In this document: one piece after another, positions 1 through 64,000 of the stretch
Layout of the letters: every line of letters begins with the position of its first letter
Position numbering within the stretch: position 1 is the first letter of the stretch
Source: Armatimonadota bacterium
GTDB lineage: Bacteria > Armatimonadota > SYMT01
Direction: 5' to 3'
Assembly: GCA_041690135.1 (NCBI GenBank)
Contig: JAWLHY010000016.1
Coordinates: forward strand, 96,001-160,000
Length of the DNA: 64,000 nucleotides
The notes under the pieces: generated by a model
What the model was told of the DNA's origin: nothing
Databases searched by the model: none
What the model saw: only the letters and a program-made list of their open reading frames with translations
Position numbers and translations under genes: made by a program

Positions 1-104
1 GCAACGAGCGGATCCTGGGTCCCCTGCCCCATCGAGATCTGAGTCAGGCGTTCTTTAAGAACGTTCTGAATGCCGGCATCGATGTCTTCCGAGCGGATGG
101 GCAT
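1..104 (-). CDS. 5' part of a hypothetical protein running off the window edge
   Basis: ATG at 104 (MPIRSEDIDAGIQNVLKERLTQ...), frame open to position 1, 16 nt downstream of the DUF1552 stop. Confidence 0.45.
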   Translation of the reverse strand, partial: MPIRSEDIDAGIQNVLKERLTQISMGQGTQDPLV

Positions 105-120
105 GGTGGAATCCGCGTTC

Positions 121-1425
121 TCACACCTCCGCGAGTGGCTCCGCCGAGTCGCCGAACCGCTCGAGGCGGATGCCGCACCGGTCCAGCATCGAGAGATAGA
201 GGCTGCACATCTTGCGGTTGGGCTTGCCAAGGAAGTCCAGCACGCGCCCGCCCCGGATTCGGCCGCCGCCTCCCCCCAGCAGGACCACGGGAAGCTGGGT
301 GGCCTCGTGGTTGCCCGTGAGCATGCTGGAACAGTAGAGTAGCATGGAGTTGTCCAGCGCCGTCCGATCCCCCTCCTGGATCGCGTCCAGCTTCCGGGCG
401 ATATAGGCCACCTGTTCCAGGAAGAACTGGTTCACCTTCAGCCAGTCCGGCGTATCGCTGTGGGAGAGCAGGTGGTGGATCATGTAGTCCACGTTCAGGT
501 GCGGGAAGCGCATGGCGCTGTGGTCGTTGTTCAGCTTGAGGGTGCAGACCCGCGTGGTGTCCGTCTGGAACGCCAGGACAAGGATGTCGCACATCAGCCG
601 CATGTGCTCGGCGACGTTCTCCGGCACCCCGTCCGGCGGGCGCGGAATGTTCGGCTTGTCCAGGGTCGGCTTCCAACCGTGGGTCTGTCCCTGTTTCCCC
701 GCCTGTTCGATCCGCTGCTCCACGTCCCGGACGGAGGCGAGGTACTCGTCCAGCTTCGCCCGATCCGCGCTGGTGATCTTCCCCCGGAAACTGCGAGCGT
801 CTTCGAGCACCGCGTCCAGCACGCTCTTCTCTCCGCGCTGCAGACCGTTGTTGAAAAGGCGGTCGAAGGCCAGGGCCGGGTACAGCTCCAGCGGCGTGGG
901 CGTGGTCGGGCTGCTCCAAGAGATGTGGGAGCTGTAGAGCATCGAGTAGTTCTTGTGGATGCTGGGGTTTGACTTCTCACACCCGAGGACGAGGCTGGAG
1001 ACCTTGGTCGAGCGCCCGTACCGCTGCGCAATCAGCTGGTCGACGCTGGTACCGGAGCGGATCTCGCCTCCTGAGGCGAGCGGAGCGCCGGAGAGCAGAT
1101 TGCCGGTCTGCGAGCTGTGGATGTTCCCCTTGAGGGCTTCTTCGTTGTAAAGCCCCCGGATGAAGAGGAGCTTCTCCCGGTGCGGGTGCAGCGGCGCCAG
1201 GACCTTCCCCAACTCCATCTGCTTCCCCTCGCCCTTCGCCCACCATTCACGGCTGTGGAAGCCGTTCCCGGAGAACAGCACCGCCAGCCGCACGGGCGCC
1301 TCGCTTCCCGGCGTCCGCGGCCGGGCCTCGTCGCCCCAAACCGGAAGCGACTCCAACCACGGCAGTGCCATGGTCACGCCGGCGCCGCGCAGGAAGGCTC
1401 TTCGACTGAAGTGGTGAGTGTTCAT
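121..1425 (-). CDS. DUF1552 domain protein (Tat-exported)
   Basis: SRRAFLRGAGVTMALPWLESL N-terminus; LAFQTDTTRV, HxLSH and LDNSMLLYCSSM motifs; directly follows a DUF1592 gene. Confidence 0.9.
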   Translation of the reverse strand: MNTHHFSRRAFLRGAGVTMALPWLESLPVWGDEARPRTPGSEAPVRLAVLFSGNGFHSREWWAKGEGKQMELGKVLAPLHPHREKLLFIRGLYNEEALKGNIHSSQTGNLLSGAPLASGGEIRSGTSVDQLIAQRYGRSTKVSSLVLGCEKSNPSIHKNYSMLYSSHISWSSPTTPTPLELYPALAFDRLFNNGLQRGEKSVLDAVLEDARSFRGKITSADRAKLDEYLASVRDVEQRIEQAGKQGQTHGWKPTLDKPNIPRPPDGVPENVAEHMRLMCDILVLAFQTDTTRVCTLKLNNDHSAMRFPHLNVDYMIHHLLSHSDTPDWLKVNQFFLEQVAYIARKLDAIQEGDRTALDNSMLLYCSSMLTGNHEATQLPVVLLGGGGGRIRGGRVLDFLGKPNRKMCSLYLSMLDRCGIRLERFGDSAEPLAEV

Positions 1426-1429
1426 CGGA

Positions 1430-4400
1430 TTATCTCTTGTATTGAAATTGCCGGCTCTGGACGATCAGGTCCACGGCGACGGAGAACCGGTACCCCTGCT
1501 TCGCGAGTTTCCGTTCCATCGCCTCAAGGAGGGGTTGGTCGGAGAGCTGGACGGCACGTCCGAGCGAGTAGCCCAGCAGCTTGCGGCAGAACTGGCGCAG
1601 GACCGTATCCCGCCGTTTCTGGACGAGATAGGTTCTCAAGCCGTCCAACCCGTCGATTTGCTGCCCGTCAGGAGTCTCCGCTCGCGTGTCGACCGGGCGG
1701 TTGCCAAGGTCGGTCTTGCGGCTGCGACCGATGGCGTCGAAACCCTCCAGCGAGAAGCCGAACGGATCGATTCGCACATGGCAGCCGGAGCACTTGGGAT
1801 CCGAGGTGTGCCGGACCACGAGTTGCCGCATGGTGAGGCCTTCGGTGGCCGTCTCGTCTTCCGGCAAGGGCGGCACGTTCTTCGGGGGCCGCGGAAGCCG
1901 CTCGCCCAACAACACCTCGCTGACCCAGTTGCCCCGCAGGATGGGACTTGTCCGCGAGGCTCCGGACTGCTTCGCCAGGGTCGCCGCAAGGCCGAGAACC
2001 CCGCCGCGCCCCCGGCTACGCATGCCTTCCACGCGCTGCCAGGTGTCCGCTTTCAGGCCGGAGAGGCCCGGCAGTCCGTAGAACCTGGCGAGCCGTCCGT
2101 TTACGAAGGTGTGGTCGGCATCGAAGAGGCTGAGGACGGAGCCGTCGCGCTGGAACAGGTCGGTGAAGAAACGGATGGCTTCCTCATACATGTCCTGGCG
2201 CAGGACGGCGAATTCCGGGAAGTGCCGCTCGCTCTTTTCGTCCAGAGCATCGAACTCGTAGATCTGGAGCCACTGGCACGCGAACTCGGTCGCCAACCGG
2301 CGGGCGCGCGGGTCTTTCAGCATCCGGCGGGTCTGCGCGGTGAGGACCTCCGGTTTCCGAAGCGTGCCGGAAGCGGCCACGGCCCGGAGCCGTTCATCCG
2401 GCGGTGAGGACCAGAGGAAGTAGCTGAGGCGGGTTGCCAGCTCCCAGTCGGATACGGGCGCGGGACCGGGACCGGCCGGCGCCGTCTCCAGGCGGTAGAG
2501 GAAGGCGGGGGCGGTGAAGATGCGGGCCAGGGTGAGCCGGAACGCCTCGTCGTGCGGCAGTTCTTCCGCGCGCAGCCGGGCGTAAAGGCCCCGCAACTCC
2601 GTGGTTTCGGCAGGGGTCAGCGGGCGCCGGTAGGCACGCGCGGCAAACCGGGTCAGGTGGTCCAACTGCCGGGGTTCAGCGGCGACCAATTCCTTCCGGA
2701 AGGCGTCGGCCCCTGCGTACACCGGCTGCTTGAGCAGCTTGAAGGCCTCCACGAGGTCGGGACGGTCCTGGGTGGCGAACTCGACGATCTGCTCGTAGGC
2801 GTTCACCAGCTTCAGCGGCGCCTGGCTCACCCAGCGGAGCTCGGCCCAAAGGCGGTCCAGATCGCGGGCCTCGGCGTCCGTCAACATCAGACGCCGAAGC
2901 GGCTCGTCCTCCCGGTAGAAGAGCGTGAGAGTGACGACTTCGTCTGTCGGGACGATCTTCGGATAGCAGAGCGCGGCGGGGAATAGCGCGCGGAAGTCCG
3001 CGAAGGCCGTCTCGAACCGTTTTCCGGCGGGACTGCCGGCCCGCACGACCACCGGCGTGCCCGGAAGCAGGCTTCCCAGGCCGTCGCGAGCGGACCGCAC
3101 CTCCATCTGGACACTGGCGTCCATCCCGGCCTCCGGATGGAGTGATGCGGTGGTCGCCAACTCCGCGCCGGCGGCGAGCTCCGCGGGAAGACGCACTTCC
3201 AGCACGGAAGGCGCGCGGACACAGAGGCTGGCCGGGTCCACCGTCTTCCCCGCAGGGTGCTTGCCGAACAGGGACGGGTCCAACCCCAGGACGCCTACGC
3301 CTTCCAATGACGGACGCGCGGTGACGGGCTTTGCCGCGAACTCCCGCCAGACGGAAGACAGCAGCGGGCCGGTGAAAGCGCGCAACTGGCGGTAGAGCGC
3401 CACATCCGGCGATTCGGGGTTCTGGCCGGGCGGCGGTCCCTCAACCAGGAGTTTCTGAAGCGCGGCGGCCAGAGGGAGGCGCTCCGCGGTCGTTTGGGCG
3501 GACTGCCAGCGTGCCAGCAGCGATCCCGCCGGGATGGATGAGACCGGCTCCGCCCCGTCCACCGGTTCCGAGTAGAAGTGCCACACGCCCGCGTTCCCGA
3601 GGCGGTCCGCGTGCGGGTTCCCGTCGAGCACGTTGTCGGCCACATCGCGGGTGAGGCTCCACTCGGAGGCTTTGGGTTCGCCCTCCGCTGACCGGATCCG
3701 GAACTCCAGGTCCGTCAGATCGCAGGAATGGTTCCGGTCTCGGGGGCCGATCACGAGCGACAGCAGGTCCCCCGGGCGAATGGCCACCGGCTCTGTCACG
3801 GTGAAGGGAGCTGCCTGGGCGGCGTGGGCCGTGCCTGCCGCCAGGCGTCGACGCATGCCGCCGCGCCGGAGTTCTAGCGACCAGGTGACGCCGTTTCCGC
3901 ACTCCGGGTGAGCGTGGGTCACCTTGCCGTCGATCCGCACCGCCCCTCGCAGGGGGCTCCGCCAGCCGACGCAGGCGGAAAGCGTGGGCGTGGGATGGAC
4001 GAACACGCCGTGCGGCTTCGCGTGGCCGGGTATACGGACCGCCTGGTCCGACGCGTTGGTGAGCAGGCTGGGAAGGTCCGGCGAGCCCCAGCCATTGATG
4101 AAGGGATGCCCTCCGCCGCTCGTGAGCTTCGTGCGGAAGTAGGTGAGGTTCAGCGGGGCATTCACCCCGATACCCAGCGTCTCGAGCCAGGGATTCAGCT
4201 CGGCGGTCCGGACCCCAAAGCGTTCCGCGAGTTGCGCCACCGCGGTTTCGCTCTCCTCCCGGGTGGCCGCATTCGCCGCCGCAAGCGCCTTCGCGGTGGC
4301 CGCAAAGAGCTGCTTCCGGCGGGCCAGCAGCTCTCCCGTGAGAGCGCGCACATCCCGCAGGGGCAGGTCCGGCCGGCCGGGCGCGACTAGGCGCGGCTGC

Positions 4401-5635
4401 CCCCACACGGCGTAGTCCTCGGCGCTGCCGTCTCCGGCATCACGCGCCGTGAGGTAGAGCGTGACAGGGCTACCGTCCGGGGAAGCCGGTACTTTATAGC
4501 GGACCTCCCGGCGCTCCACCAGCGGCGTTACCGGCTCCTGCCACCTCGTGGGGCCTCCCGCACGGCCGATGTGACCGACCGTGGTGAACCGCCAGAGCGC
4601 CCGCTGCCAGTCCGCAATGGCGGCGGTCAGCGAGGAGGCGTCCCCGGGCCTGGCCGCACTCCACCGGGCGCGAAGGTCGTCGAGCAGCAGCGAGGGCTTT
4701 CGGTCGTGCAGCGCGTTCCAGAGGAGGACCAGGTACTTCGCGCTCAGGCTCCGCTCCGCCGCAATCGCTGCCAGGCTCTTCTTGCCGGATCGCAGCGCCT
4801 CCCGCTCTTCCAGCAGCGCCGCCAGGTAGCGTTCCACCGGCAGGCGTCCGCCCTCGTTGGTCTGGATAACGATCCCCTGCAGGTTGACGGAAGTCCCCTG
4901 GCCCGCGTCCGTGTAGCGCTGGTAAAGGGCGCGGATCCGGTCGAGCGCCTCGTTGGTCCAGTCGCTGCGGCTGGTGGACGGCGCAAAGCGGAATCCCTCC
5001 GGCAGGAGCTGCGCGTGGCGGGCGATCTCCTTGCCGGCATCGAAGTACTTCGTGAGGAGCGCGGGCGACATCACAAGCGAGCCGCCTGTATTGGTGAAGC
5101 CTTCCCCGGCCGCGCCATCCGCGGGAAAGTCGCGGGCGGGGTCCAGGTCGATGCCGGTGAGCTCGCGGATGGTGTAGGTGTACTCGGCATTGTTCAGCCG
5201 CCGCAGCACCACCGGCCCCGGGTCGCCCGCGTTGGCGAGGGCCTCGGCGTCCAGGTAGCGCTCGACCCAGCCGGTGAGACGCTGTCGCTGCGCGGGAGTG
5301 GGCTGACGGGCACCCCTGGGGGGCATTTCGCCGTCGTGCATGATCTCGGCGACCCGCATCCAGGCTTTGGGGTCCCGGCGCACGGCGGCCAGCGTGCCGA
5401 ACCGCTCCAGGTCCAGCTCGCCCGCCCGCTTCGCCGTGGAGTGGCAGCCGGTGCAGTACCGGCGCAGTACAGGCAGGATCTCGCGAGAGTACTCGACACC
5501 CAGGGCCTGGAAGGCAGGCGTCCCCCTGGCCGCTGGGGTTGTCGCCCTGGCGGCCCGCTTCGGCCCCCCACCGGCCGCCGCCACCCCGCAGCCCAGGAAA
5601 ATCGTCAACCCCACTGCCGCCTGTAGACGCCGCAC
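1430..5635 (-). CDS. Planctomycete-type cytochrome c / DUF1587-DUF1592-DUF1588-DUF1585 protein
   Basis: Signal peptide; CTGCH and CSGCH heme motifs; LRRLNNAEY, LATRLSYFLWSSPPD, TSPILRGNWV, GFSLEGFDAIGR. Confidence 0.9.
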   Translation of the reverse strand: MRRLQAAVGLTIFLGCGVAAAGGGPKRAARATTPAARGTPAFQALGVEYSREILPVLRRYCTGCHSTAKRAGELDLERFGTLAAVRRDPKAWMRVAEIMHDGEMPPRGARQPTPAQRQRLTGWVERYLDAEALANAGDPGPVVLRRLNNAEYTYTIRELTGIDLDPARDFPADGAAGEGFTNTGGSLVMSPALLTKYFDAGKEIARHAQLLPEGFRFAPSTSRSDWTNEALDRIRALYQRYTDAGQGTSVNLQGIVIQTNEGGRLPVERYLAALLEEREALRSGKKSLAAIAAERSLSAKYLVLLWNALHDRKPSLLLDDLRARWSAARPGDASSLTAAIADWQRALWRFTTVGHIGRAGGPTRWQEPVTPLVERREVRYKVPASPDGSPVTLYLTARDAGDGSAEDYAVWGQPRLVAPGRPDLPLRDVRALTGELLARRKQLFAATAKALAAANAATREESETAVAQLAERFGVRTAELNPWLETLGIGVNAPLNLTYFRTKLTSGGGHPFINGWGSPDLPSLLTNASDQAVRIPGHAKPHGVFVHPTPTLSACVGWRSPLRGAVRIDGKVTHAHPECGNGVTWSLELRRGGMRRRLAAGTAHAAQAAPFTVTEPVAIRPGDLLSLVIGPRDRNHSCDLTDLEFRIRSAEGEPKASEWSLTRDVADNVLDGNPHADRLGNAGVWHFYSEPVDGAEPVSSIPAGSLLARWQSAQTTAERLPLAAALQKLLVEGPPPGQNPESPDVALYRQLRAFTGPLLSSVWREFAAKPVTARPSLEGVGVLGLDPSLFGKHPAGKTVDPASLCVRAPSVLEVRLPAELAAGAELATTASLHPEAGMDASVQMEVRSARDGLGSLLPGTPVVVRAGSPAGKRFETAFADFRALFPAALCYPKIVPTDEVVTLTLFYREDEPLRRLMLTDAEARDLDRLWAELRWVSQAPLKLVNAYEQIVEFATQDRPDLVEAFKLLKQPVYAGADAFRKELVAAEPRQLDHLTRFAARAYRRPLTPAETTELRGLYARLRAEELPHDEAFRLTLARIFTAPAFLYRLETAPAGPGPAPVSDWELATRLSYFLWSSPPDERLRAVAASGTLRKPEVLTAQTRRMLKDPRARRLATEFACQWLQIYEFDALDEKSERHFPEFAVLRQDMYEEAIRFFTDLFQRDGSVLSLFDADHTFVNGRLARFYGLPGLSGLKADTWQRVEGMRSRGRGGVLGLAATLAKQSGASRTSPILRGNWVSEVLLGERLPRPPKNVPPLPEDETATEGLTMRQLVVRHTSDPKCSGCHVRIDPFGFSLEGFDAIGRSRKTDLGNRPVDTRAETPDGQQIDGLDGLRTYLVQKRRDTVLRQFCRKLLGYSLGRAVQLSDQPLLEAMERKLAKQGYRFSVAVDLIVQSRQFQYKR

Positions 5636-5875
5636 CCCGCCCCCTTTCCCAGGCGCTCCACTGCACCTTAGCTGTTAGTGAGTGTCCCTATCCGAGACGG
5701 GTTTCGGCTTTATCTCGCTGGCGAGGGCTTACTGAACGGTCGGAGGATATTGTCAGCGCCATCGGGCCCGCATTGGACAGCGGACCGAACTGAACCTGCA
5801 ATAACCAACATACTGCTGCAGTCCGCTGCAACCAACTCCCTTCAGTGCATCGCCACATTGGGTATACTACAGGTT

Positions 5876-6103
5876 ATGGACGCGCTACTTTCCCGTATCA
5901 CGATTGACCCGACTATCTGCCACGGCAAGCCGTGCATCCGCGGCCTTCGCTACCCCGTGGAAGTGCTGCTGGATCTTCTAAGCTCCGGGATGAGTCCAGA
6001 GGAGATACTTGCGGACTATGAAGACCTGGAGCCAGATGACCTGCGTGCGGTTACGGCCTATGCGGCCAGAATTGTTCGGACTCGCCGTCTCCAGCCGGTT
6101 TGA
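5876..6103 (+). CDS. DUF433 family antitoxin
   Basis: RITIDPTICHGKPCIRGLRYPV...EEILADYEDL; start moved to ATG 5876; overlaps the PIN gene. Confidence 0.9.
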   Translation: MDALLSRITIDPTICHGKPCIRGLRYPVEVLLDLLSSGMSPEEILADYEDLEPDDLRAVTAYAARIVRTRRLQPV

Positions 6104-6459
6104 CCGTGAAGTTCATAATTGATGCCCATATCCCGCGAAGAGTGGCCACCTGGCTGGTTGCATCCGGACATGATGCGATCCACACGCTGGATCTGCCGGA
6201 TGGCAATCGAACCACGGACGAGCAGATTAATGACCTAGCGGAGAGGGAGGACAGGGTCGTGGTAACGAAGGATGCGGACTTTGTGGATTCGCATCTCCTT
6301 CGAGGACGGCCACCGAGGTTGCTGCTGATATCGACGGGAAATATCAACAACCGCGAGTTAGAAGCACTCCTGGCACCGCTTATTCCCGCTGTCGTGAGTG
6401 AGTTTTACTCTAACTCCTTCCTTGAATTGGGTAGGGCTGGTCTAGTGGTGCGCGGGTAG
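6100..6459 (+). CDS. DUF5615 PIN-like toxin (VapC45-like)
   Basis: KFIIDAHIP...GHDAIH...D..I...A..EDRVVVTKDADF; coupled to DUF433. Confidence 0.88.
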   Translation: MTVKFIIDAHIPRRVATWLVASGHDAIHTLDLPDGNRTTDEQINDLAEREDRVVVTKDADFVDSHLLRGRPPRLLLISTGNINNRELEALLAPLIPAVVSEFYSNSFLELGRAGLVVRG

Positions 6460-6666
6460 GACCCTTGGAAATGGGATGCTACGCTTTCGACCGTACCTGC
6501 TGCCCGGCAGGATCAAAGGTGGAGCCGGTGATCTGTGCCAGCTGGGCGACCCGCTCCAACAGTATAGGGGCGATTGTCTGCAAGTAGTGACTTCCGGTTC
6601 ATCCTCCATCCGACACCTCCGAGGGTCGCGGTCAGCATAGCCCTTGCACACCAGTCGCAGGTGCGC

Positions 6667-7086
6667 TCAGAGGCGCACCATGGCTCTCCACTCGACCAGC
6701 GTCAATCCTAACGACGCCGCCACGATGCTGTCTTCAATGTATGCGAGTGCGGGCAAGAGTTCCTCGGGGCGATGAGCCGGGTAGTGGCGGATTGCAGGGC
6801 TGTCCTGCCGCTGCAGCCGGCCCTGGTAACGGGTGGTTCCAACCAGCACCGTCAATTTGCAGCGATGCCCGGCCCAGTCCAACTGCACCAAATCGCGTCC
6901 CAATTCAGGCGCACCTACCCTGTAACCCAGCGACCCGACACAGGTCGTCAGCGAGTCGGGAAGCCGGCGCACCCATGGACACCCGACCAGGGCGCGTACT
7001 GAAGCCAGGAGCTCCGCTGGGTAAACGGAGCCTTCACTATCCCGTTCGAGCTGGGACAGGCGGGCCTCAAAGCTCTCCGGTGTCAC
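6667..7086 (-). CDS. hypothetical protein
   Basis: 139-aa ORF overlapping the exonuclease stop; protein-like composition. Confidence 0.55.
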   Translation of the reverse strand: MTPESFEARLSQLERDSEGSVYPAELLASVRALVGCPWVRRLPDSLTTCVGSLGYRVGAPELGRDLVQLDWAGHRCKLTVLVGTTRYQGRLQRQDSPAIRHYPAHRPEELLPALAYIEDSIVAASLGLTLVEWRAMVRL

Positions 7087-7636
7087 GGCGGCTTCCGTTC
7101 AGGAGCGAGCACAGCAGCCGGGCGATGTTCCAGGCATCATCGTCGCCGCGGTGGTGGGTGCCTTCCAGCTTGAGGCCAAGCCGACCGAACGCCTCGCCCA
7201 GCCCCAGCTCCCGCCGGGATCCCGTGGCGACGGCGAACAGCGTCTTCACGTTCAGGTGGCTCGTCCCAAAGGGATAACCTACGCCTTGCTCTTTGCAGAC
7301 CCGTTCGAACTGGCGGCGGTCGTAGTCTCCCCAACTGGCCCAGAGGCGGTCCTGGGAGTGGTACTCCTGCTTCAGGATGCGGACGGCATCGGCCAGGGTG
7401 CCGGCATCCTTCAGATGGTCCGCGGTCAGGGTGGTGAGCTGCGTGCAGAAGGGGCTGACCTCGGAGCGGACCGGTTTGATCAGGATGCTGCGCTTCTCAC
7501 CCCGCTCCAGGGTAGATACATCCACGGTGCAGAGACCGATTTCGATGATCTCGCTGACCTGCCCGGGCGGCGGGTTGCCCTCCCAGCAGGTAGATTCCAG
7601 ATCGATTACCAGGATTTGGTCCAATCGTTTGGCCAA
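7067..7636 (-). CDS. DEDDh 3'-5' exonuclease (ERI-1/KapD-like)
   Basis: VIDLESTCW, EIIEIG, SWGDYD, HHRGDDDAWN motifs. Confidence 0.9.
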   Translation of the reverse strand: MAKRLDQILVIDLESTCWEGNPPPGQVSEIIEIGLCTVDVSTLERGEKRSILIKPVRSEVSPFCTQLTTLTADHLKDAGTLADAVRILKQEYHSQDRLWASWGDYDRRQFERVCKEQGVGYPFGTSHLNVKTLFAVATGSRRELGLGEAFGRLGLKLEGTHHRGDDDAWNIARLLCSLLNGSRRDTGEL

Positions 7637-7808
7637 TTCGATTACCCCACAACTAATGAGAGAGAGGATTGCCCGCGGAATACGCGAGCCTGCCCGTATG
7701 GGAAGGACGCGGAAAGGTTGGGAAAGAGCTGACGGGTAACTTCGGGCGCTTTATCGGAAAATCGGGCACTGTCCCGCCTACCTCCGGCGCGCGTCAAGTG
7801 GGAAGCAG

Positions 7809-8174
7809 ATGCGGATTGGATCGATTGTTATCAATTGCAGCGACTTCGAGGCGATGCTTCGCTTCTGGCAGGAGGCGCTTCACTACGTGCCGCGAGAGCC
7901 GCCTTCGGATGGCTGGGTCGTCCTGTGCGACCCCCGCGGCCCCAACGTGAATGTCTCGCTTCAGCAGGTTACGGAGCCGCGTGTCGAGCGGAACCGCCTC
8001 CACCTGGACCTTTACACCTCCGACCGGGAGGCCGAAGTCGCGCGCCTTCTGGCATTGGGCGCCACGCGGCACCCGCGCCACGCTGACCCGGATGAAGACT
8101 TTGTCGTTCTGGCCGACCCGGATGGTAATCTCTTTTGCGTGGTCGAAAAACTCCCGGTCAGCGGACCAGTTTGA
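7809..8174 (+). CDS. VOC/glyoxalase family protein
   Basis: NRLHLDL...EVARLLALGA...VVLADPDGNLFCV. Confidence 0.9.
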   Translation: MRIGSIVINCSDFEAMLRFWQEALHYVPREPPSDGWVVLCDPRGPNVNVSLQQVTEPRVERNRLHLDLYTSDREAEVARLLALGATRHPRHADPDEDFVVLADPDGNLFCVVEKLPVSGPV

Positions 8175-9222
8175 AAGTGGCGCGGCGGACGCTGAAGCTG
8201 TCTTCCCCCGAAAAGACCAGGTGTGCGGTCCGCCCGTCTTCGCTCATCCATTTCGAGGGGAAGTCCCCGTGTTCGCCCGGGCCGACGTCCCACTTCGGAG
8301 TATGGAATGCGGTGGTCCAGGGGCCCCACGGTTCGGGAGCGTCGTAGACGGCAAAACCGCCTTCGAACCGGGTGTCGCCGCGGTCCCGGTGCCCCGGCGG
8401 CTGCGGGATCTGCTGCCACCACAGATAGCGCTTCAGGCCGGCGTTGTACGTCATTGCGGACCGGAGGCAGCCATCCCGGTGGTAGAAGACACCAGCGCGC
8501 TGCTGGATATCGCGGGTCCAGCGGGGGCGCTGTTTCGCATCGAAGCCGGCAAAGAACTCCCAGTCGGACCGCTCGGTCAGCTTCTCACGCGGCGCGCGCA
8601 TCAGAATGAAGCGGTCCGCGGGGGTATCTGCCAGCGGGCCGTCGTGGGAGTAGGCATAGACCCAGGCGTCACGCGCGCCGGCGTAGTCCTTTCCGTAGTT
8701 GACGAAACCCACCAGGCCGAACTCCGGAAACTTCCAGTCGGCGAAGGTCCAGGTGCGCGCGTGGTCCCGGGACCAGGCGAGTTGCGCGGTCCCGCCCTTC
8801 TGGTCCGCGTGTCCTAACCAGAGGTAGAGCGTTCCGGCCACGGAAAGGATCCCCCACCCCTTCTTGCCGTTACGCCCTTGCCCGATTTGCTCGGCATCCG
8901 ACCGCACATTGGTCCCTGTAAAATCGGTCGGAGATCCGGTGACCCGCGCGAAGCCGCAACTCAGTTTCTTCTCCACCCTGGGCACAAAGCCCGTGCCGTC
9001 GCCCCAGGTGGTGTAAAGCGCGTCGTCGTCGGCCCAGGTTACGGGCCAGTTGTCTCCGTCCTTCGCTTTCCGGACGATGCTCTCTACCGGCGCCCACTCC
9101 ACCGCCCGGATAACCGGACTGGGTGGGTAGGGTGGTTTCGGAGCTTCGGTGCCTGCCTGGGTGGCTACCGCAAGGGAGGCCATCCCCAGCAGCAAGGAGC
9201 CCACCGCTAACCGGATCCACAT
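8158..9222 (-). CDS. secreted beta-propeller protein (DUF4185-like)
   Basis: Start at MWIRLAVGSLLLG signal peptide; GDNWPVTWADDD, YDAPEPWGPW, FPSKWMS motifs. Confidence 0.7.
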   Translation of the reverse strand: MWIRLAVGSLLLGMASLAVATQAGTEAPKPPYPPSPVIRAVEWAPVESIVRKAKDGDNWPVTWADDDALYTTWGDGTGFVPRVEKKLSCGFARVTGSPTDFTGTNVRSDAEQIGQGRNGKKGWGILSVAGTLYLWLGHADQKGGTAQLAWSRDHARTWTFADWKFPEFGLVGFVNYGKDYAGARDAWVYAYSHDGPLADTPADRFILMRAPREKLTERSDWEFFAGFDAKQRPRWTRDIQQRAGVFYHRDGCLRSAMTYNAGLKRYLWWQQIPQPPGHRDRGDTRFEGGFAVYDAPEPWGPWTTAFHTPKWDVGPGEHGDFPSKWMSEDGRTAHLVFSGEDSFSVRRATFKLVR

Positions 9223-9328
9223 TTCCCTGTTCCTTCTGCCCTTGCCGGTGCTCGGCGAAAAAGCACGCCACTTCTGTGTTAGCACGGTAATGGTCAATTG
9301 CCCTGGAACGGCTCTTTTAGACGAGAGA

Positions 9329-9357
9329 TTGCCCGCTTTCTCTCGATCCTGTATGAT
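9329..9357 (+). promoter_or_regulatory. sigma70-type promoter
   Basis: TTGCCC-N17-TATGAT, ending 6 nt before ATG 9364. Confidence 0.6.
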
Positions 9358-9363
9358 AGCCGC

Positions 9364-9594
9364 ATGAAACCTGAAACTCACACTCAATGCCTGTTGCGGC
9401 GAGGCGCGTTGCAACAGGTCGCCTGGGTTCCCAGCGCCTTTGCCCGCGAAGGGTTGACGGTCAAAGTTCAGAACGATGACGACAGTTGGGACCCGGGCTG
9501 GCAGGTAGCCGCCCGCTACACCACGCTCCCCACAACCACCGTGAAGGAGCGGAGCCGGGACTGCGAGCGGACTCGCAAGGCGAGCGACCGTTAG
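9364..9594 (+). CDS. small hypothetical protein (76 aa), probably leaderless
   Basis: MKPETHTQCLLRRG...QVAWVPSAFA...ERSRD..RTRKASD; good promoter directly upstream. Confidence 0.65.
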   Translation: MKPETHTQCLLRRGALQQVAWVPSAFAREGLTVKVQNDDDSWDPGWQVAARYTTLPTTTVKERSRDCERTRKASDR

Positions 9595-9682
9595 GCATTC
9601 CGGCGTCTCCCCGGTATAGCCGGGGAGACGCTTTCGCCGTACCACTTCTCGCGCATCCCTGCTGATTTCCGGAGGGTGGACG

Positions 9683-10204
9683 ATGGCCCACCTGCATCTT
9701 GAACCTGAGAGCGTGCCCTGCAAGTTCACCTCCGCTTCTGAAGGTGCGGAGCGGGCGAGGCGGGACACCTACGGACGCACCCTGGATGATGCCCGCCGTG
9801 ACGACCGGAATTGGTTCGAGTTACGCCGGCGGCGGATGGTGCGGTGGATGATCCGGGTACGTGACCTTTATGGCATTATCTATCGGTTAGTACTGGCCGG
9901 CGGGCTTGGCGCTGCTTTTCTTGGCCTCACGGTGCCGATCTACGGTCTCATGTGCCTCAACTGGCGGGAACCGAGCACACTGGAGATCTGCACTGCGGCC
10001 GCACTGCTGATGGTGTTGGTAGCCGTTACCGAGCAATTGGCTCGAGCAACGACCGTCGGAGCCCTACGCCTGTTGCGCTCGCTGGCGGCGCAGGAGGGGA
10101 TCGAGATCCCGGAGCCCGTCAACTTTCCGTGGCAGCGACCACGGAAGATACCGCCCCCTCCCGTACCCCAACGCGACGCGGGCGGACGGTACTACCTCTC
10201 CTAA
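9683..10204 (+). CDS. hypothetical membrane protein (2 TM)
   Basis: GGAGGG RBS; two hydrophobic segments. Confidence 0.65.
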   Translation: MAHLHLEPESVPCKFTSASEGAERARRDTYGRTLDDARRDDRNWFELRRRRMVRWMIRVRDLYGIIYRLVLAGGLGAAFLGLTVPIYGLMCLNWREPSTLEICTAAALLMVLVAVTEQLARATTVGALRLLRSLAAQEGIEIPEPVNFPWQRPRKIPPPPVPQRDAGGRYYLS

Positions 10205-10234
10205 CCCGGCGTAGCCGGATCCAAGAGGGAAACG

Positions 10235-10416
10235 GCGTCATCCATACGGACTTGCAGTTGCGAAGGAGCCTTAGCGACCCTATGCTCCGTCGGGTAAACT
10301 CGCGCCCCGCAGAGGGGGGACCTCGTACCCGAATGCGACATGGTCCAAAGCACTACAGGCGTGGCTAGCGGCGGACTGGCTGGGGCTCGCAAACCGCAGG
10401 TCCGTATGGATGTCGC
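10235..10416. repeat. 182-nt element bounded by a long imperfect inverted repeat (ncRNA or MITE)
   Basis: CATCCATACGGAC (10239-10251) / GTCCGTATGGATG (10400-10412) pair perfectly; pairing extends to about 40 nt per arm. Confidence 0.75.
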
Positions 10417-10750
10417 GCGCTAGTTTTCCGAAGCGACACCAGGTATGTGCGCTTCGCAAAGCGGCGCACTGTTGAAAGATAAATACGTGTAAAATTGGCG
10501 CTCGACCTGCCGCTATAGTTCCTCCGTGAAAGGTCCGCCCTTTGCTGGCGCATCCTCTCGAGCGTCGGTTTTGAGCCGGCGATGTCCGAGCTTCCTATCG
10601 GTGTCAAGTCCCGATCAGGATTCCGCGACAACTCCCGCACAACTCCGCTACAGGCTCCCGGGCAGGAAATCCGCTCGGTAAGACCAGAACATGGTGGAGG
10701 TGTCGCACGACCCCAGGTGAGCCGCCGTTCGTGGCGGAGGAGCAAGTATC

Positions 10751-12058
10751 ATGTCCGAACAGGTAGAGAACGGCGTCGGATCGTCCAGTCGCCGCCAGTT
10801 TCTGAAGACCGCCACGGCCGCCGGCTCGACGGCCGCCCTCCTTTCCTCCGGGAATTTCGCGTACGCCCAGGGGTCCGACCAGATCAAGATCGGTCTCATC
10901 GGCTGCGGCGGGCGCGGCGCGGGCGCTGCCGTGGATGCGCTCCAGGCCGATCCGGGTGTCTACCTGACGGCGATGGCCGATGCTGTGCCCGCACCCCTCG
11001 AGCGGAGCCTGGGCCTCCTTCGCAAACACGAGAAGTACGGCCAGCGCGTACAGGTTACGGATGCGAACCAGTTCATCGGACTGGACGCCTACCAGCGGGT
11101 GATGGATAGCAACGTGGACGTGGTGCTCCTCTGCACGCCGCCCGGCTTCCGACCGCTGCACATCAAGGCAGCCGTGGCCGCCGGCAAGCACATCTTTGCC
11201 GAGAAGCCGATGGGAACGGACGTGGCCGGAACCCTGGCCGCGCTGCGGGCAGTGAACGAGGGGCGCAAAGACCGCTGCTTCCTCTCCGGCTTCTGCTACC
11301 GCTACGCGGAGCCGCACCGGGCGTTCTACAAGCGCCTGCATGAGGGAGCGATTGGCCCCGTGCGCTTCGTCCACGCCACCTACCTCACGGGTCCCGTCAA
11401 GCCCATGCCGCCGGCCTCCAGCCGCCCCAAGGGGATGAGCGACGTGGAGTGGCAGATCCGCAACTGGTACAACTTCGTCTGGCTTAGTGGGGACGGGCTG
11501 ATCGAACAGGCGTGCCACAGCGTCGACAAGATCCTGTGGGCGATGAAGGACGTGCCGCCGGTTCGCTGCGTCGGCTCCGGTGGGCGCGTACAGCCGAATA
11601 ACGAAGGCAATATCTTCGACCACATGGATGTCTTCTACGAATGGGCCGACGGCACGCGGGCAACGATGGCGCAGCGGCAGATCGCCGGGGTTTCCCACAA
11701 TGACAATACGGACTACGTGATCGGCGCCAAGGGCACGGGGACCGTCCACTTCGCCTCCGCCGAGATGACCGGAGAGACGCCGTGGCGCACCGACCCGCCG
11801 AAGAAGACGATGTACCAGCTCGAGCACGATGCCCTCTTCGCGGCGATCCGCAAGGGCAAGCCGATCCGCGAGCAGGAGAAGATGGCGCGCAGCACCCTGG
11901 CCGGCCTGATGGGGCGGATGGCCGCCTACACCGGCGCCGCCGTTACCTGGGACCAGTTGCTGAAGTCGGGCGAGGACCTCTTCCCGAAAGACCTCGACTG
12001 GAACGGAAAGCTGCCGATTCCTCCCATGGCTACTCCGGGCAAGCCGGCACTCGGATAG
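10751..12058 (+). CDS. Gfo/Idh/MocA oxidoreductase, Tat signal
   Basis: SRRQFLK; IGLIGCGGRG; GKHIFAEKP; EQACHSVD. Confidence 0.93.
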   Translation: MSEQVENGVGSSSRRQFLKTATAAGSTAALLSSGNFAYAQGSDQIKIGLIGCGGRGAGAAVDALQADPGVYLTAMADAVPAPLERSLGLLRKHEKYGQRVQVTDANQFIGLDAYQRVMDSNVDVVLLCTPPGFRPLHIKAAVAAGKHIFAEKPMGTDVAGTLAALRAVNEGRKDRCFLSGFCYRYAEPHRAFYKRLHEGAIGPVRFVHATYLTGPVKPMPPASSRPKGMSDVEWQIRNWYNFVWLSGDGLIEQACHSVDKILWAMKDVPPVRCVGSGGRVQPNNEGNIFDHMDVFYEWADGTRATMAQRQIAGVSHNDNTDYVIGAKGTGTVHFASAEMTGETPWRTDPPKKTMYQLEHDALFAAIRKGKPIREQEKMARSTLAGLMGRMAAYTGAAVTWDQLLKSGEDLFPKDLDWNGKLPIPPMATPGKPALG

Positions 12059-12073
12059 GCGCGGAGAATCCTG

Positions 12074-12961
12074 ATGAAACGACGAGATTTCCTCGCGCAG
12101 TCCGTAGCGGGAGCGGCAGTACTCTCCGGGGTGGCAAACCCGCAGCCGGCGGCCGCCCAGGCGAATGGCATGAAGAAAGCAATCACCTACTCGATGCTGC
12201 CTTCCGCGCTTCCCCCCGCCGACCGGTTCAAACTAGCGAAGGACTGCGGCTTCGACGGGGTGGAGATGCCGGCGGTCCCGGTGGCGGAGTGTGACGCGCT
12301 CCGCTCCGCCGCGGAGAAAGCCGGAATCCGCCTGCACTCCGTGATCTACGGCGGCTGGAACCCACCCCTGACCCACCCCGATGCCGCTCAGCGGGAGCAG
12401 AGCTTCAAGAATGCGGAAGCGTCACTCCACAGTGCCAAGGCCCTGGGGGCGGATTGCATCCTGCTCGTCCCGGGCATCGTCAATGCGAACACTCCCTACA
12501 AGAGCGCCTACCAGTGGGCGCAGGAAGGGGTCCGGAAGCTAGTTCCGACAGCGGAGAAGTTGAAGATTCCCATCCTTCTCGAGGAGGTGTGGAACAACTT
12601 CCTGTTCAGCCCGCTGGAGTTCAACGCCTTCGTCGATAGCTTCAAGAGCCCCTGGGTGCAGGCATACTTCGACGTCGGCAACGTGGTCCCGTTCGGCTGG
12701 CCCGAAGACTGGATCCGCACGCTCGGACCTCGGATCAAGAAGGTCCACCTGAAGGACTTCAAGGGCGGCCCTGGTTTGTTCCAGGCAATCGGTGGAAGCT
12801 TCGTCAACCTGCGTGACGGCAGCGTCAACTGGCCGGAGGTCCGCAAGGCGTTCTCCGATATCGGCTACCAGGGCTGGATGACCTGCGAGCTCCGCGGCGG
12901 CGACGCGGAGTATCTGAAGGACGTGAGCAAGCGGGTGGACCTGATCCTGGAAGGGAAGTAG
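12074..12961 (+). CDS. sugar phosphate isomerase/epimerase (xylose isomerase-like TIM barrel), Tat signal
   Basis: MKRRDFLA; LEEVWNNF, YFDVGN, VHLKDF, CE motifs. Confidence 0.9.
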   Translation: MKRRDFLAQSVAGAAVLSGVANPQPAAAQANGMKKAITYSMLPSALPPADRFKLAKDCGFDGVEMPAVPVAECDALRSAAEKAGIRLHSVIYGGWNPPLTHPDAAQREQSFKNAEASLHSAKALGADCILLVPGIVNANTPYKSAYQWAQEGVRKLVPTAEKLKIPILLEEVWNNFLFSPLEFNAFVDSFKSPWVQAYFDVGNVVPFGWPEDWIRTLGPRIKKVHLKDFKGGPGLFQAIGGSFVNLRDGSVNWPEVRKAFSDIGYQGWMTCELRGGDAEYLKDVSKRVDLILEGK

Positions 12962-12994
12962 CGATAACAGCCCGGCAGGACGGCAAACGCAATT

Positions 12995-13021
12995 AACCGC
13001 CAAAACGCCAAGAGCGCCAAG
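12995..13021 (+). repeat. short tandem CGCCAA repeat (3 copies, 8-9 nt period)
   Basis: AACCGCCAAAACGCCAAGAGCGCCAAG. Confidence 0.6.
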
Positions 13022-13109
13022 AGAAAGAAACGAGCCAAGGCTTATAGGACTGGGGAGGCGTTTGTCACGCCGGACAAATGGCCCATTAGAAGTCCAGACC
13101 TCAACGCAG

Positions 13110-13154
13110 ACTGCCGGCCCGGCCTTTGAGCCGCGGCCGGCAGTTGTTTGCTTT
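13110..13154 (+). terminator. intrinsic terminator
   Basis: ACTGCCGGCC...GGCCGGCAGT stem followed by TGTTTGCTTT. Confidence 0.65.
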
Positions 13155-13219
13155 CACCACTTCGGGAGGTCAAAAAGGTAATAGACATCGCCGCGACGGT
13201 TCGTATGGGTAACTGGCAC
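13154..13219 (-). pseudogene. truncated gene remnant (21 codons)
   Basis: AGGAG RBS then GTG; MPVTHTNRRGDVYYL followed by an early stop. Confidence 0.4.
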
Positions 13220-13395
13220 GCGTGAGGTCACTCCTGAAGCGGGCATCCATGGTGCTACAAGCTTCGTCCCAGTTCCCTTTCCGCGGGCGATGTTCCTACT
13301 GGGAGGTAACGGGATCCGGTTTCCGCCGCTGCGAATGCCGGTAAACAGCAAACAACAACGGTTTCTAATGAGCAGGGACGGAAACGAGGTTCCAG

Positions 13396-13914
13396 ATGCC
13401 GGCTACACGCGCACATCGGGCCGGGCAACGGCTCCCCCACTGGGGCTGGCTTGCCGGAACACTGGCATTGGGTCTGCTCCTCTGGGTGCTGACCGCCGTG
13501 GTCGAACGGAACGATCGGACGGTACCTGCACCCACGGAGCGCGTGGCCGGCCAACGCCAGGAGCTGCGGGAGGGCGTCCTGCCGTTGGCGACCGTCATCG
13601 GTGACCCGGAAGCGCACCTGGACCGGACCGTCTCCGGAACCGCTTACGTCGTCCAGGTCGTTTCGGACCGCGCTCTCTGGCTGGAACGGGACAACGAGCG
13701 GCTGCTGGCCGTCTTTCACAAGCCCGCACTCACGGCCGGGAGCTTGTTACCCGGGCAGCCGATATGGCTCACCGGGCGGGTGCTGGACGCGCAGCAGGCG
13801 GTTGGCATGTCTCCCGCGGTTGTGCTGGAGTCCGAAACGCTCCAGGTCCTGGGTCAGCAAAAGGCCTTCCTACTGGCTCACGCCGAGGACTTCGAGGTTC
13901 TGGGTTCTCCGTAG
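13396..13914 (+). CDS. membrane-anchored hypothetical protein (possible OB-fold)
   Basis: One TM helix, then beta-rich TVSGTAYVVQVVSDRALWL. Confidence 0.7.
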   Translation: MPATRAHRAGQRLPHWGWLAGTLALGLLLWVLTAVVERNDRTVPAPTERVAGQRQELREGVLPLATVIGDPEAHLDRTVSGTAYVVQVVSDRALWLERDNERLLAVFHKPALTAGSLLPGQPIWLTGRVLDAQQAVGMSPAVVLESETLQVLGQQKAFLLAHAEDFEVLGSP

Positions 13915-14225
13915 AACGGCCCAGGTGGATCCTATTGCTCCGCGTACCGGTCACCGGCAGCCGGCCGGCTCATCGTAGACAGCCGGCAGAACCCTTCATT
14001 GTCCGCAAATAGGCTGGCCGAATTCTCGCCTTCATGAGGCAACCCGGCCTCTTGAACCACTCCCTTCATGCCAGGATAGTACTGTTACAGGCAATACTCC
14101 TTCGCGTGCGTGCTTGTCGGCAGCTGCGTTACTCTGGAGGAGAGCGCGGCCCCGTTTCCGTATTGGTTTTGACCTGTACCTTGCTTTCCACGGTATCCGC
14201 TTCTGCCGGTCTCGGGAGTTCTACC

Positions 14226-16094
14226 TTGAAGAAAAGCGTCCTCGTCACCGCCTCCCTATTGCTCTTCACGGTCGCCGCTGGGCCTGTCGGTCCGCTATAT
14301 GCGCAAGGCATGGCTGCGGAGGCCCAGCCGTCTTTCGCATCCTATTCCGCCGCGCTCCAGGCGGGTGAGAAGCTTTTCGGCGACCGCAAGTACAAAGATG
14401 CCCGGACTGCCTACGAGTCCGCCTTATCCCTGGCTAAAACGGATGACGAGCGGGCGGAAGCGTTCTTCGGCGCGGCTCGGACCCACGAAAAGGAGTTGGT
14501 GATCCGCGAGGTGCGGTCCGGAAAGTTCGCGACCCGTCGCGAGTCTTTTACGGATTACGAAGCGGCTCGCCGGAAGTATGGAGAGGTGGAAAAGCTGCCC
14601 GGTCTCTCGTCGGAGAAGAAGGCCGATGCCAGGGTAGCCCTTGCAAACACCTACGCGCTGGCGGGTGCGAGGACCGAAGCACGGGAACAGTTTACGAAAC
14701 TGCTCGACGCCGGACTTCCGCCGGCGGCCCGCGCGACGGCCCTTGTGGGGCGCGCGGAATCGTATCTGAACGGTGTTCTTGCTTCCTCTTCGGACGTGAC
14801 CCTGGCGATGGCGGACCTCGAGCTGGCCCTCAAGGTGGAGGGAATCCGGGACCCGCAGAAGGCGGATGCACTCCTGCGGCTGTCGGAGCTTTACTTCCGC
14901 ACGCTCAACAAATCGCAGGTGCCGGCGAACCTGGCCGCCGTCATCTCGCTCCCCGGCGCTACCGGGGCACAAAAGGCCAAAGCGTACTTGATGAGCGGCA
15001 ACCTCCACCACTTGAACAAGGATACGGAAAAGGCCCGGGCCGCCTGGAGCCAGATTCCGCTGCTACCCGGAGTGGCCGCGGATCAGAAGGTGCTGGCGCA
15101 TCGGAACGTGGCACAGACCTACCTCACCGAGAAGAAGATCGAGGAGGCCCAGGGTGAACTGGAAAAGGCCGCCCAGCTTCCCGAACTCACCGTGTTCGAG
15201 AAGGCCGCGCTCTATGAGGATATGGGCGATATCTACCTGGCTGCTGCCAACTACGCGGCGGCCCGCTCGGCGTTCGCCCGTATCGTAGCGTTGCCGGATG
15301 CGGGTCCCCTGCGCCATAAGGACGCCAGAATCAAGACCGGGCAGGCGTTCGAGAAGGAGAAGAACTACGCCGCTGCCCGCGAAACCTGGGAGAACCTGGC
15401 GGGTGGAAAGGATGTCGGCGCCACGGAAGCACTCCGGCTGATAGCGATCTCCTACGTAACCGAGAAAGACTACCCGGCCGCACGGGCGGTCTTCGAACGG
15501 TGGCTCGCAGTCCCGGTCGCCAGTTACTGGAAAGAAGACGCCTGGCTTCTGATGGGGCAGGTCTACGAGCGGGAGATGAACTGGACTGCGGCCCGGGATG
15601 CCTACGGGAAGCTGGGGCAGGATCCGAAAGCGCGCAACACCCGCAAGGTGCACGCGGTGCTCGGCGTGGCCCGCACCTATCAGGCCGAGAAGAACGAAGA
15701 GGCGGTTCTTCAAGCCTACGCCACCCTTCCGGCTGCCTTTAAGGTGGAAGATCAGATTTCACCCGCGGAGCAGAGCGAACTGAACCAGATGCGCACGGCG
15801 CTCCTGGAGCAGCTGAAGAAGCTGGCCGCGGCCCGGAGCCAGGATAAGGACAAGTTGCCGCAAGCCGTCTCCCTCTTGCGAACTGCCGAGGGTATCAGTT
15901 TCATCCGCACAGCGAAGGCCACGGTTCTGCTCCAACTTGCCAATCTGTACTTTGCCCACGGAATGCTCGCAGAAGCGAAAGTGGAGTATCAGAAGGTGGT
16001 GCAAGACGGCTTCACCGCTGAACAGCAACAGGCCAGACAGAAGCTAAAGGAGATTGAGGAGAAGGAGAAGGCGGCTGCGGGCGCCGCGGGCTAA
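14226..16094 (+). CDS. exported tetratricopeptide repeat protein
   Basis: Likely TTG start after GGGAG; signal peptide; many TPR-like helices (Y.AAR..Y..I). Confidence 0.85.
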   Translation: MKKSVLVTASLLLFTVAAGPVGPLYAQGMAAEAQPSFASYSAALQAGEKLFGDRKYKDARTAYESALSLAKTDDERAEAFFGAARTHEKELVIREVRSGKFATRRESFTDYEAARRKYGEVEKLPGLSSEKKADARVALANTYALAGARTEAREQFTKLLDAGLPPAARATALVGRAESYLNGVLASSSDVTLAMADLELALKVEGIRDPQKADALLRLSELYFRTLNKSQVPANLAAVISLPGATGAQKAKAYLMSGNLHHLNKDTEKARAAWSQIPLLPGVAADQKVLAHRNVAQTYLTEKKIEEAQGELEKAAQLPELTVFEKAALYEDMGDIYLAAANYAAARSAFARIVALPDAGPLRHKDARIKTGQAFEKEKNYAAARETWENLAGGKDVGATEALRLIAISYVTEKDYPAARAVFERWLAVPVASYWKEDAWLLMGQVYEREMNWTAARDAYGKLGQDPKARNTRKVHAVLGVARTYQAEKNEEAVLQAYATLPAAFKVEDQISPAEQSELNQMRTALLEQLKKLAAARSQDKDKLPQAVSLLRTAEGISFIRTAKATVLLQLANLYFAHGMLAEAKVEYQKVVQDGFTAEQQQARQKLKEIEEKEKAAAGAAG

Positions 16095-16119
16095 CGATGG
16101 GGAACACCGGCGGTGCGGG

Positions 16120-16737
16120 TCATGGCGACGTGACGGCACCGCCGGTAGCGTGCCCCTTAAGTTTCTCCTGCTCGTCCAGGTGGGGTACCCAGACGATCCG
16201 CCCATCGATCTTCAACGCTAACACCTTGTCGGGGTCCGGCGCCGCCGGCGGGTAGTGGCCCTGGCACCAAACAATGGTAGTATTGGCGCCGAATCGCTGT
16301 TCCAACTGATGTCGCTTCCGGGCCTGTCCCAGTAGAGCTTCCTCTCGCTCCTCTGCTCCCGTCAACAGCAAGTGCGGGTCCACAAAGAACTCGTAACCGT
16401 AGGCGGTGGCCAGGTGACCCGGCGGGGATTCTGGACGTGGATACTTGGGGCACCGGAATACACGGGGATCGGAAATGTAGCGCGGGTAGAGACCTGGGAT
16501 GGCAGTACCGTTGGGGTGCGTAAAGCTCGTCAGGATGGGGGGATCAGTTCCCCAATCCTGACGGTAGAGTGCGAGGGCGGCACTGATTTGCAGCAGGTTG
16601 GCCTGGCACGCGGTGTGTGCCGATACTTCCGGATGGGGTCGCGACCAGTACCACCGCAATCCGACCAGGAGACAAAGGCCGGTTACCAGCAGAAATGCCA
16701 GGACCGCGCCGACTTCCCAGGTTCGTTTCCGAGTCAT
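16120..16737 (-). CDS. pseudopilin/DUF1559-like membrane-anchored protein
   Basis: TM helix; CQANLLQI..ALALY.QD; LYPRYI....VFRCP; C-terminal IDGRI. Confidence 0.65.
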   Translation of the reverse strand: MTRKRTWEVGAVLAFLLVTGLCLLVGLRWYWSRPHPEVSAHTACQANLLQISAALALYRQDWGTDPPILTSFTHPNGTAIPGLYPRYISDPRVFRCPKYPRPESPPGHLATAYGYEFFVDPHLLLTGAEEREEALLGQARKRHQLEQRFGANTTIVWCQGHYPPAAPDPDKVLALKIDGRIVWVPHLDEQEKLKGHATGGAVTSP

Positions 16738-16904
16738 CGCAACCAGCCTTTCGAGGACACATCCTGTCTTTCGTCCTTATACGGCAAAGCTGGAATGCTG
16801 GTTACCTGCCAGGCAGAGGTCTTTTGCTTCCCCTTGCCGACGTACGTGCGGAAGGAAGCGGCAGCTAACCCTTCGAATCTAACAGCGATCGATCTTTCGC
16901 CTTC

Positions 16905-18212
16905 TTGCCAGGGAGCCTTCCGTTGCGCGTGTTCCACCGTTGTGCTGTATCGCTGGCTATGGCCTGCCTTCTTGCAGGGGTAGCGAGTGCTGAATCCCTC
17001 TGGACGGACTTCCGGGGACCGACCGGACAGGGCCACTCTTCCGCGATGGGTCTGCCATTGGAGTGGGGTCCCACCAAAAACATCACCTGGCGTGTCGAAC
17101 TCCCCGGGCGCGCCTGGTCCTCACCGATCTTCGCGGGCGGTAAGATTTTCCTCACCAACGCGGTCCCGCTGAAGCCCGATGAGCCCGAGGCCGGTGTCTC
17201 CCTCCGGGTGCTGGCCCTGGATGCGGCTACTGGCAAGCTGCAATGGGACCAGGAGGTGCTCCAGCAGACGGACCCGGCGGCGCTGCGCCAGCACGAGAAG
17301 AACAGTCACGCCAGCCCCTCACCCGTTTACGAAATGGGGCGGATCTACGCTCACTTCGGGCACCATGGCACGGCCTGCGTCGACGAAACCGGCAAGGTCT
17401 TGTGGAGCACGCGCGAGCACCGCTATCCGCCGGTACACGGCACCGGAGGGAGCCCCGTGCTGGTGGACGATCTCCTCATTTTCAACGCGGACGGCGCGAC
17501 CAACCCCGCGGTGATCGCCCTGGAGAAGGCCACGGGCAAGCTCCGCTGGAAGACGCCTCGCCCACCCTCCCCCGCCCGGGGCAAATTCTCCTTCAGCACC
17601 CCCCTCCTGATCCAGGTGAACGGCCGGAGTCAACTCATCACGCCCGGCAGCGGCATCGTGCAGGCGCTGGACCCGAAAGACGGTAGCGAGATCTGGCACG
17701 CCTTTTACGGAACCGGCTTCTCCGTGGTGCCGCGGCCAGTGCATGCCCACGGCATGGTATTCCTGAGTTCCGGATATCAGCGACCCGTCGCCTACGCGAT
17801 CCGCGTCGATGGCCGGGGCGACGTGACGGACTCCCACGTCGCGTGGACCGCGACCAAACGCGCCCCCCTTAATCCTTCCATGGTCGTAGTGGGCGATGAG
17901 CTGTATATGCTCGCCGACAGCGGGATCCTGTCATGCGTGGACGCGAAGACGGGTGAGGTCCACTACGAAGAGCGGGTGCTGGGCCCCAGCTCCGCGTCCC
18001 TCCTGGCGGCGGAGGGTCGCATCTACGCCGTGGACGAACTCGGGAAGGCGGTGGTGGTCAAGGCCGGCAAGACGTTCCAACTCCTGGCGACGAACGACTT
18101 CGGCGAGCGCACACTGGCCTCGTTCGCCGTTTGCGACAGCGATTTGCTGGCTCGGACCGAAAAGGCCGTCTACCGGATTAGCAAAGCGGGACCTCCGAAG
18201 GCGGGTCGCTGA
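16905..18212 (+). CDS. PQQ-binding-like beta-propeller (BamB-like)
   Basis: WTDFRGPTGQG, NITWRVELPGRAWSSP, repeated ALD..TGK..W. Confidence 0.9.
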   Translation: MPGSLPLRVFHRCAVSLAMACLLAGVASAESLWTDFRGPTGQGHSSAMGLPLEWGPTKNITWRVELPGRAWSSPIFAGGKIFLTNAVPLKPDEPEAGVSLRVLALDAATGKLQWDQEVLQQTDPAALRQHEKNSHASPSPVYEMGRIYAHFGHHGTACVDETGKVLWSTREHRYPPVHGTGGSPVLVDDLLIFNADGATNPAVIALEKATGKLRWKTPRPPSPARGKFSFSTPLLIQVNGRSQLITPGSGIVQALDPKDGSEIWHAFYGTGFSVVPRPVHAHGMVFLSSGYQRPVAYAIRVDGRGDVTDSHVAWTATKRAPLNPSMVVVGDELYMLADSGILSCVDAKTGEVHYEERVLGPSSASLLAAEGRIYAVDELGKAVVVKAGKTFQLLATNDFGERTLASFAVCDSDLLARTEKAVYRISKAGPPKAGR

Positions 18213-18288
18213 CCCTCGCGGTTTCGTCGGCCGGCTCTTGCGGACAAGAATAGTACAGCACTCTCGAACTATAGGTAGAGGCCGCCCG

Positions 18289-18549
18289 ATGCCAGAGGAC
18301 CTGCTCGATCCCGACCTTCGCCCCACCGTACTGGAAGAAAGCACCTTTCAGGAACGCCTCGACCGTTGGGTGGACGTGATGAACACCTGCGAACAGTTTC
18401 TCCTGGCCGGTCTCCGCCGGGAAATCGGACCGGATGGCGATTTGGATGCAGCCTATCGCCAGTGGTACGAGCAGCAGATGGAAGAACACGACCGGACGAT
18501 GATCCACCTGCTGGAACAACTCAATCGGAGGCTGGGAAGCGGTGGCTGA
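18289..18549 (+). CDS. small hypothetical protein, putative partner of the nucleotidyltransferase
   Basis: ATG 18289; helical 86 aa; stop overlaps the next start. Confidence 0.7.
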   Translation: MPEDLLDPDLRPTVLEESTFQERLDRWVDVMNTCEQFLLAGLRREIGPDGDLDAAYRQWYEQQMEEHDRTMIHLLEQLNRRLGSGG

Positions 18550-18987
18550 TCTCATCCTGACTGTCCTTAACGGGTGCTGGCGGTTCTTCGGCAGCTCAAT
18601 ACGCCTTCGGGGGTGATGGGGGGAGTCGCCGTATCCCTCTGGAAGTACGTACGCGCCACGCAGGATGTAGACCTCCTTGTGGCTGTTCCCAATGATGAAG
18701 ACCAGCTGATTCAGGCCTTCCAAGACGCTGGGTTTCTGCCCAAGCGCCAACCGCCAGTCCTCCAACTCGATGAGTTTCGACTGCTGCAGCTACTTTATGA
18801 GCCGGCAGGTCGGATACTCGATCGTGCGGATGTTAGTGCACTGCTGCGCGCGAACGAGGCGGCCCTTGACACCGGATACCTTCACACCTGGGCGTCCAGG
18901 CTGGGTGTCGAAGCCGATCTGAAGAGTATCTGGCAAGAATCGCTCCCAGGTCGAGACGGTCCGGAAGGTGCTCCTGGGGTGAAGTAG
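18542..18987 (+). pseudogene. nucleotidyltransferase (AbiEii/DUF6036-like), frameshifted and apparently internally deleted
   Basis: MGGVAVS...RATQDVDLL motif; GTG 18542 is out of frame with the body; YEP|AGRILDRAD junction. Confidence 0.6.
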
Positions 18988-19265
18988 CGCGATCAGCTCG
19001 TTCTATCCGGAACACCACCCTGTGTCAGGCCCCGGACGTGGAGGTGGATCTTGGCGGCATCCGCGGAGGTCATCTTGCGTATGGCTTCTTCAACGGATTG
19101 CCGGTGCCGAGGGACCGAGGCACGGTAGTGAGCGCTCCGTGGAGACAGATAGCGCCGATGAAACTCTACCACTCAGGTTCCGTGCTCGGGGTGCTCGTTA
19201 CCCTACCCTGGGGCTGCCAGCAGACTCACGCTGCGGAGAAGGCCTTCACTGCCGCACCGTGTAAG

Positions 19266-19291
19266 GGGGATCTTCTAGTTTGAAGATCCCC
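19266..19291 (-). terminator. hairpin terminator downstream of the GDSL gene
   Basis: GGGGATCTTC-N6-GAAGATCCCC perfect 10-bp stem. Confidence 0.6.
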
Positions 19292-19325
19292 TCTCGCGTT
19301 TTGGCCCGCACGCGGTACCGGCGGC

Positions 19326-20096
19326 TTACTCGGCTTTGCTGGATGCCGCAAGCTCCAGGATTTGGGTTCGGAGGATCGCCACCCACGCCGTGTAGCCGTC
19401 GTTGTTGAGATGAAGGCCGTCGTCGCGCAGCAGGTCCGCGCGCGGCTCCCCTTCCGGGGTCAGGAACTTGGTGTGGGAATCGAGGTACGCCAGTTTGCCG
19501 CCCTTTGCGTTCTGTTCCTGAATGTAACTGGCAATCTGGCGGTTGGCCTCCACCATCTGCTCCTGCAGGTTCCAGCGCTTCACGCTCGGGTTGATCGAGA
19601 TGAAGGCGATGCGGGTGTCCGGCAACTCGGCGCGTACTACGGCCACGAACTGTTCGAAGTCCTTTCGGACCTGTTCGGGGGTCAATCCCCGGGCGATGTC
19701 GTTGCTGCCGGCGTACAGGACGATCAGTCGCGGCTTGTAAGGAAGCACGATCCGGGGCGCGTAGTGGGTGCATTCCGCGATAATGGAGCCGCCGAAGCCG
19801 CGATTGATCACCTCCAACTCGGGGAAATCGTCGGCCAACGTCTTCCAGAGGCGAATACTGGAGCTGCCGACGAACAACACTCCGCCGGTGGGTGGTGGGT
19901 TCTCCCGGTCCGCCGCTTCATACGCGGCAATATCCTTCTCGAAGCGTGCTTCAGGTTTGGTTTCCGCCGGCTGGGCCGTACCAGCCGGTGAGGTAGGTGC
20001 GTGGCCAATTGCGGCGGATGCGGGTAGTCCCGGCGCGCCGAGGGAGAAGGCAAGGCCGGCGACCAGAAAACTGTAGATCAAGCGGTGGAGACGCAT
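19326..20096 (-). CDS. SGNH/GDSL hydrolase, exported
   Basis: FVGSSSIRLW, NRGFGGS, YAGSND, DGLHLN. Confidence 0.92.
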   Translation of the reverse strand: MRLHRLIYSFLVAGLAFSLGAPGLPASAAIGHAPTSPAGTAQPAETKPEARFEKDIAAYEAADRENPPPTGGVLFVGSSSIRLWKTLADDFPELEVINRGFGGSIIAECTHYAPRIVLPYKPRLIVLYAGSNDIARGLTPEQVRKDFEQFVAVVRAELPDTRIAFISINPSVKRWNLQEQMVEANRQIASYIQEQNAKGGKLAYLDSHTKFLTPEGEPRADLLRDDGLHLNNDGYTAWVAILRTQILELAASSKAE

Positions 20097-20177
20097 TCAA
20101 GAGCTCTCATGTCTGGAGGCCAGGCGACTTGCCTGGCCTCCCTCGCGTTTGGGGTGCGGTCCGGGGCGGACACGTAG

Positions 20178-22187
20178 TTATACGTTCCGGAGCCCAGATC
20201 CGTCTTTCCCCGAATTCTCCGCTCCTGGAACCTCCCGCACGGACTGGAGCCAAGCAGCCAGTTCGGTGTGGCCGGATTTTTCCGCCCAGGCCAACGGCGC
20301 GGCCCAGGGTTCCGCGTCCAGTTCATCAATGGGAGCGCCGCGTTCCACGAGGAGGCGCGCCATGCCCAGGCGGTTCCAGCGCGCCGCCCACCCCAAAGGC
20401 GTGCTCCGGAGGAGATCATCACGCACGTCCCACTGGGCACCGGCGTCCAGCAGCATGGTAGCGAACTCCGACCGCACCGCTTCGGTCATGACCGGCTGGC
20501 CCCAGGTGCTTCCCAGTGCCGCGACGCGGTGCAGCATCGTCGCACCGAACCGGCCCACCAGGTTGGGATCGCATCGTTCCAGGATCAGGCGGAAGCAAAG
20601 CGCGTAGGTGGACCGGTCCAACTCCTCGGCTCCGCGCGGAACCCAGTGTCCGGGGCCGTGGTTCCAGAGGCGGAGAGGCTGCTCCAGGATCTCGAACCAG
20701 CGGGTATCGTCTTTCGGCCAGTCGAGGCGCTCCAGGCATGCTGCCACGATTGCAGGATCTCCTCCACAGGCGGCAGCCCACAGGAGATCGCGAATGCCTT
20801 TCTCCCCGGTCTCCTTCAGGGAAGGAGATACCTCGTTGCCGCCCTCCAGGAAGCTGAGCCCCAGCGCTGTATGCCGGTATAGTCCGGCCGTGATGGCATC
20901 GACGCGTCCGCCGTAGCGTCGAAGCAGCACGATCATGCGCTTATCCCGCTGACCGTAGGCCTGGAACACGGCCGACCCGCTGGCATAGACCTGCGCGTTG
21001 GGATCGGCGCCCCGCTCCAGCAGCAACTCCGCCAGGTCAAGACGCCCGGAGCCGGCACAGTGCCACAGCGGCATCCCACTGCTGAGCTGCTTCTCCTCCA
21101 GTTCCAGGACCTGCGTCGCCTCGTTCGGATCCAGGCCCAAATCGAGCAGTGACTCCAGCACGTCGGAGCGGTCGTGCTGGACAGCCACGCTCAGAAGGCC
21201 TCCCCGGAAGACATCGATCTGCGTGAATGCTTCCGGCCTCTCTGCGTGGAGTGAGATCAGGGCCTCGCGTTCTCCCAGCGCCACGGCGGCCAACGGCGTA
21301 ATGCGGGCTCCCGCAGTCCTCATCCGGTTCGCCACCGGTTCGAAGCGCCGTAAAGACCCCGGCCTACGCCAGTGGACGGCCCGGACCGCGTGATCCAGGG
21401 GCGTGTGACCGCGAAAGTCGAGCGCGTCAACCTCCGCGCCGTGGTTTAACAGCCAGAAGACCACTTGCTCGCTAAGTGCGGCGGCGGCCAGGTGAAGTGC
21501 GGTGGCTCCCTCTTCGTTTACGGCAACCAGCAATGAGGGATCTTCGTTCAACAGCGCAATCGCTGATTCCGCGGCTTCCCCCCGCAACGCTTCCACAAAC
21601 GGGGTGAGATCAGGCACCGCGACCGACCTGGCCCCAGCCAGTGCTTCCCGGCGCCGCCTCTCCCCTTCGTCGATCGCCGCCACGACCTCCGTGTAGCCTC
21701 GTTCACGGGCCAGGGTGTAGGCACTGGTGGCGTCGCGGTGCGGGTAGATGCCCTGATGCGGGTCTGCTCCCGCTTCCATCAGGAGCCGCACCATCTCCAC
21801 GCAGCGGCCCAGAACCGCGAAGTGCAGGGCCCGGTGCTCGTTGTCGCCGGCCAGGTCCATGTGGACCAGCTCCGGCCGGCGCCGGAGCAAGGCGCGCACA
21901 CGGGATCGGTCACCCGCCTGCACCGCTTCCACCAGGCGGGCTACGGTGGCCCGGTCCAATTCTTCCTTCAGCCGGGGCCAGCTCTCGAAACCGTGGAAAC
22001 GCGCGATCACCAGCAGCGCATCCGAGAGTTGGAAGGTGGCGGGGTCGGCGTTGCGGTAATGGGCATCCACCAACGCCACAGCATCCGGATGCCCGGCTTT
22101 GAACGCCCGGCACAGGTCGCGGGCCTGGCGGCGGACTTGCTCCGCATCCCGGTGCCGTTCGTGCGGCGTGGGGGGCAGGTAACGCAT
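20178..22187 (-). CDS. ankyrin repeat protein with N-terminal helical domain
   Basis: ALHFAV, TALHLAA, TPLDHA, TPLGWAAR repeats; AAGGAG RBS. Confidence 0.9.
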   Translation of the reverse strand: MRYLPPTPHERHRDAEQVRRQARDLCRAFKAGHPDAVALVDAHYRNADPATFQLSDALLVIARFHGFESWPRLKEELDRATVARLVEAVQAGDRSRVRALLRRRPELVHMDLAGDNEHRALHFAVLGRCVEMVRLLMEAGADPHQGIYPHRDATSAYTLARERGYTEVVAAIDEGERRRREALAGARSVAVPDLTPFVEALRGEAAESAIALLNEDPSLLVAVNEEGATALHLAAAALSEQVVFWLLNHGAEVDALDFRGHTPLDHAVRAVHWRRPGSLRRFEPVANRMRTAGARITPLAAVALGEREALISLHAERPEAFTQIDVFRGGLLSVAVQHDRSDVLESLLDLGLDPNEATQVLELEEKQLSSGMPLWHCAGSGRLDLAELLLERGADPNAQVYASGSAVFQAYGQRDKRMIVLLRRYGGRVDAITAGLYRHTALGLSFLEGGNEVSPSLKETGEKGIRDLLWAAACGGDPAIVAACLERLDWPKDDTRWFEILEQPLRLWNHGPGHWVPRGAEELDRSTYALCFRLILERCDPNLVGRFGATMLHRVAALGSTWGQPVMTEAVRSEFATMLLDAGAQWDVRDDLLRSTPLGWAARWNRLGMARLLVERGAPIDELDAEPWAAPLAWAEKSGHTELAAWLQSVREVPGAENSGKDGSGLRNV

Positions 22188-22325
22188 GGAGATCTCCTTT
22201 CACGAGCGGGCCCGAGGTCCGCTCGATCGGGCAGAAAGAAGATCGCCCTGGCTACAGGTAATGCGGCCGGAACAGGTGGACACGGTCCTTTCCGCGGACT
22301 CGGGGGCGCCCTGCCGCACCCTCTC
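22188..22325 (-). ncRNA. candidate cis-regulatory structured leader RNA
   Basis: Multiple mutually exclusive stems between an extended -10 (TGCTATACC, 22330-22338) and the RBS; see findings. Confidence 0.5.
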
Positions 22326-22405
22326 GCTTGGTATAGCATGAAGACGACCGGAGGGCACCACGCAAACCGGAGCAAAAAACTTCCTGATTCATCATGCGGA
22401 AGTGC

Positions 22406-22436
22406 TTGACCCTGACGTTACGTCACCCTGTAGCCT
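22406..22436 (+). promoter_or_regulatory. MerR-type promoter/operator
   Basis: TTGACC-N19-TAGCCT with dyad TGACGT-T-ACGTCA (22413-22425) in the spacer. Confidence 0.85.
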
Positions 22437-22460
22437 GCACACGGAAAGGAGGAGGACACC

Positions 22461-23294
22461 CTGAACGGCCGTTTCTATCGCACGGGGCAATTTGCACGAC
22501 GGGCATCCGTCACGCTGCGCACGCTCCGCTACTACGACCGGGTCGGTCTCTTGAGCCCCCGGCAGCACACAGATGCGGGATATCGCCTCTATTCGGACGA
22601 GGACCTGGTCCGATTGCAGCAGATCCTGGGGCTCAAGTTCCTGGGTTTCACGCTGCAGGAGATCCGCGCCTGCCTGGAAGCTGGGCCGCAGCAGCTCTCC
22701 GTGGTGCTGGCGCAGCAGAAGGCGATGCTGGTGGACAAGCGCCGCCAGCTCGACGCAATCTTGCGGGCGATCGAGGAGACCGAGCAGCTTGTGCAGGCCG
22801 GCGAGTGGAATTGGGAGGCCATCGCGGGGGTGATCCAGATAACGCAAATGGAACAAAAGAGTGAATGGGTGAAGAAGTACTTCTCGGAAGAGCAACTCGC
22901 CAAGATGGAGGAGCTTAGCCAGAGCTCCTACTCGCCCGAAGCGCGTGAAACACTGGCTCAGCGCAGTGGGGAGTGGACCGAGGCCGACCAGCAGCGCGCC
23001 CAGGAACAGTGGGCGCATGTGGCGAACGAGGCCCGCCGACTGGCTGCTGCCGGAGCGGACCCCGGCGGACCCGAAGCTCAGGCAGTCGCGAAGTTCAAGT
23101 ACGAGCTTCTTTCGGCCTTCACACAGGGGGATCTCCAGGTGGAAGCCGGCCTGAACCGATTCTGGGAACAGTTCCAGGCATTGCCGAAGGACGAGCAACC
23201 GTTCGATAACTCTCCCTTCGACGCCGGAGAGGAGGGCAATGCCCTGCTCAACCGCGCTATGGAGATCTACCGAGAGCGGAGTGCCGGTCCCTGA
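22461..23294 (+). CDS. MerR family regulator with TipAS-like C-terminal domain (CTG start)
   Basis: YRTGQFARRASVTLRTLRYYDRVGLLSP...GYRLY; ADPGGPEAQAV; AGGAGG before CTG; in-frame TAG at 22431. Confidence 0.88.
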   Translation: MNGRFYRTGQFARRASVTLRTLRYYDRVGLLSPRQHTDAGYRLYSDEDLVRLQQILGLKFLGFTLQEIRACLEAGPQQLSVVLAQQKAMLVDKRRQLDAILRAIEETEQLVQAGEWNWEAIAGVIQITQMEQKSEWVKKYFSEEQLAKMEELSQSSYSPEARETLAQRSGEWTEADQQRAQEQWAHVANEARRLAAAGADPGGPEAQAVAKFKYELLSAFTQGDLQVEAGLNRFWEQFQALPKDEQPFDNSPFDAGEEGNALLNRAMEIYRERSAGP

Positions 23295-23343
23295 AAACCG
23301 AGGAAGCCATGACCTGCCTCGCAGGCGTGCACACTAGCCAAAT

Positions 23344-23390
23344 GGGAAGCGGTGGGGCCCCTGTTCGCCGGCACAGGCTCACCGTTTCCC
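23344..23390 (+). terminator. long hairpin after the MerR gene
   Basis: GGGAAGCGGTGGG...CTCACCGTTTCCC with inner CCTGT/ACAGG; no clear U-tract. Confidence 0.45.
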
Positions 23391-23645
23391 AGGCCGTTGG
23401 GGCTACTGCACCTTCTCACAGGAAAGATCTGTAGACCGAGTTGCTGAGTGGCCCGGTGGCATGTTAAGTAAACACTTAGAACCGTAGTTGTAGTTCAGAA
23501 TCCTTCACCGGCTAACCGGTCTCCCTTCGACCTATGGGGGCGGAAGCAAGAGACCGGTATCTTATCTAACGCCGGCAGGTAACGAAGCAGGTCCATTCCA
23601 TCGCCTCCGACGGTGCAGGCGGAGGCCCTCACCGAGGGAAAGACC

Positions 23646-24419
23646 ATGAGATCGCGTCGGTCGGGGTTTACTTTGATCGAGCTACTGGTGGTTATCGCCA
23701 TCATAGCCATTCTGGCGGCAATCCTGTTCCCTGTGTTTGCACAGGCGCGCGAAAAGGCCCGGTCCGCCGCCTGCTTGAGTAATGTCAAGCAGCTCGCCAG
23801 CGCTGTCTTGATGTACACTCAGGACTACGATGAATTGCTGCCTCACCATGCTGCGGACGTTCAGGACTTCCTGAACCCGGCGGTTGCCCCAACCTGGCAG
23901 CGGGGGACCCTTCCCTATATCAAGAACGATAAGGTGTTCTTCTGTCCTTCCAGCCCTCAGGCTCCCACGCAACCGGAGAACGCCACCAATCGCTTGTGGC
24001 CCCGGAGTTCGTACCAGGGGAACTGCGTGGTCATCTCCCGGACGGGAACCGCGCTGGCCCGAATCCCCAATCCGGCGGACATCCTGTTTGCGCAGGAGAA
24101 TTTCTTCAAGTTTTTCAACGCGTATAATCGCCCCACGCAGAGCGGCAGCAACTTCTACTACTGGCACCTGATCGACTGTCGCCCGCAGTATCCCGGGCTC
24201 CCGATGACCGGTGGTCCGTGCGGCGAACAGTACAACAGCCGCCACTTCAGCGGCGGCAATCTCGTCTTTGTCGACGGGCACGCCAAGTACTTCCAGGTGG
24301 CGCGCATGAGAAGCGGTATGTTCGGGCTATTGCCCGACGAACCTTACAACCCGAACGACCCAACGCAGGGAACCTGCAGCCCCGGTTGTAGCTCGAAAGC
24401 TTATACGGCCGCGTTTTAG
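23646..24419 (+). CDS. prepilin-type N-terminal methylation / DUF1559 / H-X9-DG protein
   Basis: [25 protein letters not shown]; [16 protein letters not shown]. Confidence 0.92.
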
Positions 24420-24459
24420 CATTGACGCACTCCCGGCGTAACCGGAGAGGTAACTTCCA

Positions 24460-25374
24460 TCAACCGCCTGCGGCTGGCGTGAAGTGCTGGGCGACTTCAC
24501 GGGCGATCTCCGCGCTCAGGAGATCGCCCGCGTTGTCCGCGGACCAACGCTGGTCTTCATTCTGGTCGGTGAGCACGCTCAGGGCCACGGGGCCGCTCCG
24601 TGTATAGAGGATGCCCGCGGCCGTGCGGGCCGCGTTGACGCTGCCGCCTTTGAAGGCGACCCGCACGCCCGATGGGAGGAAACGCGGAAACTTGAAAGGA
24701 GCGTCGGTGGCCCGGAGGTGCCCCAGCATCGCCGCGGAGGCCTCGGGGCTGACCAGTTGGCGCTTTTCCAGGGCTTCAAACAACCGAACCGTTTCGCGCG
24801 CTGTAGTGCTGCCCAGCCCGAACTGCCGGCTGCGCTCCGGAAACACGGAAGTGTCCCGGCGGAACACCTTGGCATGCAGCTTGGTATGCGGGTAGCCCAG
24901 GCGCTCCATGGTAGCTGCCGTGGCGCCGACCCCGATCTGGTCCACGACCATATTGGTGGCCGTGTTGTCCGAGAGGGAGATCATAAGGTGGATGGCGTCT
25001 CGCAGGGTCAGCGTCAGCCCCGGCGTGAGTTGAGTCAGGATGCCCGAGCCGGGCACCTGGTCTTCTTTGCGAAGTGTGAGTTTCCGGTCGAGATCCAGTT
25101 GACCTTCCTTAGCCTGCCGGTAGGCCTCCACCATCACTGCCACCTTGATCAGGCTGGCGGTAGGCATCGGCGCATCGGCCTGGTGGTAGAACTCTTCGCC
25201 GGTGGTGAGATGCTTGACCGCTACCGCGACTTTCCCTTTGTGTGCGGTTATCAGAGGCTTCAGACGGTCTGACAGCGTTGCTTCGGTTGCAGCACGAGCC
25301 GGCAGACCCAGCATCGGGGCGGAAAACAGAACTGCCGTCGATAAACCGGCGAACTGCCTGCGTGAGATGCGCAT
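24460..25374 (-). CDS. class A beta-lactamase-like serine hydrolase, Tat signal
   Basis: ASLIK (SxxK), SDN, KGG; ISRRQF; start uncertain. Confidence 0.85.
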   Translation of the reverse strand: MRISRRQFAGLSTAVLFSAPMLGLPARAATEATLSDRLKPLITAHKGKVAVAVKHLTTGEEFYHQADAPMPTASLIKVAVMVEAYRQAKEGQLDLDRKLTLRKEDQVPGSGILTQLTPGLTLTLRDAIHLMISLSDNTATNMVVDQIGVGATAATMERLGYPHTKLHAKVFRRDTSVFPERSRQFGLGSTTARETVRLFEALEKRQLVSPEASAAMLGHLRATDAPFKFPRFLPSGVRVAFKGGSVNAARTAAGILYTRSGPVALSVLTDQNEDQRWSADNAGDLLSAEIAREVAQHFTPAAGG

Positions 25375-25588
25375 TTGGATGGCGCGCAATTTCAGCCTCG
25401 TAAGTTCATCCATCTTCCGGCCCGCCGACCGGCACATCGCTTTACTGTCTTCACCCATGGAATCCTCCCTGCCCCATTCTAACAGACGCAGGAGTTGTGG
25501 AAAGCGGAAGAGGTGGCGGAAACAAAAAGCGATCCACCCCTTGTGCAAAGAGTGGATCGCTTGAACGCTGGTTAAGTCCGGCGCCGGA

Positions 25589-26908
25589 TCAGGTCAGGTC
25601 CGGGAGAGGGCCGCCACCGCAGAAGTCCGGGTTGCCGAAGGTCGGAATCCGGTGGCCGAACCCGTGCGCGAGGGACATCAGCAGGCGGTTGTGCGGCACG
25701 CGCGGGTACTTGAGGGAACGACCCATCTTGAACCCGAGGCCGCCGCCCACGAGCACGAACGGAATGTTGTCCAGGGTGTGAGAGTTGCCCTTGCCCAGCT
25801 CGTTGGTCCACACGATGAGCGTGTTGTCGAGCAGGCTTCCCTCTCCGCCGGGCTCCGGCGTTTCGGCGAGGCGCTTGGCCATGTACGCCAACTGGCTGCA
25901 GTACCACTGGTTGATCCGGGTGAGCTTGTCCTGGGCGTCGGCATCGCTGTCCGGCTTGTGGGAGAGGTCGTGCTGCCCCTCCTGAATACCGAGCCAGCGC
26001 ATCCGGGCCTGGCCCACCGAGTTGGTGTACTGGAACGTCGCCACGCGAGCGAAGTCGGCGGCGAAGCTGTTCACCAGCAGGTCGATCTGCAGCTTGCTGA
26101 TCTGCGGGATGTTGTCGTTGTCCTCTTTCACCCCGGGTTCCAGCACGGGTACCGGATGTCCCATCTTCTGGGTGCCGGCGGAGCGGATCTCTTGCTCCAT
26201 CTCGCGGACGAGGGTGGCGTGCTCTTCCAGGATCTTCCGATCTTCCGACCCGACCCGGGAGCGCACCTTATCCAGGTCCTCGCGCAAATCGTCCAGCACA
26301 CTCCGGAGGCTTTCCTGGTCCTTGGCGCGACCATACAGCTTCTGAAACAACTGGTATGGATTGTCGATCGGAGCGACGGGCTTGTTCGGGCCGACATAGG
26401 ACATCCGGGTCCAGGTATCGGCTCGGTCCGGTACCATCACCCCGAGTTCCAGCGAGCCGAACCGGGTGCGGGTGGCGGGGTCCTTCTGGAGATAATTCTT
26501 GATCTCCTGGTCGATCGAAAGGCCGCTAGCCCAACCGGCCGGTGTATGGGAGCCGCCCTGGATATTGCCGGGGAAGAGCTCGATGCCCGTGAGCAGGCAG
26601 CCGATGCCCCGCATGTGGGCGTCGCCGTCCCCGCGCACGCGGTCGCATACGCCGTGCAGGATGAGGGTGCGGTCCCGGAACGGCTCCAGGGGCTTGAGGC
26701 TCTCCTTGAGCGTGAAGGCCTCCCCCACTTCATCCGGCCAGAACGTGTTGGGCACTACGCCGTCGGGGCTGAACATCACTACCAGACGCTGCTTGCGCCG
26801 GCCGTCGGCCGCGTGGGCCAGGCTGGGCAGGTTCAGGACGAAGGGCAGCGCGGCAGCGCTAACACCCAGGTCGCGCAAAAACTCACGTCGGGTATTCCGA
26901 TAGCTCAC
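25589..26908 (-). CDS. DUF1552 domain protein (Tat-exported)
   Basis: [10 protein letters not shown]; QHDLSH; [15 protein letters not shown]. Confidence 0.9.
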
Positions 26909-26956
26909 GTTAGTTCCTCAAATCCACCATTACGACATCTAGAGGGCTCATCCGCC

Positions 26957-27003
26957 TCCCTACGCCTTTCCAACACCGGGTAGGGACGAGGGGTAAACCC
27001 CTC
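26957..27003. repeat. REP-like GTAG palindrome
   Basis: TCCCTAC...GTAGGGA plus GAGGGG-TAAA-CCCCTC hairpin. Confidence 0.45.
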
Positions 27004-27042
27004 CAGTGATTGGGACGGTCTGACCTGTGGAGAGTTTCAGGT

Positions 27043-29418
27043 TTACTGCTTGAGCGCTGCCTTCAGCATCGTCTCCACCAGTTGCTTGCGGACGTCGAAA
27101 TTGTTTGTGGCGAATGTCTGCCGGAGTTCCTGCAGCGTCTGGGGTCCGAACGCCTGCGCCGGCTGCTTGACCAGGTGCTGGAAGAGCTGCTCCACAAAGG
27201 CCACCTGGGAATCCTCGCTGGTCGCCAGGTAACTCGCCAGGTCGCGAACGCCCGAGAACTTGAAGGCCTTTCCGTCGCGGGTTTCGTAGCCTCCCGTGGT
27301 GTCGACCGGCTTGCCATTATCCCGGGTGCGGAGGCGCCCGATCGCATCGAACTTCTCCAGAGTAAAGCCCAGAGGGTTGATCAAGTCGTGACACGTGGAG
27401 CAGGCCGCCGGCTTCGTTTGGAGCATCACGCGCTGCCGGGTCGTCAGGTTCGGATGGGCTTCCGCCGGGATGGGGGTTACGGCGTCCGGCGGGGGTTGGA
27501 GCCGCCGTCCCAGGAGACTCCGGGCTACCAGCACTCCCCGGTGGATGGGTGAGGTCTCGTCTGTGTAGGCGAAGCTCGCCAGCACGTACGGGTGCGTGAG
27601 CACGCCGGCCCGCTCGTTCGGCTCCAGGGAGACGGGTTGGAACGGCGCATCCGCCGGGAGCGAGACTCCATAGAGCTTGGCCAGCCGACCGTTGAGATAC
27701 ACCTTGTCGCCCAGGAACAGCTCCCGCACGTCCGAACGCTCGCCCCATACTGCCGCGTCCAGGGTCAACTCCAGCGAGGTCCGGAGATCCGACGCGACCG
27801 CCTCGTCGAAGCCGGGGAAACGCTTGGGGTCCTTCGAAAGGTCGGGATACTGATCGACCTTGAGCCACTGCAAGAAGAACTGCTGGACCTTCGCGCGGGT
27901 GCGAGGATCGGCGGCCATCCGCTCCGCCTGCTTCTGAACCTGTTCCGGGGTGGACAACTGACCCGCCGCCGCCGCCTTCAGCAATTCCGCATCCGGGAAG
28001 GAATCCCACAGCCCAAAGGAAAGCCGGGAAGCCACGGCGTAGGCGTCCTGATCCGCGGTGCCCAGTTCCCGGTAGAGGAACCGCGGGGACTTGAGCGTGA
28101 GTAGTACCACCCGCTTGACCGCCGTTTCCAGGTCCGGCGAGTCGGCAAACTGTCGTGTGACGTAGGTCTGCTCCAACTCCGACGAAAGGGGGCGCCGGAA
28201 GGCCCTCTCCACGAATTGCCGGCAGAAGGCGCGCAGCCTGGTTTCGCGGTCCGGCGCCCCCTCCGCCGCCCCCGAAAGCTCGCGAAGGCGCGTGGCGACG
28301 AACCCGGCGGTCTCCAGGGCGCCTTCGGTGGTCGCTTCTTCCCACGCCTTGGAGATGGAGGTTCCCCGCTCATACCCTTCACTCCGGTCGTCCGGCGGGA
28401 ACGGCGAGGTGACCACGAACACCTCCGGCATGGCGACCGGCATCAGGCAGCGCTGCGGGATCGGTTCTTCCACCCGGTGCGGCGGCTTCCACTCCAGCGA
28501 GAGAGAAGCGGGCAGCGGTGGCTTCTCCTTGAGCTTGGCCAGGTTGTTTACGCCCTGCACGCCCTTGGAGAATTCAAGTCGCAACGGATAGGCGCGCCCA
28601 CCGATGAGGGAGAGGGCCCCCCGATACTCGTTCGCATTCCCGGATTTCACCCGCGCGTCGATCAACGGCTCGCGGCGGTTGTTGACCCAGAGTTGGGCGC
28701 CGTGTTCCGTGCGCACGATGAATTCGTACTCGCCCGTTTCCGGAGCGATGACGGAACCCTCCCACTGCATTGAAAACTGGTAGGGATCGTCCGCCTCGGG
28801 AAGCGGTCCGGTGGTTCCGAAGTTGAACCGGATCTCCGGGTCCACGCGTTCCAGAATGCGCTCGTTCCGCCGCGGACGGGCCGTCTTGTAGTATTCACCA
28901 CGCAGGCCGCGCCGCGCATCCCAGGGCCGGCTCTGCTGAAAGCTTCCCAGCAGGTCCGCCACGGCGTTGCGGTACTGACCCACCGTGAGCCGTGCCAGCT
29001 CCACGCGCGCTGGCTTGAGGCGGGCCTGGGCAATGGGCGAGTAGAAGGCGTCGTAGATGTACGATGCGACCAGTTGGGCGTTGGGGCCCGCGCACTTCTT
29101 GGGGGCGCCGGGAGGCATCGCTTCCGAGATGAAGCGCGCGAGTTGCCCTACCGACTGGTCGCCGATGAGTGGCTTCCGGTAAGCTTTGGTCCCCTCGCCC
29201 TTGGCGCCATGGCACGAGGCACACTGCTGCGCGTAGATTTGCTGGCCGGTCAACTTCTTCTTCGCAGCGACCGCGACGACGGCGGGGCGCTTCTTGCGAG
29301 CCGGCGCCGCGTGGGTCGCCACCATGACCGACAGCGAAGCGAAGAGGGCCAGGCCCAGGGCGGGGTATCGCGGGTTCCGCAAAAGATGGTGAGATAAAAG
29401 GGTGCGATCGTGCATCAT
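27043..29418 (-). CDS. cytochrome c / PA14 / DUF1592-DUF1588-DUF1585 protein
   Basis: CASCH and CSTCH; GLRGEYY...FSMQWEG...ETGEYEF (PA14); TSPIHRG; start approximate. Confidence 0.88.
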   Translation of the reverse strand: MMHDRTLLSHHLLRNPRYPALGLALFASLSVMVATHAAPARKKRPAVVAVAAKKKLTGQQIYAQQCASCHGAKGEGTKAYRKPLIGDQSVGQLARFISEAMPPGAPKKCAGPNAQLVASYIYDAFYSPIAQARLKPARVELARLTVGQYRNAVADLLGSFQQSRPWDARRGLRGEYYKTARPRRNERILERVDPEIRFNFGTTGPLPEADDPYQFSMQWEGSVIAPETGEYEFIVRTEHGAQLWVNNRREPLIDARVKSGNANEYRGALSLIGGRAYPLRLEFSKGVQGVNNLAKLKEKPPLPASLSLEWKPPHRVEEPIPQRCLMPVAMPEVFVVTSPFPPDDRSEGYERGTSISKAWEEATTEGALETAGFVATRLRELSGAAEGAPDRETRLRAFCRQFVERAFRRPLSSELEQTYVTRQFADSPDLETAVKRVVLLTLKSPRFLYRELGTADQDAYAVASRLSFGLWDSFPDAELLKAAAAGQLSTPEQVQKQAERMAADPRTRAKVQQFFLQWLKVDQYPDLSKDPKRFPGFDEAVASDLRTSLELTLDAAVWGERSDVRELFLGDKVYLNGRLAKLYGVSLPADAPFQPVSLEPNERAGVLTHPYVLASFAYTDETSPIHRGVLVARSLLGRRLQPPPDAVTPIPAEAHPNLTTRQRVMLQTKPAACSTCHDLINPLGFTLEKFDAIGRLRTRDNGKPVDTTGGYETRDGKAFKFSGVRDLASYLATSEDSQVAFVEQLFQHLVKQPAQAFGPQTLQELRQTFATNNFDVRKQLVETMLKAALKQ

Positions 29419-29653
29419 CTTCTCCGGCCCGCGCACCGGATGGGGAGAACCGGTCGCAAGCACTTGAACTGAACCTGTGGCCGCACGGCGCCTTTGCCGG
29501 TCGGCAGCGGTTGAAGGTAACTCCAATTTAGGATGCCACGGGACGATGGTTGCTGCCAGCAGCAAAAAAGTGAAACTCCCCGCACGACCGCCTCAATACT
29601 CGCACGCTCACAACCGCCGGTGTCAGCGGAAGAGAAATGCACGTATTGAGTAG

Positions 29654-31543
29654 ATGCGTGAGAAACTGCGAGTGCGGCGCAACGCGCCTCACTGCCGGCA
29701 CCGTGCTACTCCTGACGAACCCGTGAACAAGAAGTTATCGGTCTCGGGCCAATCTGTTTCCCTTCCCCTCCGCTGGTACCTTGTGCTGCTGGTGGTGGGA
29801 ACCCTGTTGCCGGCGGTGGTTTTTGGGGCTGCGCTTCTCCTGCGCCTGGCTAGCGAAGAGCAAGATGCCGCGGAGCGCCGCCTCGCGCATTCGGCGAGGG
29901 TCATGGCGGCATCGATCGAGCGGGAACTCTCCAGCAACGTCCGCACCCTCCGGGCGCTGGCCGAGTCGGAGTACCTGGATCAGGACGATCTGAAGGCATT
30001 CCACGCGCAAGCGATGCGAGTGCAGAGCACTCAGCCCGGGTGGCTGACGGTCCTCTTGCTGAATCCGGATGGACGCCAACTGGTCAATTCTGCGCGGCCC
30101 TGGGGAACGTCCCTAACGGGCGCGCAAGAGCCGGATAGCCTGCGTGCAGTCGTGAAAAGTGGCCGGCCCGTGGTCGGGCGCCTGGCCCGAGGAAAACGAG
30201 GGAACTGGGCTTTTCCCGTCCGGGTGCCCATCAAACGGGCGGGCGAGATCCGCTATGTGCTCACCGCCGCTGTGACGTGGGAGTCGCTGGCGGACGTGGT
30301 CGCCCACCAGCTGCCGCCTCAGGAAGAATGGACGCGGGTCATCGTGGACCAGTCCGGTCGAATCGCGGCGCGGACTCGCAATCCCGAACAGTGGGTCGGA
30401 CAACTCGGCACCCCTTCCTTCATTCAACGGTCCGCCGCTTCCGCAGAGGGAGTTTACCGCGACCGAACAATGGAAGGGACCTCGGTCTATGTAGCCTTCA
30501 GCCGGGTCCCGGGTAGCGGCTGGACCGCCGCGGTAACGGCTCCCGTGCTCGTTGTCGAGAAGTCGGTACGCAGTTCGCTGGCAGCGGTTCTGGTCCTGGG
30601 TCTGGTGCTACTACTGGCCAGTGGAGCGGGAGCATTCTACCTCTCGCGACATGTGTCACAGGGGATCATCTCGGTAGCCGCGGCCGCGGAAGCCCTGGCA
30701 CACGGCGCACGTCCCGTTTCCAAGCCGGCGGGGATTACAGAGGTTGCCCGCCTGGGAGAAGCGCTGGAGCGCTCCGCGGCCCTGCTCCAGGCACGCGAGC
30801 GAGAACGGGATGAACACTTACATCAGGCCGAAGCGGCGCGCGCCGAAGCAGAAGCGGCCAGCCGCGCCAAGGACGAGTTCCTCGCGATGCTCGGCCATGA
30901 ACTGCGCAATCCCCTCTCCCCTATCCTCACCGCCGTGGAGATCATGAAGCTGCGGCAAGCAGGCCAGCCTCGAGAGCTCGGCGTCATCGAGCGGCAGGCG
31001 CATCACCTGACGCGCCTGGTGGACGATCTCCTGGATGTCTCCCGGATCACCCGCGGAAAGATCGAGCTGCGGAAGGAGTCGGTGGACCTGGCCGGCGTCG
31101 TCGCCCGCGCCCTGGAAATGGTTAACCCGCTCCTGGAACAGCGTGAGCATGAGGTTGCAGTCGTCTGTGGCTGCGACGCGCTGCGGGTGGTCGGCGACCC
31201 GGTGCGCTTGGCCCAGGTGATGGCCAACCTCCTCACCAATGCGGCTCGCTATACCGAGCCCGGCGGCCGCATTGAGGTGGTCTCCGAACGGAAAAGCAAC
31301 CAGGCCGTGATCCGGGTCAAGGACAACGGCCAGGGCCTCGCCGCCGACCTGCTGCCACGCGTGTTCGATCTGTTCGTCCAGGGGCCGCGCGCCCTTGCTC
31401 GGCAGGAGGGCGGATTGGGGATTGGCCTGACCCTGGTGCGCAGCCTGGTCGAGATGCACGGCGGCACCGTCGAAGTATCGAGCGACGGTCTGGGGAAAGG
31501 GAGCACCTTCACCGTGCGGCTTCCGCTGGCAGATACCGTTTAA
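29654..31543 (+). CDS. sensor histidine kinase (Cache-like periplasmic domain, HisKA, HATPase)
   Basis: 2 TM; EFLAMLGHELRNPL; NLLTNA, DNGQG, GLGIGL boxes. Confidence 0.92.
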   Translation: MREKLRVRRNAPHCRHRATPDEPVNKKLSVSGQSVSLPLRWYLVLLVVGTLLPAVVFGAALLLRLASEEQDAAERRLAHSARVMAASIERELSSNVRTLRALAESEYLDQDDLKAFHAQAMRVQSTQPGWLTVLLLNPDGRQLVNSARPWGTSLTGAQEPDSLRAVVKSGRPVVGRLARGKRGNWAFPVRVPIKRAGEIRYVLTAAVTWESLADVVAHQLPPQEEWTRVIVDQSGRIAARTRNPEQWVGQLGTPSFIQRSAASAEGVYRDRTMEGTSVYVAFSRVPGSGWTAAVTAPVLVVEKSVRSSLAAVLVLGLVLLLASGAGAFYLSRHVSQGIISVAAAAEALAHGARPVSKPAGITEVARLGEALERSAALLQARERERDEHLHQAEAARAEAEAASRAKDEFLAMLGHELRNPLSPILTAVEIMKLRQAGQPRELGVIERQAHHLTRLVDDLLDVSRITRGKIELRKESVDLAGVVARALEMVNPLLEQREHEVAVVCGCDALRVVGDPVRLAQVMANLLTNAARYTEPGGRIEVVSERKSNQAVIRVKDNGQGLAADLLPRVFDLFVQGPRALARQEGGLGIGLTLVRSLVEMHGGTVEVSSDGLGKGSTFTVRLPLADTV

Positions 31544-31555
31544 TCATCCGAGCTT

Positions 31556-31569
31556 TGTGGCATGCCACA
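31556..31569. promoter_or_regulatory. perfect 14-bp palindrome, candidate operator
   Basis: TGTGGCATGCCACA upstream of the catalase. Confidence 0.35.
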
Positions 31570-31676
31570 GTTGCACTTGGCCGGCATCGCCTGACGCAAA
31601 TCCCGTGTCCGGGTCAGTCACTTGCCTGGAGACCGGGATCACCGTATCGAGGCCGGTCCGCAAAGGAGAATGCCGG

Positions 31677-32549
31677 ATGTTTCGCCGTATCGAAGCCTTA
31701 CAGTACCATGCCAAGCCGGACAAGCCGGATCCTGTATTCGCTCGCCAGCTCCAGGAAGTCCTGGGAGGCCAATGGGGCGAGATGAGTGTGATGATGAGCT
31801 ATCTCTTCCAGGGCTGGAACTGCCGCGGCCCGGCCAAGTACCGGGACATGATCCTGGACATCGCCACCGAGGAGATTGGGCACGTGGAGATGCTGGCGAC
31901 CATGATCGCCCGGCTCCTGGAGCGAGCGCCCCTGGAAGCGCAAGAGGATGCCGCCCGCAACCCGATTGTGGGTGCGATCATGGGCGGCACCGATCCCCAG
32001 GCGGTGCTTGCCGGAATGAACCCGCAGCACATTATCGTCACGGGCCTGGGCGCCAGCCCCACCGACAGCGTAGGCTACCCCTGGAATTCCCGTTACACCA
32101 TCGCCAGCGGCAACCTCCTCGCCGATTTCCGGTTCAACGTGACGGCGGAGTCGCAGGGGCGCCTCCAGGTGACCCGCCTGTGGGAACTGACGAATGACAG
32201 CGGGGTCCGCGACATGCTGTCGTTCTTGATCGCCCGCGACACGATGCACCAGAACCAGTGGCTGGCCGCCATCGAAGAACTGGAAGCGGAGGGACTGGAA
32301 GCTACCCCGGTGCCGGTGACCTTCCCGCAGGAGAAGGAGCTGCGCGAGGTGTCGTACCAGTACATGAACTTCTCCGAGAGTATCCAGAGCCAGGATGGCC
32401 GCTGGGCGAGCGGACCCGCGCCGGATGGCAAAGGAGAGTTCCAGTACGTGGCGGATCCCCAGCCCTTGGGAGAAGTCCCCGACCTGGGCATGGTGGACCC
32501 GCGCGTTCACGGCACCGCCAAGAAGCCGATCCCACCCCTGGCGGCATGA
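31677..32549 (+). CDS. manganese catalase
   Basis: LGGQWGE, IATEEIGHVEM, NVTAESQGR, RDTMHQNQW; AAGGAG RBS. Confidence 0.95.
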   Translation: MFRRIEALQYHAKPDKPDPVFARQLQEVLGGQWGEMSVMMSYLFQGWNCRGPAKYRDMILDIATEEIGHVEMLATMIARLLERAPLEAQEDAARNPIVGAIMGGTDPQAVLAGMNPQHIIVTGLGASPTDSVGYPWNSRYTIASGNLLADFRFNVTAESQGRLQVTRLWELTNDSGVRDMLSFLIARDTMHQNQWLAAIEELEAEGLEATPVPVTFPQEKELREVSYQYMNFSESIQSQDGRWASGPAPDGKGEFQYVADPQPLGEVPDLGMVDPRVHGTAKKPIPPLAA

Positions 32550-32569
32550 GGTAGTCCACGGCGATGTTC

Positions 32570-32600
32570 GCGAGCCGAAGCTCCCGTGGCTTCGGCTCGC
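32570..32600 (+). terminator. intrinsic terminator
   Basis: GCGAGCCGAAGC/GCTTCGGCTCGC 12-bp stem then TATT. Confidence 0.65.
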
Positions 32601-32669
32601 TATTGGGTTTAGAGGTGGGACCGAGCCGGCTATAACTCACGGGCAAAGCACCGCCTGCTTGTACTACCC

Positions 32670-34652
32670 GTGAAGCTCGTCGATCTCGTTAACTTTTTCA
32701 AAAGCCCGCACGACCGCGATATCATCGCGCATCGCACCGCGCCGCCCGGTCCGCGCGGCTACACTCTGGAACTGCCGCAGCCGCCGGATCCCGAGCGGTT
32801 TGTCTTTCTCGCCCTGGGCGACAGTGGCGACTCCGCTGCCGTGGGCGCGCAACAGTCTCCACAGGACGCTGTGGCGGCCTGCCTGGCGGAAGACGCAGCC
32901 CTCCCCGAAAGCCAGGGGGATGCCCGGCTGGTGGTGCACACTGGCGACGTGGTGTACATGACCGGCGAGCGACGGATGTACGACCGCAACTTCCGGCGGC
33001 CCTACGCGCCCTTTCTCACGGCCGGCAGCACGGTCGATCACCTCGTGTTCCGGCTGCCCTTCCTGCCGGTGCCCGGCAACCATGATTATTACGATTACTC
33101 GGGCATCGTCAGCTGGTTGACCCGCACTCCCATCCTGGGGGCGGGAGTGGCGGCGGTGGCTCGCGAGTTGTTCGGTTTTCACCTTCCACAGGGCGGTTCG
33201 GACATGGGGGCTGCCTATATGCACGCCTTCGTGGCCGGGAGTGCGGCCGAACGCGATGCCCCTTACGAGCTAGGGCATCGTACCCGCATCCCCAACCGCT
33301 ACTACCGGTTCCGCGTGGGAAATGCGGACTTCTTTGCCCTCGATTCGAATACCCTGGAAGCGCCTCCGCCCAATGGGCACCTGGACGCCGAGCGTGAGGA
33401 TGCAGCGCGACACGTGCGGGCACTCGAACGGCGGGCTCGCGCGCTCAGCCGACAGATCGAACGCGATGAGCGGGCCGTTGAGAAGTGGCTGCAGAGCGAG
33501 CGCGAACGGGCTGCCGAGGATGTGGAACGCCTGGCGGAGCTCCGGGTTTCCGGCCTGATGGTAGGCTCGGCGCTCGACAACCTGGCAACCGCTCTCCGGA
33601 ACCTGGAGCCCGCTACCCCTGCTTGCGGACCGCCGGCGGACGAAGCAGCGCATCTCGCCCAACGCTGGCGAGATGCGACGGCGGAAGTGGTACCTGGCGG
33701 AAGCTTACGAGCGAACATTGATGCACTGGAGAACCTGGATGGAGCCGCGGATCGCTGCTGCGAGCTCCTGGATCGGCTGGAAGTTTGCTTTACGGAACTT
33801 CCGGCGGGGTCCGGGCGTGAGGCACTGGAGGCGGCGCGCGATGCGGTGTTGCGCGCGACAGCGCGCTGGCGGGACTACGAATGCGGGAGCCCGCCGGCAG
33901 ACTTGTGCGAGCGGCTGCGGCGCCTCTCGGCCCGTGCCCTGGATGTCCACCGTCACCTGGCATTGGAGCGGCGGCGTGTCGACCGCCGGCCGGAGGATCA
34001 CGATGCCGCGCAACTAGAATGGCTGCGAGAGGGGCTGGAACAGTCTCTTCGCGACAACCCGGATGGTTGGCGGATCGTTTACCTGCACCAACCGCTCTAC
34101 ACAACGATCGGAAACCACAGCGAAAACCATGACGTGGTGGGGGTACGCGAGAACCTGCTGCCCTTACTGCGCGACCGCGTCCACCTGGTGCTTGCCGGTC
34201 ACGCGCACGCCTTCGAGTGGTTCCGCTCGGACACGCTTCCCACTACGGGACTGGTGGTGACCGGTGGCGGTGGTCAACCCTGGCTCTGGCGCTCGATTCT
34301 CGACCCACGCCAGATCCGGCGCTTCCGCTCCCTCTACCAGTCGCTTCGGGACGGGGGCGCAATGGAGTGCGCCCTGGCCGGGTTCGGCCCGCCCGCGGCG
34401 GACGGCGAACGGGGAGGGCTTTACCACTACCTGCGGGTCGAGGTCACGCCGGACAGAATCCTGGTCACTCCGGTAGGTGTGCGGCGCATAGACAACGGGT
34501 ATCGGCGGGAAACCCCAATGCCGGTCTACCACGTCCCGGAGCTACCTTCCGAACTCCCGGTGGGGAAACCGCTCTGGCAGCGCCGGTTCTTAAGTGGAAT
34601 CGAGATCCGCCGGGGTGAGCCGCCACAGCCCCTGTGGGCCAACGAACTCTGA
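32670..34652 (+). CDS. calcineurin-like metallophosphoesterase with long helical insertion
   Basis: GDSG, GDVVY, GNHD, YLHQP, GHAH motifs. Confidence 0.88.
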   Translation: MKLVDLVNFFKSPHDRDIIAHRTAPPGPRGYTLELPQPPDPERFVFLALGDSGDSAAVGAQQSPQDAVAACLAEDAALPESQGDARLVVHTGDVVYMTGERRMYDRNFRRPYAPFLTAGSTVDHLVFRLPFLPVPGNHDYYDYSGIVSWLTRTPILGAGVAAVARELFGFHLPQGGSDMGAAYMHAFVAGSAAERDAPYELGHRTRIPNRYYRFRVGNADFFALDSNTLEAPPPNGHLDAEREDAARHVRALERRARALSRQIERDERAVEKWLQSERERAAEDVERLAELRVSGLMVGSALDNLATALRNLEPATPACGPPADEAAHLAQRWRDATAEVVPGGSLRANIDALENLDGAADRCCELLDRLEVCFTELPAGSGREALEAARDAVLRATARWRDYECGSPPADLCERLRRLSARALDVHRHLALERRRVDRRPEDHDAAQLEWLREGLEQSLRDNPDGWRIVYLHQPLYTTIGNHSENHDVVGVRENLLPLLRDRVHLVLAGHAHAFEWFRSDTLPTTGLVVTGGGGQPWLWRSILDPRQIRRFRSLYQSLRDGGAMECALAGFGPPAADGERGGLYHYLRVEVTPDRILVTPVGVRRIDNGYRRETPMPVYHVPELPSELPVGKPLWQRRFLSGIEIRRGEPPQPLWANEL

Positions 34653-34725
34653 CCCGGTGAAGCTGATTCAGAACTTGTGCGGAAGGTGAGAGCAAACCTG
34701 GCGTGGTCTCTTGCCTGCACCACCG

Positions 34726-36123
34726 TCACCCGAACAAGCGCACGAGCGGTGAACCCGTACTCAAAGGGATCGGGCGCCCGAGAGGATCGACCAACTCCGT
34801 CGCGGGGTGGATACCGAGGGCATGGTAGAGGGTGGCGGCCAGGTCTTCGGGTGTTACGGGGTCGGAAAGGGGGTAGGCGGCGTCCCGGTCGGAAGCACCG
34901 TAGACCTGCCCCCCGCGGATACCCCCGCCGGCGAGCACCACGGTGTTGCAGGCGGCCCAGTGGTCCCGGCCCGCGTTCTTGTTGATCGTAGGGGTCCGGC
35001 CGAACTCACCGAGGCAGATGACCAGGGTTTCCTCCAGCAGACCCCGCTCGTGGAGATCGGCGATAAGCGCGGAAAATGCACGGTCGAACGGCGGAAGGAG
35101 GCTGCCTTTCAGCTGCTTGAAGTTGTCCGCGTGGGTATCCCAGAAGGCATCGTCGCGCATCCAGTTGACCGTCACCAGCCCCACTCCGGACTCCACCAAC
35201 CGGCGGGCCAACAGTAGCCCCTGGCCGAACGGGTGGGAGCCGTACTTTTCGCGCACCGGGGCGGGCTCGGCCTTCAGGTTCCAGGCTTCCCGCGCAGCCG
35301 TGGAAAGCGTGAGTTCCAGTGCCCGGCGGCGATGTTCGTCGAACCGGGACGTCGCGGCGACCGGCTCCAGCGCGCGCCACCGGCGGTCGACGTCTTCAAG
35401 CAGGGACCGCCTCCGGCTCAGGCGACCGTCCGGCAGTGCGATCTCCGGGTGGAACGGCCGGAAATCCGGGCGACTGGGGTCCTGGCTCAGGAATAGCGGA
35501 TCGTGTTCCGCACCGAGAAAGCCCGCGAAGAAGCCCGGGAAGATGTGGTTGTTCGCGGAGACTTGATTCGCGGGTGCGTTCAGACTGACGCCGGAAGGGA
35601 TGGGGCCGGAGCCTGGGCGCAACTTCCTCACCACGGCGCCAAAGGTGGGGAAATCGGTGGCCTGGTTTTGCGGATTGGTGTTCGGTCGAGCGTGGCGATG
35701 GCCGGTGAGCATGTAGTGCATCGCCACGGTGTGCGTGTTGTCCGGGTGGGTCACGGAGCGCACGAACGCCAGGTGTTCCGCCTGGCGCGCCAGCAGGGGC
35801 AAATGTTCGCACACGGAGATCCCGGACACGGTGGTGGGAATCGGGCGGAACTCCCCACGCACCTCGGCCGTGCCCTCGGGCTTCATGTCCCAGAGATCCT
35901 GGTGCCCCGGCGCTCCAAACAGAAAGGCGACAATGCAGGACTTCGCCCGACCGAACGACCGTGGGGGCGCACTCCCAACAGCAACCGCTTCGGCAGCTGC
36001 GGCGCGACCGCAAAGCAGCTCGGGAAGGATCAGCCCCCCGAACCCCAGGCCACCGGCGCGAAGCCATTCACGCCGGCTGATCCCTTCGCACAATTTGAGC
36101 GGTCCGTCCCCAACTGAAAGCAT
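34726..36123 (-). CDS. DUF1501 domain protein
   Basis: ISRREWL; DLWDMKP; LARRLVESGV; WDTH; GEFGRTP; GRDHW. Confidence 0.92.
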   Translation of the reverse strand: MLSVGDGPLKLCEGISRREWLRAGGLGFGGLILPELLCGRAAAAEAVAVGSAPPRSFGRAKSCIVAFLFGAPGHQDLWDMKPEGTAEVRGEFRPIPTTVSGISVCEHLPLLARQAEHLAFVRSVTHPDNTHTVAMHYMLTGHRHARPNTNPQNQATDFPTFGAVVRKLRPGSGPIPSGVSLNAPANQVSANNHIFPGFFAGFLGAEHDPLFLSQDPSRPDFRPFHPEIALPDGRLSRRRSLLEDVDRRWRALEPVAATSRFDEHRRRALELTLSTAAREAWNLKAEPAPVREKYGSHPFGQGLLLARRLVESGVGLVTVNWMRDDAFWDTHADNFKQLKGSLLPPFDRAFSALIADLHERGLLEETLVICLGEFGRTPTINKNAGRDHWAACNTVVLAGGGIRGGQVYGASDRDAAYPLSDPVTPEDLAATLYHALGIHPATELVDPLGRPIPLSTGSPLVRLFG

Positions 36124-36235
36124 GGCGCCCCGTCCTTGCCCGAGTAGGACAGCGGACCGGAGCCGGGGTTTCGGGAAACATGGGGCCGCCGCACCTGAAG
36201 CAGCGAACGTGCGCTATCTGGGACGCCAATACAAC

Positions 36236-36271
36236 AACGGGGGGTCCGGAGAACTCTCAGGCCCCCCTGTT
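36236..36271 (-). terminator. terminator of the gdh-cNMP operon
   Basis: Imperfect G/C stem followed by GTTGTTGTATT on the minus strand. Confidence 0.55.
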
Positions 36272-36293
36272 TTCGCGACTCGTCCGCCCGAGC

Positions 36294-37160
36294 TTAGCGA
36301 GGGTAAAGGGAGACGGTGATGATGTGCCAGACCACCATCTGTACGGCGACGGCGGTGAGTAGCAGGTGGTAAAGGGTCCAGCCGCGCATGAACCGGTGGT
36401 AAGATCGAAGGACCTCCACCTGGTTCAGGTCGCGGACCAGTTGACGCGCCTCCATCGAGAGGGGCGTTAACTCAGCGGCCGCCGCGTCCACCTGCCCGTC
36501 CCAGAAGTTCCAGTCCGGCATGCGCCACAGGTTGGCGCTCCGCCGAGCGGCCATCGCACGCACCGCCCGGTCCACATCCTGCTTGCTGAACTTCGGCGCG
36601 CCGGGGCCTTCCGCTTCCGCCAGGGTGTAAAGGCGGGTGAGGATGCGGTCGCGACTGGCGTTGATCTCGGTCAGGACCGACGGGGTGTACTCGTGGCGAA
36701 CCATCCACCAGCGGATGAGTGTCTGGTAGAGCCATCCGAAAACCCCGGTTCCTACCGTGCCCCAGTAGCCGATCTGGAGCGCGGTCAGGAAGGGGGAGCG
36801 AAATTGGAACCCGCTGTGGCAGCCCAGCAAAACCAGTGCGATCAGGCCCAGGACGAGGTGGGCGCGATACCAGAATTGGAGCGTGCCGCTGCGGCTCCGG
36901 TAGGAGATCCTACGCAGACCGTAAAGTGCGAGAAAGGCAAACAGCACCGTGCCGGCCAGGCCGTAATAGCGACCCCATTGCGTGGCGGCCGGAACTTCCG
37001 CGCCGGCCGTGGCCTGCAAGTAGAACCAGATCAACCCACCACTGAGCAGCCACGCCAGTACGGTGAGCACCCGGTAACCCGTACGCGTGGGCCTGGTGGC
37101 GACGTCGGGTCGAACCGCCGCACCGGGAATAGCTGATGAATCGGAAGCTCCCATAACCAC
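36294..37160 (-). CDS. membrane protein, ferric-reductase/cytochrome b-like di-heme domain
   Basis: About 5 TM helices; two H-x13-H pairs (AHLVLGLIALVLLGCH; YHLLLTAVAVQMVVWH). Confidence 0.72.
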   Translation of the reverse strand: MVMGASDSSAIPGAAVRPDVATRPTRTGYRVLTVLAWLLSGGLIWFYLQATAGAEVPAATQWGRYYGLAGTVLFAFLALYGLRRISYRSRSGTLQFWYRAHLVLGLIALVLLGCHSGFQFRSPFLTALQIGYWGTVGTGVFGWLYQTLIRWWMVRHEYTPSVLTEINASRDRILTRLYTLAEAEGPGAPKFSKQDVDRAVRAMAARRSANLWRMPDWNFWDGQVDAAAAELTPLSMEARQLVRDLNQVEVLRSYHRFMRGWTLYHLLLTAVAVQMVVWHIITVSLYPR

Positions 37161-37322
37161 CTGGTCTACCGGCTCTGCCGCCGGTTGTCGTTTCGCTGTA
37201 TGAGCCGGACCCGCTACGGAGTCCGTGCGTTCCCTTCGCCGGGTACCCGAAGTGGCCTCCCGCGAAACCCGATCCTTCGGGAGGGAGATGGGACCGCAAC
37301 TACGGCTTCGGGCGTGCGCAAG

Positions 37323-39644
37323 CTAACCTTCCGGAGCGCCATTCGCCGGTTTCACCGCCTGGGTAGATACTTCGGCTCCAACCGGATTTGGGGTCGCCGG
37401 TCGGGCGGGTACTGCCGGCTTTTCGGGCTTCTCCGGCTTGCCGAACTCAACTTCGATCGTGGTGTGCCCCAGGTAAAGGCCCCCCTGGTACACCGCAAGG
37501 GAAAGGACCTGGGGGCCCGGCGTGCGACACGTCAGCGCGTAACGCGTCTGGCCCTCCAGGATCTCTGCCGCGTGAACGGGCAACTGCAACTGGCGCATCG
37601 GCCCGCCGCCGCCGATGCGAATAGTATCGGAAGCGATCATGAAGAAGTTCAGCTTCAGTACGGAAACGCCATGTTCGGGCCTCCGGCAGTAGATCTTCAG
37701 GCCTTCGCCCGATGGTCCGACGCGCACGTCCAATTCCGCGGGCTTCCCGGCGACCGGGGGGTGAGCCCAGTTCGTCTCCACGATCAGCTCCCACTGCTCA
37801 TCCGAGGGACGGTTAGCATGGGTCTCCACCGGCGCGGGTTTCGCCAGCGCTTCCGCAAACTGGCGGTCTCCGTCAATCCGGATCACCGCGCCGGTGGGGC
37901 AACTCTGCACGCATGCCTGCTGAGGACGTCCGTGGCACAGGTCGCACTTCACCGGATAGTTCTTGCCGGATTTGCTCTCCGAGCCGGTTGAGCCTTCGCC
38001 ACCGGCCTTCCGGAACATGCGGAGGACCTGCTGCACCAGCGAGAGGGGCTCCTGCTGGCGCACCTGGTCGGCCGGTACGATCTGGATGCTTCCATACGGG
38101 CAGCCCTGGCTGGGGTCCGCGCACTTACCGCACCGGATACACCGATCGTACTCGATGAACACCGCTCCCGAACCCGCCTCGCGCTGGAGAGCGTGCGTGG
38201 GACAAACCTCCGCACACAGCGCAAACTCGCAGTGCTGGCAGGAGTGCGACAGCCGCACCTGGGGCAGCACGTCCTCGTCCTGGCGCATGTTGTCCCAGAG
38301 GAACCGGTTCAGGCCGTCCGGATGTACCTCCTGGCAGGCTGTCACGCAGTTGTTGCACCGGATGCAATCGTCCATGCGGACACCCAGCACCCAGTTGCCG
38401 GCGATGTGCTGGGTTTCCATCATCCAACCCAGGCGGACGGCCCGCTGCGCATCGTCCTCCAGTTGTTCATTCATCACACGTCGCTGGCGGGTCATCGACA
38501 CCAGCTTCTTGCGGACGTCGGCGTGACGCGCGACGATGTCCTGAAAGTCGGCCGCCGGAATGCGAATGGCATCCACCCGCTGGAGGGCGGCCACGGTCTG
38601 CCCGCGCCGGCCCGTCTCTCCGGGTTCGGGGAGGAGGGCCATCTCCCCCACCGTCTCTCCGGTCCGCACCCAGGCGATGGGACGGGGGCCGCGAGCGGTT
38701 TCCTCGACCACCAGCATCGTGCCGTTCAGCACGACATAGAGTGCGTCCGCCTCCTGGCCCTGGAAAAAGATCGGCTCGTACGGCTCAAAGCTCTCGAGCG
38801 TGCCGATGTCCCGGATGGACTCGAGCTCCGCGACCTCCAACCCGCCGAAGAACGAGGTCTTGCGGAGTTGCCCGATCATCGCGTTCTGGCGGTAACGCTC
38901 CTCCACCAGCGTCTTGAAGATCTTACTCTTCTTCCGGAGCTCGGCCACCGCGGAGCGGTCGCACTCCAGCACCAGGCAGTCGCCGCGCGCGGTGATGGTG
39001 GCGCTGCGGGTCTGGTAGGCGAGTACGGCGATCTCACCGAAGAAGTCGCCCCGCCTGGCCACAGGGTGGGGACCGCCCGCAATGTGAATCTCCGCCTCGC
39101 CTTCCAGGACGAAGAACATCGTGCCGCCGTACTCCCCTTCGCGCACGATCGCCTCACCGTCCCGGTAGAGACGACAGGAGGATTCGCGAAGTACCTTTTC
39201 GAGGCTCTCCACGGGCAGGTCGGCGATCGGTCCGAGGCCAGCGACGAGGGGGCTATAGAAGTCGACGCTGAAGCGGTTGGGCACTCCGCACAGGAGGGCG
39301 AGCAGTTGCGGTTTGCACTCCAGGACGGCACTGCGCTGCCGCGCAACCAGCTTCTCGGAGAAAGGCTGACCACGAAGTCCGCTCCACTGACCGTAAATCC
39401 GGGTGGGCGGGACATCAGCGCCGGGCGGGGCCTGGTCGGCAGGGTGTACGAGGCCCGTCAAAACGATATAGGCCCCGCGGAGCGTCTCGGGGTCCGAGAG
39501 GACTTCCCCCGGCACCAGTTGCCAGCACCGTGCCTGCTCCAGTGCCTGGCGGTACCGGTGCGCATCGGGAAGCTGGAGGAGTTCGGCAAAGAACTCGCTT
39601 TCTTCAAGGGCGGCTTGCAAGGGAGTGCGACCCGAAACACTCAT
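37323..39644 (-). CDS. 3x cyclic-nucleotide-binding domain + DmsB/NrfC-type 4x[4Fe-4S] ferredoxin + C-terminal beta domain
   Basis: FFGEIAVLAYQTRSA; VGEMALL; CIRCNNCVTAC, CQHCEFALCAEVCP, CIRCGKC..GCP, KCDLC...ACVQSCP. Confidence 0.9.
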   Translation of the reverse strand: MSVSGRTPLQAALEESEFFAELLQLPDAHRYRQALEQARCWQLVPGEVLSDPETLRGAYIVLTGLVHPADQAPPGADVPPTRIYGQWSGLRGQPFSEKLVARQRSAVLECKPQLLALLCGVPNRFSVDFYSPLVAGLGPIADLPVESLEKVLRESSCRLYRDGEAIVREGEYGGTMFFVLEGEAEIHIAGGPHPVARRGDFFGEIAVLAYQTRSATITARGDCLVLECDRSAVAELRKKSKIFKTLVEERYRQNAMIGQLRKTSFFGGLEVAELESIRDIGTLESFEPYEPIFFQGQEADALYVVLNGTMLVVEETARGPRPIAWVRTGETVGEMALLPEPGETGRRGQTVAALQRVDAIRIPAADFQDIVARHADVRKKLVSMTRQRRVMNEQLEDDAQRAVRLGWMMETQHIAGNWVLGVRMDDCIRCNNCVTACQEVHPDGLNRFLWDNMRQDEDVLPQVRLSHSCQHCEFALCAEVCPTHALQREAGSGAVFIEYDRCIRCGKCADPSQGCPYGSIQIVPADQVRQQEPLSLVQQVLRMFRKAGGEGSTGSESKSGKNYPVKCDLCHGRPQQACVQSCPTGAVIRIDGDRQFAEALAKPAPVETHANRPSDEQWELIVETNWAHPPVAGKPAELDVRVGPSGEGLKIYCRRPEHGVSVLKLNFFMIASDTIRIGGGGPMRQLQLPVHAAEILEGQTRYALTCRTPGPQVLSLAVYQGGLYLGHTTIEVEFGKPEKPEKPAVPARPATPNPVGAEVSTQAVKPANGAPEG

Positions 39645-39657
39645 GAAACACCACTAT

Positions 39658-40212
39658 CTAGAAGGACCACTCTGTGAATAGTCGGCGCCGGAGCTCATCC
39701 AGATCCGCCGCCTGGGTAGATGTTCGGCGGACCTCCGGGAGTTCCGTGACCTGCTCCACCGCGAGTGCGGTCAACTCCCGCCCGGCCAACTCCAACCGGC
39801 GGGCGAGTACCTGGGCCGCCGCCAGAACAAACTTGTGGGTCCAGGTATCCACGCGCCGCAGGCCCGTTTGGAAGGCCGGCTGCGATATCCGCCAGAGGAC
39901 GGCCGGCTCCTCGACCGTGGCGGTCGCGGTCCGCGGGGTGTCCAGCAGCAGGCCGATTTCCCCAAAGATCGCCCCGGCCGCCAGCTGCGCCACGTCCCTT
40001 TCACCTGCCCCGGGTCCGGCCATGCGAATCCGCACCTTTCCCGAGACCAGCAGATAAACCGAATCCCCCGGATCACCCTGGCGGAATAGGACCTCACCCG
40101 CTGGGAGGCGGATTTCCTCCAGCAGACCGGCCACCACTCCCGCTTCCCAATCCTGCAATTCCTGGAAGCAGCGGAACTGGCGAACCGCCTCAATACTGAT
40201 TTCGGTTCCCAT
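39658..40212 (-). CDS. stand-alone cyclic-nucleotide-binding protein (no HTH)
   Basis: GEVLFRQGDPGDSVYLLVSG; IFGEIGLLLDTPRTATA. Confidence 0.9.
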   Translation of the reverse strand: MGTEISIEAVRQFRCFQELQDWEAGVVAGLLEEIRLPAGEVLFRQGDPGDSVYLLVSGKVRIRMAGPGAGERDVAQLAAGAIFGEIGLLLDTPRTATATVEEPAVLWRISQPAFQTGLRRVDTWTHKFVLAAAQVLARRLELAGRELTALAVEQVTELPEVRRTSTQAADLDELRRRLFTEWSF

Positions 40213-40219
40213 GGCCCTC

Positions 40220-41455
40220 CTAAACTCCTCGCAGCACGGTCGCCTTAGCCACGCGCCCCAGGCCGACCACGAACGCCGCCTGTCGCCACGAGAGATTCCG
40301 CTGGCGAGCCACGTCGCGGACCGTGCCGTAGCTCGTGGTCATGATCTGCCGGAGGCGTTGGTTCACTTCTTCTTCCGTCCAGCGGAAGCATTGGATGTTC
40401 TGCGTCCACTCGAAGTAGCTCACGGTGACGCCCCCGGCGTTCGCGAGGATATCCGGAATCACCGGAATCCCTCTCCCCACCAGAATCTCGTCCGCTTCGG
40501 GCTCGGTAGGTGCATTGGCGGCCTCGATGACGGCTCCCGCGCGCATTTCGCGGGCGATGTCTTCGGTGATCACGTCTCCCAGGGCCGCGGGAATTAGCAG
40601 GTCCACCTCCAGCGTCAGAAGCTCCTCCTGGGTGATTCGCGAAACTCCTTCCGCCTGGTATTGGGAGAGCGGCCGGCGTTGCCGGGCATAACCAGCGAGG
40701 GTGGGAATATCGAGACCGTCCCGGTGGTAGATCGCCCCGCTCACGTCGCTGACGGCAACAATTTTCGCTCCGGCCGCATGGGCGATCTGCGCGGCAAAGG
40801 AGCCGACGTTCCCAAACCCCTGGATGGCCAATGTCGCGCCGGCCAGGGAGCGGCCGAGGTCGCGCAGGTACTCCTCCGCAATACAGATCACACCACGGCC
40901 GGTGGCGGCTTCGCGCCCCTCACTCCCATGGAGCTCCAGGGGCTTCCCCGTCACCACTGCCGGCGAAAAGCCGTTCAGCTTGGAGTACTCGTCCATGATC
41001 CAGGCCATCACCTGCGCGTTCGTGTTCACATCCGGCGCGGGGATGTCGCGCTGGGGGCCGATTTCCTGACTGATCCGCTGGACGAACTTCCGCGTCACCC
41101 GCTCCAGCTCGCCGTGCGACAACTCGTCCGGGTTGCAGGAGATCCCGCCCTTCGCTCCACCGTAGGGGATATTCACGACCGCCGTCTTCCAGGTCATCAG
41201 GGAGGCGAGTGACCGCACGTCATCTTCGTCCACGGTCGGATGATAGCGAAGCCCGCCCTTCATCGGTCCCCGGGCGGAGTTGTGTTGGATGCGGTATCCC
41301 GAAAACACCGCCAGTTCCCCGTTGTCCAGCTCCACGGGAACACTCACGATGTGCTCGGCTTCGGGCGTCAACAGCAGCCGCTCCACCCTCGAGCCGAGGT
41401 GCATGATCCGTGCGGCCTGACGAATGTAGTAGTTGGTTGCCTCGGATGCCTTCAT
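40220..41455 (-). CDS. gdhA: Glu/Leu/Phe/Val dehydrogenase (glutamate dehydrogenase)
   Basis: GPMKGGLRYHP, MTWKTA, PYGGAKGG, DIPAPDVNT, QGFGNVG, VSYFEW. Confidence 0.95.
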   Translation of the reverse strand: MKASEATNYYIRQAARIMHLGSRVERLLLTPEAEHIVSVPVELDNGELAVFSGYRIQHNSARGPMKGGLRYHPTVDEDDVRSLASLMTWKTAVVNIPYGGAKGGISCNPDELSHGELERVTRKFVQRISQEIGPQRDIPAPDVNTNAQVMAWIMDEYSKLNGFSPAVVTGKPLELHGSEGREAATGRGVICIAEEYLRDLGRSLAGATLAIQGFGNVGSFAAQIAHAAGAKIVAVSDVSGAIYHRDGLDIPTLAGYARQRRPLSQYQAEGVSRITQEELLTLEVDLLIPAALGDVITEDIAREMRAGAVIEAANAPTEPEADEILVGRGIPVIPDILANAGGVTVSYFEWTQNIQCFRWTEEEVNQRLRQIMTTSYGTVRDVARQRNLSWRQAAFVVGLGRVAKATVLRGV

Positions 41456-41583
41456 CTCCCCCTCCTGTGGCCGGTCTCTTGTTCTACCCGGAAGGTTGGT
41501 TGCACCTCCGCTTCCGCTCATTTCAATCTTTAGTTTGCATTCCTCTCGTCATCGCGCCGTTTCGCGTGCTTAAATAAGGTGAC

Positions 41584-42276
41584 ATGATCGCTTATCTTCG
41601 CGGGATCATCCGGCACCTGGACGACACGTCGGTCGTGTTGGACGCAGGCGGAGTCGGATACGAAATTCTCCTCCCCACCATCGAGGCTAAGGCCTTGCGG
41701 TCGCGCGTGTTGCGCGAAAGCGCGGCACCCGCAGCCGCGGAATCGGACGGCAGCAGTGCGGGGAGCGCGCCCGCGTCCGCCGTCGTCGAAGCCGAGACGG
41801 CGATGTGGATCTATTACCACGTCGCCGAACGCCAGCCGCGGCCGTTGCTGATCGGCTTCCATCAGCGGGATGACCGGGAGTTCTTCCAACTCCTGCTTTC
41901 GGTCTCCGATATCGGACCGGCCGTAGCCGCCCGCTCGATGACCATCCCTGTTTGCGACTACGCGGATGCCATCGAACGGCGAGACGTGCGCACGCTGGGG
42001 ACGCTGCCGGGAATAGGCAAGCGGAAGGCGGAGCAGATCGTGGCCACGCTGAAGGGGAAGGCGCTGCGGTTCGCCCTGCTTCCGGCGCCGGAGATCTCCG
42101 AACCGGAGACGCCGGTTGCGGACTTTGCGGCCGATGCCGCGGCGGTCCTCGAGAATATGGGGCACCGGCCGGCGGAAGCGCACCGAATGATTCAAGCCGC
42201 GCAGGAACGACGTCCCGATATCTCGGACGTCCAGGGCTTACTTGAGGAAGTCTGGCGAGAGAGGCAAACGCAATGA
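41584..42276 (+). CDS. ruvA: Holliday junction branch migration protein RuvA
   Basis: MIAYLRG, GGVGYE, LLSVSDIGP, LPGIGKRKAEQI. Confidence 0.93.
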   Translation: MIAYLRGIIRHLDDTSVVLDAGGVGYEILLPTIEAKALRSRVLRESAAPAAAESDGSSAGSAPASAVVEAETAMWIYYHVAERQPRPLLIGFHQRDDREFFQLLLSVSDIGPAVAARSMTIPVCDYADAIERRDVRTLGTLPGIGKRKAEQIVATLKGKALRFALLPAPEISEPETPVADFAADAAAVLENMGHRPAEAHRMIQAAQERRPDISDVQGLLEEVWRERQTQ

Positions 42277-43310
42277 GAGAGCGATTGGTGGGCGGTTCCG
42301 AGCTTCCGGGCGAAGAGCGCGTGATGGCTTCCCTGCGCCCCCGGGCGCTGGAAGAGTACATCGGCCAACAACAAGTGATCCGGCCTTTGCGCATCGCCAT
42401 CGAGGCCGCGCGTCGCCGGTCGGAACCGCTGGACCATGTTCTCCTGCACGGACCCCCGGGTCTGGGCAAGACGACTCTGGCCCACATCATCCGCCAGGAG
42501 ATGGGCGTGGAGATCAAGTCCGCCATCGGGCCGGCCCTGAAACGCCCCACGGACCTGATGGGTCTGCTGACGACGCTCGGCGCGGGGGACGTCTTCTTCA
42601 TCGACGAGATCCACCGGCTGGACGCTGCCTTCGAAGAATACCTCTATCCGGCGATGGAGGATTTCTCCATCGACTTTACGCTCGACAAAGGCGCCAATGC
42701 GCGGGTGATCAATTATCCGCTCCGCCGGTTCACCCTGGTCGGAGCGACGACAATGACGGGACTGCTTTCCGGTCCGCTGCGAGGTCGCTTCGGGCTTACC
42801 TACCATCTCGACTACTACCATCCGGACGATCTGAAGACCATCATCCTGCGATCGGCGTCCATCCTGGAAGTGCCGATCGAAGAGAGCGGCGCCGAGGAGA
42901 TCGCCCGGCGCTCCCGCGGAACTCCCCGCATCGCGAACCGGTTGCTCCGGCGGGTTCGGGACTACGCGGAGGTGGAGGGCAATGGGGTTGTAAATGCGGC
43001 CGCGGCGGATGCGGCCCTGAAGCTGGAAGGCATCGACAACCTGGGGCTGGACCGGCTCGATCGCGAATTGCTGCGGGTGATCATCGAGACCTACCAGGGC
43101 GGTCCGGTCGGGATCGAGGCCCTGGCGGCCACGCTCAATGAAGAACAGAGCACGCTCGTCGAGGTCGTGGAGCCGTATCTGCTCAAGATCGGCTTCCTGG
43201 CTCGCACGCCCAGCGGACGACGCGCGACGCCGCTCGCCTACTCCCACATGGGCATTCCCATGACCGGCGGCGGAGGCGCCGGTGGACGCCAGGGCAACCT
43301 GAGCCTTTAG
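42273..43310 (+). CDS. ruvB: Holliday junction helicase RuvB
   Basis: LRP..LEEYIGQ, GPPGLGKTT, FIDEIHR, RGTPRIANRLLRRVRD. Confidence 0.97.
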   Translation: MRERLVGGSELPGEERVMASLRPRALEEYIGQQQVIRPLRIAIEAARRRSEPLDHVLLHGPPGLGKTTLAHIIRQEMGVEIKSAIGPALKRPTDLMGLLTTLGAGDVFFIDEIHRLDAAFEEYLYPAMEDFSIDFTLDKGANARVINYPLRRFTLVGATTMTGLLSGPLRGRFGLTYHLDYYHPDDLKTIILRSASILEVPIEESGAEEIARRSRGTPRIANRLLRRVRDYAEVEGNGVVNAAAADAALKLEGIDNLGLDRLDRELLRVIIETYQGGPVGIEALAATLNEEQSTLVEVVEPYLLKIGFLARTPSGRRATPLAYSHMGIPMTGGGGAGGRQGNLSL

Positions 43311-43318
43311 ACCGGCTC

Positions 43319-43633
43319 TTACACGTATCCGGGCGGTAGGCTGCCCAGCCCGGCATTCACCGGCAGGAGGTAGATGGCGGTTTGGAGGCCATCGGGCGAG
43401 CATTCCGTCTCGAGCCGGAGGTTCCCCTCCCGGACGAGACGGTTCACCGACGCTTTGATCTCCTCCACGGTGAAGGTGGCGCCGAACTGCTGCATGAAGA
43501 CGCTGAGCACCGGCGGACTGTAGGCCCGCCCCGGACCATCCGTGGCCCAGCGTCGCGCGGCGGCGTCCTGTCTGGTGATTGCCGCCAGCAGGAGCTCATC
43601 CAGGGCTGTTTCGAGAGGCGTGCGCACGTCCAC
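43319..43633 (-). CDS. hypothetical protein (possible winged helix)
   Basis: GTG after a G-rich RBS, 10 nt after the receiver gene; EEIKASVNRLVREG. Confidence 0.6.
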   Translation of the reverse strand: MDVRTPLETALDELLLAAITRQDAAARRWATDGPGRAYSPPVLSVFMQQFGATFTVEEIKASVNRLVREGNLRLETECSPDGLQTAIYLLPVNAGLGSLPPGYV

Positions 43634-43643
43634 GATTCCCCCC

Positions 43644-44072
43644 CTACCCACGTGCGGCCAGTTCGGCCAGGGTCTGCTCCAGGGCGCCAAGCGCGACCGG
43701 CTTGACGAAGTAACGCTCGAAGCCGGCTCGGTCGGCCCGTTGAAGAGCATCGGCACCGCTGAAGCCACTCATGGCGAGAGCTGGGATTGTTTCCCAACCG
43801 GAACGCGCTCGTAGTTCTTCCAGGAGGTCGCAACCATTGCCGTCCGGAAGTCCGATATCGGACAGGATCACATCCGGCGGCTCCGTGACCGCTCGCGCCC
43901 CGGCGGCATCGGCCACCGCCAACACCATGTGGCCCATCACCTCCAGGATCTCGGTGATCGTCCAACGTGCGTCGGCAAAGTCCTCGATCAGGAGAATGCG
44001 TAGCGACGCCGGTCGGACGTCCGTCGCCCGTTTGATATCCGGCTGCCCCGACCCCAACGACACCATGGTCAT
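43644..44072 (-). CDS. single-domain response regulator (receiver)
   Basis: ILLIED, PDVILSDIGLPD..G, AMSG, FVKP. Confidence 0.92.
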   Translation of the reverse strand: MTMVSLGSGQPDIKRATDVRPASLRILLIEDFADARWTITEILEVMGHMVLAVADAAGARAVTEPPDVILSDIGLPDGNGCDLLEELRARSGWETIPALAMSGFSGADALQRADRAGFERYFVKPVALGALEQTLAELAARG

Positions 44073-44250
44073 GGCCCCTGCTCCTGTCCCGTTTCCCTAC
44101 TTTACTTGCGCTGCTTTCTCCTCGAAGCCTCCGCTAGTGGGGCGGCGACCGACCGAGGGCAATGCAACTTATGTAGCTCTACCCCTACCGGCGGGGGTAC
44201 AAACAGGCGTGGGTGTCAAGAAGTGTACATGAGCCAGGCACGGAGTGAGA

Positions 44251-45450
44251 TCAGCGCTCGAAAGAAAGCGGAGACTCAGAACGAATGTTGGCCACCCGCA
44301 GGTGCCGCTGGCCGCTCAGGATCTCCGTCAGCGGCTCGCGGAGGATGGCGCCGCGCCAGCCGGTAAATACGAATGGCTCCTCCGCCTCGGTGCGCGAGAG
44401 ACACCAGCGGACGACTTCCTGAAGATCCGCGTTGGTGGCCAGGAGGGCTGGGTCGACCTTGTGCTCGGCCGCCAGGTTGTTGGCGGCCAGCGCCAGAATC
44501 TGGGTGAGCAGACCGAGTTGGGGCGGATCGTCGCGGCGCAGTGATGCCGGGAGTTCAGTGTCCGGAAGTTGGAGCGCCCTCTGGACGGCTCCCACAATCT
44601 GGCCGCCCAGGTGCCGGACGGAACCGCGGTCCATACCGCGCAGTTCGTACAGGCTGGCTTGGGTCGCGGGCTTCCGGCGGGCCACTTCCGTGAGGAGCTC
44701 ATCCTTCATCACGCGGCGGGGCGGTATGTTCTCATCCCGCGCTTGCTGGTCACGCCAGCGCCATAGTTCCCGCAGCACGGCCAGCTCCCGCCGGTTCATA
44801 TTCGTGCTGCCGGGGACTTTCCACCAGCGCTCTTCCTGCTCCGCCGCCACGATCCGCTCGGCGGAGCGCCGGCATTCCGCCTCGATCCAATGGATCCGAT
44901 CCTCCCCGCCTCCCGGCGCATGCAGGTTGCGGGCCTCGTCCAGGAGACTGCGACGCACAGCCAGCAGGTAGCGGACATCGTCGGCGGCGTACTCGATCTG
45001 GCGAGCAGTGAGCGGACGTTTGCGCCAGTCCGTGAACGTCTCGCTCCCGCTAAGCTGCACGCCCAACACCTTACGGACCAGATTCGTGTGGCTAAGGGGA
45101 TAGCCGCATCCCACGAGGCCGGCGGCGATCTGCACATCCATCAACCGCTCGGGGATCCGGCCGGCATAGCGAAGACAAAACCGGAGCTCTTCGCGCGCGG
45201 CCAGCACCACCAACTCGCGCGCCGGGTCGGTCATTACCTTCCACAGGCCGTGCAGGTCGGCCACCGCGAGTGGGTCGACGATCCAGATCCCTTCTTCCGT
45301 GGCGATCTGAATCAGGCAGAGGTAGGGTTCGTAGGTCCCTTCCCCAATGAATTCCGTATCCATCGCCACTTCCCCGGCGCGTTCCAGGGCGGCAATGAGC
45401 GGGGTTAGTTGCTGGCGAGTGCTGACGTACTCGAGCGGGCGGTCCGGCAT
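44251..45450 (-). CDS. rnd: ribonuclease D (3'-5' exonuclease + HRDC)
   Basis: AMDTEF, LCLIQIA, DWRKRPL, YAADDV, WRDQQAR..N.PPRRV. Confidence 0.9.
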   Translation of the reverse strand: MPDRPLEYVSTRQQLTPLIAALERAGEVAMDTEFIGEGTYEPYLCLIQIATEEGIWIVDPLAVADLHGLWKVMTDPARELVVLAAREELRFCLRYAGRIPERLMDVQIAAGLVGCGYPLSHTNLVRKVLGVQLSGSETFTDWRKRPLTARQIEYAADDVRYLLAVRRSLLDEARNLHAPGGGEDRIHWIEAECRRSAERIVAAEQEERWWKVPGSTNMNRRELAVLRELWRWRDQQARDENIPPRRVMKDELLTEVARRKPATQASLYELRGMDRGSVRHLGGQIVGAVQRALQLPDTELPASLRRDDPPQLGLLTQILALAANNLAAEHKVDPALLATNADLQEVVRWCLSRTEAEEPFVFTGWRGAILREPLTEILSGQRHLRVANIRSESPLSFER

Positions 45451-45598
45451 AGTGAATGACTGTTCTGAGGCTGGAAGCCGGCGAGAGCACACCTACCGGT
45501 GATCTCGCTCCTTCCGCGACCATTGATCTGCGAGAAAGTTGTTGCGTTTTGCTTCCCCATTGTACCACTCCTCGCCGCTCCCGTCCCGAAGCGGAAAG

Positions 45599-47125
45599 CT
45601 ATGTTTGGTAAGCCCGTTCGTCTTCGGAACTGCCGATCTCCAGAAAGTCGACTACGATCGTGCTCCCCTGTCGCGTGACCGCTCCGAGGGCGAGCTCCGG
45701 GATCGGTTCGAATGGAATCGTTCCGCTCAGCGTCACCATTGCCGCCTGGATGGGCGGAAGGTGCACGCCGCGCGGAGGCTTCAGGTCCGTCCAGAAGGCC
45801 CGGCCCTCGTAGATCACGGTTCCCTTGAGTGCCTTGCGTAGTTTCCAGGTGTCCCCCGCGGGGAGTACTTCCTTGACGCGTGCCATCCCCTTGATGATTC
45901 CGCGCTCCCGCAGGATGACTTCCTGGCCCGGCTCCAACAACTCGCCCGCATGCATCGTGGCGGTGACTTTGGCGGTAAACAGGCTTCTTCCCGGCGCGGC
46001 CGGGGTTGCGCGGTACTGGAAGAGCATCCAGAGAGGCGTGCCTGCTTCCGGCGGGACCCCCAGAGTGTCCAACAGGTCGGTCCGTTCCGGCCGCTCCGGC
46101 TCGAACAGGTAGAAGAGTTGGAACGTGCTCCAGAGACTGCTCGCTCCTTCGTGAGAGCGAAAGAAGAGCTCTTCACCCGTGGAATGGAGTTCCACCGGCA
46201 TGCGCGGCGCCGGGCGGAGCTCCGCCTCTTCCGCACGGAAACGCGCATACCGGCCGCGGTCGACCTCGCCGGAGAGGACCGCCTCCATCACGGCGCAACC
46301 CGCTTCGCCGCAGTGCGTGCACCCGGGAAACCGGCATTGAGCGGCGAAGGGGACGGCTTCGGGCAGCAAAGTGGACAGGCGGTCGGACTGAGTGTCGAGC
46401 GTGTCCAGCTCCAGCCAGTCGAACCCTGGCGTATCGGCGATGAGCCCTCCACCGGGCAGCGGATAGAGCCGGGTGACGTTCGTGGTGTGCGGTCCGCGCG
46501 GGTTATCGGTCCGCCAGCGGCCTACCTTCACTTCCGCCCCCGTGAGCGCCCGGATGAGGCTGGACTTGCCGACGCCCGAACCGCCCCAAAAGAAGGAAAG
46601 CTTGCCCCGCAGGTGCTCACGCAGCGTTTCCAACCCGAGCTCAGCTTCCGCGCTGGCATAGAGGACAGGGATGCCCATCCGCTCATACGGCTGCATCAGG
46701 CGCCGGATCTCCGTCGCGGGCGCGAGGTCCATCTTATTGATGCAGATGGCTGCCGGTAGCGGCACGCCCCGCGCCAGGGCCAGGGCGCGGTCCATCAGCT
46801 CAAAGTGGATGCCGGGATCGCGTGCCGCCGCCACGAACACCACCTGGTCCGGGTTCGCAAGGACCACCTGCTCCTGTCCCCCACCACCCTCCACCCGACG
46901 GCGCTTTCGCTCGCGACCCGATCGGGAAAGCTGGTTCCGTCGCTCCAGGATCCGCTCGACGACCCCGGTGCACTCGTCCACCCGGCGATATTCCACACGA
47001 TCCCCCACGACCAGCCGCGCGGCTTCGTGCTTCAAGCGGCCCCGCAACAGGCACGGGAGCGAAGCGCCGTCTTCCAGCACTTCGCACCGGGCTCCATAGA
47101 CAACACTTACAATCCCCACCGGCAT
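45599..47125 (-). CDS. rsgA: ribosome small subunit-dependent GTPase A with ~200-aa C-terminal extension
   Basis: OB start, NKMD, GGSGVGKSS, GPHTT, DTPG, CRFPGCTHCGEAGC Zn finger. Confidence 0.92.
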   Translation of the reverse strand: MPVGIVSVVYGARCEVLEDGASLPCLLRGRLKHEAARLVVGDRVEYRRVDECTGVVERILERRNQLSRSGRERKRRRVEGGGGQEQVVLANPDQVVFVAAARDPGIHFELMDRALALARGVPLPAAICINKMDLAPATEIRRLMQPYERMGIPVLYASAEAELGLETLREHLRGKLSFFWGGSGVGKSSLIRALTGAEVKVGRWRTDNPRGPHTTNVTRLYPLPGGGLIADTPGFDWLELDTLDTQSDRLSTLLPEAVPFAAQCRFPGCTHCGEAGCAVMEAVLSGEVDRGRYARFRAEEAELRPAPRMPVELHSTGEELFFRSHEGASSLWSTFQLFYLFEPERPERTDLLDTLGVPPEAGTPLWMLFQYRATPAAPGRSLFTAKVTATMHAGELLEPGQEVILRERGIIKGMARVKEVLPAGDTWKLRKALKGTVIYEGRAFWTDLKPPRGVHLPPIQAAMVTLSGTIPFEPIPELALGAVTRQGSTIVVDFLEIGSSEDERAYQT

Positions 47126-47336
47126 ATTGGTGTGTTACCCCAAAACGACCACGACCGCGCCAGGGCCTCTGCCCCGAATAGATCGCGAAGCCGAAAAGGG
47201 CCACCCCATCGGGCAGCCCTATTCCCCTACCGCAGCAGAGGTGGCCGGTGGTAAACGGATACCGGACATACGAAGCATTCAGTGGAAAGCTGATAGCATT
47301 CCGCGGCCTGCTCGTGGTGAAGCCCGAGGGGGAAGA

Positions 47337-48695
47337 TCAGGACGATCCACCTCCCATGTCTCCGGGTTGTGCGGGGAATCCGCCTTCACCCCCGAAGGGG
47401 TTAGCCGCCGGTGTTTCTCCGCCAAACCCGCCGAACGAACTGCCCGATCCCTTCAGGGGCGATCCGCCTGGGACAGTTCCTCCTTTGCCGCCACCCTTTG
47501 TCGGCGCGGTGGGGAGTGGCTTCCGGGTCGGGACGTACGCCTTGTGGAAACCGCTTCCGACCCGCTGGAGGTTGTTCCCGGCCACCTTGTAGAGCGTGAG
47601 CCAGTAACCGCGCTCGCCCTTCTCATTTACTCCCGGTTCCGCCAGGACGATCATGTTGTCACCGACCCCGATGGTCGTGCTTCCCAGTCCCAACGCCGTT
47701 CCGGGAAGCGAGGGCATCCCCATCATTCCGTAGGCCTCTCCCATAACTCCGGGATACCCGCCGGCCGCAGGCGCAGGCAGCGCAGTCGGAGGCTGAGACG
47801 GCCTTGGCGTAGGAGTGGGCCGAGCCCGCATGTCCGGCGCCACGGCTGTGGGTGCTTCCGGTGCGACCCTGGGAGCAGGCACAGTCGCCATTCCGGGATA
47901 GCCGCTGCCAAAGCGGAAAAGGCCGCCTGTCGCAGGTGCTTCCATTCCTGGATATCCGAACATTCCGGAGTATCCCCCCAGCCCGCGTGCCGTGGGGATT
48001 GTCCCCCACTCACTGCTCCAGGGCGCCAGCGGTCCCTGGAAGACCTCGCGCCGCCCGTCCACTTCCAGCACGGGCCAGGTTTTCAGGAGAATCCCGTTGA
48101 CCTTTTGGGGGTCCGGAGCAATCTCGAGGGCTGCCTGGCGGGCGATGGTCTCCAGTACGACGCCCACCGGGACCCGCCGCGCCCGCACGCTGAGGCGGAT
48201 GTCGGCCGGCACGTCCTCATCGACCCGAATCTCCCATCCGGCGGCCTTGCTGATCGCCTGCGCCGCCTGGCGTACGGTGGCATCCTTCAGTTCCACCTCG
48301 GCAACGACGCGGCCCAGAGCCTCGATCCGTTCTTCCCGTTTCGCCTCGCGTTCGACGCTCGCCATGAGCGCCTCCAGCCGCCTCAATTCGCCTTCTGCGC
48401 CGTTCAGTTGCACGAGCGTGGCCTGACCGGCTTCCACCTGGGCCTTCATCAACCGGTACGCCTCTGACGCCGACTTGTGCTCGGCCTCCAGAAGTCTCAG
48501 GCGCTCGCCGGCCGGGATGGGACTGGGAGCGTAAGCACCACCTCTCACGAACCCAAAACGGCTTTCCATCGGGGCTGAACCGCCACTCTCGAAGCCTCCA
48601 GTTCCGCCGGCCTGCGCTTCCGCTGGGCAAGCCGCGGTTCCAACGATCAGCGCCGCCAGCCCCCATCCACACCCCAATCGGATCTGCCGTTTCAT
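47337..48695 (-). CDS. exported protein with STN/secretin-N-like domain and Pro/Gly-rich regions
   Basis: Signal peptide; VELKDATVRQAAQAISKAAGWEIRVDEDV; ATGA overlap with the anti-sigma gene. Confidence 0.7.
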   Translation of the reverse strand: MKRQIRLGCGWGLAALIVGTAACPAEAQAGGTGGFESGGSAPMESRFGFVRGGAYAPSPIPAGERLRLLEAEHKSASEAYRLMKAQVEAGQATLVQLNGAEGELRRLEALMASVEREAKREERIEALGRVVAEVELKDATVRQAAQAISKAAGWEIRVDEDVPADIRLSVRARRVPVGVVLETIARQAALEIAPDPQKVNGILLKTWPVLEVDGRREVFQGPLAPWSSEWGTIPTARGLGGYSGMFGYPGMEAPATGGLFRFGSGYPGMATVPAPRVAPEAPTAVAPDMRARPTPTPRPSQPPTALPAPAAGGYPGVMGEAYGMMGMPSLPGTALGLGSTTIGVGDNMIVLAEPGVNEKGERGYWLTLYKVAGNNLQRVGSGFHKAYVPTRKPLPTAPTKGGGKGGTVPGGSPLKGSGSSFGGFGGETPAANPFGGEGGFPAQPGDMGGGSS

Positions 48696-49759
48696 TCCAA
48701 TTTCTCCTTCCAGAAGCCCCATAAGCGTTCCTCATCCAGGGACACCAACAGCAACTCCGCCATGGGCCGCTCGGTGGTCACGAGGGCCTGTTTCCAAAGA
48801 GTGCGTCCGGACGGCTCCGACCAGTAAGCCGCGGCGCGCGCCACTCCCGGGGTATCTTCTCCCGCTCGTTTCACCTCTACCGTAATCGCCGGAACCTCGG
48901 GCGCGTTGCTCACCTTGACTTCAAGTCCAGCCTGCAGGGCGGCGCCGGCGGCGATTTGAGCGCGCACCTGCTGGTCATCCAGAAGCGTCACTTCCGCCGG
49001 CTGGGAGGTGGTGTCCAGGACCAGTAGTTCTCCCGCGGAATGCGTTGCCGTCTCCTCCGGCCGCCACTCGAGCCGGTTCTGGGGGTCCGGTTGCACGACC
49101 GGCAACGGATGAGCGGCAACCGTACGCGTGTGGACGAGCCGCCGCAGTTTTCTCCGCGCCGGACCTCTCCGACCGTGTGTACTCGCCGCCCGCTCAACCT
49201 TCACCAACGCCGGGGAAGTTTGGCGCAAATCGCGGAGCGCCTTCGGCCGGGAAAGCGCGGACACATCCGGGCAGACAGCGGATCCAGGAGACGGCCGGGA
49301 AGACGATCTGGAGGACGGAGCGGCCGCAGGGGTCTCGGAAGCGGGACCCTGGCGGTGAGGTCCATTCAGTGCCATTGCGACGGCACTTTCCCGTTCCGGG
49401 AGTTCCGGAGAGGTGGATCGGGCTCCGAATGCCGCGAACAGGCACACGACCGTCACCGTGGCCGCCCCGGCGAGAAGCGGCCAACGCCGCCGCTCCCGGC
49501 GCGCAAGAACGCCGGAATCCGCCAGGGCCCGGGCAAAGAGTTCCTGGGAAACGTCTTCCGGTAGGCACGCGACCGTGGGACGGGCATCCCGGAGGCGGCG
49601 GTCGGCTTCCTCCAGTTCCCGGAGTTCCCCAGCGCAAATCTCGCAAATGGCGGCATGCTCTTCGACCCGGTGCCGGGCAGCGGGATCGAGGTCGTCCGCA
49701 TGGTGCGCGGTCAGCGTCCGCCGCATGCGGAAGAAATGGATAGAGCGGTTGAGGTTCAT
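48692..49759 (-). CDS. zinc-finger (ZAS) transmembrane anti-sigma factor
   Basis: EEHAAICEIC (Hx3Cx2C), one TM helix, overlaps the ECF stop. Confidence 0.85.
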   Translation of the reverse strand: MNLNRSIHFFRMRRTLTAHHADDLDPAARHRVEEHAAICEICAGELRELEEADRRLRDARPTVACLPEDVSQELFARALADSGVLARRERRRWPLLAGAATVTVVCLFAAFGARSTSPELPERESAVAMALNGPHRQGPASETPAAAPSSRSSSRPSPGSAVCPDVSALSRPKALRDLRQTSPALVKVERAASTHGRRGPARRKLRRLVHTRTVAAHPLPVVQPDPQNRLEWRPEETATHSAGELLVLDTTSQPAEVTLLDDQQVRAQIAAGAALQAGLEVKVSNAPEVPAITVEVKRAGEDTPGVARAAAYWSEPSGRTLWKQALVTTERPMAELLLVSLDEERLWGFWKEKLE

Positions 49760-50310
49760 CCTGCCCCCTCATAGCACTTCCGGAACTCCGCGCGAGCCCG
49801 GTGGAGACGCATCTTTACGGCGGGAAGGGAGACCCCCAGGACCTGCGCGATCTCCGGTCCGCTGAGGCCTTCCCAGAACTGCAGCACCAGCACGACGCGG
49901 TGCTCTTCACTCAACTGCGCCAGCGCCGCGCGTACCGCGACCCCTTCGACTACGGCCGGCGACCGGTCCGCCACATCGGCGGTGAACTCCGTCAGTTCCA
50001 GCGTTTCCCGGCGCTTCCGAAGCAGTCCCAACGCTTCGTTGACCGCGATGCGATAGACCCAGGTCTTGAGGGCGCTGTCACCCCGAAACCGGGGGAGTTC
50101 CCTGAAGGCGCGGACAAAGGCCGCCTGGGTGGCATCTTCGGCGTCTTCGGCGCGTCCGGTGAGGCGGAAGCAGAGGGAGTAGACCAGGTCGCGATAGGTG
50201 CTGTAAAACCGTTCCAGCGCCCAGGGCTCGCTGCGCCGCGCCGCGGCTACCCAGGATTCTTCGGCGCATCTATTCCGGCGTAGCCATAGCGCACAGAACG
50301 CGGTTTCCAC
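49756..50310 (-). CDS. ECF RNA polymerase sigma factor
   Basis: DAEDATQAAF, FRGDSALKTWVYRIAVN, EIAQVLG...VKMRLHRAR. Confidence 0.95.
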   Translation of the reverse strand: METAFCALWLRRNRCAEESWVAAARRSEPWALERFYSTYRDLVYSLCFRLTGRAEDAEDATQAAFVRAFRELPRFRGDSALKTWVYRIAVNEALGLLRKRRETLELTEFTADVADRSPAVVEGVAVRAALAQLSEEHRVVLVLQFWEGLSGPEIAQVLGVSLPAVKMRLHRARAEFRKCYEGAG

Positions 50311-50449
50311 TCGCCCTCTCCTCGCACGGGAAAGTTGGCCGTATCAGCAAGCGCCAGGTGGTCCGGACGCCGGGCGACGGCCCTTCATTCCCTTTGATGG
50401 ATGGAGAGCGTGAATGGTCACGGGTGAGCGACCCGGTTTTTTCGGAAGG

Positions 50450-51253
50450 CTAGGAAGCGGGGGCCGGCGCAGTCCGCCGCGGCTCCCCTTCGCCTTGTGG
50501 GGCGGGAGAGGCGTGCTTCTGTAACCAGAACCACCAGACGACCGAAAGGCCGATGACCAGAAAGGAAAAGGCCTGGGCTTCCGTCAGTCCGAACGCAAAG
50601 ACGTCGGCCGTAACTCCCTTGCGGAGCGCTTCGATCGCGAAGCGATAGACGGAATACCCTCCCAGGTACAGGGCCAGGATTTGACCGTTTCGGTGCGGTC
50701 GTAGGTAGGCCCGCGCCAGCAGGGCCGCCAGCACCAGGTTGATGCCCAGCGCATACAACTGCGTGGGATGGTAGTGAAGCCCCACCTGCCCCTCCCGGAA
50801 CGGCATTCCCCAGGGTAGGTCGGTCGGAACCCCGTAGCAGCAGCCGTTGAGGAAGCAGCCCACCCGGCCGATGGCATATCCCAGGGCGAGCCCCGGACCG
50901 GCAGCATCCGCCATCGCCAGGATCGGGATTCTCCGCCACCGCATGTACAGGGAGCCGGAGATGATCCCCGCCGCCGCGCCCCCGTGGAACGACATGCCGC
51001 CTTGCCAGATGGCGCCGATATGGCTCACGTCCCGTGAGAAGGTCTCCCAGTTCAGCAGCACAAAGAGGAGGCGTGCCCCGAGGATGCTGGAGAAGAGGAT
51101 CACCACGGCGGCGTCGAGGAAGGCCTCCCCCGGCAGGCCGCGCTTCCGGGCCAGGTTGGCGGAGAGATAGGAGCCGGCGATGAACCCGAGCACGACCATC
51201 AGGCCGAAGGAATAGAGCTTGATTGGACCGAGTTCGAAAATTATGGGATGCAT
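50450..51253 (-). CDS. lgt: prolipoprotein diacylglyceryl transferase
   Basis: GGMSFHGG, IGRVGCFLNGCCYG, HPTQLY, YRFAIE. Confidence 0.96.
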   Translation of the reverse strand: MHPIIFELGPIKLYSFGLMVVLGFIAGSYLSANLARKRGLPGEAFLDAAVVILFSSILGARLLFVLLNWETFSRDVSHIGAIWQGGMSFHGGAAAGIISGSLYMRWRRIPILAMADAAGPGLALGYAIGRVGCFLNGCCYGVPTDLPWGMPFREGQVGLHYHPTQLYALGINLVLAALLARAYLRPHRNGQILALYLGGYSVYRFAIEALRKGVTADVFAFGLTEAQAFSFLVIGLSVVWWFWLQKHASPAPQGEGEPRRTAPAPAS

Positions 51254-51300
51254 AACTTAAATATTGCGTGCTGCGTATTGCGTGCTCGAACCGCCTTGCC

Positions 51301-51849
51301 TCAGTGGCCGGGCAGGTCGGTGGCTCCGTGATCTTCTCTCGGGCTGGGGCACGCCGTAGGCGTGTCCTCGGTGGCTCTAGCTTCCTCCGCAGGCTGGAGA
51401 AAAAGGAAGTAGACCATCAGGCAGACCGCGCCCACAGAGATGGCGCTGTCCGCAATATTGAATACGGGCCACTGGAACCAGTCGTTGACGTCGATGAAGT
51501 CGATCACCTTGCCGAGGCGGAGGCGGTCGATCATGTTGCCGATAGCCCCCCCGAAAGGCAACGACAAACCGAGAACCAGCAAAGGATGGACCGGCTCACC
51601 GCCCTCCAACAGCCGGTGACGGTAGATCAGGATTCCGGCCACGGCCGCCAGGCCGGCAAGGGCCAACAGCGGTCCCGCGCCCCGAAGTTGACCGAAAGCC
51701 ATTCCGGTGTTGTAGACGTGGGTGAAGGAAAGGAACCCCGGCAAGACGGATACCGTGCCCCGCGGGGCCAGCCAGGTCTCGGCCGCGTACTTGGTCCACT
51801 GGTCGATTCCCACCACCAGGACCGCGATGATCCAGAACCCTATCCGCAA
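51301..51849 (-). CDS. lspA: lipoprotein signal peptidase II
   Basis: DQWTK, NTGMAFG, GAIGNMIDR, VIDF, FNIADSAI; probable TTG start. Confidence 0.95.
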   Translation of the reverse strand: MRIGFWIIAVLVVGIDQWTKYAAETWLAPRGTVSVLPGFLSFTHVYNTGMAFGQLRGAGPLLALAGLAAVAGILIYRHRLLEGGEPVHPLLVLGLSLPFGGAIGNMIDRLRLGKVIDFIDVNDWFQWPVFNIADSAISVGAVCLMVYFLFLQPAEEARATEDTPTACPSPREDHGATDLPGH

Positions 51850-51876
51850 ATCGGCGCCTTCATTTCCCGAGATAAG

Positions 51877-51934
51877 GGGAGGCAGAATCCCAGGCCTCCC
51901 GTTCATCCTCATCGAGTGGGATGAGGAATGTCAA
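51877..51934 (-). promoter_or_regulatory. lspA-lgt upstream region: TTGACA followed by a palindrome, then a hairpin
   Basis: TTGACA (51929-51934), TCCTCATC-N6-GATGAGGA (51906-51927), GGGAGGC/GCCTCCC (51877-51900); -10 is weak. Confidence 0.4.
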
Positions 51935-52157
51935 GTAAGGGAACCCCATTAGATCCATCGGAAGTAGCAGCCGTTCCTCTCGGACTTGCGAGCTAAGATG
52001 GAGAGCTCCCGGCTCACGTGCGGAGCCTGGAGCCCACGGCTGTATGCACCGGGCGCCGGGATCGCGCACCTTAGCACCTGGCGCAAACCGCCGCTCCGAG
52101 TATTCCGCGCCGGTTCTCGATGTTTTCGCGTCGCTTTCCGAGTGTCACTGGTCGCCA

Positions 52158-55100
52158 ATGAGACTACCCTACGCCTTCCGTGTCATCCTGGTTACGCTGC
52201 TGCTCCCGCTTCTCTTTACGGCACTCCTCGCCCGTCAGGGAACTGCGGGGGTGACCGCCAGCATTTTGCTGGTTACCAATTCGGCCGACTCCGGGCCGGG
52301 ATCTTTCCGGGACGCACTTAACCAGTCGAACCAGCTCGCGGGTCATCAGCAGATCCACTTCGCTATCGACGGGGCAGGACCCCATGTGATCACGCCCGTG
52401 GACCCCCTTCCGGACGTCGTGGATCCGGTGAGCATCGACGGATATACCCAGCCCGGCGCCGTAGTGAATACCGACCCAAACGCGGTGACTGCCAGCCTGA
52501 AGGTGCAGATCAGCGGAACGAACATCAACGAAGGTTCGGGGCTGACCCTCCTCGCGGGGGACTGCGACATTCGCGGCCTTTGCATTACCGGCTTCACCTT
52601 CGGCCAGGGAATCCTCATCACCGAAGGCGGCAATAACGTCATCCGGGGCTGTTTCCTGGGAATGAACCCGGACGGTGGGCAGCCGTCTACCAGCACCAAC
52701 ACGACGGGCGTCGTCATCGACAGTTCCTCCGGCAACCGCATCGGGGGGACCCTGCCAGAAGACCGCAACCTGATTTCCGGACAGAAGGGCGCATTCGGGG
52801 AACCCGGTTACGGCGTGGTGGTTGCCGGGTTCTCGTCGGCGGGCAACGTGATCGAGGGCAACCTCATCGGGCCCACCCGGACGGGGGCCAACTCGATCCT
52901 GAATGACCAGATCGGGATCTTCATCTCCAACGCGCCGGAGACCCGGATCGGTGGAACCCAACCCGGTAGCCGGAACCTGATTTCCGGAAACGACGATACC
53001 GGAATTCGCATCGAAGGGCCGGGTGCAACCGACACGCTGGTCCAGGGGAATTTCATCGGCACGGACGTGACGGGCGCATATCCCGTTCCCAACTTCGGGC
53101 ACGGAATCCACATGCTGGACGGCGCCAGCCGCACCGTTGTCGGGGGAGCCACGGCGGAGGCGCGGAACGTCATTTCCGGCAACGCGGATTGGGGCGTCTA
53201 CATCGAATCGTTCGAGTCGCAGAGTGATAGCACGGTGATCCAGGGCAACTATATCGGCACCGATAGCGAGGGCGCGGAGGCGGCGCTCAACGGCCAGGGC
53301 GGTGTTTTCGTGCTCGACAGTCCCTACACACAGATCGGTGGTCCCTACCCAGGCGAGGGCAACACCATTTCCGGCAACGGCGCGATCCTGGGCGCGGGTA
53401 TCCACCTGGAAGGCACCGGCACGGTTTCCACCTACATCCAGGGGAACCGGATCGGCACGGACGCGACGGGCACGCAGCCGCTGGGTAATGTGGGCGAGGG
53501 CATCCGGATCAACTCGGCCAGCGATACGCAGGTCGGGGCAACCAGCATCCCACCCACCTCCGCCCTCGGGCGCCAGTCTTCCTACACACCCGGGAACATC
53601 ATCGGGGCGAATGGCGCGGGGATCATCATCTACGCGCTGGCGGGCGGCACGCCGTTCAATAACCGGATCGAGGGCAACTTCATCGGCACGGACGCGACAG
53701 GATCTCTGAACCTCGGAAACGGAACCGTTGGAATTGAGATCCGCAATGGCGAAAGCAATCCCGTGGGCGGTGTGCTCCCCGGCGCGGGCAATACCATCGC
53801 CTTCAACGGAGAGGCTGGAGTGGCGATCAGCCAGAGTTCCCGCTTCAACCCCATCCTGGGCAACCGCTTCTACGCCAACGGTTCCATCGGCATTGACCTG
53901 TCATTGGGTCAACTCCTGCAGAACGGGCCTACCGCCAACGACCCGGGCGACATCGACAACGGGCCGAACGACCTGCAGAACTTTCCGGTCCTGACCGGCG
54001 TGCAGAAGGGCACTTCGACGGTCATCGACGGAACACTCGACAGCAAGCCATTGGAAACGTTCCGCATCGAGTTCTTCAGCAGCGACACCCTGGACCCGTC
54101 CGGCTTTGGTGAAGGGCAGCGCTACCTCGGTGCCACCAACGTCACCACGGACAGTAGCGGCATGGCCATCTTCTCCACCTCCCTTCCCGTGCAGTTGGGC
54201 TCTACGGAAGTGGTCACGGCTACCGCGACCGACTCGCTGCGCAATACGTCCGAGTTCTCCGGCCCTCCCGGTGTAGCGGACACCACGCCCCCGGTCATCG
54301 TCGATTGTTCGGTCACTCCGCTCCAGTTACCGCGCGCGGGCGGCAGCGTGACCGTACGAGCCACGGTCACGGATAACCAGAAAGTGCAGGACGTGGTGGT
54401 CTACTTCTTGCCTGGAAGCGTCGGGACCGGCGCACGCGCCCCGGGGATACGCCGCAGCATCTCCGCCGCCAGCGCTATCAACACCACCCTGCAGCCCATT
54501 GGAGGGGATGTTTACGAGGGAGCGGTCGTTCTGCCTCCCAACGGCACGCAGGCGGACCAGGTGTACGAGGTTCTGCTGATCGCCAGCGACGTCGCGGGGA
54601 ACCCGGACAGTGAGTACTGCGATCCGGTAACGGTCAGCGGAAGCGCGGATACAACTCCCCCCTTCGTCTCCGAATGCGGATTCAACCCCACCCAACTCCC
54701 TCAGGCTGGCGGGAAGATCGATCTCTACGTGGTCGCGACTGACGACACAGCGGTCGCAGTGGTACGCGCCCGCATAGCGCGCCCGAACGGCACCAATACC
54801 GTCTTCGATCTGGTGGCCGGGGCGAACAACCGGTTCACCGGCTCTTTCACGGCGCCCGGCAACTTCTCGGGCTCTCCACAGCAGTACGGGATTTACTTCG
54901 AAGCTTTGGACGCGGGAGGCAACCTAAGGGACGTCACCTGCGGGTTCGCAACGGTGGCGGCTGACCAGACAGCTCCCGCATTCATCCGCTGCGATCTCTC
55001 CCCGTCCGTGCTCTCCTCTCAGGGAGGTACCGTGGCGGTGACCGCGGAGGTAACGGATGACGTCGCCGTGTTCCAGGTGGTAGGCTCCGTGCGCCGTCCG

Positions 55101-56306
55101 GACAACTCCACCGCGGATTTCGCGTTGGTCCGCCAGCCGGACGGCACCTTCCGTGGGACGTTCTTAGCTCCGGCGAATACCGCCACCGCCGACCAGACTT
55201 ACACCGTCACCCTCAAAGCCCGGGATACCTCGAACAATGCCGCCGAACAGCTTTGCGGCTCGTTCGTGGTCGCCCTGCAGGACCTGCTGGCGCCGGCGCT
55301 GTCCGCCCCGCAGGTTTCTCCTCGTGCGCTGCCGAATGCGGGCGGGGAAGTTGCCGTCGCCGTAACAGCGACAGACAACATCGGGGTGGAGCGCGTAACC
55401 GTGGTGCTCGTCCGGATCGGCGAAGCGCCCGTGACCGCCGAACTTGCGCCGCAAGGAGGCGGCTCGTACACGGGCACCGTGATCCTACCGCCGAATACAA
55501 CCACTCGCGATCGGATCTATGGGGTCGCCTTCTCCGCCGTGGATGCCACGGGCAACCGCACCACTCTCGAAGCCGGAGCGGTGACGGTCCAGGCCACCGA
55601 CCGGGAAGCTCCGCAGATTGCCAACTGCCGGGTGTCCCCGCGGACACTCCAGCCGGCTGGAGGGGAGGTGACCCTCGAGGCGACGGTTCGCGATAATGTA
55701 GCCGTCCAGTCGGTGGTGGCCACCGTCACCCTACCGGACGGCTCCGAGATATCGGTCCCCCTCCAGCGCACGACCGGCGATGCGTTTGCCGCCTCCTTCA
55801 CCGCCACCGAGAACCGGACGAACGCCCCCGAGGTCTACCAGATTCGCCTGACCGCCACTGATCCCAGCGGCAACACCCGTCACGTGGACTGCGGACGGGC
55901 CACGGTGGGGCCGCGGCGGCCGGGCCGGCTCCGCCTCTCTTCCAGCGGCATCGAGTTTGGGCGAGTCGAGCGGGGGGAGATCGCCACCAAACGGTTGGTG
56001 CTGCGCAACGACGGGTCCGATACCCAGATCGTGGGGTCGATCCAGCTACTCCTGCCTCCCTTCCAGGTATTCATCGACGAAGGCGGCAAGTTGAAAGCAA
56101 TAGCGGCCCAGGGGAAGACGGGTGAGCCGGTGAGTGTTCCGCTGAACCTGGGTCCGGGAGAATCGCTGGCGTTGGTGATCGAGTTTGCTCCGGAGCACCT
56201 GGGCCGGTATCGGCAGCTTCTGCAGATCGAGACCAACGATCCCATTCGGCCCCGCATCCGCGTGCGCGTCTCGGGGCACGCCTGCCGGCTGGTGCGCCGC
56301 CGGTAA
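52158..56306 (+). CDS. large surface protein: parallel beta-helix repeats, five Ig-like repeats, C-terminal ASH/choice-of-anchor-D-like domain
   Basis: Signal peptide; VTNSADSGPGSFRDA; repeated IQGNxIGTD and RNLISGN; GPNDLQNFP; 5x DxxxP...GG..V...VTD. Confidence 0.88.
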   Translation: MRLPYAFRVILVTLLLPLLFTALLARQGTAGVTASILLVTNSADSGPGSFRDALNQSNQLAGHQQIHFAIDGAGPHVITPVDPLPDVVDPVSIDGYTQPGAVVNTDPNAVTASLKVQISGTNINEGSGLTLLAGDCDIRGLCITGFTFGQGILITEGGNNVIRGCFLGMNPDGGQPSTSTNTTGVVIDSSSGNRIGGTLPEDRNLISGQKGAFGEPGYGVVVAGFSSAGNVIEGNLIGPTRTGANSILNDQIGIFISNAPETRIGGTQPGSRNLISGNDDTGIRIEGPGATDTLVQGNFIGTDVTGAYPVPNFGHGIHMLDGASRTVVGGATAEARNVISGNADWGVYIESFESQSDSTVIQGNYIGTDSEGAEAALNGQGGVFVLDSPYTQIGGPYPGEGNTISGNGAILGAGIHLEGTGTVSTYIQGNRIGTDATGTQPLGNVGEGIRINSASDTQVGATSIPPTSALGRQSSYTPGNIIGANGAGIIIYALAGGTPFNNRIEGNFIGTDATGSLNLGNGTVGIEIRNGESNPVGGVLPGAGNTIAFNGEAGVAISQSSRFNPILGNRFYANGSIGIDLSLGQLLQNGPTANDPGDIDNGPNDLQNFPVLTGVQKGTSTVIDGTLDSKPLETFRIEFFSSDTLDPSGFGEGQRYLGATNVTTDSSGMAIFSTSLPVQLGSTEVVTATATDSLRNTSEFSGPPGVADTTPPVIVDCSVTPLQLPRAGGSVTVRATVTDNQKVQDVVVYFLPGSVGTGARAPGIRRSISAASAINTTLQPIGGDVYEGAVVLPPNGTQADQVYEVLLIASDVAGNPDSEYCDPVTVSGSADTTPPFVSECGFNPTQLPQAGGKIDLYVVATDDTAVAVVRARIARPNGTNTVFDLVAGANNRFTGSFTAPGNFSGSPQQYGIYFEALDAGGNLRDVTCGFATVAADQTAPAFIRCDLSPSVLSSQGGTVAVTAEVTDDVAVFQVVGSVRRPDNSTADFALVRQPDGTFRGTFLAPANTATADQTYTVTLKARDTSNNAAEQLCGSFVVALQDLLAPALSAPQVSPRALPNAGGEVAVAVTATDNIGVERVTVVLVRIGEAPVTAELAPQGGGSYTGTVILPPNTTTRDRIYGVAFSAVDATGNRTTLEAGAVTVQATDREAPQIANCRVSPRTLQPAGGEVTLEATVRDNVAVQSVVATVTLPDGSEISVPLQRTTGDAFAASFTATENRTNAPEVYQIRLTATDPSGNTRHVDCGRATVGPRRPGRLRLSSSGIEFGRVERGEIATKRLVLRNDGSDTQIVGSIQLLLPPFQVFIDEGGKLKAIAAQGKTGEPVSVPLNLGPGESLALVIEFAPEHLGRYRQLLQIETNDPIRPRIRVRVSGHACRLVRRR

Positions 56307-56332
56307 CCTTCCGGCGAGATCATCGCGAGCGA

Positions 56333-56364
56333 TAAGGGATGCCGGAGTGGTCCGGCATCCCTTA
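56333..56364. terminator. bidirectional terminator between convergent genes
   Basis: TAAGGGATGCCGGA-GTGG-TCCGGCATCCCTTA perfect 14-bp stem. Confidence 0.75.
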
Positions 56365-56370
56365 CGCACT

Positions 56371-60009
<3,639 letters not shown>

Positions 60010-60217
60010 GGAGTGAGGGAGCGACCCGGGTGCGGCGCCTTCTGGGACCGTACTGTAATGTTATCCTGTTCGACAGGATACACGGAAGGCTCAACAGGTT
60101 TTTCGCCGTCGGCTCTTTGGGGCTCCGGAATCGACCCAACTCCCAGGCTTCCGGGGCGGGCGAGACGCCCGCCCTACTCCACTCGCCACCGGCTCCGTTC
60201 GTCCTCTTCGCACATGC

Positions 60218-62467
60218 TTACGCACTCACCGGGATGGCTATCTGGATCCGGGCTTCCATAGGGGGGTAACATTGGCGCTCGTCGCAGGCCTGAATTCTCA
60301 CCAGCAGCTTTGCCGGATAGGCGCCCGGAGACAGGTCCGCATCCGCCTCCAACTCCACCGAAAGCGTCACCGAACCGGAGTAGACGGAAAGGGCATCGTC
60401 CTGAAACGGCGCCTGGTGGGCTTCTCCAGGTGGGTAGTGGTACCCGACTACGGTGAAGCCGGGCGTCTCCTGAACTTCGATCACGGTGGGAATGAGGTAC
60501 TCCTGAAGGGGCGCGTGGCTGTTGATGTGATTTCCCGGCGCTACGTCGAGCACGATATCGATGCGGATGCGCCCGCCCGGAGCGACGGACGGTTGAGAGA
60601 GGTTGGCTTCCACCTCCACCGCGTCGGCACCGGCGATGCGGATGCCGCCGGGCCACTCGCGGAGGTATTCGTTTGCGGCGACCAGCATGTTCGGAAAACC
60701 GGCGGGTAGTTCGTCCATGAGGGGCGATGCCAGGGCCAGCATCTCCGCGGCCTGCCGCCGGTGGTCCTCATCCCCGGTAATGTGGGCCGCGCGGATGTGG
60801 GCCAGGACCGCCATGGAAGCCCCGGACGGGGTGGCGCCATCCTGGAACCCCTTGGCACGGGTGATGAGCTGCTCGTGGTCGTGGCTGGTGAAGTAGTAAC
60901 CGCCGTCGGTCGCATCCCAGAAGCGAGCTTCGAGTTGTTCCAGCAGCCGCAAGCCCTCGTCTTTCCACCGCTCGTTGCCCGTGGCCAGGTGGAGGTCCAG
61001 GAGCGCAAGCGACAGATAGCTGTAGTCTTCCAGGTAGGCGTTCAGCCCCGCCTGGCCATTGCGATAGGAACGGAGGAGGCGGCCTCCCTCCCGCATCCGG
61101 GTCAGCACGAATTCGGCGGCATGTTCGGCGGCCTCGCGGTACCGGTCGTCCCGCAACACCCGGTATCCTTCCGCAAACGCACGGATCATCAATCCGTTCC
61201 AGCCGGAAAGGATCTTGTCGTCCAGCAGCGGATGGACACGTTTCTCGCGGTGCTCCCACAGCTTCCGGCGCAGGGCGCCGAGGCGGGCGTCCAGATCCTC
61301 CACCCCGGTGTGCAACTCCTGGGCCCAATCATCCAGGTTGCGATTCAACAAGTTGGGGATGCTGTGCCCCTCCCAGTTGCCACCGCGCGAGATGTCGTAG
61401 ATGCGGCAGAAAAGGGATCCATCCTCCGCCCCGAGCACCGCCTCGACTTCCTCCGGGTCCCAGACGAAAAACTTCCCTTCCACCCCTTCGCTGTCGGCGT
61501 CGGTCGTGGAGTAAATGCCGCCTTCGGGGTGGGTCATTTCCCGCAAGATGTAATCGAAGATCTCCCGGGCCACCCGGCCGTAGAACCAGTTCTGCGTCTC
61601 TTCAAAAGCGAGCGTGTAAACTCGGGATAGAAGGGCATTGTCGTACAGCATCTTCTCGAAGTGGGGCACCAGCCACTTCTCGTCCACGCTGTACCGGTGG
61701 AAACCGCCGCCTACCTGGTCGTACATTCCGCCCCGTGCCATCATTTCGAGCGTGTGGTCGGCGATGCGCAGCAACCGCAGATTGTTCTCCTGGTGGTGGC
61801 GTCGAAGGAACAGCTCCAGCCGCATGCTCGGCGGGAACTTGGGGGCCTGCCCGAAGCCCCCGTAAGCGGGCTCGTAGCCGCGCTCGAACGCCTGGACCGC
61901 GTTCTTGACCAGCGTTTCATTCACGGCACCCTGGCCCTGTGCCCCGCCGGTAAACTGCTCCATTGCCTCGACGACACGATCCGCCTGGGTGAGGACCTCC
62001 GCCCGTCGCTCCCGCCACGCCCGCGCCAGTTCCCGCAACAGTGTCGGGAACCCGGGTCGCCCCCAGCGGTCCTCCGGCGGGAAATAGGTGCCGGCATAGA
62101 ACGGCTTGAGATCCGGCGTCAGAAAGACCGACATCGGCCAGCCGCCGCTGTGCGTGATGAGCTGGGTGGCCGCCATGTAGATCTCGTCCAGGTCCGGCCG
62201 TTCCTCCCGGTCCACCTTGATGCACACGAAGTCCTGGTTGAGTTGCTCCGCGATCGCCTCGCTTTCGAAGCTCTCCCGCTCCATTACGTGGCACCAGTGG
62301 CAGGCGGCATACCCGATGGAGAGAAAGATCGGCTTGTCCTCTTCCCGAGCAAGCCGGAGCGCTTCCTCGCCCCAGGGATACCAGTCCACCGGGTTGTGGG
62401 CATGCTGCAACAGGTACGGGCTCGTCGCGTCGATCAGGCGGTTGGTGTGTTGATGTTGAGCGCTCAT
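60218..62467 (-). CDS. yyaL: YyaL/SPATA20-like thioredoxin-domain protein fused to a DsbD-N-like domain
   Basis: [34 protein letters not shown]; C-terminal HINS...[11 protein letters not shown]. Confidence 0.9.
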
Positions 62468-62716
62468 CAGGCTTTCCCCCGGCAAATTCTCTCCTATTTA
62501 TCCCCCAGGGCTGCGGAAGACTACCCCCACCGTAAGTGAGGGCGCCAGGGTGTGAAGCGGACAGTAACGTACAGGACGGGACGTTCTCCACATGCTCGTC
62601 ACGCATTGCAAGGGAGTCGCCACGAACAAAGGGAGGGGCGTTGTGTCTGTTATCTCAACCGTTTAGAGGCGATTGACCCGGGGATTGAGCGCCGAGAGGG
62701 GCAGAGGCAGTAGTTT

Positions 62717-63745
62717 ATGCGTGGGTTTACTAACCAGATGCGGTTCGGGGCGGCGGCGGTGTTAGTGCTCGGAGGGGCGGCCTGGAGCGCTCACCTCCAC
62801 CAGGAGACGCCCCCCTACTCCGGAACGAGCCCGCAACAGATTCGAGAACTGGCCCAACGCATCCAACAGCAGCCGACAAGCAATACTCCCCTGTTCGTCC
62901 AGACCACTGGAGACCGAGGCTTTGAGATGCGCCGCTCAAGTCCCACGGTTCAGGTGTCTTCCACCCGACCCACCCCGGCGTCCACGCCGCCGCCTTCGCC
63001 TGCAAGCGAGGCCGGTGCCGGCGCGGCGGAGACGGATACGGCCGTCCCCACCGCTCCCGCCAACCCGGTCCAGAATATCGCCCTGATGGGGGTGACCCAC
63101 ATGGGGGAGGATGATCGAGCCTGGTTGGTGGATGTGGAAAGCCAGGAACGGGAAGTGGTGGGAGAAGGCGAAGAGGCCTTCGGGTTCACCCTCAAGACGA
63201 TCGACGACGAACAGGTGCTTCTGGTACGCGGAGACGAAGAATTTACCATCCGGATGGGCGACAAGCATATTCCGCCGCCGCCGGGCAGCGAAGCAGTCGC
63301 CGCTTCCACTCCGGCTTCCACGATGCCGGTCTCCAGCTACGGCGGCCCCTCGGGACGCTCGGACCGCCGGAGTCGTTTCTCCGGTTCGCCCAGCCGATCC
63401 TACTCCGGCAGCTCGAGTTCGCGCAGTTACGACCGTTCGTCCCGCTCGGATTACAGCAGCAGCCGCTTCTCCGGTCGCAGTTTCCCGTCTTCCAGCTTTA
63501 TGTCGGGAGCCTTTGGGAACAGCCGTAACAATAACCGCACGCCTAACTTCAACCGCCCGACCTCGAACCCACAGGAGGCCCGTCGCCGCAACGTGCGCCT
63601 GGTGGGGGGCGGCGACCCGATCGAATCGCCCGACCCGTTCAGCAATCCGCAAACTCTGCGCCGCCTCGGCAGCACCAGCAGCAGCGCCTTCGGGTCCAGC
63701 AACGCCCGCTCCAACTCTCGCAACAGCAACAGCCGTGGTCGCTAA
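62717..63745 (+). CDS. membrane-anchored protein with PilP/GspC-like domain and Ser/Arg-rich tail
   Basis: TM helix; IALMGVT...AWLVD...GE...GFTLKTIDDEQVLL; low-complexity C-terminus. Confidence 0.7.
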   Translation: MRGFTNQMRFGAAAVLVLGGAAWSAHLHQETPPYSGTSPQQIRELAQRIQQQPTSNTPLFVQTTGDRGFEMRRSSPTVQVSSTRPTPASTPPPSPASEAGAGAAETDTAVPTAPANPVQNIALMGVTHMGEDDRAWLVDVESQEREVVGEGEEAFGFTLKTIDDEQVLLVRGDEEFTIRMGDKHIPPPPGSEAVAASTPASTMPVSSYGGPSGRSDRRSRFSGSPSRSYSGSSSSRSYDRSSRSDYSSSRFSGRSFPSSSFMSGAFGNSRNNNRTPNFNRPTSNPQEARRRNVRLVGGGDPIESPDPFSNPQTLRRLGSTSSSAFGSSNARSNSRNSNSRGR

Positions 63746-63807
63746 CCATTTGCTGGATCTATCTTCTTGGTTGGTCGTGTAGACCCGTAAAGTAATGTCA
63801 CGGCCCC

Positions 63808-63858
63808 AGTCCGCGGAGGCGGACTTCGCGCCTTTCCAGCTTGCGACTTCCAGTCGCC
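63808..63858. repeat. REP-like double hairpin
   Basis: AGTCCGC-GGAG-GCGGACT followed by GCGACT-TCC-AGTCGC. Confidence 0.6.
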
Positions 63859-64000
63859 TGTTTGCCGGAGTAGCAGCCTCGCGCCTTCCCTTCGAGTGGA
63901 ACCGGTATGCCTGGAAGGTGCCGCAGGAGTGACCCTTCCCTGCCGGTTCAACGGAGGCCTACCAGGGAACCAGCCACTTCAGATACCACGACAGCAGTTT

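Follow-up and report, generated by a model that had tools for sequence, protein, structure and literature searches.

Several described leaders come close to the element reported here. In the translational riboswitches preQ1-II, SAM-II/SAM-V and NAD+-II, the Shine-Dalgarno (SD) sequence is occluded within or beside a pseudoknot. The ZTP (pfl) riboswitch, associated with purine and folate genes, is made of two conserved subdomains with a variable linker and a long-range pseudoknot. Ribosomal-protein leaders are autogenous, i.e.: they stand one-to-one with the gene of one protein domain and exert their control at the ribosome-binding site. FourU and ROSE thermometers are simple hairpins, in which a U-rich strand sits on the SD with wobble pairs. 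Finally, PMC6859854 presents the nadA motif (NAD+-I) of Acidobacteria as a narrowly distributed riboswitch tied to one gene.

The leader that we analysed lies on the minus strand of the window (the whole stretch of 64,000 nucleotides under study), immediately ahead of an ankyrin-repeat gene whose product opens with an N-terminal helical domain, hereafter the N-domain. Like preQ1-II, SAM-II/SAM-V and NAD+-II, it has a conserved pseudoknot and a paired SD, lacks an intrinsic terminator and probably acts in cis as a 5' leader. Unlike them, it carries a dedicated anti-SD strand that stacks on a hairpin (P4), its pseudoknot helix (P2) joins the P4 loop to a separate 5' domain, Rfam holds no match to it, and ligand binding is only a candidate property. 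Its two domains, joined by a variable linker and held by a pseudoknot, recall the ZTP riboswitch, yet sequence, helices and gene context differ and there is no covariance-model match. With ribosomal-protein leaders it shares the strict pairing of a structured leader with the gene of one protein domain; the difference is that the N-domain is no known RNA binder, and that the RNA is more conserved than the protein across phyla. As in fourU and ROSE elements, a U-rich strand pairs with the SD using wobble pairs, but here four further covarying helices and a pseudoknot are present. As for the nadA motif (PMC6859854), the likeness is that the leader is exclusive to one gene family and common in Acidobacteria; however, the nadA gene hinted at the ligand and the gene behind this leader does not, the folds differ, and the leader spans many phyla.

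The ankyrin gene starts with the ATG at 22187 on the minus strand, preceded by AAGGAG, and its 669-aa product matches both Pfam Ank_2 (E = 1.7e-31) and the N-domain profile of the family (E = 6.1e-27). On the other side of a 273-nt intergenic region, of which the leader element occupies the 3' half, runs a divergent plus-strand gene for a MerR/TipAS-type regulator. The parts of the locus are as follows.

20178-22187, minus strand: ankyrin gene, an ORF of 669 aa encoding the N-terminal helical domain and then ankyrin repeats
22188-22318, minus strand: whole conserved leader RNA, ~130 nt, running from its first conserved base up to the start codon
22330-22338, minus strand: putative extended -10 TGCTATACC; hexamers stand at a similar place in homologous loci
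22318-22316 with 22309-22307, minus strand: helix P0, UGC with GCG; the intervening "loop" is the 5' strand of P1
22314-22310 with 22276-22272, minus strand: helix P1, GCAGG with CCUGU, enclosing the conserved junction, the P2 5' strand and P3
between the P1/P0 strands and the P2 5' strand, minus strand: junction CCCCCGA
22294-22299, minus strand: P2 5' strand GUCCGC, with its pseudoknot partner at 22217-22222
22289-22293, minus strand: J2/3, GGAAA, a near-invariant, SD-like purine junction (from alignment column counts)
22278-22288, minus strand: P3 hairpin GGAC-CGU-GUCC, with top mutual-information pairs
directly after P3, minus strand: invariant A
22245-22271, minus strand: variable linker, holding the second ACCUGU and GCCGCAUU
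22234-22244, minus strand: anti-SD GAUCUUCUUUC, forming 11 bp with the SD in the window
22210-22232, minus strand: P4 hairpin, GCCCG 22232-22228 with CGGGC 22214-22210, covarying
22222-22217, minus strand: P2 3' strand GCGGAC, inside the P4 loop
between P4 and the SD, minus strand: linker of 8 nt
22191-22201, minus strand: Shine-Dalgarno region GAAAGGAGAUC, paired with the anti-SD

Taken as a single sequence, the window leader has a minimum free energy (MFE) of -62.1 kcal/mol, compared to -59.9 ± 4.1 kcal/mol in dinucleotide shuffles (z = -0.52); of 200 shuffles, 57 were equally or more stable. The single-sequence fold was therefore dropped as evidence.

The RNA belongs to a broad family, which occurs in many phyla of soil bacteria. 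When the region was compared by BLAST with the window's own genome and those of 40 relatives (41 genomes), three gave matches. The window's own genome holds a second copy of the leader on contig 4, with 71% identity, which ends exactly at a start codon; another copy was found in the relative G002. The matches did not extend into the flanking coding DNA. A covariance model built from the window and the BLAST copies, three sequences in total (model R1), found full-length copies in six of the eight genomes of the window's class. Four weak candidates were rejected as members: L012 and L013, matched by R1 at 26 bits in genome G005, plus L014 and L015. They precede different downstream genes, align in the SD region only and score at most 19.3 bits with the second model (R2, below), and G005 encodes no N-domain.

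Scanning one genome per species with an IUPAC pattern that covers part of the core gave at least 120 matching stretches. Among the matches listed, the majority came from Acidobacteriota, and others from Actinomycetota (Amycolatopsis, Streptomyces, Kribbella, Nonomuraea, Actinomadura and Solirubrobacterales), Gemmatimonadota, Planctomycetota (Phycisphaerae, Tepidisphaeraceae), Chthonomonadales, Dehalococcoidales, Candidatus Cybelea, a Polyangiaceae MAG and Proteobacteria MAGs. Carriers in culture include Streptomyces sp. P1-3, Amycolatopsis spp., Nonomuraea typhae, Kribbella and Rugosimonospora acidiphila. We analysed 80 of these loci and all 80 matched R1 over its full or nearly full length (81 matches, 25.9-80.3 bits), in a set that is biased toward the core required by the pattern. 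The second covariance model, R2, aligns 88 instances. Within the window's phylum it found the leader in 33 of 151 evenly drawn genomes (about a fifth), representing 29 of 99 genera, and five genomes from five phyla hold 1-4 copies each. Family members are about 115-155 nt long, with a variable linker of 19-34 nt. Both models align over their full length on 22182-22318 of the window, R1 with 137.4 bits and R2 with 112.1 bits.

Comparison among members revealed six covarying helices: P0, P1, P3, P4, the P2 pseudoknot and the anti-SD:SD helix. Across the 88 sequences, 96.3% of the cells hold standard pairs compared to 89.0 ± 0.3% in shuffles, and the covariation score of 0.264 (vs 0.137) was reached by none of 500 shuffles. 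Sliding the partner strand by 1-3 columns, as a control, gave a pairing of 38-52%. Changes on both sides were seen in 19 of the 31 pairs. Because the pattern had fixed part of the core, the count was repeated on an independent set, formed by 20 lower-scoring sequences of the phylum sample that were found by the model alone and not by the pattern. In this set 93.0% of the cells pair (76.0 ± 1.0% in shuffles), with a covariation score of 0.494 vs 0.196 and both-side changes in 28 of the 31 pairs. By APC-corrected mutual information, the highest-ranking pairs were those of P3, P4 and P2.

The individual helices behave as follows. P2 is paired in 100% of the 88 sequences (UA 84/CG 4 and CG 80/UA 7) and in 99.2% of the independent set, where all six of its pairs change on both sides; its variants include GUCCGC/GCGGAC, AUCCGC/GCGGAU, GCUCGC/GCGAGC and GACCAC/GUGGUC, among others. 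P0 was detected on inspection of the R2 alignment: its pair 3:11 is CG in 45, UA in 13, UG in 10 and GC in 7 of the 88 sequences, and two of its three pairs show both-side changes in the independent set. For P1, a partner-shuffle test gave a mean helix length of 4.27 against a null of 3.64 (sd 0.10); pair 8:49 is AU in 50, GC in 29 and GU in 7 sequences, and four of five pairs in the independent set show both-side changes. The same holds for all four pairs of P3, with counts of GC 71/AU 16 and CG 76/AU 6/UA 5. In P4, whose pair 109:158 is UA in 41, CG in 34, UG in 6 and GC in 3 sequences, four of five pairs show both-side changes in each of the two sets. The anti-SD:SD helix is 97.0% paired in the 88 sequences, with both-side changes in six of eight pairs, and in eight of eight in the independent set. 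Pseudoknot-free folding models give it a pairing probability of 0.64 on average (median 0.87) and place it in the MFE structure of 55 of 84 sequences. P2 crosses P1 and P4, and P0 crosses P1, which makes for a knotted fold.

P0 and P2 were outside every model structure used for these alignments, and their support is thus independent of model fitting. The alignments were fitted to the R2 structure for P1, P3, P4 and the anti-SD:SD helix and hence lean toward these four; the slid and shuffled controls, as well as earlier MAFFT and R1 alignments, agree on them. Beyond the helices, several unpaired bases are near-invariant: CGC..CC, GCGGRAA and the A after P3. The consensus of the 5' domain contains a junction CGCMUCC-N and a junction GRAA. 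In the variable linker, a crude test found no conserved hairpin (4.10 vs a null of 4.11).

An earlier note, made from this DNA alone, had read the leader as a switch, in which an outer stem (CCCGAG-UCCGC with GCGGA-C-CUCGGG) enclosed an inner helix (GCGGAAAGGA with UUCUUUCUGC) and alternated with a competing hairpin, CGAGCGG/CCGCUCG; a crossing helix (GGUGCGGC with GCCGCAUU) gave it the geometry of a pseudoknot. Every string it quoted, including AAGGAG and a promoter element TGCTATACC at 22338-22330, is found on the minus strand, and three of its arm pairs were recovered by an inverted-repeat search. Set against 87 to 107 homologous leaders, UCCGC/GCGGA is the only conserved one of its helices and corresponds to the covarying pseudoknot helix P2; the pseudoknot geometry was also right, in that P2 crosses both P1 and P4. 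The CCCGAG/CUCGGG extension of the outer stem is not conserved (mean best helix 2.98 vs 2.95 in the null), and instead CGGGC pairs with GCCCG in P4 (UA 41, CG 34, GC 3). The inner helix, which would bring J2/3 to the anti-SD, is pairable in 98.2% of cells vs 97.7% in shuffles, a value reached by 31 of 500 shuffles; it shows no covariation and competes with P3 and the anti-SD:SD helix, both of which covary. The crossing helix draws on the P0/P1 strands and the variable linker, and clashes with the covarying P0 and P1. The hexamer ACCUGU does occur twice as described, but its second copy sits in the non-conserved linker. As for the competing hairpin, it reaches at least 6 bp in only 2% of 85 sequences (3.20 vs a null of 3.15), and both it and the outer stem between which the RNA was supposed to switch are peculiar to this window. 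The central feature of the fold, the anti-SD:SD helix, had been missed. The broader view of a riboswitch or protein-binding cis-regulatory RNA without an Rfam name is supported by the comparison with other genomes: conservation and covariation in the leaders of homologues, whose absence would have spoken against it, are strong. The observation is hence partly confirmed, with an overall interpretation that holds and a switch model and most specific helices that do not.

No covarying alternative fold was found. The one candidate, J2/3 with the anti-SD, lacks covariation and is weak: it amounts to -1.9 kcal/mol on its own and has a thermodynamic probability of 0.02. P2 plus this alternative helix has a median of -9.4 kcal/mol, compared to -19.8 kcal/mol for P1, P3, P4 and anti-SD:SD together. 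Switching is thus no more than a possibility, and the structure may be a static one.

Several observations indicate that the conserved element is an RNA and probably lies in a 5' leader. G-U pairs are frequent in the helices (for example, UG in 49 of 88 sequences at 94:177), and they fit the strand of the gene only, since they would be A-C mismatches on the opposite one. Coding potential or an upstream ORF could be ruled out by the in-frame stops that precede the start codon in 59 of 83 leaders and by leader lengths that are evenly spread modulo 3 (30/26/27). The motif always ends at the start codon. Ahead of it, 73 of 87 homologous loci have a TANNNT hexamer that begins 13-16 nt before the motif start, often together with a TTGAC-like -35, and 78 of 87 have a G at position -1. 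Given this -10-like hexamer just upstream of the structure in 73 of 87 loci, transcription most likely begins no more than a few bases from the 5' edge of P0, in the window slightly 5' of 22318; a start downstream of the structure, which the earlier note had named as an outcome that would refute it, is not what these comparative hexamers point to. The extended -10 that had been claimed for the window itself, TGCTATACC, occupies the place equivalent to the hexamers of the homologues, but the match is weaker (TATACC at -17 to -12, with the final T absent), and a sigma-70-like promoter scan and a terminator search at the window leader gave no site.

The ORF behind the motif almost always opens with one shared helical domain, the N-domain, of about 80-110 aa and with the consensus LPxRPxLEQLKKQAKxL...LxDAQxVxARxxGFxSWPxL. 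Ankyrin repeats follow it in 47 of 57 complete ORFs, and LRR, TPR, SnoaL, glyoxalase-like, FliG_C or Imm1 domains in the other 10. A loose motif search located the N-domain motif at most 600 nt away in 80 of the 88 loci; the remaining eight comprise three truncated by contig ends, two with variants of the motif, two whose ORF is disrupted and one unclear case. Behind the motif of the 20 independent sequences, the N-domain was found in 19. Starting from the protein, the association is similar: the window's genome encodes the N-domain only in its two leader-bearing genes, seven of eight N-domain genes in the window's class carry the leader, and across five genomes, each from a different phylum, an N-domain follows every one of the 10 RNAs and 10 of 12 N-domain matches lie behind an RNA. 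Nevertheless, the leader is dispensable for at least some members of the family, because the two other matches lack the RNA, and so does the closest ortholog of the window's ankyrin gene (genome G002, contig C155), which has an ordinary short leader.

The N-domain is itself poorly conserved, with a mean column identity of 20% and only two invariant columns, and its first helix is rich in K/R. An AlphaFold2 model of it is all-helical and confident (pLDDT 91.1). Pfam has no family for it, and searches for relatives gave little: NCBIfam returned marginal matches only (PRK05973 at E = 0.005, far below its cutoff), a sequence-profile search of the PDB only designed proteins (E >= 0.011), Foldseek of the model against the PDB nothing below E = 0.9, a wide VIA-align run generic helical hairpins covering residues 67-110 only (best Z 5.3), and the ESM Atlas "hypothetical protein" clusters at 0.88 or below. 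Failed searches of this kind do not make the fold of the N-domain new.

The RNA has no counterpart in Rfam 15. At the gathering score there was no match in the whole window or in 12 other loci, in line with the absence of a named family that the earlier note had anticipated; an E-value search on 22100-22500 gave as sole match an unrelated lncRNA model on the other strand (E = 6.1), and 20 diverse members gave none at E <= 1. Full-text searches of the literature, also with four 13-nt strings from the core, found no paper that describes the motif; an unnamed earlier listing is possible, given that supplementary motif lists lie outside full-text search. The word "ankyrin" is absent from the searched text of motif-discovery papers including PMC5737381, PMC2864571, PMC8632094, PMC6429828 and PMC11109978; "Acidobacteri", "Gemmatimon", "Planctomyc", "repeat protein" and "unknown function" are likewise all absent from the searched text of the last one. 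On sequence comparison, the leader apparently represents a new, unclassified family among structured cis-regulatory 5' leaders and orphan riboswitch candidates.

We put at roughly 0.8 the probability that this is a genuine cis-acting structured leader controlling ribosome access. Its SD pairs with the anti-SD, over 11 bp in the window (GAAAGGAG with CUUCUUUC), and the ribosome-binding site is therefore occluded in the conserved fold. That it acts on translation and responds to an effector is our inference, and the leader is probably a new translational sensor RNA. It has two domains. In the 5' domain, P0 and P1 are arranged around the conserved junction, the P2 5' strand, the GRAA junction and P3, with the variable linker coming next. 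In the 3' domain, the anti-SD pairs with the SD around hairpin P4, whose loop, GCGGAC, pairs back to GUCCGC of the 5' domain to form the P2 pseudoknot, and the anti-SD:SD helix stacks on P4. The RNA would act in cis on the translation initiation of the N-domain gene behind it: the 5' domain with its near-invariant unpaired bases would be the sensor, and an effector docked in its junctions would, by way of P2, stabilise or loosen the stack of P4 and anti-SD:SD.

The most likely effector is a small molecule or an ion, an assignment to which we give slightly less than an even chance, with the N-domain of the encoded protein as the main alternative. A universal small ligand is favoured because the core of the RNA is near-invariant across phyla while the protein domain is poorly conserved. 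The leader has a conserved, covarying structured domain and an expression platform that pairs with the SD and has no terminator-like site, as would be found in a riboswitch. We tentatively propose, at odds short of even, that it may constitute a new riboswitch class, with a pseudoknotted aptamer of ~100 nt that stays near-invariant over at least eight phyla and whose putative ligand would gate the translation of ankyrin-, LRR- or TPR-type scaffold proteins.

A tie to a single protein domain is what one would sooner expect of an autoregulatory leader than of a metabolite riboswitch, and this raises the question of whether the encoded N-domain might bind the leader of its own mRNA and thereby repress or activate translation. 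The RNA is tied to this one protein domain whatever domains come next, all 10 RNAs in the five genomes precede it, so that there the leader occurs only with the gene, and no operon partner is conserved. The N-domain is, moreover, an uncharacterised helical module with a K/R-rich first helix. On the other hand, an RNA and a protein that co-evolve as a pair would be expected to drift together, and here the core of the RNA is near-invariant over phyla and the domain is poorly conserved. That the N-domain resembles no known RNA-binding fold or family speaks in the same direction, if weakly, as its matches were marginal only. On balance, binding of the leader by its own protein product seems rather unlikely to us.

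Less probable again is a leader that works with no effector at all, either as a thermometer in which the anti-SD:SD helix, rich in A-U and G-U pairs, melts on warming, or as a fold that sets a low basal level of translation or protects the 5' end of the mRNA. The SD does pair with a U-rich strand through weak pairs that include a conserved G-U wobble (UG in 49 of 88), the stability of the anti-SD:SD helix and P4 together is only moderate (median -12.9 kcal/mol), the search for an alternative fold that covaries found none, and the RNA is predicted to begin at the very 5' end of the transcript. However, a thermometer needs nothing but the SD helix, so that a pseudoknotted 5' domain of ~50 nt with unpaired bases kept near-invariant in many phyla would be left unexplained. 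A simple hairpin does not account for what is conserved, since P0, P1, P2, P3 and the junctions all lie outside the SD helix.

The divergent regulator gene deserves a separate comment. It is served by a MerR-type site at 22406-22436 on the plus strand, with a dyad within the 19-bp spacer between -35 and -10. Across homologous loci no gene neighbour is conserved: 24 downstream and 27 upstream-divergent candidates were all singletons, and the MerR neighbour of the window is consequently coincidental. The MerR dyad is not part of the conserved RNA, nor is it kept at other loci. It is thus hardly credible that the conserved element is no RNA at all, and reflects either a DNA-level promoter or operator of the divergent MerR/TipAS gene or chance GC-rich complementarity: a MerR-family gene with a MerR-type promoter does lie 90 nt upstream and the single-sequence fold is unexceptional, but the upstream divergent genes of other loci are all different, the MerR dyad falls outside the element, and compensatory changes, strand-specific G-U pairs and a fixed place beside the start codon of one gene family all speak for RNA.

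It is now rare to find a widespread structured RNA family that covaries strongly and has no entry in Rfam, and a compact pseudoknotted fold next to a clear expression platform is the usual signature of an orphan riboswitch. The leader is tied to one protein family that lacks a Pfam or NCBIfam domain model, which makes RNA and protein a self-contained module. The alignment and the covariance models make the choice between ligand and protein directly testable. Should the protein bind its own leader, the N-domain would be a new RNA-binding domain. Should a ligand exist, it would show what thousands of ankyrin-repeat proteins of bacteria do in physiological terms, and if the leader is indeed a new riboswitch class, the identity of that ligand would also reveal the purpose of the protein family.

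Units of motif plus gene often adjoin within one locus, each gene having its own leader, and genomes carry from one to four motif copies. Three loci illustrate this arrangement:

L096: 804-933, + strand, motif; 4196-4324, - strand, motif
G039:C7 (contig C7 of genome G039): 199-322 and 1622-1746, two motifs
G068:C3 (contig C3 of genome G068): 143152-143275 and 144575-144699, two motifs

A subset of members has some 20-30 nt inserted between the 3' strand of the pseudoknot helix P2 and that of hairpin P4 (L029, L053 and L074 in alignment A7; L154 and L162 in A9, both alignments being fitted to the structure of R2, our second covariance model), and six others (L046, L057, L058, L066, L075, and L089) lack the usual Shine-Dalgarno at the aligned position, with an ORF for the helical N-terminal domain still downstream. 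Both kinds may represent variant expression platforms. Repeats also occur upstream of the motif promoter: at L009 (G006:C345), a tandem array of at least 11 copies of the heptamer CCGCATT lies directly 5' of the -35 region, and L089 has GGTTCAG(G) repeats at the equivalent position.

The ankyrin gene of the window is flanked on both sides:

19326-20096, - strand, GDSL-like lipase/acylhydrolase gene (Lipase_GDSL_2, E = 9.1e-21)
22406-23294, + strand, divergent MerR/TipAS-family regulator with its promoter (MerR_1, E = 5.9e-19; TipAS, E = 1.6e-07)
22406-22411, + strand, TTGACC of the regulator promoter
between TTGACC and TAGCCT, + strand, 19-nt spacer containing the dyad TGACGTTACGTCA
22431-22436, + strand, TAGCCT of the regulator promoter

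The lipase gene shares the strand of the ankyrin gene and lies 81 nt 3' of it; no neighbour of this kind is kept at other motif loci. The regulator promoter has the classic MerR layout. A canonical in-frame start is absent 5' of the regulator's HTH; the sole plausible one is a CTG at 22461, 5 nt past GGAGGAGGA.

Short contigs of other organisms from two soil runs match only the conserved motif cores (window 22210-22242, P4/P2, and 22273-22317, P2/P3, P3 being the 5'-domain hairpin) and diverge beyond them. These matches, which are no evidence for expression, fit a motif that is common in soil communities.

In G002, a relative from the same family as the window organism, the closest ortholog of the ankyrin gene (L145, G002:C155, about 1700-2060) has a short ordinary leader without the motif, R2 scoring at best 7.1 bits there. 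Either a loss or a gain of the leader has thus taken place in that family.
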